Source of the DNA: a virus
Lineage: Duplodnaviria > Heunggongvirae > Uroviricota > Caudoviricetes
Virus record (IMG/VR): IMGVR_UViG_2690316231_000015
Length of the DNA: 8,145 nucleotides
Reading direction: 5' to 3' (one strand)
Both the position numbers and the translations under genes were made by a program. Below, piece by piece: positions 1 through 8,145 of this stretch. How positions within the stretch are numbered: the first letter of the stretch is position 1; every line of letters begins with the position of its first letter. The notes beneath the pieces were generated by a model. That model was given only the letters and a program-made list of their open reading frames with translations. It was not told where the DNA came from and made no database searches.

Positions 1-46
1 TGTCCGTCTATATCAGATGGGCGTCTAAGTTACCAATTCTCGTCTG

Positions 47-1051
47 ATGGCTACATACGGCGGTCAGTTTACGCTTACTGAAGTGGTATATGGTGCATAT
101 AAAGGTAAAGAATCCCAGCAGATTTATTTTGTTCCCTTTATGACCGATGGTAGCGGAGTTAATACACCGACAAACAACCCGTCAGAAGATCCTGATATTG
201 CCGGGTCTGGTTATTACGGTTCGGCATCCCGAACGAACAAAAACTGGGTATCATCAAATCGCCCGACGCATTTCAGCTCATGGGCGCGTCGTGGCATTAT
301 TCCCGATCGTATGGCAACTGCTATTCTGAACGTAGCCGGTCGCACCTTAGCCTTCATTAGTGGTAAGGCACCGGAAATCAAACCCTCGCCCGGCGGCGAC
401 ACTCCATCGGGGCCGTCTGATGGTGACACATCCGTTCGTACAGTCTCCCTGCTGCCGACAGCCGGAGAGGCTGCTGCGCAGGGCTGGACCATCACCGGCG
501 GCAGTGTTGCGCTGGAAGATGGTGTGTTTAAGGTTACCAAGCAGAGCAATAAAACTTGGTCCCTGATGCATCCGGTGGATGACGCAGTCTCCCTGCTGAC
601 ACGGGGTGGCAGACTGAGCTGTAAGTTTCGACTGTCAGGCGCACTGACCAACAACCAGTTCGGTCTGGGAATTTATCTGTATACCGATGTAGCGTTACCT
701 GACGTCGTGGCGATGACCGGGACTGGTAACCCGTTCCTGATGTCGTTCTTCACCCAGACCACAGACGGCAAACTGAATCTGATGCATCACAGGAAAGCAG
801 GAAACACAAAGTTGGGCGAGTTCGGGAATTACAGTAACGACTGGCAGACGCTGGAGCTGGTGTTCACCGCCGGCAGTGCCACGGTTACTCCGAAACTGAA
901 TGGAGTGGCTGGCCCGGCATTCCAGGTTATAAAAGACAGTCTGACACTGGGACTGAATGCGCTGACGCTGACGGATATTACCAAAAATGCAGCGTATGGC
1001 GTTGAGATAGAAAGTCTGGTGCTGGAGATAAATGCACCAGCATCATCATAA
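47..1051 (+). CDS. NanS-p-like protein, C-terminal portion (end of a sialate O-acetylesterase-type domain plus a ~280-aa C-terminal domain); probably a 5'-truncated or disrupted gene
   Basis: 334-aa ORF. Residues ~10-95 (EVVYGAY...NNPSEDPDIAGSGYYGSASRTNKNWVSS...HFSSWARRGIIPDRMATAIL) resemble, from memory, the C-terminal end of E. coli NanS/YjhS-type 9-O-acetyl-sialate esterases. Position immediately upstream of the holin matches where nanS-p paralogs sit in lambdoid/Stx prophages. An in-frame TAA at 26-28 precedes the ATG at 47, so the esterase body is not in this frame upstream. Confidence 0.5.
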   Translation: MATYGGQFTLTEVVYGAYKGKESQQIYFVPFMTDGSGVNTPTNNPSEDPDIAGSGYYGSASRTNKNWVSSNRPTHFSSWARRGIIPDRMATAILNVAGRTLAFISGKAPEIKPSPGGDTPSGPSDGDTSVRTVSLLPTAGEAAAQGWTITGGSVALEDGVFKVTKQSNKTWSLMHPVDDAVSLLTRGGRLSCKFRLSGALTNNQFGLGIYLYTDVALPDVVAMTGTGNPFLMSFFTQTTDGKLNLMHHRKAGNTKLGEFGNYSNDWQTLELVFTAGSATVTPKLNGVAGPAFQVIKDSLTLGLNALTLTDITKNAAYGVEIESLVLEINAPASS

Positions 1052-1136
1052 AAAGTGAGCCAGTCAAATGGAAGGTATCGTTAAACTCACCGGTAGTGTC
1101 AGTGGGTCGTCTGAGATGCCTGCATGAGTTATCAGA

Positions 1137-1166
1137 GCCATCAGTACTTAACTGGTGGCTTTTTTT
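1137..1166 (+). terminator. Rho-independent terminator candidate between the NanS-like gene and the holin
   Basis: Hairpin GCCAUCAG (1137-1144) / loop UACUUAA / CUGGUGGC (1152-1159): 8 bp with one G-U wobble, followed by a 7-T run (1160-1166). Confidence 0.5.
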
Positions 1167-1201
1167 ATTGTTGTCAGCTTCCGGATAACGGGAGACGGGG
1201 T

Positions 1202-1417
1202 ATGTACCAGATGGAAAAAATCACAACAGGTGTGTCATACACCACGTCAGCGGTGGGAACGGGCTACTGGTTCCTGCAGTTGCTGGACAGGGTTTCCCCG
1301 TCTCAGTGGGCGGCAATAGGCGTGCTGGGGAGTCTGCTGTTTGGGCTGCTGACATATCTGACTAACCTGTATTTCAAAATCAGAGAGGACCGTCGTAAGG
1401 CTGCACGGGGAGAGTAA
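1202..1417 (+). CDS. Class II holin (phage 21 S21 / EssD-EssQ-like pinholin), 71 aa, with dual-start motif
   Basis: Translation [71 protein letters not shown]: two TMDs (first weakly hydrophobic and Gly/Ala/Thr-rich, SAR-like) and a charged C-terminus. Two in-frame ATGs at 1202 and 1211 (M-Y-Q-M). GGAG-type RBS at ~1189-1196. The ORF-track start at 1124 is an unlikely N-terminal extension that crosses the terminator. Confidence 0.85.
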
Positions 1418-1421
1418 TTCA

Positions 1422-1736
1422 ATGACTCAAAACTATGAACTGATTGTGAAAGGGATCCGCAATTTTGAGAATAAAGTTACGGTAACTTTAGCGTTACGGG
1501 ACAAAAAACGCTTTGACGGTGAAATTTTTGACCTGGACATCTCGCTGGACCGTGTTGAAGGTGCCGCGCTGGAGTTTTATGAGGCAGCAGCCAGAAGGAG
1601 CATCAGACAGGTCTTCATGGATGTTGCTGCCGGGTTATGTGAAGGGGACGAGCTGTTGCCAGAAACGCGCCCCTGTTCAGAGGCGCGGTATACCATAAAA
1701 ATTAACAGTTCTGATAACTCGATTACGGGTTGTTAG
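1422..1736 (+). CDS. Small acidic hypothetical protein inside the lysis cassette (position and size match YdfR/DUF1327-type ORFs of Qin-like prophages)
   Basis: 104-aa ORF starting 4 nt after the holin stop, with GGGGAGAG RBS at 1407-1414. No TMD or signal peptide. Same orientation and tight packing imply co-transcription with holin and endolysin. Family assignment is from recalled gene order (essQ-ydfR-rrrQ), not sequence comparison. Confidence 0.55.
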   Translation: MTQNYELIVKGIRNFENKVTVTLALRDKKRFDGEIFDLDISLDRVEGAALEFYEAAARRSIRQVFMDVAAGLCEGDELLPETRPCSEARYTIKINSSDNSITGC

Positions 1737-1791
1737 CTTTTTGCAGTTGGCTTTCCAGTATCTTTCATTGGTAGCATCCTGATAAATATCC

Positions 1792-2325
1792 ATGAGCGCA
1801 AAAATCAAATACGGCCTGTCAGCTGCTGTTCTGGCGCTGATTGCTGCAGGCGCGTCTGCTCCTCAAATACTTGACCAGTTTCTGGATGAAAAAGAGGGTA
1901 ACCACACTACGGCATACCGCGATGGTTCCGGTATATGGACCATCTGTCGTGGTGCCACAATGGTGGATGGTAAGCCCGTCATACCGGGAATGAAGCTGTC
2001 GAAGGAAAAATGCGACCAGGTTAACGCTATTGAACGTGATAAGGCGCTGGCATGGGTGGAGCGCAATATTAAAGTACCACTGACCGAACCACAGAAAGCG
2101 GGTATAGCGTCATTCTGTCCCTATAACATTGGCCCCGGTAAGTGTTTCCCGTCGACGTTTTATAAGCGGCTGAATGCCGGTGATCGTAAGGGCGCATGCG
2201 AGGCGATTCGCTGGTGGATAAAAGATGGTGGGCGCGATTGCCGCATACGTTCAAATAACTGCTATGGACAGGTTATTCGTCGTGACCAGGAAAGCGCATT
2301 AGCCTGTTGGGGGATAGATCAGTGA
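1792..2325 (+). CDS. SAR endolysin (GH24 T4-type lysozyme, R21/RrrD-RrrQ-like)
   Basis: 177 aa. N-terminal Gly/Ala-rich signal-anchor-release segment ([18 protein letters not shown]). Catalytic E-x8-D-x5-T triad in [17 protein letters not shown]-terminal region aligns with the phage 21 lysozyme pattern ([27 protein letters not shown]). Stop TGA at 2323-2325 overlaps the Rz start. Confidence 0.9.
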
Positions 2326-2780
2326 GCAGAGTCGCAGCGATTATTTATACTCTGGTTATCTGCACCATCGTCTGCCTGTCATGGGCTGTTAATCATTACC
2401 GCGATAACGCCATTACCTACAAAGCCCAGCGCGACAAAAATGCCAGAGAACTGAAGCTGGCGAACGTGGTAATTACTGACATGCAGATGCGTCAGCGTGA
2501 TGTAGCAGATCTCGACGCCAGATACACAAAGGAGCTTGCTGATGCTAACGCGACTATCGAAAGTCTTCGTGCTGATGTTTCTGCTGGGCGTAAGCGCCTG
2601 CAAGTCGCCGCCACCTGTGCAAAGTCAACGACCGGAGCCAGCAGCATGGGCGATGGAGAAAGCCCAAGACTTACAGCAGATGCTGAACTCAATTATTACC
2701 GTCTCCGAAGTGGAATCGACAAGATAACCGCTCAGGTCAACTACCTGCAGGAGTACATCAGGACGCAGTGCTTAAAATAA
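2322..2780 (+). CDS. Rz: i-spanin Rz (inner-membrane spanin subunit)
   Basis: Translation from GTG at 2322 ([75 protein letters not shown]...) is near-identical in pattern to lambda Rz: N-terminal TMD plus coiled-coil periplasmic domain. GTG overlaps the endolysin stop (GTGA). The ORF-track start at 2307 is a TTG 15 nt upstream. Confidence 0.85.
2542..2727 (+). CDS. Rz1: o-spanin Rz1 (outer-membrane lipoprotein), embedded in the +1 frame of Rz
   Basis: [36 protein letters not shown]...: signal peptide with lipobox V-S-A-C, Pro-rich mature peptide of ~42 aa. AAAGGAG RBS at 2528-2534. Entirely nested within Rz, as in lambda. Confidence 0.75.
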
Positions 2781-2817
2781 TTTTAATTTCACTGAAATTT
2801 AATACGTGACTTTCAGG

Positions 2818-2847
2818 AAAATGCCTCGCAGATGCGGGGCATTTTTG
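2818..2847 (+). terminator. Rho-independent terminator after Rz (possibly bidirectional)
   Basis: Hairpin AUGCCUCGC (2821-2829) / loop AGAU / GCGGGGCAU (2834-2842): 9 bp with one G-U wobble, followed by UUUU (2843-2846). An A-tract (2818-2820) upstream gives a short U-tract on the other strand. Confidence 0.55.
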
Positions 2848-3139
2848 TACAGGTATTTCACCGCGCACCGCAGCGCACTCAACCACGTCGAACCAAACCC
2901 TTTGGAATGAGCCTTTGAGTAGTCAGTTAGTGCTGGTGAGCCTTGACGGGCTGATCTCCTATGCAGCAAAGGTTCATCTCAAAGTAAGACGAACGCTATG
3001 ACAAACCAAGATTCTATAGACCTATCTGATCTTCGTGGAATGGTCAGTTTTCCAGACAAAAGGTAATCACCATAGTCGTATGGCTATGAATCTTGTTGCT
3101 GCAGATAAGCATTTTGTGATTGAAGTGGTCAAATCTCTC

Positions 3140-3168
3140 AAATGCAGTAAAATGCAGTGCGCTATAAT
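3140..3168 (+). promoter_or_regulatory. Candidate sigma70 promoter for the 206-aa gene (consensus -10, weak -35)
   Basis: Perfect TATAAT at 3163-3168, 28 nt upstream of the ATG at 3197. No good TTGACA match at 16-18 bp spacing. Tandem AATGCAGT direct repeat at 3141-3158 just upstream. Confidence 0.3.
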
Positions 3169-3196
3169 TCAATAACGGAGGGAGTAAGGAGAAGTC

Positions 3197-3817
3197 ATGA
3201 AAGATCAAGATGTTAGGTTCGCGGTGCATCATAAGCTTTTGAAAGAATCGCATTTAGATCCAGACTGCCTTGTGGTCGATGAATTTTCCATATCCCTTGG
3301 CGCCAGTAGAGCAGACATTGCTGTAATAAATGGTGTTATACACGGGTACGAGCTCAAAAGTGAATATGACTCTTTGGAGCGTTTGCCTCTTCAAATCAAG
3401 CATTATTCTTCTGTAATGGACAAGGTTACTCTTGTCGTAGCTGAGAAACACCTTGAGGGAGCATTAAAGTTAATCCCAGGTTGGTGGGGCGTTAAAACGG
3501 TTTCTGTTGGGCCAAAAGGCGCCATTCTTATAAAGCACATGCGTGGAGAAAAGCTTAATCGAAACCATGACACATTGATGCTCGCTCAATTGCTTTGGAA
3601 AGATGAATGTATCGACGTACTTGAACGATGGGGCTATTCCAAAGGAATCAAAAGCAAGCCCCGATTTGAGTTATGGAATATTATTGCGGAAAATATTCCA
3701 ATAGCGAATCTCAGGCCTGAAGTCAGAACAGCCTTAAAGAAACGCGTAGGCTGGAAAGTTAAGGCTTGGCAGGCTGAGTCTGCGCCAACCAATAAAGCTG
3801 TCTCACGACTAACGTAA
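3197..3817 (+). CDS. Hypothetical protein with N-terminal PD-(D/E)xK nuclease-like motif (putative restriction-endonuclease-fold protein)
   Basis: 206-aa ORF with strong RBS (AAGGAG at 3186-3191, 5-nt spacer). Motif E29...D40...E52-L-K54 (VVDEF / RADIAVING / GYELK) in an alpha-beta-beta-beta arrangement typical of PD-(D/E)xK enzymes. Hand-counted GC ~43% in 3301-3400, lower than flanking phage genes. Confidence 0.7.
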   Translation: MKDQDVRFAVHHKLLKESHLDPDCLVVDEFSISLGASRADIAVINGVIHGYELKSEYDSLERLPLQIKHYSSVMDKVTLVVAEKHLEGALKLIPGWWGVKTVSVGPKGAILIKHMRGEKLNRNHDTLMLAQLLWKDECIDVLERWGYSKGIKSKPRFELWNIIAENIPIANLRPEVRTALKKRVGWKVKAWQAESAPTNKAVSRLT

Positions 3818-4826
3818 TATGGTGCGTATGTGCAACTTTACGCCATTCTTTAGAGCCGCCAGATTTGTTAGCGCCTAATGATCTTTGGTAAATGTAATCA
3901 TCCCCCCAACTAAATTTGGAGCCAAAGACTTGATACTCTGGCGAACTAACAAGGGTAGTACATAAGTTTTTAGTTTGGCCCCATCCATTTCCTTTAACTG
4001 CGGTACCTTTTACAAAGATCCATGAGGTATCGTTCGAATATCTCACTGAGACATACTGAGACATGAAGCGTGGGTCTACGCTCGTAATGGTAGAGCTAGC
4101 GGTGGGATAATCACTAAAACTTGGCGTTCTTCCATTGCTAAAATTCTGTACTACGTACATCCAAAGATCGTATTCATGGCGCGGAATATGATGAACTTGA
4201 TGTTGCGGTATCCCTGCCTGTGATGCCGGGTATGCGGTTGAAGATAAAATCAAGTTTCTCCACGGAGCTTGGCCTGATAATGTGTTGACCATGCTTAATG
4301 CTTGTTGTTTTAAACTATCAGTTGCGTTTTGAATATCTCCAAAATCAATGATTACATCAATTAAACTAGGATGAATATTTAAGTGGTTAACCAGACTTGT
4401 GAATTGGTGCCATGTCTGGGGGGTGATAGACATAGCGAGCCCATTGATTAAGTTGCGTTGAACAGCATGTATATAGTTTGTTGAATATGCGGGAGAAACA
4501 ACAGGGATAATTTCCTTACCATTTACTCTAGCATCTTGGATACACATATCTAGAGGATGATGGCGGCTCGAACCATGTTTATCTAAATATTTAACATCCA
4601 GCAAAACAGGACGATTGGCTTTCCAGGATGCCGCAAGGTTAATACCGAAGTCAGATAAGTAAGAACTCAAACTCTTCTTGTAGCATTCGTTTTCATAATC
4701 CCAGTCTATGTCTGGAATGGTAATGATCGGAGTAAAACCAGAGAGCGTAGTTTGATCTAAAAGCATCAGAGATTCATATTCAGCAGGCTTCCATTTCAGC
4801 TGTGGATAATATTGATGTTGACTCAT
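3759..4826 (-). CDS. Hypothetical protein, 355 aa, no recognisable motif; convergent partner of the 206-aa gene
   Basis: Long minus-strand ORF with strong RBS (AAGGAG, plus-strand complement CTCCTT at 4832-4837, 5-nt spacer to the ATG at 4826). Hydrophilic, rich in S/T/N/Q/W/Y/H, no TMD, no Walker motif. AT-rich (hand-counted GC 29% in 4301-4400, 48% in 4201-4300). Its 3' end overlaps the 206-aa gene by 59 bp. Confidence 0.7.
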   Translation of the reverse strand: MSQHQYYPQLKWKPAEYESLMLLDQTTLSGFTPIITIPDIDWDYENECYKKSLSSYLSDFGINLAASWKANRPVLLDVKYLDKHGSSRHHPLDMCIQDARVNGKEIIPVVSPAYSTNYIHAVQRNLINGLAMSITPQTWHQFTSLVNHLNIHPSLIDVIIDFGDIQNATDSLKQQALSMVNTLSGQAPWRNLILSSTAYPASQAGIPQHQVHHIPRHEYDLWMYVVQNFSNGRTPSFSDYPTASSTITSVDPRFMSQYVSVRYSNDTSWIFVKGTAVKGNGWGQTKNLCTTLVSSPEYQVFGSKFSWGDDYIYQRSLGANKSGGSKEWRKVAHTHHITLVVRQLYWLAQTQPAKP

Positions 4827-4868
4827 TAAAACTCCTTAAAATCTTTACTTATCCTAAGTATAGTGTTA

Positions 4869-4893
4869 TGGCGTAACGCCAATTGTTTTTATA
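4869..4893 (-). promoter_or_regulatory. Candidate promoter -10 plus palindromic operator-like site upstream of the 355-aa gene
   Basis: Minus-strand TATAAA (plus coordinates 4888-4893) about 60 nt upstream of the start. 13-bp palindrome TGGCGTAACGCCA (4869-4881) lies between the -10 and the RBS, where an operator would sit. No convincing -35. Confidence 0.25.
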
Positions 4894-5049
4894 CACTTGA
4901 AAACATTGGGAAAAGTTGAGCTATATCTAAATTTACAAAATTGGATGTTATAGAAATCGAGGTTTCAACTAGGCATGGAACTGCAAAATTTTTAATGCCT
5001 GCACGCGAAAGTCGTTGGCGGGTCCTTTCCGGTGATCCAGATCGTTACG

Positions 5050-5061
5050 GGGCGGCGACCT
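5050..5061 (+). other. cos: Lambda-type cos site: cosN cohesive-end sequence GGGCGGCGACCT, with flanking cosQ-like and cosB-like sequence (~5010-5130)
   Basis: 5050-5090 (GGGCGGCGACCTCGCGGGTTTTCGCTATTTATGAAAATTTT) is identical to the left end of the lambda genome as I recall it. Upstream GGGTCCTTTCCGGTGATCC...GTTACG resembles the lambda right end. Downstream CCGTTCTTCTTC (5107-5118) resembles a cosB R-site. Sits ~170 bp upstream of the Nu1-like gene. Confidence 0.85.
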
Positions 5062-5230
5062 CGCGGGTTTTCGCTATTTATGAAAATTTTTAGGGAAAAA
5101 TCAGATCCGTTCTTCTTCTTTTTAACTGATTGATTATCAATAGAATTTTAAAAATATAAAAGGATCTGACAAAGGCTGTTTTTGTTAGAAAACGCCATTT
5201 TCAGATCCTTTCTGGTTCCCGGGGGAGTGT

Positions 5231-5779
5231 ATGAACGTCAATAAGAAAAAACTGGCCGATATTTTTGGCGTTGATGTCAGGACCATCACCGCCTGGCAGA
5301 GTCAGGGGTTACCACTAGTTTCTGGTGGAGGGAAAGGGACTGAATCAGTTTTTGATACAACTGCTGCCATTCAGTGGTATGCGCAGAGGGAAGCTGATAT
5401 TGAAAACGAAAAACTCCGTAAAGAGATCGAGGATTTGAGGGCTGCCAGCGAATCAGACCTTCAGCCCGGCACCATTGATTACGAACGTTACCGACTGACG
5501 AAGGCACAGGCCGATGCACAGGAGCTGAAAAATGCTCGTGAGGAAGGCCTTGTCCTCGAGACGGAGTTATTTACCTACATCTTTCAGCGAGTGGCACAGA
5601 ATATATCAGGGATCCTTGTCCGTGTCCCTCAGACACTGCAGCGTAAATACCCTGATATATCACCCGTACATCTTGATGCTGTGAAAACTGAAATCGCGAA
5701 AGCATCCGATGTGGCTTCTGAAGCCGGTGAGAATGTGCGCAGGTGGATTGATGATTTCAGACGAACTGAGGGCGGCTAA
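5231..5779 (+). CDS. Nu1: Terminase small subunit (lambda Nu1-like; NohA/NohD-type)
   Basis: 182 aa. [103 protein letters not shown] parallels lambda Nu1 (N-terminal winged HTH). GGGGGAG RBS upstream of the ATG at 5231. Confidence 0.9.
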
Positions 5780-7679
5780 TTCTGCAGGAGCGATAGCAAC
5801 CGGCCTCCTTGCGCTAAAAATTCCTGTCCCTCTGACGACAGTTCAGTGGGCAGATCGACATTATTACCTTCCGAAAGAGTCATCTTACACCCCGGGGCGG
5901 TGGGAAACACTGCCGTTTCAGGTTGCCATCATGAACAGCATGGGGAATGACCGGATCCGCACTGTTAATCTGATTAAATCTGCCCGTGTTGGTTATACAA
6001 AGATGTTGCTGGGAGTGGAGGCTTATTTTATTGAGCATAAATCACGCAACAGCCTTCTTTTCCAGCCCACGGATTCTGCTGCTGAAGATTTTATGAAATC
6101 TCATGTGGAACCCACGATCAGGGATGTGCCGGTTTTACTCGATCTTGCACCGTGGTTTGGGCGTAAACATCGTGATAATACCCTCACGCTGAAACGTTTT
6201 TCATCGGGCGTGGGCTTCTGGTGCCTGGGCGGGGCTGCCGCTAAAAACTACCGTGAAAAATCCGTGGACGTGGTCTGCTATGACGAACTTTCCTCGTTCG
6301 AACCGGATGTCGAAAAAGAGGGTTCGCCAACCCTGCTTGGGGATAAACGTATTGAGGGCTCTGTATGGCCCAAATCCATTCGCGGCTCGACGCCTAAAAT
6401 CAAAGGCACCTGCCAGATCGAAAAAGCGGCCAACGAGTCGGCGCATTTCATGCGTTTTTATGTGCCCTGCCCACACTGTGGGGAGGAGCAGTATCTGAAA
6501 TTTGGCGATGAATCCACGCCTTTTGGCCTTAAATGGGAGAAGGACAGCCCCGAAAGCGTTTTCTACCTCTGTGAACATCATGGCTGCGTGATCCATCAGT
6601 CTGAGCTTGACCAGAGCAACGGGCGGTGGATCTGTGAAAACACGGGGATGTGGACCCGTGACGGTCTGACGTTTTTCAGCGCCGCGGATAATGAAATTCC
6701 GCCGCCGCGCTCCATCACGTTCCATATCTGGACGGCGTACAGTCCGTTCACCACCTGGGTACAGATTGTCTATGACTGGCTGGATGCACTGAAAGATCCC
6801 AACGGCCTGAAAACCTTTGTGAACACCACGCTGGGCGAGACCTGGGAAGAGGCCGTGGGCGAAAAACTCGATCACCAGGTACTGATGGATAAGGTGGTGC
6901 GTTACACGGCGGCGGTGCCTGCCCGGGTGGTTTATCTGACGGCGGGCATTGACTCGCAGCGAAACCGTTTTGAGATGTATGTCTGGGGATGGGCACCGGG
7001 AGAGGAAGCTTTTCTGGTGGATAAAATCATCATTATGGGCCGTCCCGATGAGGAAGAGACGCTGTTACGTGTGGATGCGGCGATCAACAAAAAATACTGC
7101 CATGCAGACGGAACCGAAATGACCATTTCCCGTGTCTGCTGGGACACCGGGGGGATCGATGGTGAAATTGTCTATCAGAGGTCAAAAAAACACGGTGTTT
7201 TCCGGGTGCTGCCGGTAAAAGGCGCATCTGTCTATGGCAAGCCGGTGATCACCATGCCGAAAACCCGCAATCAGCGGGGCGTGTATCTGTGTGAAGTGGG
7301 GACGGACACCGCAAAAGAAATTCTCTATGCCCGTATGAAAGCCGATCCCACGTCTGCGGATGAAGCCACGTCGTATGCCATCCGTTTTCCTGATGATCCG
7401 GAGATTTTTTCGCAGACAGAGGCGCAGCAACTGGTGGCGGAAGAGCTGGTGGAGAAGTGGGAAAAAGGAAAGATGCGTCTGCTGTGGGATAACAAAAAGC
7501 GGCGTAACGAAGCGCTGGACTGCCTGGTGTATGCCTACGCAGCATTACGTGTGTCCGTGCAACGCTGGCAGCTTGATCTGGCTGTACTGGCAAAATCCCG
7601 GGAAGAAGAGACGACCCGGCCAACCCTTAAAGAACTGGCAGCGAAGCTGTCCGGAGGAGTGAATGGTTACAGTCGCTGA
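5751..7679 (+). CDS. A: Terminase large subunit (lambda gpA-like)
   Basis: Translation from ATG at 5751 ([10 protein letters not shown]...[35 protein letters not shown]...[22 protein letters not shown]...) tracks lambda gpA along its whole length, including the KSARVGY(S/T)K Walker-A-like segment. AGGTGG RBS precedes 5751. The start lies inside the 3' end of Nu1, as in lambda. The ORF-track start at 5709 is a likely over-extension. Confidence 0.9.
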
Positions 7680-7869
7680 ACTACAGGCGCTGCGTCAGGC
7701 GCGCCTTGATTTATTAACCGGTAAACGGGTGGTGTCTGTCCAGAAAGATGGCCGCAGAATTGAATATACGGCGGCTTCTCTGGATGAGCTTAACCGGGCG
7801 ATCAATGATGCGGAGTCGGTACTGGGGACAACCCGACGTCGCCGTCGTCCGCTGGGAGTGAGGTTATGA
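7663..7869 (+). CDS. W: Head-tail joining protein (lambda gpW-like)
   Basis: 68 aa. LTGKRVVSVQKDGRRIEYTAASLDELNRAI matches lambda gpW ([30 protein letters not shown]). GGAGG RBS. Start overlaps the end of gpA. Confidence 0.85.
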   Translation: MVTVAELQALRQARLDLLTGKRVVSVQKDGRRIEYTAASLDELNRAINDAESVLGTTRRRRRPLGVRL

Positions 7870-8145
7870 AACGAACGCCTGTCCTGATTGATGTGAACGG
7901 CGTTCCGCTTCGTGAGAGTCTCAGCTACAACGGGGGCGGTGCAGGATTTGGCGGGCAAATGGCGGAGTGGTTGCCACCGGCGCAGAGTGCCGATGCGGCC
8001 CTGCTACCCGCGTTGCGTCTGGGGAATGCCCGGGCAGATGATCTGGTGCGCAATAACGGAATAGCGGCTAATGCGGTGGCTCTGCATAAGGATCACATTG
8101 TCGGGCATATGTTTCTGATCAGCTACCGTCCGAACTGGCGCTGGC
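7866..8145 (+). CDS. B: Portal protein (lambda gpB-like), 5' portion only; runs off the window end
   Basis: ATG at 7866 overlaps the W stop (ATGA). The open frame to the window end translates MKRTPVLIDVNGVPLRESLSYNGGGAGFGGQMAEWLPPAQSADAALLPALRLGNARADDLVRNNGIAANAVALHKDHIVG..., matching the lambda gpB N-terminus (GGGSGFGGQ...NARADDLVRNNGYAANAIQLHQDHIVG). Not in the ORF track because there is no stop inside the window. Confidence 0.85.
   Translation, partial: MKRTPVLIDVNGVPLRESLSYNGGGAGFGGQMAEWLPPAQSADAALLPALRLGNARADDLVRNNGIAANAVALHKDHIVGHMFLISYRPNWRW

What the first reader, a model, noticed from the sequence alone, without database searches (positions are those of the whole stretch)
1..1051. 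NanS-p-like esterase gene appears truncated or disrupted at the window edge
The start of the 334-aa ORF resembles the very end of a SASA-type sialate O-acetylesterase domain (recalled similarity to E. coli NanS: EDPD..GYYGSA.R...NW.....HFS..ARRGII.DR...AIL), which implies the real gene begins several hundred bp upstream of the window. Yet the same frame has a TAA at 26-28, while frame 1 is open from position 1 to the stop at 76-78. This is consistent with a frameshift or nonsense lesion (pseudogenised moron), or the esterase body lies in another frame. NanS-p paralogs upstream of the lysis genes are a hallmark of E. coli lambdoid/Stx prophages.
Basis: partly seen in the sequence, partly recalled or inferred. 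Interest (0 to 1): 0.45.

Follow-up and report, generated by a model that had tools for sequence, protein, structure and literature searches.

The report
IS element cuts prophage esterase gene
The prophage sialic-acid esterase gene nanS-p is cut in half by a common E. coli jumping gene (an IS66-family insertion sequence), not by a frameshift or stop mutation, and the sequence stops there because the draft assembly broke inside that repeated element; this is ordinary.

Summary
Window 1-78 is the terminal 78 bp of an IS66-family element that RefSeq annotates as ISEc23-like. It is 100% identical to complete copies and ends in the family's ...ACGCTTAC inverted repeat. nanS-p homology starts exactly at base 79, after nucleotide 884 of an 1857-nt gene.

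ORF 47-1051 is an accidental fusion. Its first 10 2/3 codons, including the ATG and the upstream TAA at 26-28, come from the IS. The other 323 residues are 100% identical to residues 296-618 of an intact 618-aa NanS-p.

Lost: the DUF1737 domain and SGNH blocks I-III, including the nucleophile serine. Kept: the block V histidine, the linker and the lectin-like C-terminal domain. The remnant therefore cannot be an esterase.

The window is a whole 8145-bp contig of a draft E. coli assembly (GCA_001285945.1). The edge is an assembly break in a multicopy repeat. I could not determine whether the 5' half of the gene lies beyond the IS (simple insertion) or was deleted.

IS insertions in nanS-p, including an IS66-family one, are already published. 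Low interest.

The parts
1..78 (-). Terminal 78 bp of an IS66-family insertion sequence (RefSeq annotates complete copies as ISEc23-like). This is the tnpA-proximal end, and the IS genes read leftwards, away from the nanS-p remnant. The terminal inverted repeat, read on the minus strand from base 78, is GTAAGCGTAAACTGACCGCCGTAT.
   Evidence: The 78 bp are 100% identical to E. coli E302 locus L002 3001-3078. That IS copy spans L002 551-3078 and has GTAAGCGT... at both tips (19 of 24 bases match between the ends). It is flanked by the 8-bp direct repeat GGGTGGTT. The 78-mer occurs at 7995 places in 2784 of 5426 complete E. coli genomes. tnpA, tnpB and the transposase are annotated next to it, and the tnpA product matches an IS66 TnpA model above its cut-off (NF047595).
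79..86 (+). TGAAGTGG, the first 8 bp of nanS-p sequence after the IS tip. If this was a simple insertion, this is the predicted target-site duplication (inferred, not shown).
   Evidence: The intact gene reads ...CGCAATA|TGAAGTGGTATA... at the same point. An 8-bp duplication is seen for the E302 copy of the same IS. The other IS end is not in the window.
79..1051 (+). 3' remnant of nanS-p: the last base of codon 295, codons 296-618 and the stop codon of a 618-aa prophage sialate O-acetylesterase gene.
   Evidence: There are 2 nucleotide differences over 79-1100 from the intact genes of strains AST198, W46 and SCPM-O-B-12142. The 323 shared residues are 100% identical to residues 296-618 of the intact protein.
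47..1051 (+). Accidental chimeric ORF of 334 aa. Its ATG and first 10 2/3 codons (MATYGGQFTL, plus two of the three bases of codon 11) come from the IS end, fused in frame to the nanS-p remnant.
   Evidence: There is no Shine-Dalgarno-like sequence in the 18 nt before ATG 47, before GTG 83, or before the internal ATGs at 140 and 311. No promoter-like site was found in 1-1300. The record names it 'phage protein', CTZ68551.1.
80..331 (+). Tail of the NanS-like SGNH/SASA esterase domain (intact residues 296-379). It includes the block V motif THFS, with the catalytic-base histidine codon at 269-271.
   Evidence: Alignment of the intact protein to NanS, PDB 3PT5, E = 4.7e-122. Block definitions for 3PT5 come from PMC10792757.
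458..1036 (+). Intact C-terminal lectin-like jelly-roll domain (presumed carbohydrate-binding module). It contains the Pfam DUF6645 match at nt 596-928.
   Evidence: Intact residues 422-614 align with the solved NanS-p C-terminal domain 6YP6, E = 9.8e-31. DUF6645 matches ORF residues 184-294, E = 1.7e-19.
1134..1172 (+). Intrinsic-terminator-like hairpin plus T run after the nanS-p stop codon and before the holin gene.
   Evidence: 12-pair stem followed by TTTTATTGTT. The holin gene is at 1202-1417.

Best explanation
An IS66-family insertion sequence (ISEc23-like) abuts the prophage gene nanS-p after nucleotide 884 of 1857. The window is a whole draft-assembly contig that starts 78 bp inside this multicopy IS, so only the IS tip and the 3' 973 bp of nanS-p are visible.

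The IS end happens to carry an ATG (47-49) that is in frame with the remnant, and a TAA seven codons upstream of it.

The remnant lacks the DUF1737 domain and SGNH blocks I-III, including the nucleophile serine. It therefore cannot be a sialate O-acetylesterase and is a pseudogene fragment.

Shown: the identity and exact end of the IS, the breakpoint, the domains lost and kept, and the contig status.

Inferred: that the event was a transposition into an intact gene, that a TGAAGTGG duplication exists on the far side, and that the fragment is poorly translated or not translated at all.
For: - Bases 1-78 are 100% identical to the end of a complete IS in E. coli E302. That copy has matching GTAAGCGT terminal repeats and an 8-bp target duplication.
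- The same 78-mer is at 7995 places in 2784 of 5426 complete genomes, a median of 2 and up to 14 per genome that has it.
- nanS-p homology in phages and E. coli begins at base 79. A four-way alignment shows the switch point.
- The intact homologue is 618 aa with DUF1737 at 3-50, SASA at 66-262 and DUF6645 at 468-578. The window product has only DUF6645.
- GQSNA, RGGSAF and MQGEFD are absent from the window ORF, and THFS is present.
- The retained 323 aa are 100% identical to the intact protein, so the event is recent.
- The window equals contig CYFT01000107.1, 8145 bp, of GCA_001285945.1.
- IS elements within nanS-p, including one of the IS66 family, are reported in Stx2a phages (PMC10462455).
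Against: - The far side of the IS is not in the contig, so a simple insertion is not proven.
- The predicted 311-aa product of the 5' half (two alleles tried) is not in the protein collection. This is weak negative evidence.
- The exact junction was found nowhere else: not in 50,697 phage records, 5,426 complete E. coli genomes, the species-representative genome collection or the JGI metagenomes. It rests on one short-read assembly, and I could not inspect the reads.
Confidence: 0.9

Rival explanations
1. Simple transposition: the complete IS of about 2.5 kb sits inside an otherwise complete nanS-p. The 5' 892 nt of the gene, ending in a second TGAAGTGG, lie on another contig of the same assembly.
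For: The E302 copy of the same IS shows an 8-bp duplication. The remnant and the downstream 7 kb are 99.8-99.9% identical to intact prophages, with no other rearrangement. Published nanS-p IS cases are insertions.
Against: An exact look-up of the predicted 311-aa 5' chimera, built from two alleles, found nothing. Any allele difference or a different gene call would also give that result.
Confidence: 0.6
2. IS-associated deletion or rearrangement: the IS first landed elsewhere, for example upstream of nanS-p as in strain E302. An adjacent deletion or recombination between IS copies then removed the 5' 884 nt, so the first half of the gene no longer exists next to it.
For: E302 carries the same IS in the same orientation 142 bp upstream of an intact nanS-p, so such a precursor state exists in nature. 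The predicted 5' chimera was not found.
Against: The E302 arrangement occurs in only 1 of 5426 genomes. Its nanS-p allele also diverges from the window's within the C-terminal region (505 position-by-position mismatches over 79-1100, inflated by an indel; 94% protein identity). It is therefore not the direct ancestor. There is no direct evidence of a deletion.
Confidence: 0.3
3. One reading: a frameshift or nonsense mutation within continuous esterase-coding sequence, or the esterase body continuing in another frame upstream.
For: An in-frame TAA at 26-28 and an open frame 1 over bases 1-78.
Against: None of the three frames of bases 1-78 resembles NanS-p. The DNA is 100% IS sequence. In the intact gene, the sequence before the breakpoint is entirely different.
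Confidence: 0.01
4. Assembly artefact: the IS tip and nanS-p were joined wrongly by the assembler, and the gene is intact in the real genome.
For: The junction is unique to one draft short-read assembly. The contig ends in repeats.
Against: The IS stops exactly at its natural tip...ACGCTTAC, as a true insertion would. The only shared sequence at the join is a 5-base chance match 4 bases from the tip, which is too short to mislead a k-mer assembler.
Confidence: 0.04

Closest known systems
NanS-p prophage sialate O-acetylesterases (e.g. 933W/phi24B NanS-p, Stx2-converting phage 86 gp03; cellular relative NanS/YjhS, PDB 3PT5)
   Same: The window holds the 3' 973 bp of such a gene, 96% identical in DNA to phage 86. 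Its 323 retained residues are 100% identical in protein to residues 296-618 of a 618-aa E. coli prophage allele. It has the same position upstream of the holin and the same C-terminal jelly-roll domain (6YP6-like).
   Different: The first 295 codons are missing: DUF1737, which a 2026 preprint reports as the capsid-binding part, and SGNH blocks I-III with the nucleophile serine. The window copy is a non-functional fragment. Its first 10 2/3 codons come from an IS.
IS-interrupted nanS-p genes of Stx2a phages (IS1203/IS629 of the IS3 family; ISEc8 of the IS66 family in phage F451), PMC10462455
   Same: An IS element lies within or next to nanS-p in a lambdoid prophage. One published case also involves an IS66-family element.
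   Different: The prophage here shows no stx gene in the window. Its closest relatives carry iraM and tRNA genes upstream instead. The element is annotated as ISEc23-like. This exact junction was not found in any collection searched.
IS66 family insertion sequences (ISEc23/ISEc8 type: tnpA-tnpB-transposase, about 2.5 kb, 8-bp target duplication)
   Same: The terminal 78 bp are identical to complete copies and carry the GTAAGCG-type inverted repeat at the tip.
   Different: Only the tip is in the window. The genes and the second end were not seen for this copy.

Membership tests
NanS-p / SASA (SGNH) sialate O-acetylesterase | SGNH block I with the nucleophile serine (GQSNA; Ser19 in NanS) | tested here: not met
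   GQSNA is at residue 71 of the intact homologue and absent from the window ORF. Block definition from PMC10792757.
NanS-p / SASA (SGNH) sialate O-acetylesterase | SGNH blocks II and III (RGGSAF, MQGEFD) and a Pfam SASA match | tested here: not met
   Both motifs are absent. SASA PF03629 matches the intact protein at 66-262 but not the window product.
NanS-p / SASA (SGNH) sialate O-acetylesterase | Block V with the catalytic histidine (SHFS/THFS; His301 in NanS) | tested here: met
   THFS is at ORF residues 74-77, with the histidine codon at 269-271.
NanS-p / SASA (SGNH) sialate O-acetylesterase | N-terminal DUF1737 domain, which distinguishes the phage-borne form | tested here: not met
   DUF1737 is at residues 3-50 of the intact protein and has no match in the window product.
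NanS-p / SASA (SGNH) sialate O-acetylesterase | C-terminal lectin-like domain (DUF6645; PDB 6YP6) | tested here: met
   DUF6645 E = 1.7e-19. 6YP6 alignment E = 9.8e-31 on the intact homologue, whose residues 296-618 are identical to the window product.
NanS-p / SASA (SGNH) sialate O-acetylesterase | Esterase activity on 9-O-acetyl sialic acids | not testable with these tools
   Loss of activity is inferred from the absence of blocks I-III.
IS66 family insertion sequence (ISEc23-like) | Terminal inverted repeats beginning GTAAGCG | tested here: met
   Window 78 to 55 on the minus strand reads GTAAGCGTAAACTGACCGCCGTAT. This matches the other end of the E302 copy at 19 of 24 bases.
IS66 family insertion sequence (ISEc23-like) | tnpA, tnpB and DDE transposase genes | not testable with these tools
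   These lie outside the contig. In copies with the identical 78-bp end they are annotated directly adjacent, and the E302 tnpA product matches IS66 TnpA model NF047595 at 83 bits against a cut-off of 74.
IS66 family insertion sequence (ISEc23-like) | 8-bp target-site duplication | not testable with these tools
   The second end of this copy is not in the window. The E302 copy has GGGTGGTT on both sides. TGAAGTGG is predicted here.
IS66 family insertion sequence (ISEc23-like) | Multicopy, mobile distribution | tested here: met
   7995 places in 2784 genomes, on chromosomes (6550) and plasmids (1445).

The most novel reading that the evidence does not exclude
The IS-supplied ATG at 47 might allow expression of a free-standing protein that combines the esterase tail, the linker and the carbohydrate-binding domain. 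Such a protein would be catalytically dead but could bind sialoglycan or mucin and have a role of its own. A separate possibility is that the similar flanks at three ISEc23 ends (GTGGT/TATAT-like) reflect a target preference that makes nanS-p a recurrent landing site.
Probability: 0.03. Interest if true: 0.3.

Novelty: already known. Interest (0 to 1): 0.07.

Why it matters
It matters mainly for annotation. The 334-aa 'phage protein' (CTZ68551.1) should be read as an IS-truncated nanS-p pseudogene, not as a gene with a point lesion or a new short esterase. This isolate has lost one nanS-p copy as an esterase. It also shows how a contig edge inside a repeat can look like a frameshifted gene. 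No open question depends on it.

Tried and rejected
- I searched for the exact IS|nanS-p junction to recover upstream context. It was absent from phage records, 5,426 complete E. coli genomes, species-representative genomes (38-mer) and JGI metagenomes (30-mer).
- An exact look-up of the chimeric protein returned only the window's own contig.
- I built the predicted 311-aa product of the 5' half for a simple insertion, using two alleles, and looked it up exactly. It was not found, which is inconclusive.
- I tested whether an E302-like arrangement (IS just upstream of an intact nanS-p) is a common precursor. It occurs in 1 of 5426 genomes.
- An inverted-repeat search with default seeds missed the imperfect IS ends. 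I found them by reading the sequence.
- BLAST matches that start at base 70 suggested a 9-base microhomology. The alignment shows only 5 matching bases followed by 4 mismatches, so I rejected this.
- NCBIfam and PADLOC have no model matching the remnant.
- I did not run the large homology search, the structure prediction or the fold search, because sequence identity to solved and annotated proteins already settled the question.

Full report
**What the sequence shows**

ORF 47-1051 (334 aa) exists. The same frame has TAA at 26-28. An open run of 26 codons is unremarkable.

An intact 618-aa homologue aligns with E. coli NanS (PDB 3PT5) over residues 59-379 with E = 4.7e-122. The window ORF carries residues 296-618 of that homologue.

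**Where homology stops**

Every phage and E. coli match to nanS-p begins at window base 79. Some are reported from base 70, but only because BLAST ran through four mismatches over a chance five-base match.

In intact genes the sequence around the breakpoint is ...GGTACGCAATA|TGAAGTGGTATATGG... In the window it is ...GTTTACGCTTAC|TGAAGTGGTATATGG.... The breakpoint lies after nucleotide 884 of an 1857-nt gene.

**What bases 1-78 are**

They are 100% identical to the end of an insertion sequence in E. coli E302 that RefSeq annotates as an IS66-like, ISEc23-family element.

- In E302 the element spans 2528 bp (L002 551-3078).
- It begins GTAAGCGTCAACGGAGCACCGTAT and ends with the reverse complement of GTAAGCGTAAACTGACCGCCGTAT. 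The two ends match at 19 of 24 bases.
- It is flanked on both sides by GGGTGGTT, an 8-bp target duplication.
- The window's IS sequence stops exactly at that natural tip.
- tnpA starts 8 bp to the left of window base 1 on the minus strand, so the IS genes point away from the remnant. The tnpA product matches an IS66 TnpA model above its cut-off.
- The 78-mer occurs at 7995 places in 2784 of 5426 complete E. coli genomes, on chromosomes and plasmids, up to 14 per genome.

**Why the window ends there**

An exact-protein look-up shows the window is the entire contig CYFT01000107.1 (8145 bp) of the draft E. coli assembly GCA_001285945.1. The protein is deposited as CTZ68551.1, 'phage protein'. The 'window edge' is a contig edge. 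The assembler could not extend through a multicopy IS and left 78 bp of it attached.

**What the ORF is**

It is a chimera. The ATG at 47, the next 10 2/3 codons (MATYGGQFTL and two of the three bases of codon 11) and the upstream TAA are all IS sequence. They happen to be in frame with nanS-p.

The remaining 323 residues are 100% identical to residues 296-618 of the intact protein found in strains AST198 and SCPM-O-B-12142. The DNA from 79 to 1100 differs at 2 positions. The event is therefore recent, and nothing has decayed since.

**What is lost and kept**

| Feature | Position in intact protein | In the window ORF |
|---|---|---|
| DUF1737 | 3-50 | absent |
| Pfam SASA match | 66-262 | absent |
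| Block I, GQSNA (nucleophile Ser) | starts at 71 | absent |
| Block II, RGGSAF | starts at 174 | absent |
| Block III, MQGEFD | starts at 232 | absent |
| Block V, THFS (His) | starts at 358 | ORF 74-77; His codon at nt 269-271 |
| DUF6645 | 468-578 | ORF 184-294 |
| Domain aligned with PDB 6YP6 (E = 9.8e-31) | 422-614 | ORF 138-330 |

The block definitions for NanS are taken from PMC10792757, and the motif positions are. The fragment cannot be an esterase.

A 2026 preprint reports that DUF1737 of the phi24B homologue is the capsid-binding part of the protein. That part is also missing here.

**Expression (inferred)**

- No sigma-70-like promoter was found in 1-1300.
- No Shine-Dalgarno-like sequence precedes ATG 47, GTG 83 or the internal ATGs at 140 and 311.
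- The IS genes are transcribed away from the remnant.
- Any transcript would have to come from the phage late promoter, reading through 2.5 kb of IS.

I infer weak translation or none.

The downstream late region is 99.8-99.9% identical to prophages with an intact nanS-p. It comprises holin, a DUF1327 gene, lysozyme, Rz/Rz1, a two-gene insert, the terminase subunits, gpW and the start of the portal gene.

**What remains open**

I could not see the far side of the IS. A simple insertion predicts nanS-p nucleotides 1-892, ending in TGAAGTGG, followed by the left IS end on another contig. That arrangement would encode a 311-aa product. Exact look-ups of that product, built from two alleles, found nothing. 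This is weak evidence, because any single substitution would also hide it.

An IS-adjacent deletion is the alternative. E302 shows the same IS 142 bp upstream of an intact nanS-p, but that arrangement is unique to one of 5426 genomes and involves a different allele.

The junction itself was found in no other phage, complete genome, species representative or metagenome. It rests on one short-read assembly. The precise stop at the natural IS tip argues against an assembly chimera.

**Comparison with what is known**

NanS-p genes upstream of the lysis cassette are a known feature of lambdoid and Stx prophages. [quoted passage not shown] These include IS1203 and IS629 (IS3 family) and one IS66-family element, ISEc8 in phage F451 (PMC10462455).

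The case here is another instance in a prophage whose close relatives carry iraM and tRNA genes upstream, rather than stx. I rate it as already known in kind and of low interest.

Noticed in passing
window 3197-3817 (+) and 3759-4826 (-): A convergent gene pair overlapping by 59 bp lies between the lysis cassette and the terminase genes. The first is an sce7726-family protein (NCBIfam E = 2.3e-54; PADLOC 'cll' E = 3.8e-31; Pfam Phage_P4_cII). The second is a 'beta family' protein (Pfam Beta_protein; PADLOC PD-Lambda-2_C E = 4e-32, 'beta' E = 3e-10). This looks like a candidate anti-phage defence insert related to the P4 gop-beta-cII and PD-Lambda-2 components. No gop-like partner is visible. 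The pair is conserved in related prophages.
   Followed up: partly
window 79-93; L002 3079-3092; L005 about 3579-3595: The DNA next to three independent ISEc23-like ends looks similar: TGAAGTGGTATATGG, GGGTGGTTTATATC and ATTTAAGTGATATTGG. This could be a target-site preference or chance. With only three cases it was not tested.
   Followed up: no
L002 551-3078 (E. coli E302): The same IS, in the same orientation, is inserted 142 bp upstream of an intact nanS-p between iraM and nanS-p, with the 8-bp duplication GGGTGGTT. This arrangement is found in only 1 of 5426 complete genomes. It is a second independent hit of this IS in the same neighbourhood.
   Followed up: yes
window 2536-2727 (+), inside 2322-2780: A 63-aa ORF in a different frame, embedded within the Rz-like lysis gene, has a lipoprotein-type signal (…LLGVSAC…). 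It is the expected Rz1 partner. The gene caller on record did not list it.
   Followed up: no
window 8145 (right contig end) and window 5709/5751: The contig also ends inside the portal gene (7866 onward). This is probably another assembly break in sequence shared between lambdoid prophages. Separately, the terminase large-subunit start is called at 5751 by the gene caller, whereas the longest ORF starts at 5709.
   Followed up: no
RefSeq annotation of homologues (L003, L008 versus L004, L007): Full-length 618-aa NanS-p alleles are named inconsistently in RefSeq: 'DUF6645 domain-containing protein' for WP_000874529.1 and 'SASA family carbohydrate esterase' for WP_000874302.1. Both carry the same three-domain layout, so the DUF6645 name does not indicate truncation.
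   Followed up: partly

What the first reader, a model, noticed from the sequence alone, without database searches (positions are those of the whole stretch)
1422..1736. Extra small ORF wedged between holin and endolysin
The canonical lambda and phage 21 cassettes have the endolysin gene immediately after the holin. Here a 104-aa acidic soluble protein is inserted, starting 4 nt after the holin stop and ending 55 nt before the endolysin start. From recalled gene order it corresponds to the YdfR/DUF1327-type ORF of Qin-like prophages, whose function is to my knowledge unknown. Its conserved position suggests a role in lysis timing or regulation.
Basis: partly seen in the sequence, partly recalled or inferred. 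Interest (0 to 1): 0.4.

Follow-up and report, generated by a model that had tools for sequence, protein, structure and literature searches.

The report
YdfR-family gene between holin and endolysin
The small extra gene between the holin and endolysin genes is real, but it is the already-catalogued YdfR/DUF1327 prophage gene: an optional accessory gene that looks unrelated to the lysis machinery and whose E. coli K-12 counterpart binds RNase E.

Summary
An intact 104-codon ORF lies at 1422-1736, 4 nt after the class II (phage 21-type) holin stop and 55 nt before a SAR-type lysozyme.

It is a textbook YdfR/DUF1327 gene. It scores 133.7 bits against Pfam PF07041. It is 100% identical to RefSeq genes annotated 'YdfR family protein', and a match is present in 4285 of 5426 complete E. 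coli genomes. It is therefore already known.

The lysis-timing idea is not supported:
- The gene is optional. 101 phage records carry it, against 427 with this holin type.
- Distant 72-76 aa relatives sit outside lysis cassettes: after Q, after Rz, and inside tail operons.
- The protein has no membrane segment.
- Published work on K-12 YdfR (core 81% identical) reports RNase E binding and RNA co-purification, with no growth effect on overproduction.

New here:
- The family core is a 72-residue beta-beta-beta-alpha domain with no detectable fold relative.
- In every non-lysis context found, and in every S-R locus with a large gap, the DUF1327 gene is followed by a convergent, sequence-variable small gene.
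- The window's 55-nt spacer is the scar of one such deleted gene.

The biochemical function remains unproven.

The parts
1202..1417 (+). Class II (phage 21 S-type) holin, 71 aa, with an MYQM dual-start motif. The longer ORF starting at 1124 is probably not used.
   Evidence: Pfam PF04971 E=9e-33; PHROG holin families; RefSeq annotates the 216-nt gene as 'class II holin family protein'.
1407..1414 (+). Shine-Dalgarno-like GGGGAGAG inside the holin 3' end, 7 nt upstream of the ydfR ATG. In cassettes without ydfR the same element serves the endolysin.
   Evidence: Read from the sequence. The junction ...GGGGAGAGTAATTCAATG is present in 63 of 65 window-type loci. P13803 has GGGGAGAGTAAGCTGATG directly before the endolysin.
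1422..1637 (+). ydfR codons 1-72: the conserved DUF1327 core domain, with strands 5-14, 18-27 and 34-43 and a helix from residue 50. Y53, E54 and A57 are invariant.
   Evidence: Pfam PF07041 at 133.7 bits. AlphaFold2 model with pLDDT 80-95 over residues 1-70. Stand-alone 72-76 aa homologues define the domain boundary. 58/72 residues identical to K-12 YdfR.
1638..1736 (+). ydfR codons 73-104 plus the TAG stop: a low-confidence, probably disordered C-terminal tail, one of several interchangeable tail types.
   Evidence: pLDDT 42-49. Alignment A1 shows mosaic tails after residue ~85. PHROGs 2091, 406, 34145 and 1085 share only the N-terminal ~90 residues.
1737..1791 (.). 55-nt spacer. Roughly the first 40 nt are the scar of the 3' end of a deleted convergent gene (PHROG 21218 family). 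The last ~15 nt (TCCTGATAAATATCC) are the endolysin leader, which has no Shine-Dalgarno sequence.
   Evidence: Alignment A7 against the cargo-bearing locus L030 shows a ~315-nt deletion between short TCC(T/A)GAT repeats. The L030 minus-strand ORF is PHROG 21218. The cargo-bearing form is in 102 E. coli genomes and is annotated 'hypothetical protein'.
1792..2325 (+). SAR-type lysozyme (endolysin), 177 aa.
   Evidence: Pfam PF00959 E=1.1e-24 and PHROG 7 endolysin. The N-terminal Gly/Ala-rich hydrophobic segment has a KD19 maximum of 1.78 at residue 9.
2322..2780 (+). Rz-type i-spanin. The start follows RefSeq; the mechanical ORF begins at 2307. A probable embedded Rz1 o-spanin ORF lies at 2536-2727 (LLGVSAC lipobox).
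   Evidence: Pfam PF03245 E=6.9e-41; PHROG 13; RefSeq 'lysis protein' coordinates; ORF list.

Best explanation
The ORF is a genuine YdfR-family (DUF1327) gene. It encodes a soluble cytoplasmic protein made of a 72-residue beta-beta-beta-alpha core and a floppy 32-residue tail.

It sits in the Q-dependent late transcript. It probably takes its ribosomes from the Shine-Dalgarno sequence in the holin's 3' end, which serves the endolysin in cassettes that lack ydfR. It is an optional accessory (moron-type) passenger at the holin/endolysin junction and not a working part of the pinholin, SAR-endolysin and spanin pathway. The 55-nt spacer after it is the scar of a convergent 'cargo' gene that was deleted here.

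Its most likely molecular activity is inferred from the K-12 orthologue, whose core is 81% identical. In that protein the interacting region maps to residues 1-72. The inferred activity is binding to the catalytic N-terminal half of host RNase E, and possibly to RNA, late in induction. That would touch RNA turnover, not envelope breakdown.

Shown: gene identity, synteny, optional status, domain architecture, the scar, and purifying selection on the core. Taken from the literature: RNase E and RNA binding. Inferred: that this copy does the same, and that this activity matters to the phage.
For: - Family identity.
- Real coding gene under constraint: core dN/dS 0.24-0.29; 65 of 65 window-type copies intact.
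- Fixed 4-nt junction and shared Shine-Dalgarno.
- Optional status: 101 versus 427 phage records; P13803 lacks the gene.
- Not tied to lysis: stand-alone homologues lie after Q (L009), after Rz (L011), and between tail genes M|L, L|K and I|J (L102, L096-L100, L013, L015).
- No transmembrane segment or signal sequence.
- Scar of deleted cargo; an independent deletion in BP-4795.
- PMC13232886: YdfR was recovered three times as residues 1-72 in a two-hybrid screen. It interacts with Rne(1-597) and co-purifies with Rne(1-598)-FLAG. DNase-resistant nucleic acid co-purifies with it.
Against: - The RNase E link rests on one paper using overproduced, tagged K-12 protein. The signal was seen only with Rne(1-597), not with the shorter Rne(1-498) or Rne(1-415), and the full-length short-linker fusion gave nothing with full-length Rne.
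- The paper's authors could not exclude a contaminant as the source of the RNA.
- Overproduction changed few transcripts and did not affect growth, so no global RNase E effect is evident.
- Within-type polymorphism shows only relaxed constraint, with pN/pS about 0.5.
- Nothing here tests the window protein directly.
Confidence: 0.4

Rival explanations
1. Lysis regulator. Made in step with the pinholin, YdfR would modulate holin triggering or SAR-endolysin release and so set lysis timing, in the way P1 LydB antagonises its holin.
For: The position immediately after the holin stop is invariant in E. coli lambdoids. A shared Shine-Dalgarno and 4-nt spacing suggest production in step with the holin. 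PMC13232886 cites a genetic screen that flagged ydfR for envelope integrity.
Against: The gene is absent from about three quarters of phage records with the same holin type, including Stx2a phages such as P13803. All distant homologues examined lie outside lysis cassettes. There is no membrane or periplasmic targeting. The same ydfR allele pairs with holins 76-100% and Rz 51-100% identical to the window's, so there is no co-variation. There is no hit to any PHROG of the lysis category. Overproduction causes no growth or lysis phenotype in K-12.
Confidence: 0.15
2. Orphaned half of a two-gene moron cassette. The DUF1327 protein would work with, or regulate, the convergent variable gene that normally follows it. 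It might silence or neutralise that gene late in infection, or handle the sense/antisense RNA that convergent transcription creates. With the cargo deleted, the window copy would have lost its purpose or kept only a residual one.
For: A convergent ORF of 70-182 aa follows every stand-alone homologue examined, at five different phage genome positions. Every E. coli S-R locus with a large ydfR-endolysin gap also holds one: L030, L084, L081, L093 and L007. Most of these ORFs match their own PHROG families over their full length. The window spacer is the scar of one.
Against: The cargo proteins are mutually unrelated in sequence, apart from L009/L011 and a marginal L015/L030 match. A specific protein-protein partnership is therefore unlikely. 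Cargo-less forms are far more common: roughly 2000 genomes against 102 for this tail type. They have arisen at least twice by independent deletions that spared ydfR, and they remain intact. This argues that ydfR has value, or at least persistence, without cargo. No cargo hits a known defence family.
Confidence: 0.2
3. Nearly neutral passenger. The gene would persist only because it is wedged between two essential late genes and now carries the ribosome-loading site and spacing for that stretch of the operon. The protein itself would do nothing useful for this prophage.
For: It is optional among close relatives. Within-type pN/pS is about 0.5. C-terminal tails are shuffled, frameshifted and truncated freely. 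There is no phenotype on overproduction and almost no expression in uninduced K-12.
Against: Core dN/dS is about 0.25 across types at dS 0.4-1.7. The fold and the Y53-E54-A57 motif are conserved out to Pantoea and Cronobacter phages at 25-35% identity. Two independent deletions removed the cargo but left the ORF whole. All 65 copies examined are intact.
Confidence: 0.2

Closest known systems
YdfR of the E. coli K-12 Qin cryptic prophage (P76160; Pfam DUF1327/PF07041)
   Same: Same family and same gene order, essQ-ydfR-rrrQ-rzpQ. Same 4-nt gap after a class II holin. The 72-residue core is 58/72 identical.
   Different: The C-terminal tail is unrelated after residue ~72. In Qin the ydfR stop overlaps the rrrQ start, whereas here a 55-nt scar separates the two genes.
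Phage 21 / Stx2a-phage lysis cassette (S21 pinholin, SAR endolysin, Rz/Rz1) without an inserted gene
   Same: Same holin family, same lysozyme family and same Rz. The holin 3' end and its Shine-Dalgarno are nearly identical.
   Different: In those cassettes the endolysin ATG sits in the 4-nt slot that ydfR occupies here. In the window the endolysin lies 370 nt further downstream, behind a leader with no Shine-Dalgarno.
Small RNase E-binding modulators: host RapZ, RraA and RraB; phage T4 Srd; phiKZ Dip (from general knowledge and PMC13232886)
   Same: These are small soluble proteins reported to bind RNase E. In the two-hybrid assays K-12 YdfR grouped with RapZ-like binders of the catalytic half, and RNA co-purified with it as it does with RapZ.
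Holin antagonists encoded next to holins (P1 LydB; the antiholin forms of S21 and lambda S), from general knowledge
   Same: Encoded immediately beside a holin gene and co-transcribed with it.
   Different: Antiholin isoforms are membrane proteins translated from the holin gene itself. YdfR is a separate soluble protein with no hit to any PHROG of the lysis category. Homology to LydB was not tested directly.
Lambdoid 'morons' (for example lambda bor, lom): autonomous accessory genes inserted between late genes, from general knowledge
   Same: Optional, and inserted at gene boundaries of the late operon. Found at several alternative positions in related phages, and flanked by conserved essential genes.
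   Different: ydfR itself is co-oriented with the late operon. No promoter or conserved terminator of its own was detected. It is the companion gene downstream that is reverse-oriented.

Membership tests
YdfR / DUF1327 (Pfam PF07041) | Scores above the Pfam gathering threshold over the whole domain | tested here: met
   133.7 bits against a cut-off of 25, E=2.7e-39, profile positions 1-90 of 93.
YdfR / DUF1327 (Pfam PF07041) | Close sequence relationship to the name-giving K-12 protein and to RefSeq 'YdfR family protein' entries | tested here: met
   100% nucleotide identity to genes annotated 'YdfR family protein' (WP_000193285.1). Core 58/72 identical to K-12 YdfR.
YdfR / DUF1327 (Pfam PF07041) | Qin-type synteny: class II holin, then ydfR, then lysozyme, then Rz | tested here: met
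   Window order confirmed; K-12 Qin order; 77 of 78 IMG/VR loci where the holin was found.
YdfR / DUF1327 (Pfam PF07041) | Binding to the N-terminal half of RNase E, the only biochemical property reported for a member | not testable with these tools
   Reported for K-12 YdfR only (PMC13232886). The multimer prediction or binding assay needed is not available here.
Antiholin / holin-antagonist lysis regulators | Membrane insertion or periplasmic targeting that allows contact with the holin | tested here: not met
   Maximum 19-residue hydropathy is 0.68 and there is no N-terminal hydrophobic segment. The holin, endolysin and Rz in the same window score 1.7-2.3.
Antiholin / holin-antagonist lysis regulators | Sequence relationship to a family annotated with a lysis function | tested here: not met
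   All five PHROG hits are 'unknown function'. There are no NCBIfam or PADLOC hits.
Antiholin / holin-antagonist lysis regulators | Measurable effect on lysis timing | not testable with these tools
   Needs deletion and complementation in an inducible lysogen.
Double-stranded-RNA-binding domain (dsRBD) | alpha-beta-beta-beta-alpha fold with significant structural similarity | tested here: not met
Known anti-phage defence systems (PADLOC) | Match to a defence-system protein model | tested here: not met
   No hit for YdfR or for seven convergent cargo proteins.

The most novel reading that the evidence does not exclude
DUF1327 would be the constant half of a previously undescribed mobile two-gene phage cassette: a late-strand DUF1327 gene facing a hypervariable reverse-strand cargo gene. 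The cassette inserts at many late-operon boundaries, namely S|R, after Q, after Rz, and tail M|L, L|K and I|J. The DUF1327 protein would be an RNA- or RNase E-directed factor that manages the cargo's transcript, or the sense/antisense RNA produced by convergent transcription, once late transcription starts. The window would hold an orphaned copy whose cargo was deleted.
Probability: 0.12. Interest if true: 0.6.

Novelty: already known. Interest (0 to 1): 0.27.

Why it matters
As a finding it is ordinary. The gene is catalogued, annotated in thousands of E. coli genomes, and already known from K-12 Qin. It should not be read as a new lysis component.

The residual value is twofold:
- YdfR is one of the commonest prophage proteins of E. 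coli and Shiga-toxin phages that still has no function. The only lead is a single RNase E-binding report. The data here define the 72-residue unit to work with. They also show the gene is dispensable for lysis-cassette function in related phages.
- The recurring 'DUF1327 followed by a convergent variable gene' layout gives a concrete, testable handle on why the family spreads. It also marks a hot spot for accessory genes in the late operons of enterobacterial temperate phages, including Stx1 and Stx2c phages.

Tried and rejected
- **Intrinsic terminator or attenuator at the ydfR 3' end** (hairpin 1711-1736 plus CTTTTTG). The regional fold z-score is -1.0. Two stem positions are mutated, with no compensating change, in the cargo-bearing relative L030. 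No terminator is called in L030 or L084. Rejected as a conserved feature.
- **A known RNA in the spacer or the gene.** No Rfam family reaches its threshold in the window or in five related loci.
- **The minus-strand 43-aa ORF at 1677-1808 as a gene.** It has no PHROG hit and spans the deletion scar. Rejected.
- **Common ancestry of the convergent cargo genes.** All-against-all BLASTP finds only L009/L011 (60% identity) and a marginal L015/L030 match at E=0.003. There are no Pfam or PADLOC hits.
- **Promoters for the cargo genes.** The simple sigma-70 scan found none convincing.
- **Searches that could not run or found nothing.** The search for related loci with the diverse alignments failed because no stretch was conserved enough. 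The viral-contig scan with P0172 found nothing.
- **First structure model.** With a shallow alignment it was poor (pLDDT 57). It was superseded by the model built on alignment A3 (pLDDT 76 overall).

Full report
**1. Observation**

The window holds a complete lambdoid late region:
- the C-terminal part of a SASA/NanS-p-type esterase (47-1051);
- a class II, phage 21-type holin (1202-1417; PF04971, E=9e-33);
- the ORF in question (1422-1736);
- a lysozyme with an N-terminal SAR-like segment (1792-2325; PF00959);
- Rz, with a probable embedded Rz1;
- a two-gene insert;
- the terminase genes Nu1 and A.

The protein is mildly acidic (pI 4.85) and has no hydrophobic stretch. Its maximum 19-residue hydropathy is 0.68, against 1.7-2.3 for the three membrane-associated lysis proteins beside it.

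**2. Identity**

The ORF scores 133.7 bits against Pfam DUF1327 (PF07041; cut-off 25) and matches PHROG 2735 end to end. Its DNA is 100% identical to genes that RefSeq annotates as 'YdfR family protein' (WP_000193285.1). One example is E. coli Ecol_AZ155, whose prophage carries, in the same order, every gene seen in the window. A match occurs in 4285 of 5426 complete E. coli genomes. K-12 Qin has essQ-ydfR-rrrQ-rzpQ with the same 4-nt holin/ydfR gap.

**3. It is a real, constrained gene**

- Core dN/dS against K-12 ydfR is 0.26 at dS 0.38, and it is 0.24-0.29 against the more distant Stx-phage alleles.
- All 65 copies of the 104-aa form recovered from IMG/VR are intact. Polymorphism within this type shows only relaxed constraint, with pN/pS about 0.5.

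**4. Anatomy of the protein**

Close relatives share residues 1-85 and then diverge into interchangeable tails, giving forms of 104, 114/116, 161, 176, 183 and 263-287 aa. Four further PHROGs (2091, 406, 34145, 1085) share only the N-terminal ~90 residues.

An exhaustive profile search of 1.84 billion representative proteins found only 73 relatives. They include stand-alone proteins of 72-76 aa that align with residues 1-72. With these in the alignment, AlphaFold2 gives a confident core (pLDDT 80-95): three antiparallel strands (5-14, 18-27, 34-43) followed by one long helix from residue 50. The tail is modelled with low confidence. Y53, E54 and A57 are invariant across the family.

**5. Is the position conserved, and does it imply a lysis role?**

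Within E. coli lambdoid phages the position is conserved:
- In 77 of 78 IMG/VR loci where the holin was found, ydfR starts 4 nt after the holin stop.
- The same holds in mEp460, BP-4795, Tritos, Stx1_699 and YYZ-2008.
- The junction GGGGAGAGTAATTCAATG is nearly invariant.

Three observations nevertheless separate the gene from the lysis function.

- **It is optional.** 427 phage records carry this holin type and 101 carry DUF1327. In Stx2 phage P13803 the endolysin ATG sits in the very same slot, GGGGAGAGTAAGCTGATG. So ydfR plus what follows it behaves as an insertion/deletion module that takes over the Shine-Dalgarno sequence in the holin's 3' end. In the window this leaves the endolysin behind a leader with no Shine-Dalgarno.
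- **The same ydfR allele pairs with varied partners.** The accompanying holins are 76-100% and the Rz proteins 51-100% identical to the window's.
- **The distant, stand-alone homologues are not in lysis cassettes.**
  - One lies after the Q antiterminator in a Pantoea prophage (L009, with related loci L103-L105).
  - One lies after Rz in Cronobacter (L011).
  - Others lie inside tail operons between M and L (L102), L and K (L096-L100), and I and J (L013, L015).

**6. An unexpected regularity**

In every one of those non-lysis contexts, the DUF1327 gene is followed within 60 nt or less by a convergent, reverse-strand ORF of 70-182 aa. In most of these neighbourhoods it is the only reverse-oriented gene called.

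The same holds at the S-R junction whenever the gap between ydfR and the endolysin is large:

| Locus | Convergent ORF | PHROG |
|---|---|---|
| L030 | 79 aa | 21218 |
| L084 | 90 aa | 2411 |
| L081 | 104 aa | 1853 |
| L093 | 86 aa | 2572 |
| L007 | 233 aa | none |

These 'cargo' proteins are mostly unrelated to one another. They have no Pfam or PADLOC match.

Aligning the window with L030 shows what the 55-nt spacer is. Its first ~40 nt are homologous to the 3' end of the PHROG-21218 cargo gene. About 315 nt have then been lost between short TCC(T/A)GAT repeats, up to the endolysin leader. BP-4795 carries an independent deletion, with different breakpoints, of the PHROG-2411 cargo.

The cargo-bearing version of the window's form is present in 102 complete E. 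coli genomes, where PGAP calls the cargo 'hypothetical protein'. The ydfR sequence itself is present at 80% coverage or more in about 2100 genomes.

The variable C-terminal tails of YdfR proteins are most simply explained as by-products of cargo exchange, because the two genes abut or overlap at their 3' ends.

**7. What it most likely does**

The only experimental data are in PMC13232886 (RNA Biology 2026).
- K-12 YdfR was recovered three times, as residues 1-72, in a bacterial two-hybrid screen.
- It gave signals with RNase E(1-597).
- It co-purified with chromosomally encoded Rne(1-598)-FLAG.
- DNase-resistant nucleic acid came down with it.
- Overproduction changed few transcripts and did not affect growth.
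- The gene was essentially silent in uninduced cells.

The interacting fragment coincides with the conserved core defined here, and the window's core is 58/72 identical to it.

I therefore take as most likely that this is a late-expressed cytoplasmic accessory protein whose target is RNase E and/or RNA, not the envelope. My confidence is moderate to low (about 0.4). The evidence comes from a single study of overproduced, tagged protein, and no effect on RNase E activity has been demonstrated.

The rivals are:
- a true lysis-timing regulator (0.15);
- the orphaned partner of the deleted convergent gene (0.2);
- a nearly neutral passenger (0.2).

**8. Comparison with known systems**

Membership in YdfR/DUF1327 is met on every computable criterion. 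Membership in the antiholin or holin-antagonist class fails on membrane targeting and on homology. The dsRBD resemblance is partial and insignificant. No defence-system model matches.

**9. Verdict**

The gene is already known and extremely common, so the finding is ordinary. The suggested lysis-timing role is not supported by comparative evidence, although no experiment has tested it.

What is worth carrying forward:
- the 72-residue domain definition;
- the demonstration that the spacer is a deletion scar;
- the recurrent 'DUF1327 facing a variable reverse gene' layout, which I did not find described in the searchable literature.

Noticed in passing
window 3197-3817 (+) and 3759-4826 (-): A convergent, 59-nt-overlapping gene pair lies between Rz and the terminase small subunit, in the lambda 'bor' moron position. 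One gene is an sce7726-family protein (NCBIfam NF033832; PADLOC candidate 'cll'). The other is a 'Beta protein' (PF14350; PADLOC 'beta' and PD-Lambda-2_C-like). This is a likely prophage-borne anti-phage defence candidate.
   Followed up: partly
L009, L011, L013, L015, L096-L100, L102-L105; also L030, L081, L084, L093, L007: Every stand-alone DUF1327 gene, and every E. coli S-R locus with a large ydfR-endolysin gap, has a convergent reverse-strand ORF immediately downstream. These ORFs are 70-233 aa, belong to PHROGs 25324, 10490, 6806, 21218, 2411, 1853 and 2572 or to none, and are mutually unrelated. The layout looks like a mobile two-gene cassette.
   Followed up: partly
window 1767-1791: The endolysin has no Shine-Dalgarno sequence upstream (ATTGGTAGCATCCTGATAAATATCC ATG). 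ydfR has taken over the GGAG in the holin 3' end, which serves the endolysin in cassettes without ydfR. In K-12 Qin the endolysin start instead overlaps the ydfR stop.
   Followed up: partly
window 1134-1162: A terminator-like hairpin (12 pairs) followed by TTTTTATTGTT lies just upstream of the holin start and inside the mechanical 97-aa ORF that begins at 1124. This argues that the annotated 71-aa holin (start 1202, MYQM dual-start motif) is the real product.
   Followed up: no
window 47-1051: This is the C-terminal 334 aa of a SASA-family carbohydrate esterase (DUF6645; PHROG 143), which is the NanS-p/YjhS-type 9-O-acetyl-sialate esterase typical of Stx-phage late regions. The full gene is 1857 nt in the matching E. 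coli prophage.
   Followed up: no
proteins P0176 and P0128: In some relatives the same linker and tail (…ETRPCSEARYTIKINSSDNSI…) or the K-12-type tail is joined to a different domain of about 70 residues (…VTVxFPxxxxSR…SKVxVWLDxEExLSxMYKEDYDP…ARAxxYALSVFAAMRA). By eye this domain looks like a second, very divergent strand-strand-strand-helix unit. P0177 carries two DUF1327 domains in tandem.
   Followed up: no
L103 160-342 (-) and L104 1688-2329 (-): A reverse-oriented HicA-like/HicB-like toxin-antitoxin pair sits directly upstream of the stand-alone DUF1327 gene. So accessory genes cluster on both sides of it (assignment by eye from the HicA motif, not tested).
   Followed up: no
L093 2180-2486 and 5107-5523: Four tRNA genes lie upstream of the holin, and a cspA-type thermoregulator RNA lies downstream of the lysis genes, in a related Qin-like phage locus. 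K-12 Qin likewise surrounds its lysis genes with csp genes. The RNase E paper notes that ydfR is reported to be cold-induced.
   Followed up: no

What the first reader, a model, noticed from the sequence alone, without database searches (positions are those of the whole stretch)
2850..5000. AT-rich two-gene insertion in the Rz-to-cos moron slot: candidate undescribed accessory or anti-phage module
The phage backbone here (lysis cassette, cos, Nu1, A, W, B) is recognisably lambdoid, but the ~2.2 kb between the Rz terminator and cos has no lambda counterpart in my reading. It carries two strongly-RBS'd genes in convergent orientation: a 206-aa protein with a PD-(D/E)xK nuclease-like motif and a 355-aa protein with no recognisable family. 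GC content is visibly lower than the flanks (hand counts 43%, 48% and 29% in three 100-nt samples versus 56% in a terminase sample), pointing to horizontal acquisition. In lambda the same slot holds the lysogenic-conversion gene bor; a nuclease-fold protein with a partner is more consistent with a defence, abortive-infection or toxin-type cargo than with a structural function. I cannot assign either protein to a named system.
Basis: partly seen in the sequence, partly recalled or inferred. Interest (0 to 1): 0.85.

Follow-up and report, generated by a model that had tools for sequence, protein, structure and literature searches.

The report
Gop-less beta–cII defence-type cassette in prophage
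The AT-rich insert between the lysis genes and cos of this lambda-like E. coli prophage is a two-gene cassette (a TIM-barrel "beta" protein and a cII-type nuclease); the same pair is the conserved core of two published anti-phage systems, but here it lacks their toxin genes, so it is a recognisable, untested variant rather than something undescribed.

Summary
Window 3001-5012 is a low-GC segment (0.41, against 0.50-0.52 in the flanks). It carries two convergent genes: 3197-3817(+), 206 aa, and 3759-4826(-), 355 aa. Their 3' ends overlap by 59 nt.

- The 206-aa protein is sce7726/Phage_P4_cII. It is a PD-(D/E)xK nuclease with an invariant E29/D40/E52/K54 set.
- The 355-aa protein is Pfam Beta_protein, a TIM barrel.

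[quoted passage not shown] The window has no gop, HigB or Xre-peptidase partner.

The pair is tightly conserved:
- 77 of 80 cII-seeded loci from many phyla have the partner gene.
- 41 of 41 beta-seeded viral loci have it.
- All three independent PD-lambda-2B-seeded loci have it.
- The genes are always convergent and almost always overlap at the 3' ends.

An identical cassette sits in the Rz-Nu1 slot of mosaic lambdoid prophages. It occurs in 126 of 5426 complete E. coli genomes.

The most likely function is prophage-borne anti-phage defence, with cII as the nuclease effector and the faster-evolving beta as sensor or switch. That mechanism is inferred, not shown. I class it as a new variant of a known kind, of moderate interest.

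The parts
2781..3001 (+). Backbone remnant and left junction: P22-like Rz-rha intergenic region plus the first ~24 codons of the antirepressor gene rha, truncated by the cassette. Contains the Rz-distal terminator hairpin at 2821-2847.
   Evidence: 87% identity to P22/BTP1 over 221 nt. The P22 annotation places the match at Rz end +1 through rha codon ~24. Hairpin dG -20.1, z -5.75.
3126..3153 (+). Candidate sigma-70 promoter for the cII-like gene (TGGTCA-16-TAAAAT). Weak evidence.
   Evidence: Consensus scan gave 9/12 matches. The number of such sites in the region is no higher than in shuffles.
3197..3817 (+). cII-like gene (sce7726 / Phage_P4_cII family), 206 aa. PD-(D/E)xK nuclease core (about residues 1-120; E29, D40, E52-x-K54), a C-terminal helical SAP-like domain (about 126-182) and a disordered tail (192-206).
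3759..3817 (.). 59-nt overlap of the 3' ends of the two convergent genes, with no intrinsic terminator between them.
   Evidence: Stop-codon positions. No stable structure on either strand (z +0.5 to +0.6). The overlap is conserved in 74 of 77 loci, median 50 nt.
3759..4826 (-). beta gene (Pfam Beta_protein), 355 aa. TIM-barrel protein whose invariant acidic, His and Arg residues lie on the catalytic face of the barrel.
4827..5012 (-). AT-rich (GC 0.32) region upstream of beta, presumed to hold its promoter. Right junction of the cassette at about 5012.
   Evidence: GC. Similarity to lambdoid phages resumes at query position 233-236, which is window ~5012. No strong promoter consensus was found.
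5013..5230 (+). Backbone cos region (cosN 5050-5061) and cosB-like inverted repeat 5159-5211, upstream of Nu1.
   Evidence: The sequence matches my recollection of the lambda cos sequence (lambda was not aligned here). Blastn hits to lambdoid phages. Inverted repeat I2.

Best explanation
Window ~3001-5012 is a horizontally acquired two-gene cassette. It replaced the rha antirepressor gene in the Rz-to-cos moron slot of a lambdoid E. coli prophage. It is the minimal, toxin-less form of the beta-cII module, the conserved core shared by the P4 gop-beta-cII anti-phage system and by PD-lambda-2-type loci.

Shown: the family membership of both genes, their obligate pairing and architecture, the nuclease and TIM-barrel folds with conserved active-site-like residues, and the mobility of the cassette among prophages.

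Inferred: the cassette protects the lysogen against superinfecting phages. The conserved cII-type PD-(D/E)xK nuclease, with its SAP-like DNA-binding tail, would be the effector that cuts DNA. The faster-evolving TIM-barrel beta protein would be the sensor or switch (possibly an enzyme) that keeps the system silent until a phage product is detected. The two genes would also be coupled by convergent, overlapping transcription.

Beta lies antisense to the prophage late operon. Late transcription of the resident phage could therefore damp the system during its own lytic growth. This last step is speculative.

The confidence of 0.55 is for the statement as a whole. Identity as a beta-cII cassette is about 0.97, a defence function about 0.6-0.65, and the specific effector/sensor mechanism about 0.35.
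For: Identity. P4 has the same convergent beta/cII layout next to cos.

Pairing:
- 77 of 80 cII-seeded loci from Proteobacteria, Firmicutes, Myxococcota, Patescibacteria, Chloroflexota and other phyla have beta immediately downstream and convergent.
- 41 of 41 beta-seeded IMG/VR loci have cII.
- All three independent PD-lambda-2B-seeded loci have beta plus a convergent PF26915 cII gene.

Defence link:
- gop-beta-cII protects against lambda and P1 (PMC9122126).
- It is triggered to kill the cell by phage orf184 (bioRxiv 10.1101/2023.04.06.535777).
- Relatives lie beside HsdR and HsdS and in post-lysis or nin moron slots of unrelated phages.

Effector: the catalytic E/D/ExK set is invariant, including in P4 cII, and the fold is that of restriction endonucleases.

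Sensor-like beta:
- It diverges faster than cII in 70 of 70 loci (median identity to the window protein 31% vs 44%).
- Its invariant D77, D161, R216, D239 and Y263 lie at the C-terminal ends of the predicted barrel strands.

Stand-alone form: about half of the assessable non-redundant loci, including all the Enterobacterales ones, have no tightly linked gene upstream of beta.

Mobility: an identical cassette is flanked by Nu1 at 28-100%, TerL at 66-100% and lysozyme at 34-100% identity. It is present in 126 of 5426 complete E. coli genomes.
Against: - No experiment exists on a two-gene beta-cII cassette.
- In the two tested relatives, the known toxic components are gop (P4) and the Xre-peptidase (PD-lambda-2B). 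Both are absent here.
- The PD-lambda-2 clone extended only ~396 bp beyond the beta stop. It therefore apparently defended without an intact cII gene, which argues against cII being the essential effector in that system.
- Whether ECOR42 has a cII gene there could not be checked.
- The beta fold matches no specific enzyme family, so the sensor or enzyme role is conjecture.
- Promoters are not convincingly predicted.
- No physical interaction between the two proteins was tested.
Confidence: 0.55

Rival explanations
1. A toxin-antitoxin-like addiction or stabilisation module. The cII nuclease is a toxin and beta its neutraliser (or the reverse). The module is kept because its loss kills the cell, and it has no role in phage defence.
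For: P4 beta neutralises Gop toxicity (Ghisotti 1990, as cited in PMC9122126). Vassallo et al. call beta 'a P4 phage antitoxin'. The pairing is strict. The cassette sits next to hok/mok in Rac-SA53 and near a BrnT-like toxin in a Gordonia phage.
Against: The genes are convergent rather than co-transcribed, unlike type II TA pairs. The 355-aa TIM barrel with a conserved catalytic face is unlike known antitoxins. Both tested relatives do defend against phages. TA and abortive-infection roles are not mutually exclusive.
Confidence: 0.15
2. A function that serves the carrier phage's own lytic cycle. For example, a late-expressed nuclease that degrades host or competitor DNA, or processes DNA, with beta as a metabolic or auxiliary enzyme.
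For: In all six phage contexts examined, cII is co-directional with the surrounding phage operon (window; L004, L009, L014; Rac-SA53; DumpsterDude). It would therefore be read by late or early phage transcripts. More distant cII-like nuclease domains occur in large lytic Bacillus and Staphylococcus phages.
Against: The same pair is common in non-phage chromosomal contexts and in defence islands. It occurs in only 126 of 5426 E. coli genomes, while the flanking backbone sequences match in 4228 genomes, so it is dispensable for the phage. P4 calls these genes nonessential.
Confidence: 0.1
3. [not shown]
Confidence: 0.05
4. A decaying remnant of a formerly three- or four-gene system that has lost its toxin module and no longer functions.
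For: gop, HigB and Xre-peptidase are absent. The rha gene at the left junction is truncated, which shows past rearrangement.
Against: Both ORFs are intact with all family-invariant residues. The cassette is 99-100% conserved across many mosaic prophages. The stand-alone pair is the commonest architecture, found in about half of the diverse loci and in all the Enterobacterales relatives. Pseudogenised copies are rare (e.g. L124).
Confidence: 0.05

Closest known systems
P4 gop-beta-cII (DefenseFinder/PADLOC 'Rst_gop_beta_cll'; Rousset et al. 2022; Ghisotti et al. 1990)
   Same: There are homologues of beta (22% identity over the full length; same Pfam family) and of cII (27% identity; same NCBIfam family and the same catalytic residues). 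The convergent beta/cII order is the same, with the beta side facing a nearby cos site. The cassette is carried by a temperate mobile element in a variable cargo slot.
   Different: There is no gop gene, and none in any of the 80 related loci. Here the two genes overlap by 59 nt with no terminator, whereas P4 has a 27-nt gap with an annotated terminator. This cII lacks the ~60-aa C-terminal extension of P4 cII. The beta protein scores better against PD-Lambda-2_C models than against the P4 beta model. The carrier is a lambda-type prophage, not a P4 satellite.
PD-lambda-2 (Vassallo et al. 2022, E. coli ECOR42)
   Same: The beta protein matches PD-Lambda-2_C (4e-32). Natural PD-lambda-2-type loci carry the same convergent, overlapping cII gene downstream of beta.
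   Different: The HigB-like A and Xre/M78-peptidase B components are absent. As published, PD-lambda-2 has three genes and does not include cII.
Escherichia phage Rac-SA53 'CII phage-like protein' + 'beta' (KU052037)
   Same: The same gop-less, convergent, overlapping two-gene pair in a lambdoid phage. cII is 54% identical.
   Different: It sits in a different slot (the nin region, between the replication genes and Q, next to hok/mok) and is a divergent sequence. No function has been tested.
lambda bor / P22 rha (usual occupants of the Rz-to-packaging slot)
   Same: The same genomic slot. Like bor, beta is transcribed against the late operon (general knowledge of lambda).
   Different: Neither cassette protein matched a Bor or Rha family in the Pfam and NCBIfam scans. 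Only the first ~24 codons of rha survive.

Membership tests
Rst_gop_beta_cll (P4 gop-beta-cII defence system) | gop homologue (small membrane / coiled-coil toxin) upstream of beta | tested here: not met
   No ORF of 20 aa or more between beta and cos resembles gop, and there is no room for a 133-aa gene. phmmer with P4 gop found nothing in the 80 related loci; the window itself was not scanned with it.
Rst_gop_beta_cll (P4 gop-beta-cII defence system) | beta homologue | tested here: met
   PF14350 8e-56. PADLOC 'beta' 3e-10. BLASTP to P4 beta 2e-07 over the full length.
Rst_gop_beta_cll (P4 gop-beta-cII defence system) | cII homologue convergent to beta | tested here: met
   PADLOC 'cll' 4e-31. 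NF033832 2e-54. BLASTP to P4 cII 3e-19. Convergent as in P4.
Rst_gop_beta_cll (P4 gop-beta-cII defence system) | Protects against phages (lambda, P1) / abortive phenotype | not testable with these tools
   Requires cloning and phage challenge.
PD-lambda-2 | HigB-like component A | tested here: not met
   No such ORF in the window. Present in 11 of 80 related loci.
PD-lambda-2 | Xre-HTH / M78 peptidase component B | tested here: not met
   Absent from the window. Present in 14 of 80 related loci.
PD-lambda-2 | beta-like component C | tested here: met
   PDLC03984 4e-32 and PDLC03983 2e-25.
Pfam Beta_protein (PF14350) | Score above the gathering cut-off over the full-length model | tested here: met
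   190.3 bits against a cut-off of 27. Residues 6-342 match model positions 1-342.
NCBIfam sce7726 family / Pfam PF26915 Phage_P4_cII | Score above the curated cut-off | tested here: met
   184.1 bits against a cut-off of 70. Homologues carry precomputed PF26915. PF26915 is not in the local Pfam copy.
PD-(D/E)xK nuclease superfamily | Catalytic E...D...E-x-K motif on the alpha-beta-beta-beta-alpha-beta core | tested here: met
   [not shown]
PD-(D/E)xK nuclease superfamily | Nuclease activity | not testable with these tools
   Needs biochemistry.
Type II toxin-antitoxin system | Co-transcribed adjacent toxin and antitoxin genes | tested here: not met
   The genes are convergent, not in an operon.
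Restriction-modification system | A recognisable DNA-modifying enzyme paired with the nuclease | tested here: inconclusive
   No methyltransferase was found. Beta is a TIM barrel with only generic similarity, including to DpdA/TGT.

The most novel reading that the evidence does not exclude
The beta-cII pair is a self-sufficient two-gene immune module and the true core of both gop-beta-cII and PD-lambda-2. A TIM-barrel enzyme or sensor controls a PD-(D/E)xK nuclease. The gop and HigB/Xre-peptidase genes are interchangeable add-ons. The conserved convergent 3' overlap is a built-in antisense switch. In prophages, where beta lies antisense to the phage operon, that switch gives the carrier phage self-immunity during its own lytic growth.
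Probability: 0.25. Interest if true: 0.65.

Novelty: new variant of a known kind. Interest (0 to 1): 0.45.

Why it matters
Two published E. coli defence systems, P4 gop-beta-cII and PD-lambda-2, have no known mechanism and are described with different gene sets. The comparison made here shows that they share one conserved core found across bacterial phyla: a TIM-barrel beta gene and a convergent, overlapping cII nuclease gene. About half of the natural loci, including this prophage cassette, consist of that core alone.

If the two-gene form defends by itself, the effector question for both named systems becomes directly testable with point mutants of the cII active site and of the catalytic face of the beta barrel. 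PD-lambda-2 would also need to be redefined as a four-gene locus. In addition, this would add a case of a lambdoid prophage carrying a relative of an anti-lambda system in its own late operon.

Tried and rejected
- The local Pfam copy has no model for the 206-aa protein. NCBIfam has none for any beta protein, including the Sorangium one, so 'sce7725' could not be equated with beta by HMM.
- Profile searches of PDB sequences gave only noise for both proteins.
- The diverse beta alignment A4 was too divergent for pattern scanning, so the beta-seeded viral scan used the narrower A2.
- P4 gop has no sequence relative in the 80 loci. Two loci carry unrelated TM plus coiled-coil proteins upstream of beta (L052, L067), which are analogous at best.
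- Literature searches for sce7725/sce7726, PF14350, PF26915 and P4 cII found no functional study. Three recent defence-discovery papers do not mention the family.
- The Ghisotti 1990 paper is not held. From memory only, its abstract says that mutating the cII terminator gives a temperature-sensitive phenotype ascribed to impaired beta expression.
- Whether the ECOR42 PD-lambda-2 locus has a cII gene could not be checked, because no sequence was available. Only the clone coordinates are known.
- Rfam found nothing in the window.
- No repeats flank the cassette.
- Promoter-like sites are no more frequent than in shuffles.
Full report
**What is in the window**

The window is the late region of a lambdoid E. 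coli prophage. In order it carries:
- a DUF6645 gene (47-1051; its longer 55989 homologue, suggests the 5' end lies outside the window);
- holin, YdfR, lysozyme (1792-2325) and Rz/Rz1 (2307-2780);
- the segment in question;
- cos (lambda cosN GGGCGGCGACCT at 5050-5061);
- Nu1 (5231-5779), terminase A, W, and the start of the portal gene.

The region 2781-5230 is 100% identical to several E. coli chromosomes and 99.8% identical to strain 55989.

They are convergent, and their 3' ends overlap by 59 nt. GC is 0.406 across 3001-5012, against 0.504 to the left and 0.524 to the right. GC3 is 0.41 and 0.37, against 0.47-0.59 in backbone genes.

**Boundaries**

Window 2781-3001 is still backbone. It is 87% identical to the P22/BTP1 Rz-rha intergenic region plus the first ~24 codons of rha. 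It includes a strong terminator hairpin at 2821-2847 (dG -20.1 kcal/mol, z -5.75). Similarity to lambdoid cos regions resumes at about 5012.

The foreign segment is therefore about 3001-5012. It replaced most of an rha antirepressor gene. No record in the phage collection covers the segment.

**Identity of the genes**

The 206-aa protein:
- It is a full-length member of NCBIfam NF033832, the sce7726 family (2e-54, 184 bits against a cut-off of 70).
- It hits the PADLOC model 'cll' (4e-31).
- Its homologues carry Pfam PF26915, 'Phage_P4_cII'.

The 355-aa protein:
- It is a full-length Pfam Beta_protein, PF14350 (8e-56).
- It hits PADLOC PD-Lambda-2_C (4e-32) and 'beta' (3e-10).

Direct comparison with satellite phage P4 (NC_001609) gives 22% identity over the whole length for beta and 27% over ~200 residues for cII. 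P4 has the layout cos-gop-beta on one strand, followed by a convergent cII. The window has the same convergent beta/cII order with beta facing cos, but no gop. No ORF of 20 aa or more resembling gop lies between beta and cos, and there is no room for a 133-aa gene.

**What is known about relatives**

- Rousset et al. 2022 showed that P4 gop-beta-cII protects against lambda and P1. They cite Ghisotti et al. 1990 for Gop being toxic without beta (PMC9122126).
- Silas et al. showed that a phage accessory protein, orf184, triggers cell death through gop-beta-cII.
- Vassallo et al. 2022 described PD-lambda-2 as HigB-like A, toxic Xre-peptidase B and a 'P4 antitoxin'-like C. C is needed for defence against lambda vir but not for neutralising B (PMC9519451).
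- I found no study of the cII protein or of a two-gene form.

**Structure**

The cII-like protein:
- Its AlphaFold2 model (pLDDT 90) has a restriction-endonuclease-like core.
- E29, D40, E52, K54, R38, S55, D58 and Q66 are invariant in alignments of 16 and 58 sequences. The 16-sequence alignment includes P4 cII.

The beta protein:
- Its model (pLDDT 93.8) is a TIM barrel.
- No solved structure is related by sequence.
- Across 29-64 diverse sequences the invariant residues are Y6, E16, P33, D77, P108, D161, D239, G323 and H336. R216, Y240, Y263 and W328 are nearly invariant.
- D77, D161, R216, D239 and Y263 fall at the C-terminal ends of predicted barrel strands. This is the usual catalytic face, so beta probably binds a ligand or is an enzyme. 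This is an inference.

**Co-conservation**

- A scan of one genome per species with a cII peptide pattern found 402 relatives. Of the best 80 loci, 77 have a beta gene immediately downstream and convergent. These loci come from Gamma-, Alpha- and Betaproteobacteria, Myxococcota, Firmicutes, Patescibacteria, Chloroflexota, Acidobacteriota, Elusimicrobiota, Bacteroidota and Gastranaerophilales. Two of the three exceptions end close to a contig edge.
- The 3' ends overlap in 74 of the 77 loci, with a median of 50 nt.
- A beta-seeded scan of IMG/VR gave 41 loci, all with a convergent cII.
- A profile search found 3773 beta-family clusters at 50% identity. The 150 best-scoring are mostly single-domain proteins of about 350-420 aa, with a few shorter fragments.
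- Beta diverges faster than cII in 70 of 70 loci.

**Accessory genes**

- Fourteen of the 80 loci carry an Xre-HTH/M78 peptidase directly upstream of beta, and eleven of these regions also carry a HigB toxin.
- In L037 these genes hit PADLOC PD-Lambda-2_B (2e-150) and _A (1e-40), and the beta gene hits _C.
- Three loci reached independently through PD-lambda-2B homologues all have beta plus a convergent, overlapping PF26915 cII gene. Natural PD-lambda-2-type loci are therefore four-gene loci.
- The published clone ended ~396 bp beyond the beta stop, so it cannot have held a complete cII gene.
- Other loci have unrelated genes upstream of beta: TM plus coiled-coil proteins in L052 and L067, an HTH-S24 repressor in L064, and DUF6932.
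- About half of the assessable non-redundant loci, including every Enterobacterales relative, have no tightly linked upstream gene. The stand-alone pair seen in the window is thus a common natural form, not a torso.

**Genomic context**

- The 99-100% identical cassette lies between Rz and Nu1 in prophages whose flanks vary widely: Nu1 28-100%, TerL 66-100% and lysozyme 34-100% identity. This shows that it moves as a unit among lambdoid backbones.
- It is present in 126 of 5426 complete E. coli genomes, while 4228 genomes match parts of the flanks.
- Divergent copies occupy post-lysis slots in a Klebsiella prophage (L004), in Photorhabdus and Xenorhabdus prophages (L014, L009) and in Gordonia phage DumpsterDude. 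Another sits in the nin region of phage Rac-SA53, where the authors already labelled the genes 'CII phage-like protein' and 'beta'. Further copies lie beside HsdR and HsdS genes.
- In all six phage contexts, cII is co-directional with the surrounding phage operon and beta is antisense to it.

**Interpretation**

Firmly established:
- The segment is the gop-less beta-cII cassette.
- It was acquired horizontally.
- The two genes form an obligate pair.

Most likely (about 0.6): it is a prophage-borne anti-phage module.

More tentative: the mechanism in which the cII nuclease is the effector and beta the sensor or switch, coupled by convergent transcription. The main counter-evidence is that the known toxic parts of the tested relatives are absent here, and that PD-lambda-2 seems to work without an intact cII.

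The rivals are a pure addiction module, a lytic-cycle function, an R-M-like pair and a dead remnant. All are less well supported.

**Verdict**

The claim of an 'undescribed' system with 'no family' is not. This is a new variant of a known kind, of moderate interest. The interest comes mainly from the unifying two-gene core and from the unrecognised fourth gene of PD-lambda-2.

Noticed in passing
L003-L082 (e.g. L037 6416-6573; window 3759-3817): The convergent 3'-end overlap of beta and cII (median 50 nt, up to 158 nt) is conserved in 74 of 77 loci across bacterial phyla. P4 is an exception, with a 27-nt gap and an annotated terminator. This suggests conserved antisense or transcriptional-interference coupling.
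   Followed up: partly
L037 6001-9122; L127, L129, L130, L131: Natural PD-lambda-2-type loci (HigB, Xre/M78 peptidase, beta) carry a fourth, convergent cII-type nuclease gene. The published three-gene definition does not include it, and the published clone could not have held it complete.
   Followed up: partly
window 2915-3001: A truncated rha antirepressor start (translation '...LVSLDG...') marks the left recombination junction of the cassette.
   Followed up: yes
L085 3501-4115 (Gordonia phage DumpsterDude MT024859): The cII-like gene (43% identical to the window protein, + strand) is not annotated in the GenBank record. A short opposite-strand 'gene 32' is called there instead. In L128 the gene caller also missed cII, although the neighbouring genes are those of L129, where cII is called.
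   Followed up: no
L124 6001-7069: One IMG/VR copy of beta is split into two ORFs (a frameshift or stop). It is a rare pseudogenised copy among 41 viral loci.
   Followed up: no
window 5133-5211: Two promoter-like sites on the minus strand (5172-5145 with 10/12 matches; 5160-5133) and a 23-nt inverted repeat (5159-5181 / 5189-5211) lie between cos and Nu1. These are probably cosB / terminase-binding elements rather than part of the cassette.
   Followed up: no
window 4869-4881: A small GC hairpin followed by a T-run on the plus strand, just upstream of the beta start codon. It is a weak terminator-like site (z -1.2) that could stop rightward transcripts running antisense through beta.
   Followed up: partly
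L052 2211-2750; L067 7602-8087: Unrelated small proteins with a transmembrane segment plus coiled coil sit directly upstream of beta in a Flavobacteriales and a Pseudodesulfovibrio locus. They resemble P4 Gop in style but not in sequence.
   Followed up: partly
one search hit list (Staphylococcus, Bacillus and Lactobacillus phage records): About 280 large lytic Staphylococcus, Bacillus and Lactobacillus phages encode a distant relative of the cII nuclease domain only (residues ~14-145, 26-30% identity), apparently without beta.
   Followed up: no
window 47-1051: The ORF upstream of the holin is a DUF6645 protein (annotated as such in 55989). Its identity varies from 42% to 100% among otherwise similar prophages.
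   Followed up: no

Follow-up and report, generated by a model that had tools for sequence, protein, structure and literature searches.

What does a small protein encoded in the late region of a lambdoid prophage do there, if it carries the residues of a restriction-endonuclease-like active site, and could it be the effector of the genetic unit to which it belongs? The question is raised by the window, a stretch of 8,145 nucleotides of viral DNA (Caudoviricetes; IMG/VR record IMGVR_UViG_2690316231_000015), in which a sequence-only reading had recognised a PD-(D/E)xK nuclease-like catalytic motif in a 206-aa protein, with a basic C-terminal half that could bind nucleic acid, and had proposed the protein, provided that it is catalytically active, as a plausible effector nuclease.

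The window corresponds to the late region of a lambdoid prophage of E. coli, in which genes for a class II holin, a YdfR-family protein, a lysozyme and an Rz-type protein are followed by an insert, and the insert by small terminase, large terminase and head-tail joining protein. With a GC content of 0.36-0.45, against 0.50-0.58 in the flanks, the 2.45-kb insert carries the gene of the 206-aa protein and that of a convergent partner, called beta. The features to which we refer are the following (coordinates of the window).

2781-5230, no strand: low-GC insert (moron) with the gene pair, delimited by GC content and by the annotation of the near-identical region of E. coli 55989, flanked by the Rz-type gene, whose last position is 2780, and the small terminase gene, whose first is 5231
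3186-3191, plus strand: Shine-Dalgarno sequence AAGGAG, 5 nt 5' of the ATG, read from the sequence
3197-3817, plus strand: 206-aa cII-like / sce7726-family gene (open reading frame; NCBIfam, PADLOC, Pfam and P4 cII matches; AF2 model)
3281-3358, plus strand: predicted catalytic core, E29 (strand 1), D40 (strand 2) and E52-x-K54 (strand 3), from translation, invariance and AF2 strands
3392-3406, plus strand: Q66-x-x-x-Y70 on the helix after the ExK strand, from conservation of Q66 and Y70 and AF2 helix 63-73
3557-3751, plus strand: basic four-helix C-terminal domain, residues ~121-185, with invariant N121, W134, E137 and R183
3759-3817, no strand: tail-to-tail overlap of the cII-like and beta genes, 59 nt, from stop-codon positions
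3759-4826, minus strand: beta-family partner of 355 aa, TIM-barrel fold with conserved acidic residues (open reading frame; PF14350; predicted structure)
5050-5061, plus strand: lambda-type cosN core GGGCGGCGACCT, a single exact match, with none in shuffles

The last of these, which we take to be lambda cosN, places the module next to cos. It is situated upstream of beta, about 225 nt from the start codon, and the insert fills the gap between Rz and cos, like the cos-adjoining defence hotspot of P4. E. coli E7476 and other strains carry the insert at 100% identity and E. coli 55989 at 99.8%; in 55989, PGAP names the products of the two genes 'sce7726 family protein' and 'beta family protein'. 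The insert is present at a coverage of at least 80% in 126 of 5,426 complete E. coli genomes (about 2%), and in no sequenced phage of the GenBank phage collection. Scans for repeats, promoters and terminators around the module returned matches at chance level only, and an Rfam scan of the window no match.

The gene of the 206-aa protein is preceded by a strong ribosome-binding site (AAGGAG), and the translation of 3281-3358 on the plus strand, EFSISLGASRADIAVINGVIHGYELK, corresponds to residues 29-54, with E29, D40, E52 and K54 exactly where the sequence-only reading had put them. On its own the pattern lacks significance: E-x(8-14)-D-x(9-14)-E-x-K also occurs in 13.6% of shuffled versions of the protein, and D-x(9-14)-(D/E)-x-K in 49%. 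Since the motif means little when taken by itself, the case for a nuclease has to rest on conservation and structure.

Conservation is extensive. A word-indexed search returned 314 homologues, all with precomputed Pfam annotation PF26915, and among 1.84 billion cluster representatives a profile search returned 5,564 proteins at E<=1e-3, 1,389 of them at E<=1e-30. From the word-search homologues, the best 150 cluster representatives, the open reading frames of our genomic loci and P4 cII we assembled a pool of 350 sequences from many phyla. Five residues (E29, R38, D40, E52 and K54) are invariant already in an alignment of 34 homologues reaching down to 39% identity. In the large pool, E29 is a glutamate in all 345 rows without a gap, D40 an aspartate in 347 of 348, and E52 and K54 are the same in 350 of 350. 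Other positions of this region are similarly constrained: S55, D58, R62 and Q66 stand at 99-100% (Q66 in 350/350) and Y70 at 96%. The spacing Q66-x-x-x-Y70 resembles QhxxY, the accessory motif of RecB/Cas4-type nucleases. Near-invariant residues also occur in the C-terminal half, namely N121, W134, E137 and R183.

The structural prediction points the same way. An AF2 model computed from the homologue alignment (pLDDT 89.6, pTM 0.83) has helices at residues 3-14 and 16-20, strands at 25-32, 37-44 and 48-54, a helix at 63-73 and a strand at 76-82, followed by a helix at 83-92, strands at 98-104 and 110-116, four helices within 126-182 and a disordered tail from about 187 to 206. The alpha-beta-beta-beta-alpha-beta core of the PD-(D/E)xK fold is present in the model, with D40 on strand 37-44 and both E52 and K54 on strand 48-54, as in the catalytic motif of that superfamily; the order of the strands puts the predicted catalytic residues on three consecutive strands after a helix, which is the classical arrangement and the one that the sequence-only reading had anticipated. 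Foldseek returned SfsA and splicing endonucleases as the best matches of the model, so that the restriction-endonuclease-like fold expected from the letters was recovered by structure search. Effector and repair nucleases such as Can2/Card1 and NucS, the type II restriction enzymes SdaI, NgoMIV and PaqCI, and SfsA have this catalytic fold in common with the 206-aa protein, with the motif on strands 2-3. A profile search of PDB sequences found no relative of the protein among solved structures, the only matches being chance ones to TFIID bromodomains at E ~0.07. We regard the prediction of a PD-(D/E)xK fold with a complete and invariant predicted active site as secure.

The protein therefore appears to begin with a PD-(D/E)xK nuclease core (residues ~1-116), to continue with a basic domain of helices (~121-185) and to end in a disordered tail (187-206). 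The basic character claimed earlier for the C-terminal half is borne out by its isoelectric point (10.1 for residues 110-206, 6.3 for residues 1-109), and the helical domain possibly binds nucleic acid.

Several profiles place the protein in a named family. The NCBIfam model NF033832 (sce7726) matches residues 1-183 over profile positions 1-182 of 184 at 184.1 bits, far above its cut-off of 70. The PADLOC model 'cll', which represents the cII gene of satellite phage P4 and matches P4 cII itself at 3e-113, recognises the protein at 3.8e-31, phrog_984 matches as well, and PF26915, which every listed homologue carries, is Phage_P4_cII. In a direct BLASTP comparison, P4 cII and the 206-aa protein are 27% identical over their full length (E=3e-19), with the E/D/ExK motif kept; at 264 aa, P4 cII differs by some 70 extra residues at the C-terminus. 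On these sequence comparisons, membership in the P4 cII / sce7726 family is secure. Our own Pfam scan of the protein and 34 homologues gave nothing useful; PF26915 is newer than the local copy of Pfam. An HHpred analysis of P4 cII listed an MmcB-like match at 99.76% probability, together with AHJR-like, NucS and DpnII-MboI matches (Rousset et al. 2022, Table S3). A nuclease affinity of cII is thus already on record, although it was not discussed there. Literature searches on Beta_protein/PF14350, 'beta family protein', MmcB and PF26915/P4 cII found nothing relevant.

The partner gene encodes a Beta_protein (PF14350 at 8e-56), which also matches the PADLOC models PD-Lambda-2_C (4e-32) and beta (3e-10) and is 22% identical to P4 beta, likewise of 355 aa. 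Its predicted structure is a TIM barrel (pLDDT 90.8), with no specific TIM-barrel family standing out. Among 75 beta sequences, with 19-78% identity to the protein of the window, the aspartates D161 and D239 do not vary at all, and D77, D157, R216, Y263, D309, W328 and H336 hardly vary; to judge from these residues, the sequences suggest that beta is an enzyme or a metal-binding protein.

The two genes form a pair far beyond this prophage. When 80 genomic loci (numbered with the prefix L below) were collected with the cII-like protein as seed, from Proteobacteria, Firmicutes, Myxococcota, Acidobacteriota, Chloroflexota, Elusimicrobiota, Melainabacteria-like and candidate-phyla-radiation bacteria, a convergent beta gene stood beside the cII-like gene in 77. 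The 3' ends overlap by 11-158 nt in 75 of these 77 loci; the remaining two have gaps of 14 and 39 nt. A second collection, of viral contigs and with beta as the seed, yielded almost only close relatives. The convergent pair is present in 41 of its 42 contigs: in 39 of them the genes overlap, by 11 or 59 nt, and the other two show gaps of 14 and 341 nt. Because the overlaps are set by stop codons, they are independent of the choice of start codons. We consider it secure that the cII-like gene and beta make up a conserved two-gene unit on mobile elements linked to anti-phage defence.

Some details of the collection concern the pairing itself. Two of the three unpaired genomic loci end at a contig edge, and in the third beta is replaced. 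This is the locus of Xenorhabdus koppenhoeferi (L009:5001-6810), the only one without beta that is not at a contig end: as in the window, the cII-like gene follows an Rz-like lysis gene, and kinase-like and phosphatase-like open reading frames take the place of beta. Where the pair is complete, the overlap is kept across phyla, and full-length mRNAs of the two genes would be complementary at their 3' ends, an arrangement that might serve antisense or transcriptional-interference control.

Two characterised anti-phage systems contain members of these families. The P4 cassette gop-beta-cII defends E. coli against both lambda and P1; Gop, a protein with two transmembrane segments, is toxic without beta, and beta neutralises it (Rousset et al. 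2022). With gop-beta-cII, cell death is set off by orf184, an accessory gene of a phage. PD-lambda-2 is described as three genes, with a HigB-like A, an Xre-peptidase B and a beta-like C and no cII-like component; here B is toxic and neutralised by A, and C is dispensable for neutralisation, yet required for defence (Vassallo et al. 2022). The toxic proteins in these characterised relatives are accordingly Gop or the Xre-peptidase, and cII is given no role in either system.

In P4 the three genes occupy 247-648 (gop, plus strand), 651-1718 (beta, plus strand) and 1746-2540 (cII, minus strand), with the same convergence as in the window, where a cII homologue is likewise present and beta is adjacent and convergent. 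Both sets of genes adjoin cos on a mobile element, a satellite phage in the case of P4 and a lambdoid prophage here. They differ at both ends of beta: the P4 beta and cII genes lie 27 nt apart with a terminator between them, whereas the pair of the window overlaps by 59 nt, and P4 has gop upstream of beta, whereas the pair of the window lacks it. With P4 Gop as the query, phmmer (E up to 10) found nothing homologous in either the window or the 80 genomic loci. Between 4827 and 5184, upstream of beta, its strand contains no open reading frame of at least 25 aa, and the sole minus-strand frame on that side, 5185-5289, overlaps the start of the terminase gene. A gop-like third gene in the window was therefore rejected, for want of a Gop match and of a candidate frame upstream of beta. 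The A and B genes of PD-lambda-2 are absent from the window as well, and only the C-type beta is present. Without a gop homologue, the predicted nuclease is one of only two candidate effectors in the module.

Elsewhere the same pair is found with different additions. A HigB-like gene and an Xre-M78 peptidase gene precede beta in 14 of the 80 loci seeded from cII. In one of them (L057), PADLOC recognises PD-Lambda-2 A, B and C at 1e-37, 7e-140 and 7e-42, and a convergent cII-like gene follows as the fourth. All five loci examined after seeding with B (L134-L138) have B, then beta, which is convergent with a Phage_P4_cII gene and overlaps it by about 50 nt; one of the five is beside a CBASS operon, and others are beside integrases. 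A bare pair with no toxin genes is found in enterobacterial P4-like satellites and in Acinetobacter prophages. The variety of additions to one and the same pair implies that beta and cII are the constant core and the toxin genes interchangeable; the beta-cII pair is the core common to gop-beta-cII and PD-lambda-2.

A fourth, convergent Phage_P4_cII / sce7726 gene was consistently observed at PD-lambda-2-type loci (L134-L138, L036, L055, L057 and L074), where it overlaps the 3' end of gene C, the beta-like one, by some 50 nt. A further combination occurs in E. coli 2014C-3075 (L139:1592-4689), where genes for a GNAT acetyltransferase and an ImmA/IrrE peptidase precede beta, in this order, beta is convergent with an sce7726 gene with an 18-nt overlap, and a relaxase gene adjoins.

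The validated PD-lambda-2 clone, from ECOR42, ends 396 bp past gene C, and a convergent cII-like gene needs about 520-580 bp. Any such gene in ECOR42 would consequently be truncated in a clone that still protected, and the cII partner may thus be dispensable in PD-lambda-2, if ECOR42 has one.

The positions that the pair occupies are typical of inserts expressed in lysogens: between Rz and cos, beside a CI-like repressor, in P4-like satellites and beside CBASS. In the Acinetobacter prophages (L130-L133:5001-7620) beta lies directly downstream of a CI-like repressor gene (HTH_3 + Peptidase_S24) on the same strand; in the window, the pair sits in a low-GC insert of the late region. The exclusion genes rexAB of lambda are expressed by the lysogen and stand beside cI. 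The position in Acinetobacter is analogous, which implies expression of the pair in the lysogen, although rexAB has no relationship to the beta-cII pair in sequence or fold.

What, then, does the pair do? The most probable answer is an exclusion module carried by the prophage, with the nuclease and beta acting together. The lysogen would express both genes, beta would either restrain the nuclease or sense infection, and upon superinfection the nuclease would cut nucleic acid, be it phage or host DNA, and so block the incoming phage. The effector role of the 206-aa protein is what we infer here, as are its nuclease activity and substrate, control by or cooperation with beta, and the exclusion of superinfecting phages by two genes. 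As a whole, the reading that the protein is a catalytically competent PD-(D/E)xK nuclease and obligate partner of beta, within a horizontally acquired, toxin-less anti-phage module of the prophage, is in our judgement rather probable.

The main rival exchanges the roles: beta would be the effector enzyme and the cII-like protein a regulator, an antitoxin or a DNA-bound sensor that uses its fold to recognise nucleic-acid structure. Several observations are in its favour. The invariant D77, D157, D161, D239 and H336 of the beta TIM barrel are of the kind usual in metal-dependent active sites, PD-lambda-2 does not defend without beta and its clone probably lacks an intact cII-like gene, some databases call cII homologues 'regulatory protein', and the convergent overlap would allow antisense control. 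A pure regulator, however, would not need four catalytic residues and a QxxxY motif that are invariant across phyla, and the neutralisation of Gop by beta in P4 fits a controller better than a killer. We therefore consider this exchange of roles unlikely.

Alternatively, the two genes might work in the manner of restriction and modification: beta would modify DNA or a nucleotide, as TGT/DpdA-type DNA-modifying enzymes do, and the nuclease would cut unmodified incoming DNA. We rate this possibility as quite improbable.

A further possibility is a DNA-repair or recombination nuclease like MmcB that serves the phage or its host and has no part in immunity. The MmcB-like model (PF06319) matches neither the 206-aa protein nor any of 34 family members in a Pfam scan with E up to 10, and the MmcB-like structure 3dnx (SPO1766; 146 aa) lacks the C-terminal helical domain. 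To our knowledge, MmcB genes stand alone and are not paired with beta. The cII-like gene, in contrast, always has beta as its partner and is located in defence hotspots, in satellites and at insert sites of prophages, and the P4 cassette has a measured anti-phage activity, all of which makes a repair function very improbable. That the motif is a chance match, as its frequency in shuffles (14-49%) might suggest, or that the protein is an inactivated pseudo-nuclease, is hardly credible in view of the invariance in 350 sequences, the confident AF2 model and the specific fold neighbours, by which a chance motif is computationally excluded.

For an exclusion module built on a predicted nuclease and beta, it has to be distinguished what was known before. 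The family and its name, the beta partner, the defence activity of the P4 version and the tabulated remote nuclease homology are already on record. What is new is that the catalytic residues are invariant throughout the family and that a structure search assigns the fold; that the convergent genes overlap so strictly; that one pair is the core of both gop-beta-cII and PD-lambda-2, cII being a fourth PD-lambda-2 gene not reported before; and that a toxin-less beta-cII version occurs in a lambdoid prophage.

In the validated systems gop-beta-cII and PD-lambda-2, attention has so far been on the toxin genes. The locus of the window points instead to a predicted nuclease with an intact site and a TIM-barrel protein as the core of both, and it offers a simple two-gene construct with four mutable positions (E29, D40, E52 and K54) for probing this core; the published PD-lambda-2 constructs may have left out a conserved component. 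One could go further, in a scenario that we offer as speculative and still doubtful: beta-cII would be a complete and widespread two-gene immune module, the ancestral chassis for swappable toxins (Gop; HigB and Xre-peptidase; GNAT and ImmA/IrrE peptidase), cII the default effector and, in PD-lambda-2, a fourth component that had been overlooked, and the antisense overlap of the mRNAs a switch between guarded and firing states.

Two minor observations concern the left edge of the insert. Positions 2781-3001 match the 3' end of rha, the anti-repressor gene, in P22-like Salmonella phages at about 87% identity, and by this similarity look like the remnant of a gene, left in the space that separates Rz from the insert. 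At 2822-2850, shortly after the end of the Rz-type gene, a GC-rich hairpin is followed by a run of T (ATGCCTCGCAGATGCGGGGCATTTTTG); this element, unlisted by the consensus scan, looks like an intrinsic terminator.

What the first reader, a model, noticed from the sequence alone, without database searches (positions are those of the whole stretch)
3759..4826. 355-aa leftward-transcribed protein with no recognisable domain
A long, confidently translated ORF (strong AAGGAG RBS) with no TMD, no nucleotide-binding motif and unusual composition (many W, Y, H, S, T, N, Q). It is transcribed toward the lysis genes like lambda bor, but it is not Bor-like (no lipoprotein signal). Its own upstream region contains a -10-like element and a 13-bp palindrome, suggesting independent regulated expression. 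It is a candidate sensor or partner of the nuclease-fold protein.
Basis: seen in the sequence. Interest (0 to 1): 0.65.

Follow-up and report, generated by a model that had tools for sequence, protein, structure and literature searches.

The report
Prophage beta–cII defence-type gene pair
The "domain-less" 355-aa protein belongs to the known phage P4 "beta" protein family and is paired with a nuclease gene, in a two-gene form of a known anti-phage system whose mechanism is still unsolved.

Summary
The ORF at 3759-4826(-) is real, with an AAGGAG ribosome-binding site, no membrane segment and odd composition. The claim of "no recognisable domain" is wrong. It matches Pfam PF14350 (Beta_protein) over its full length (E 8e-56), and RefSeq already names it "beta family protein". 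Its convergent neighbour (3197-3817, +) is an sce7726 / P4-cII family PD-(D/E)xK nuclease.

The same DNA lies in lambdoid prophages of 127 of 5,426 complete E. coli genomes, as a low-GC insert between Rz and cos. Phage P4's gop-beta-cII and PD-lambda-2 are validated anti-phage systems that contain beta homologues. The window has neither gop nor PD-lambda-2 A/B.

In every locus sampled with enough flanking DNA, except one Rhizobium plasmid, beta has a convergent cII, usually with overlapping 3' ends. This holds from Proteobacteria to Gordonia phages. Beta is predicted with high confidence to be a TIM barrel with invariant acidic and His residues, and no solved relative.

Natural IS insertions break beta while cII stays intact, which argues against beta being an obligatory antitoxin. 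My best reading is a prophage superinfection-defence module with beta as the invariant hub and cII as the nuclease effector. It is a new variant of a known kind, of moderate interest.

The parts
3759..4826 (-). beta gene (355 aa): Pfam PF14350 Beta_protein, predicted TIM barrel
4832..4837 (-). Shine-Dalgarno AAGGAG, 5 nt before the ATG
   Evidence: The AAGGA core is conserved in orthologous loci of other genera.
3197..3817 (+). Partner gene (206 aa): sce7726 / Phage_P4_cII family PD-(D/E)xK nuclease with a C-terminal helical domain
3759..3817 (.). 59-bp overlap of the convergent 3' ends of beta and cII. It encodes the disordered tail of cII (residues 188-206) and the last 19 residues of beta
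   Evidence: Coordinates. cII tail pLDDT below 50. Gop-less loci overlap by 11-59 bp (4-14 bp gap in Vibrio and L061) and the Gordonia phage by 89 bp; P4-type loci do not overlap.
4838..5049 (-). Upstream non-coding region of beta. It holds the TATACT hexamer (4857-4862), the 13-bp palindrome (4869-4881), a conserved TATAAA (4888-4893) and a conserved block TTAGATATAGCTCAA (4916-4930)
   Evidence: The blocks are conserved across genera but the palindrome is not. No canonical -35 was found.
5050..5061 (+). cosN cohesive-end sequence GGGCGGCGACCT. The module is therefore the last element at the right end of the packaged genome
   Evidence: Identification as the lambda cohesive end rests on my own knowledge of the lambda sequence.
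3000..5200 (.). Low-GC island (35-45% against about 50-58% in the flanks) that carries the two genes: a moron-like insert between Rz and cos/nu1
   Evidence: Composition profile. Flanking gene identities.

Best explanation
The ORF encodes the beta component of a two-gene beta-cII cassette. Its partners are a Beta_protein TIM barrel and a P4-cII/sce7726 PD-(D/E)xK nuclease. The cassette is carried as a low-GC moron at the right end (Rz-cos) of a lambdoid E. coli prophage. It is a gop-less relative of the P4 gop-beta-cII anti-phage system and of PD-lambda-2.

Most likely it is expressed from the prophage and protects the lysogen against other phages by superinfection exclusion or abortive infection. 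Beta is the invariant hub that detects or relays the infection signal, possibly through an enzymatic activity of its barrel. It licenses the cII nuclease, which is the catalytic effector.

Shown here: family membership, fold predictions, conserved pairing, gene layout and the absence of gop.
Inferred: defence function in this two-gene form, the sensor and effector roles, and expression in lysogens.
For: Identity:
- Pfam, PHROG and PADLOC hits for beta and NCBIfam and PADLOC hits for cII.
- P4 has the same convergent beta/cII layout next to cos. Window beta against P4 beta gives E 2e-7 over the full length, and cII against P4 cII gives E 3e-19.

Defence precedent:
- gop-beta-cII protects against lambda and P1 (PMC9122126).
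- A phage accessory gene, orf184, triggers cell death through gop-beta-cII (bioRxiv 10.1101/2023.04.06.535777).
- PD-lambda-2C, a beta homologue, is required for defence but not for toxin neutralisation (PMC9519451).

Context:
- The cassette is a low-GC insert present in only 127 of 5,426 E. coli genomes.
- In other prophages the pair sits in classic lysogen-expressed or moron slots. These include the position directly downstream of, and co-oriented with, the S24 CI-like repressor in Acinetobacter and Pasteurella. They also include positions beside the integrase and between the lysis genes and terminase, often near HicAB or other candidate defence genes.

Hub role:
- Beta occurs with three accessory layouts: no accessory gene, gop, or PD-lambda-2 A+B with or without cII. 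cII was never seen without beta.
- Beta always diverges faster than cII, for example 28% against 53% identity with Rac-SA53.

Effector role of cII:
- The E-D-E-K catalytic set is invariant in 19 of 19 loci spanning Proteobacteria, P4 and Gordonia phages, and the fold is nuclease-like.

Beta as a likely enzyme:
- The model is a TIM barrel. E16, D161, D239 and H336 are invariant, and D77 is present in 18 of 19 loci. These residues lie at or just after strand ends.
Against: - No experiment addresses the two-gene form.
- The promoter upstream of beta is not convincing by consensus scan, and expression in lysogens is untested.
- Conserved catalytic-looking residues fit beta as an effector enzyme as well as a sensor.
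- In PD-lambda-2-type operons the upstream Xre-peptidase resembles CapH/CapP-type regulators. That would fit beta being the regulated effector.
- In P4, beta was described as neutralising Gop toxicity (Ghisotti 1990, as cited), which is antitoxin-like behaviour.
- I had no model coordinates, so clustering of the conserved residues in one pocket is inferred from secondary structure only.
Confidence: 0.55

Rival explanations
1. Beta is the catalytic effector, a TIM-barrel enzyme that acts on a nucleic acid or metabolite. cII, gop and the Xre-peptidase are interchangeable sensors or regulators that control it.
For: - Invariant acidic and His residues on a TIM barrel.
- Beta is the only component common to all three layouts, and it can occur without cII in L073.
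- PD-lambda-2B resembles CapH/CapP-type transcriptional regulators.
- PD-lambda-2C is required for defence.
- All three natural IS hits fall in beta and none in cII, although this is not statistically significant.
Against: - cII keeps a perfect nuclease catalytic set in 19 of 19 loci, which is unusual for a pure regulator.
- Gop is toxic without beta (cited), so toxicity does not need beta.
- Beta diverges faster than cII.
Confidence: 0.2
2. It is a classic toxin-antitoxin pair. Beta is an antitoxin or immunity protein that continuously neutralises a toxic cII nuclease, and infection removes beta.
For: - The literature calls beta the 'P4 antitoxin' because Gop is toxic without it.
- The gene pair is tightly linked and co-inherited, with Spearman 0.87 for pairwise identities.
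Against: - At least three E. coli genomes carry beta broken by IS1 or IS5 next to a cII gene that is complete and at least 99% identical. In the two inspected, its protein is the window-type WP_000654791.1. One viral contig also has a frameshifted beta with an intact cII.
- PD-lambda-2C is not needed to neutralise toxicity.
- A 355-aa TIM barrel with conserved catalytic-type residues is unlike known antitoxins.
- The genes are convergent, not a co-transcribed autoregulated operon.
Confidence: 0.1
3. It is a restriction-modification-like pair. Beta modifies self DNA or RNA, for example through a transglycosylase-like TIM barrel, and cII cuts unmodified nucleic acid. The convergent genes would allow staggered establishment.
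For: - The convergent layout resembles many R-M systems (my own knowledge).
- cII resembles restriction endonucleases in fold.
Against: - The DpdA/TGT similarity is no better than to dozens of unrelated TIM barrels.
- Natural beta knock-outs with intact cII are viable.
- There are no queuosine-pathway or cofactor genes nearby.
Confidence: 0.05
4. It is not a defence module but a phage life-cycle function, such as lysogeny control (as the P4 name cII suggests), DNA end processing near cos, or a lysis accessory.
For: - The gene lies 224 bp from cosN and next to the lysis cassette.
- P4 cII was named from a plaque phenotype (my own knowledge, not checked here).
Against: - The genes are described as non-essential in P4.
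- Their position in prophages varies: beside the repressor, beside the integrase, or between lysis genes and terminase. They also occur on plasmids and in non-phage chromosomal contexts.
- The cassette is present in only a minority of related prophages and has foreign GC content.
Confidence: 0.1

Closest known systems
Phage P4 gop-beta-cII (DefenseFinder/PADLOC Rst_gop_beta_cll; Rousset et al. 2022, PMC9122126; Ghisotti et al. 1990)
   Same: - Beta of identical length (355 aa) in the same Pfam family.
- A cII/sce7726-family PD-(D/E)xK partner.
- Convergent beta/cII orientation.
- Location next to cos on a mobile element.
   Different: - No gop gene.
- Only 22% (beta) and 27% (cII) identity to P4.
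- cII is about 60 aa shorter at the C-terminus.
- The 3' ends overlap by 59 bp, whereas P4 has a 27-bp gap with a terminator.
- The carrier is a lambdoid prophage, not a P4-like satellite.
- R216 and D309 of beta are kept here but lost in the P4 clade.
PD-lambda-2 (Vassallo et al. 2022, PMC9519451)
   Same: The C component is a Beta_protein homologue. It is the best PADLOC match of the window protein (E 4e-32). It is needed for defence.
   Different: - The window has no HigB-like A gene and no Xre-peptidase B gene.
- PD-lambda-2 as published has no cII, although a Sinorhizobium plasmid carries A-like, B, C and a convergent cII together.
Beta + cII-like pair of Escherichia phage Rac-SA53 (KU052037) and gene pair 33/32 of Gordonia phage Powerball
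   Same: The same gop-less, convergent, 3'-overlapping two-gene layout in temperate phages.
   Different: - They occupy different slots: the nin region in Rac-SA53 and the integrase/immunity region in Powerball.
- Beta identity is 24-30%.
- They are annotated only as 'hypothetical' and 'exonuclease', and none has been tested.
Lambda RexAB and other prophage superinfection-exclusion morons (functional analogy only)
   Same: An accessory gene pair carried by a temperate phage. In some prophages the beta-cII pair sits directly downstream of the repressor gene, as rexAB does (the rexAB position is my own knowledge).
   Different: There is no sequence or fold relationship. RexB is a membrane protein, and neither beta nor cII has a membrane segment.

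Membership tests
Pfam PF14350 Beta_protein ('beta family protein') | Full-length match to the family HMM above the gathering score | tested here: met
   190.3 bits against a cutoff of 27, E 8.3e-56. Protein residues 6-342 match profile positions 1-342 of 342.
Pfam PF14350 Beta_protein ('beta family protein') | Family-wide conserved residues (E16, D77, D161, D239, H336; also Y6, P8, P200, W328) | tested here: met
   All are present in the window protein. The exception is R133, which is at least 90% conserved in the family but is Ser here.
Pfam PF14350 Beta_protein ('beta family protein') | Single-domain protein of about 350-370 aa with a (beta/alpha)8 barrel fold | tested here: met
   355 aa. 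AF2 pLDDT 92.3. TIM-barrel matches only. This is a prediction, not a solved structure.
P4-type gop-beta-cII system (Rst_gop_beta_cll) | A beta gene | tested here: met
   PADLOC 'beta' E 3.3e-10. BLASTP against P4 beta gives E 2e-7 over the full length.
P4-type gop-beta-cII system (Rst_gop_beta_cll) | A convergent cII gene downstream of beta | tested here: met
   PADLOC 'cll' E 3.8e-31. BLASTP against P4 cII gives E 3e-19.
P4-type gop-beta-cII system (Rst_gop_beta_cll) | A gop gene (about 115-140 aa) immediately upstream of, and coupled to, beta | tested here: not met
   There is no ORF of 20 aa or more on the - strand between 4827 and cos. No small window ORF matches the gop HMM, whereas the upstream ORFs of P4-type loci do, at E 4e-12 to 5e-70.
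P4-type gop-beta-cII system (Rst_gop_beta_cll) | Anti-phage activity and trigger-dependent cell death | not testable with these tools
   Known only for the three-gene P4/ECOR59 versions.
PD-lambda-2 | C component (Beta_protein homologue) | tested here: met
   PDLC03984 E 4.1e-32 and PDLC03983 E 1.7e-25.
PD-lambda-2 | A HigB-like A gene and an Xre-HTH/peptidase B gene upstream | tested here: not met
   There are no such ORFs in 2781-5230. By contrast, L072 and L073 carry B at E 2e-77 and 1e-66.
Type II toxin-antitoxin pair (beta as antitoxin of cII) | The antitoxin gene cannot be lost while the toxin gene stays intact | tested here: not met
   Beta is interrupted by IS1 or IS5 in at least three complete E. 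coli genomes. cII is complete and at least 99% identical in all 127, and is the window-type WP_000654791.1 in the two loci inspected.
Type II toxin-antitoxin pair (beta as antitoxin of cII) | A co-directional, co-transcribed operon | tested here: not met
   The genes are convergent with overlapping 3' ends.
Lambda Bor-like lipoprotein moron | An N-terminal lipoprotein signal peptide with a lipobox | tested here: not met
   There is no hydrophobic N-terminus (maximum KD19 1.05, centred on residues 19-37). The Pfam assignment is also different.
PD-(D/E)xK nuclease superfamily (the partner protein) | A restriction-endonuclease-like fold with an E...D...ExK catalytic motif | tested here: met

The most novel reading that the evidence does not exclude
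The beta-cII pair, not gop-beta-cII, is the ancestral and widespread core of a two-enzyme immune module. In this reading a TIM-barrel enzyme of a previously uncharacterised type senses infection. It may do so by making, destroying or modifying a small molecule or nucleic-acid mark, and it thereby licenses a PD-(D/E)xK nuclease. The 3'-overlapping convergent transcription, conserved from Proteobacteria to Actinobacteria phages, would act as an antisense switch that sets the ratio of the two proteins. Gop and the PD-lambda-2 A/B genes would be add-on modules.
Probability: 0.2. Interest if true: 0.7.

Novelty: new variant of a known kind. Interest (0 to 1): 0.4.

Why it matters
Beta_protein is a large family: about 3,765 clusters at 50% identity in the 1.84-billion-protein library. 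It is present in two experimentally validated anti-phage systems, yet in the literature I could search nobody reports what it does.

The window offers the simplest natural form, two genes with no gop and no HigB/Xre-peptidase, in a well-studied host and phage type. That makes the open question directly testable: what is the role of the TIM barrel, and what is the role of the nuclease?

Current detection models that require gop, as I recall DefenseFinder's does, or PD-lambda-2 A/B would not report this two-gene form as a complete system. In my sample the two-gene form was the commonest layout.

For genome annotation the message is simple. This is not an orphan protein.

Tried and rejected
- Sequence search of beta, alone and as a 56-sequence profile, against all PDB chains gave only noise.
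- NCBIfam has no model that matches beta or nine diverse relatives. The NCBIfam scans of beta and nine relatives returned no sce7725_fam hit.
- A Pfam scan of 56 diverse family members found no second family or fusion partner.
- The Foldseek afdb50 library was not available.
- A genome-contig scan with alignment A1 returned only 7 loci.
- The phage collection has no near-identical DNA for the module. Only the first 221 nt after Rz match elsewhere.
- Ghisotti et al. 1990 (PMC249035) is not held, so P4 genetics are quoted second-hand.
- Rfam finds no RNA family in the window.
- I considered the 13-bp palindrome as an operator and rejected it as a conserved element, because it is absent from orthologous loci.
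- I considered a Bor-like function and rejected it, because there is no signal peptide and the family is different.
- I considered a hidden gop and rejected it.

Full report
**1. Observation**

The window is the late region of a lambdoid phage. In order it holds:
- a DUF6645-type ORF;
- a holin and a YdfR-like ORF;
- lysozyme R and Rz/Rz1;
- two convergent genes;
- cosN (GGGCGGCGACCT, 5050-5061);
- nu1, the large terminase gene and W.

The flagged ORF is real. It runs 3759-4826(-), encodes 355 aa and has AAGGAG 5 nt before its ATG. It has no hydrophobic segment and its composition is skewed: rich in S, Q, Y, H and W, and poor in E. The 13-bp palindrome at 4869-4881 exists.

The central claim, "no recognisable domain", is wrong.
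- The protein matches Pfam PF14350 (Beta_protein) end to end, at E 8.3e-56.
- It matches phrog_9159 at E 1e-152.
- It matches the PADLOC models PD-Lambda-2_C (4e-32) and 'beta' (3e-10).

**2. Where it comes from**

The 2,450 bases between Rz and nu1 are at least 98.8% identical, mostly 100%, to prophage DNA in 126 complete E. coli genomes. One example is strain 55989. RefSeq annotates the two genes there as "beta family protein" (WP_000077906.1) and "sce7726 family protein" (WP_000654791.1).

Searched separately, each gene is found in exactly 127 of 5,426 genomes, always at 99% identity or more. The two genes lie in a GC trough of 35-45%, against about 50-58% in the flanks. That is typical of an acquired moron.

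**3. The partner**

The 206-aa protein (3197-3817, +) has these features:
- It matches NCBIfam sce7726_fam (E 2e-54) and PADLOC 'cll'.
- Newer Pfam annotation calls it PF26915 Phage_P4_cII.
- E29, D40, E52 and K54 are invariant in 28 homologues. They are also invariant in 19 of 19 diverse loci, including P4 and a Gordonia phage.

**4. Relation to known systems**

Phage P4 (NC_001609) encodes gop (133 aa), beta (355 aa) and a convergent cII (264 aa, "sce7726 family") next to its cos site.
- Window beta against P4 beta: 22% identity over the full length, E 2e-7.
- Window cII against P4 cII: 27% identity, E 3e-19.

What the literature shows:
- gop-beta-cII protects E. coli against lambda and P1, and Gop is toxic without beta (PMC9122126).
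- A phage accessory gene, orf184, triggers cell death through it (bioRxiv 10.1101/2023.04.06.535777).
- In PD-lambda-2 the beta homologue (component C) is required for defence but not for neutralising the toxic component (PMC9519451).
- A 2024 survey still lists these genes as of unknown function.
- I found no mechanistic paper.

**5. What the window lacks**

There is no gop. No ORF of 20 aa or more lies on the beta strand between the ATG and cos. No small ORF in the window matches the gop HMM. That HMM does recognise the upstream ORFs of P4-type loci in Pseudomonas, Achromobacter and a metagenome. There is also no HigB-like or Xre-peptidase gene.

**6. Comparative anatomy**

I examined about 70 loci. 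With one exception, every beta gene with enough flanking DNA has a convergent cII. Three layouts appear:
- (a) Window type. No accessory gene, a short cII (about 186-220 aa), and 3' ends overlapping by 11-59 bp. Two lineages have a gap of 4-14 bp instead. It is found in E. coli, E. albertii, Klebsiella, Pantoea, Pectobacterium, Edwardsiella, Cronobacter, Vibrio, Acinetobacter, Pasteurella and Burkholderia, in Rhizobiaceae and Rhodococcus plasmids, and in phage Rac-SA53.
- (b) P4 type. A coupled gop, a long cII (229-270 aa) and no overlap.
- (c) PD-lambda-2 type. An Xre-peptidase gene (B) upstream of beta. A Sinorhizobium plasmid also has a convergent, overlapping cII, and a Rhizobium phaseoli plasmid does not. 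That plasmid is the one exception noted above.

Gordonia phage Powerball has the same pair with an 89-bp overlap. Its "exonuclease" gene 32 is a cII-family protein (hhalign E 1.6e-52).

The pair sits in moron or immunity slots:
- downstream of, and co-oriented with, the S24 repressor;
- beside the integrase;
- between the lysis genes and terminase, as in the window.

Pairwise identities of beta and cII are correlated (Spearman 0.87, from non-independent pairs). Beta always diverges faster than cII.

**7. The beta fold**

With a 26-sequence alignment AF2 gives pLDDT 92.3 and pTM 0.91, with alternating strands and helices.
- Foldseek agrees.

There is no solved relative by sequence or by profile. 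The family has about 3,765 clusters at 50% identity, nearly all single-domain proteins of about 355-370 aa.

Family-wide conserved residues include E16, D77, D161, D239 and H336. They lie at or just after predicted strand ends, where TIM-barrel active sites sit. This is an inference from secondary structure, because I could not inspect coordinates.

**8. Mechanism**

Natural knock-outs help here. In at least three E. coli genomes beta is interrupted by IS1 or IS5 while cII stays complete and at least 99% identical; in the two I inspected, its protein is the window-type WP_000654791.1. One viral contig has a frameshifted beta with an intact cII.

This argues against beta being an obligatory antitoxin, or a protective modifier, of a constitutively active nuclease. 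Three further observations point the same way:
- PD-lambda-2C is dispensable for detoxification.
- Beta is present in all three layouts.
- Beta evolves faster than cII.

The best-supported model is that beta is the invariant hub that senses or relays infection, possibly enzymatically. cII is the nuclease effector, and the module serves prophage-encoded defence.

The main rival is that beta is the enzymatic effector and its partners are regulators. The CapH/CapP-like nature of PD-lambda-2B fits that view.

**9. Regulation**

Upstream of beta, several blocks are conserved across genera: TTAGAT.TAGCTCAA, GTATAAAA, a TAnAAT hexamer and AAGGA. The palindrome is not conserved. The consensus scan calls no promoter there.

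Independent expression is therefore plausible but not shown. The conserved convergent overlap suggests antisense or interference coupling. That is speculation.

**10. Verdict**

This is a known protein family and a known kind of system, in a gop-less two-gene form. I found no published description or test of that form. The value of the locus is as a minimal model for an unsolved mechanism.

Noticed in passing
window 5050-5061 (+): An exact lambda-type cosN cohesive-end sequence, GGGCGGCGACCT, lies 224 bp from the beta start codon. The beta promoter region is therefore the extreme right end of the packaged DNA. P4's gop-beta-cII is also adjacent to cos.
   Followed up: partly
L070 (NZ_CP042892), L071 (NZ_CM128593), H60 (NZ_CM149886): Three E. 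coli genomes have the beta gene interrupted, by IS1 twice and IS5 once. In the two inspected (L070, L071) the neighbouring sce7726 protein is unchanged (WP_000654791.1). cII matches at 80% coverage or more in all 127 genomes.
   Followed up: yes
L060 5001-6069 (IMGVR_UViG_2636416134_000002): Beta is split into ORFs of 238 and 101 aa, either a frameshift pseudogene or a sequencing error. The convergent cII ORF is intact.
   Followed up: no
window 2781-3001 and hairpin 2818-2845: The first ~221 nt after Rz are about 87% identical to DNA annotated as 'rha/anti-repressor' in P22-like Salmonella phages such as BTP1. They contain a 13-nt-arm hairpin, AAAATGCCTCGCA/TGCGGGGCATTTT. This looks like a gene remnant or a terminator at the left edge of the insert.
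   Followed up: no
window 5159-5211: An inverted repeat with 23-nt arms (83% complementary, 7-nt spacer) lies between cosN and the nu1 start. It may be part of the cosB/terminase-binding region.
   Followed up: no
L072 1336-4639 (Sinorhizobium terangae plasmid pCB3126_2): A four-gene locus: a 132-aa ORF, PD-Lambda-2_B (Xre-HTH/peptidase, also similar to capP/capH), PD-Lambda-2_C (beta) and a convergent overlapping cII. It links PD-lambda-2 and gop-beta-cII into one modular family.
   Followed up: partly
L064 2864-8868 (Achromobacter contig): A gop-beta-cII unit sits directly downstream of an S24 CI-like repressor. Next to it are an AAA_15/AAA_21 ATPase and a 365-aa gene, probably a second defence system in the same prophage slot.
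   Followed up: no
window beta residue 133 (about nt 4428-4430): The window clade has Ser or Lys where at least 90% of the wider family has Arg (R133, on the predicted fifth barrel strand). The P4 clade instead lacks R216 and mostly lacks D309.
   Followed up: no
window 3197-3817: The local Pfam-A copy gave no hit for the 206-aa protein, whereas the precomputed annotation lists PF26915 Phage_P4_cII. The blank Pfam result is a library-version effect.
   Followed up: yes

What the first reader, a model, noticed from the sequence alone, without database searches (positions are those of the whole stretch)
3759..3817. Convergent genes whose 3' ends overlap by 59 bp with no terminator between them
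The 206-aa (+) and 355-aa (-) reading frames overlap tail to tail, and I see no intrinsic terminator between them, so transcripts from each gene would be antisense to the 3' end of the other. This could give mutual transcriptional interference or antisense regulation, as in some toxin-antitoxin or abortive-infection pairs, or one C-terminus may be shorter than the ORF suggests.
Basis: seen in the sequence. Interest (0 to 1): 0.45.

Follow-up and report, generated by a model that had tools for sequence, protein, structure and literature searches.

The report
Conserved tail-to-tail overlap, beta/cII-like genes
The 59-bp overlap is real and joins two prophage genes related to known anti-phage defence parts; the tail-to-tail overlap is ancient and widespread in this gene pair, but most of its length here comes from one ordinary lost stop codon.

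Summary
Confirmed. A 206-aa sce7726/P4-cII-like gene (+, 3197-3817) and a 355-aa Beta-family gene (-, 3759-4826) overlap by 59 bp, with no terminator-like site or stable hairpin between them. RefSeq annotates the same coordinates. The pair is an AT-rich accessory cassette in a lambdoid E. coli prophage, between the lysis genes and cos.

The architecture is ancient. In 53 of 55 loci (52 of the 54 besides this window) from many phyla, the two genes converge and overlap by 10-158 bp. In 42 loci the conserved C-terminal residues of both proteins are encoded on opposite strands of the same ~15 nt.

The window's lineage has 39 extra nt, and its closest relatives overlap by only 11 bp. The other 48 bp come from one TAG->TGG change that is silent in Beta. 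It adds 16 non-conserved sce7726 residues within a C-terminal stretch (189-206) predicted to be disordered.

Both full-length mRNAs must therefore be complementary at their 3' ends. Whether this regulates expression is inferred, not shown.

The proteins relate to P4 gop-beta-cII and PD-lambda-2, but gop and the HigB/peptidase genes are absent, so this is a two-gene variant. Three E. coli strains carry IS-disrupted Beta with intact sce7726, which argues against a strict toxin-antitoxin pair.

The parts
3197..3817 (+). sce7726-family / P4 cII-like gene (206 aa). It has a PD-(D/E)XK nuclease-like fold, and the conserved core ends at about residue 187 (window ~3757).
   Evidence: NCBIfam NF033832 E 2.3e-54, matching residues 1-183. 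PADLOC 'cll' E 3.8e-31. D40, E52 and K54 are invariant. AF2 pLDDT 88.8. Best Foldseek hit is SfsA 4dav, E 7e-4.
3759..4826 (-). Beta-family gene (355 aa), TIM-barrel-like, with a long C-terminal helix (residues 325-350) that runs into the overlap.
   Evidence: Pfam PF14350 E 8e-56 over residues 6-342. PADLOC PD-Lambda-2_C 4e-32 and 'beta' 3e-10. AF2 pLDDT 90.7. Foldseek hits to TrpA/TIM barrels at E ~3e-4. The C-terminus is conserved in homologues.
3759..3817 (.). The 59-bp tail-to-tail overlap. It covers the Beta stop plus residues 338-355 (and 2 nt of I337), and sce7726 residues 189-206 plus its stop. Codon phase is 1:1, 2:3, 3:2.
   Evidence: This phase (123:132) is the commonest for convergent overlaps >=5 nt (PMC2174442).
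3759..3769 (.). The 11-bp overlap shared with the closest relatives (Edwardsiella, Klebsiella, Pantoea, Pectobacterium). In them the sce7726 stop is a TAG at the position of window 3767-3769.
3767..3817 (+). Lineage-specific read-through tail of sce7726 (W191-T206 plus TAA). TAG became TGG by A->G at 3768, which is silent in Beta (Ala353 GCT->GCC). The next stop, TAA 3815-3817, is formed by the complement of Beta codons I337-T338.
   Evidence: DNA alignment. C-terminal protein alignment. Residues 189-206 have pLDDT < 50.
3126..3153 (+). Promoter-like site upstream of sce7726 (TGGTCA-16-TAAAAT). This is a consensus match only.
5133..5172 (-). Two overlapping promoter-like sites on the Beta strand, beyond cos. 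These are consensus matches only.
4869..4891 (+). Terminator-like hairpin plus T-run on the + strand, just upstream of the Beta start. It is the first terminator-like site that a transcript leaving sce7726 would meet, after crossing all of Beta in antisense.
5050..5061 (+). Lambda-type cohesive-end sequence GGGCGGCGACCT (cos). The cassette lies directly beside it.
   Evidence: The identification of the lambda cos sequence is from my own knowledge.

Best explanation
Two real genes form an AT-rich accessory cassette in a lambdoid E. coli prophage, between the lysis genes and cos. One is a P4 cII-like protein of the sce7726 family with a PD-(D/E)XK nuclease-like fold. The other is a P4 beta-like protein with a TIM-barrel-like fold. 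Converging with overlapping 3' ends is the ancestral architecture of this pair across bacterial phyla and in some phages. In most lineages the last conserved residues of both proteins (sce7726 R-x-N-W-R, Beta Q-[IL]-[AS]-[NS]-L) are encoded on opposite strands of the same ~15 nt. The sce7726 frame then stays open antisense to the Beta C-terminal helix until a Beta dipeptide happens to create a stop. In the window's lineage 39 extra nt separate the two conserved ends, leaving an 11-bp overlap. One TAG->TGG change, silent in Beta, then extended sce7726 by 16 unconstrained residues, which lie in a predicted-disordered tail, giving 59 bp. That extra length is an ordinary, probably neutral, stop-codon-loss overlap. 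Because each stop codon lies inside the other gene and there is no terminator or conserved hairpin, the two complete mRNAs must be complementary over at least 59 nt and the polymerases must meet head-on. I infer that this couples and mutually dampens expression of the two genes and keeps them an inseparable unit. The steps shown here are gene identity, conservation of the overlap, dual coding, origin of the extension, and absence of a terminator or structure. The steps inferred are the regulatory effect (my estimate ~0.4) and the anti-phage role of the cassette.
For: Gene identity. Conservation: 53 of 55 loci overlap, 48 of 55 are in the same phase, and 42 of 55 have exactly 16 nt between the sce7726 R183 codon and the Beta Q343 codon. 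Independent gene calls show a 50-bp overlap in loci found by starting from a different protein. Rac-SA53 overlaps by 41 bp and Gordonia phage DumpsterDude by 89 bp. Dual coding: wobble variability is on the sce7726 frame up to offset -1, all three positions are constrained at offsets 0-14, and the wobble is on the Beta frame from offset 15 on (sequences). Origin of the extension. Stop-codon mutation is the usual origin of convergent overlaps, and phase 123:132 is the commonest (PMC2174442). No terminator or structure. Terminator-like sites near the junction occur in 9 and 11 of 55 loci against ~0.21 expected per window from the loci's own density, so they are not enriched. Mean folding z is -0.29 and -0.07, and RNAalifold predicts 0 pairs. 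Defence context: gop-beta-cII protects against lambda and P1 (PMC9122126), and PD-lambda-2C is a Beta-family protein required for defence (PMC9519451). The cassette is ~40-43% GC and lies beside cos. Head-on RNAP collisions at convergent E. coli genes are documented (bioRxiv 10.1101/2022.10.23.513370).
Against: No transcript data were available, so promoter activity, 3' ends and any antisense effect are untested. The overlap is dispensable in some lineages: P4 has a 27-bp gap with an annotated terminator, and L007 and L010 have gaps of 14 and 39 bp. Overlap length varies from 10 to 158 bp, so no particular length is selected. Deep conservation could be a ratchet, because shared codons are hard to separate, rather than selection for regulation. 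The two-gene cassette itself has not been tested for defence. Three E. coli genomes tolerate IS insertions in Beta.
Confidence: 0.65

Rival explanations
1. The overlap is a frozen accident with no regulatory role. The pair became dual-coded once and the junction is simply hard to undo. Transcripts are ended soon after each stop by Rho or by polymerase collision, and expression of the two genes is effectively independent.
For: Overlap length is highly variable, and three lineages lost the overlap without losing the genes. The tail evolves neutrally. There is no conserved RNA structure. The origin by stop loss and the phase are both the commonest kind.
Against: Both stop codons lie inside the partner gene, so complete mRNAs are necessarily complementary over the overlap. 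The terminator-less convergent arrangement persists from Firmicutes to CPR bacteria and actinophages. In P4, where the genes are separated, a terminator is annotated in the gap.
Confidence: 0.35
2. The overlap is a dedicated cis-antisense switch at the core of a toxin-antitoxin or abortive-infection mechanism. One protein is a toxin held down by the partner's antisense transcript or by the partner protein, and infection tips the balance.
For: Related systems are TA-like or Abi: gop is toxic without beta, PD-lambda-2B is toxic, and orf184 triggers cell death through gop-beta-cII. sce7726 has a nuclease-like fold. In this prophage, sce7726 is co-oriented with the late operon and Beta is opposed to it.
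Against: Three independent E. coli genomes carry IS5, IS1 or IS66-family insertions in Beta with an intact 206-aa sce7726, so Beta is not an essential antidote. In the known systems the toxins are gop or the Xre-peptidase, and both are absent here. Both partners are sizeable proteins, unlike type I TA pairs. The overlap is absent in P4 itself.
Confidence: 0.15
3. The overlap is an annotation or sequence artefact: one ORF is not a gene, or a sequencing error removed a stop codon.
For: Long convergent overlaps are often mis-annotations (general knowledge). The sce7726 tail is not conserved.
Against: Both ORFs score far above curated family cutoffs. Identical sequence is found in many independently assembled complete genomes. 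The Beta C-terminus is conserved and predicted helical. A second lineage (Cronobacter P0002, 202 aa) also extends past the usual end at residue 190.
Confidence: 0.03
4. A bidirectional terminator or structured RNA element is embedded in the coding overlap and defines both 3' ends.
For: Some E. coli convergent overlapping genes do carry rho-independent terminators inside the partner gene (PMC2174442). The three Firmicutes loci have a terminator-like hairpin just after the Beta stop.
Against: No terminator-like site in the window, no excess folding energy, no enrichment of terminator-like sites across 55 loci, and no consensus structure.
Confidence: 0.03

Closest known systems
P4 satellite gop-beta-cII (an anti-phage system in the P4 hotspot next to cos; Ghisotti 1990, Rousset 2022)
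   Same: Both have a Beta-family protein of 355 aa and a cII/sce7726-family protein encoded convergently. Both sit in a mobile element beside cos. RefSeq names P4 cII 'sce7726 family protein'.
   Different: There is no gop here. P4 cII is 264 aa with a C-terminal extension. P4 beta and cII do not overlap: they are separated by 27 bp holding an annotated terminator. Similarity is distant: sce7726 is 27% identical to cII, and Beta matches the PADLOC 'beta' model at only 3e-10.
PD-lambda-2 (Vassallo 2022): HigB-like A, Xre-M78 peptidase B, Beta-like C
   Same: The window's Beta matches PD-Lambda-2_C models best, at 4e-32. In 24 related loci the same convergent sce7726 gene overlaps the C gene of a complete A-B-C operon.
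   Different: A and B are absent from the window. The published system has three genes and no cII-like gene. The published clone extends only 396 bp beyond C, so any convergent cII-like gene would have been truncated in it.
Rac-SA53 prophage 'CII phage-like protein' / 'beta' pair
   Same: It is a two-gene convergent pair in an E. coli lambdoid prophage, overlapping by 41 bp, and the depositors already linked it to P4 cII and beta.
   Different: It belongs to a different sequence class (sce7726 54% identical, Beta 30%), sits in the early region near hok/mok, and has the ancestral 16-nt spacing rather than the window's 55-nt spacing.
Generic convergent overlapping genes created by stop-codon mutation (Lillo & Krakauer 2007)
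   Same: The phase is 123:132, the extension arose by loss of a stop codon, and there is no intrinsic terminator.
   Different: Typical convergent overlaps are short, with a mode of 4 bp. Here the underlying overlap is conserved across phyla and includes conserved residues of both proteins.
Type I toxin-antitoxin pairs with 3'-overlapping convergent RNAs (e.g. B. subtilis txpA/RatA, bsrG/SR4; from my own knowledge)
   Same: Transcription is convergent and gives complementary 3' ends.
   Different: Those pairs join a small toxic peptide mRNA to a non-coding RNA. Here both partners encode conserved proteins of 206 and 355 aa, and no toxicity is known.

Membership tests
sce7726 family (NCBIfam NF033832) / Pfam PF26915 Phage_P4_cII | Whole-protein score above the curated cutoff of the family model | tested here: met
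   184.1 bits against a cutoff of 70, matching residues 1-183. Homologues carry precomputed PF26915. The local Pfam copy lacks this model.
Beta_protein (Pfam PF14350) | Whole-protein score above the gathering threshold, with a full-length match | tested here: met
   190.3 bits against 27, profile positions 1-342 of 342.
gop-beta-cII defence system | A gop gene immediately upstream of beta in the same operon | tested here: not met
   The only ORF >=50 aa between the Beta start (4826) and Nu1 (5231) is a 50-aa + strand ORF at 4941-5093; none lies on Beta's strand, and cos is there. phmmer with P4 Gop finds nothing in any of the loci.
gop-beta-cII defence system | A beta gene and a cII gene, adjacent and convergent | tested here: met
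   PADLOC 'beta' 3.3e-10 and 'cll' 3.8e-31. The orientation is the same as in P4.
gop-beta-cII defence system | Protection against phage (lambda, P1) | not testable with these tools
   This was shown only for the P4-type three-gene system (PMC9122126).
PD-lambda-2 defence system | HigB-like A and Xre-HTH/M78-peptidase B upstream of the Beta-like C | tested here: not met
   Both are absent from the window. They are present in 24 related loci.
PD-lambda-2 defence system | A Beta-family third component | tested here: met
   PD-Lambda-2_C models at 4.1e-32 and 1.7e-25.
PD-(D/E)XK nuclease superfamily (for sce7726) | Restriction-endonuclease-like fold with a D...(D/E)xK motif | tested here: inconclusive
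   D40, E52 and K54 are invariant in 27 homologues. The best Foldseek hits are SfsA, tRNA-splicing endonuclease, XPF and Can2, but they are weak (E 7e-4, TM 0.35). Activity was not tested.
Type I toxin-antitoxin (cis-antisense, 3'-overlapping) | A small toxic peptide mRNA paired with a non-coding antisense RNA | tested here: not met
   Both strands encode conserved proteins. Beta disruption is tolerated.
Type II toxin-antitoxin (Beta as antitoxin of sce7726) | The antitoxin cannot be lost while the toxin is intact | tested here: not met
   IS5, IS1 and IS66-family insertions in Beta, each with intact sce7726, in three E. coli genomes. This is indirect, because expression is unknown.
Convergent overlap by stop-codon mutation | Relatives keep an earlier in-frame stop, and the extension is unconstrained at protein level | tested here: met
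   TAG in four relatives against TGG here. Tail lengths differ among close homologues.

The most novel reading that the evidence does not exclude
The beta/cII-like (sce7726) pair is a self-contained module whose dual-coded, terminator-less tail-to-tail junction acts as a conserved cis-antisense coupling device. The module is the common core of a widespread group of defence systems: it stands alone here, carries gop in P4, and carries HigB plus an Xre-peptidase in PD-lambda-2-like operons. On this reading the cII-like gene would be an unrecognised fourth component of PD-lambda-2-type systems.
Probability: 0.2. Interest if true: 0.6.

Novelty: new variant of a known kind. Interest (0 to 1): 0.4.

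Why it matters
Convergent overlaps of tens of bases are usually dismissed as annotation errors or recent accidents. Here one is conserved from Firmicutes to candidate-phyla bacteria and actinophages, and conserved residues of both proteins share the same DNA. That makes it a clean natural case for asking whether obligatory 3' mRNA complementarity and head-on transcription are used to balance two partners of a defence module. It also ties together two experimentally validated but mechanistically obscure systems (P4 gop-beta-cII and PD-lambda-2) through a shared beta + cII-like core. It suggests that cloned PD-lambda-2-type systems may be missing a partner gene. In practice, gene callers and manual curators can miss the cII-like gene because of the overlap, as happened in Gordonia phage DumpsterDude.

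Tried and rejected
1. Embedded terminator or structured RNA at the junction: rejected. Evidence is the consensus scan, single-sequence folds, my own terminator scan of 55 loci showing no enrichment, folding z-scores, RNAalifold with 0 pairs and no Rfam hit.

2. Sequence-level evidence that the 39 extra nt in the window's lineage are a tandem duplication of the shared segment. By eye, 3743-3781 against 3782-3820 are only ~36% identical, so the idea is unsupported and I dropped it.

3. Solved-structure relatives by sequence for sce7726: none.

4. Finding the published E. coli PD-lambda-2 locus (ECOR42), to see whether a cII-like gene follows gene C. The protein search with a PD-lambda-2B-like query returned only environmental relatives among its top 120. 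The two best plasmid hits I opened are more distant HigB-ImmA/IrrE pairs with no annotated Beta or sce7726 gene nearby. This stays unresolved.

5. Ghisotti et al. 1990, for P4 beta/cII transcript mapping, is not held in the library.

6. Literature searches for 'sce7726' and 'PF14350' found no functional study or description of the overlap.

7. IS insertions hitting only Beta (3 of 3) might suggest selection against Beta. Given the gene lengths the chance probability is about 0.28, so I make no such claim.

Full report
OBSERVATION. The ORF list gives a 206-aa ORF at 3197-3817 (+) and a 355-aa ORF at 3759-4826 (-). They share 3759-3817, which is 59 bp. RefSeq/PGAP annotates the same two genes with the same overlap in E. 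coli 55989. The 1.6-kb pair is >=99.3% identical in 127 complete E. coli genomes. A consensus scan finds no terminator-like site on either strand between 3277 and 4869. Folding the junction on either strand is no better than shuffled sequence (z +0.77 and -1.18). Rfam has no hit in the window.

WHAT THE GENES ARE. The + ORF is an sce7726-family protein (NCBIfam NF033832, 184 bits against a cutoff of 70). It matches the PADLOC model for P4 cII ('cll', 3.8e-31), and homologues carry Pfam PF26915 'Phage_P4_cII'. An AlphaFold model (pLDDT 88.8) most resembles PD-(D/E)XK-fold nucleases, though weakly (SfsA 4dav, E 7e-4, then tRNA-splicing endonuclease, XPF, Can2). D40, E52 and K54 are invariant in 27 homologues.

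The - ORF is a full-length Beta_protein (PF14350, 190 bits). It is closest to PADLOC PD-Lambda-2_C (4e-32) and more distantly to P4 beta (3e-10). Its model (pLDDT 90.7) is an alternating beta/alpha fold that weakly resembles TIM barrels, ending in a long helix at residues 325-350.

The window itself is a lambdoid prophage: holin, lysozyme, Rz, then the cassette, then cos (GGGCGGCGACCT at 5050-5061), then terminase small and large subunits, the head-tail joining protein and portal. The cassette is 40-43% GC. In short, it is an accessory cassette beside cos. The P4 hotspot that holds gop-beta-cII is also adjacent to cos (PMC9122126).

THE OVERLAP IS A CONSERVED FEATURE OF THE GENE PAIR. I fetched 65 loci encoding sce7726 relatives, drawn from a collection with one genome per species. 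I located both genes in each with iterated profile searches over all ORFs. In every locus where both genes were found, Beta lies convergent to sce7726.

Of the 55 loci with both genes full length (window included), 53 overlap, by 10-158 bp. In 48 the overlap length is 2 mod 3, meaning the same codon phase. In 42 the first base of the invariant sce7726 R183 codon and the low end of the conserved Beta Q343 codon are exactly 16 nt apart. These 42 loci include Enterobacterales, Burkholderiales, Myxococcota, Acidobacteriota, Patescibacteria, Bacteroidota, Armatimonadota, Omnitrophota, Ignavibacteriota and Desulfobacterota.

Loci reached independently, by starting from a PD-lambda-2B-like protein, show a 50-bp overlap in other people's gene calls. 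E. coli prophage Rac-SA53 has a 41-bp overlap, and Gordonia phage DumpsterDude has an 89-bp overlap.

With the 16-nt spacing, sce7726 R-x-N-W-R and Beta Q-[IL]-[AS]-[NS]-L are read from opposite strands of the same ~15 nt. Per-position variability shows the hand-over directly. Upstream of offset 0 the variable position is the sce7726 wobble (mean entropy 1.88 against 1.03 at position 2). At offsets 0-14 all three positions are constrained (1.12, 0.65, 0.84). From offset 15 on, the variable position is the Beta wobble (1.59), the same as in Beta-only DNA (1.52).

So about 15 nt are truly dual-coding. Everything in sce7726 beyond W186-R187 is an unconstrained read-through antisense to the Beta C-terminal helix. 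In many loci that read-through ends where the conserved Beta dipeptide Ile-Asn forces TAA or TGA in the sce7726 frame.

WHAT IS SPECIAL ABOUT THIS WINDOW. The window and four relatives (Edwardsiella, Klebsiella, Pantoea, Pectobacterium) have a spacing of 55 instead of 16 nt. That is 39 more nt, so the phase is kept. In these five the conserved ends no longer share codons, and the four relatives overlap by only 11 bp.

The DNA alignment shows that their sce7726 stop is a TAG at the position of window 3767-3769, whereas the window has TGG. The A->G change at 3768 is a silent third-position change in Beta (Ala353 GCT->GCC). The sce7726 frame then runs 16 codons further, to TAA at 3815-3817, which is formed by the complement of Beta I337-T338.

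Homologues at 80-85% identity end at 190, 192 or 202 residues, so the stop position turns over freely. Residues 189-206 have pLDDT < 50. The Beta residues in the overlap, by contrast, are part of a confidently predicted helix and are conserved.

Loss of a stop codon is the usual origin of convergent overlaps, and the phase here (123:132) is the commonest for convergent overlaps of 5 nt or more (PMC2174442). The 59-bp length is therefore ordinary. The deeper architecture is not.

CONSEQUENCES AND MECHANISM. It follows directly from the sequence that each stop codon lies inside the other ORF. Two complete mRNAs are therefore complementary over at least 59 nt, and polymerases on one template must meet head-on.

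There is no sign of a hidden terminator or RNA element anywhere in the family. Terminator-like sites near the junction occur in 9 and 11 of 55 loci, against about 0.21 expected per window from the loci's own density, so they are not enriched. Mean folding z is -0.29 and -0.07, and RNAalifold predicts no pairs. In the window, the first + strand terminator-like site after sce7726 is at 4869-4891, beyond the whole Beta gene. Transcripts leaving sce7726, and prophage late transcripts, which run the same way, would therefore be antisense to all of Beta unless Rho stops them.

I infer that the arrangement couples and mutually limits expression of the two genes and keeps them inseparable. Head-on RNAP collisions at convergent E. 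coli genes are documented (bioRxiv 10.1101/2022.10.23.513370). I put the probability of a selected regulatory role at about 0.4.

Three things weigh against it. P4 itself separates beta and cII by 27 bp with an annotated terminator. Two other lineages have small gaps. And a shared-codon junction could persist simply because it is hard to undo.

RELATION TO KNOWN SYSTEMS. P4 gop-beta-cII protects against lambda and P1 (PMC9122126) and is triggered by a phage accessory gene (bioRxiv 10.1101/2023.04.06.535777). PD-lambda-2C is a Beta-family protein needed for defence (PMC9519451).

The window has neither gop nor the HigB-like and Xre-peptidase genes. It therefore fails membership of both systems and is best described as a two-gene variant built from their shared parts. 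In 24 of my loci the same convergent sce7726 gene overlaps the third gene of a complete PD-lambda-2-like operon, while more distant HigB-ImmA/IrrE pairs lack both genes. Beta + cII-like thus behaves as a module that is combined with different upstream genes.

Three E. coli genomes have IS5, IS1 or IS66-family insertions in Beta with an intact sce7726. This argues against Beta being an indispensable antitoxin for sce7726.

VERDICT. The extra length of the overlap in this window is a mundane stop-codon loss that adds an unconstrained tail within a predicted-disordered C-terminal stretch. The tail-to-tail, terminator-less, partly dual-coding junction of the beta/cII-like pair is ancient and widespread, and my literature searches did not find it described. 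Its function remains inferred. Interest is moderate (0.4), and it is a new variant of a known kind.

Noticed in passing
L025 3043-6291; also L027, L068-L072 and about 20 other loci: A complete PD-lambda-2-like operon (HigB_toxin, Xre-HTH/Peptidase_M78, Beta) is followed by a convergent sce7726/Phage_P4_cII gene that overlaps the Beta gene by 50 bp. The published PD-lambda-2 has three genes, and its clone extends only 396 bp beyond gene C. The B-like protein family is very large (>7000 hits at E<=1e-20) and 63-75% identical among its best 120 hits, which include Patescibacteria and Scalindua (Planctomycetota).
   Followed up: partly
L075 (strain 100416), L076 (strain 1532MA), L077 (strain RM10410); equivalent to the window's Beta gene 3759-4826: Three E. 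coli genomes carry IS5, IS1 or IS66-family insertions or truncations in the Beta gene while sce7726 stays intact at 206 aa. No genome was seen with the reverse pattern.
   Followed up: partly
L073 2456-3133 (+) (Gordonia phage DumpsterDude, MT024859.1 about 28621-29298): A clear sce7726 homologue (tblastn 43.5% identity, E 5e-43) is not annotated. A 216-nt gene 32 is called on the opposite strand instead. The unannotated ORF overlaps the Beta-like gene 33 by 89 bp. In the related phage Powerball, gene 32 is annotated 'exonuclease'.
   Followed up: partly
window 2800-3002: About 200 bp between Rz and the cassette are ~85% identical to the P22 rha (anti-repressor) region. This looks like a remnant left by mosaic recombination.
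   Followed up: no
window 4869-4891 (+) and 3071-3098 (+): Both terminator-like hairpins that flank the cassette are on the + strand. No terminator-like site was found on the - strand downstream of Beta, so Beta transcripts could run antisense through sce7726 and into the lysis genes.
   Followed up: no
L059 4490-4529, L062 4490-4529, L061 946-985 (- strand): The three Firmicutes loci (Streptococcaceae, Listeria, Enterococcus) use a different spacing (11 nt) and phase. They have a long terminator-like hairpin directly after the Beta stop, inside the 3' end of sce7726.
   Followed up: no
window 5050-5061: A lambda-type cos sequence (GGGCGGCGACCT) lies ~220 bp from the Beta start. The only consensus promoter matches on Beta's strand (5133-5172) lie on the far side of cos, so in linear virion DNA they would be separated from the gene.
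   Followed up: no
window 3676-3700: There is a 9-bp AT-rich inverted repeat (GGAATATTA...TAATATTCC on the - strand) inside the sce7726 coding sequence. No U-run follows it, so it is probably incidental.
   Followed up: no
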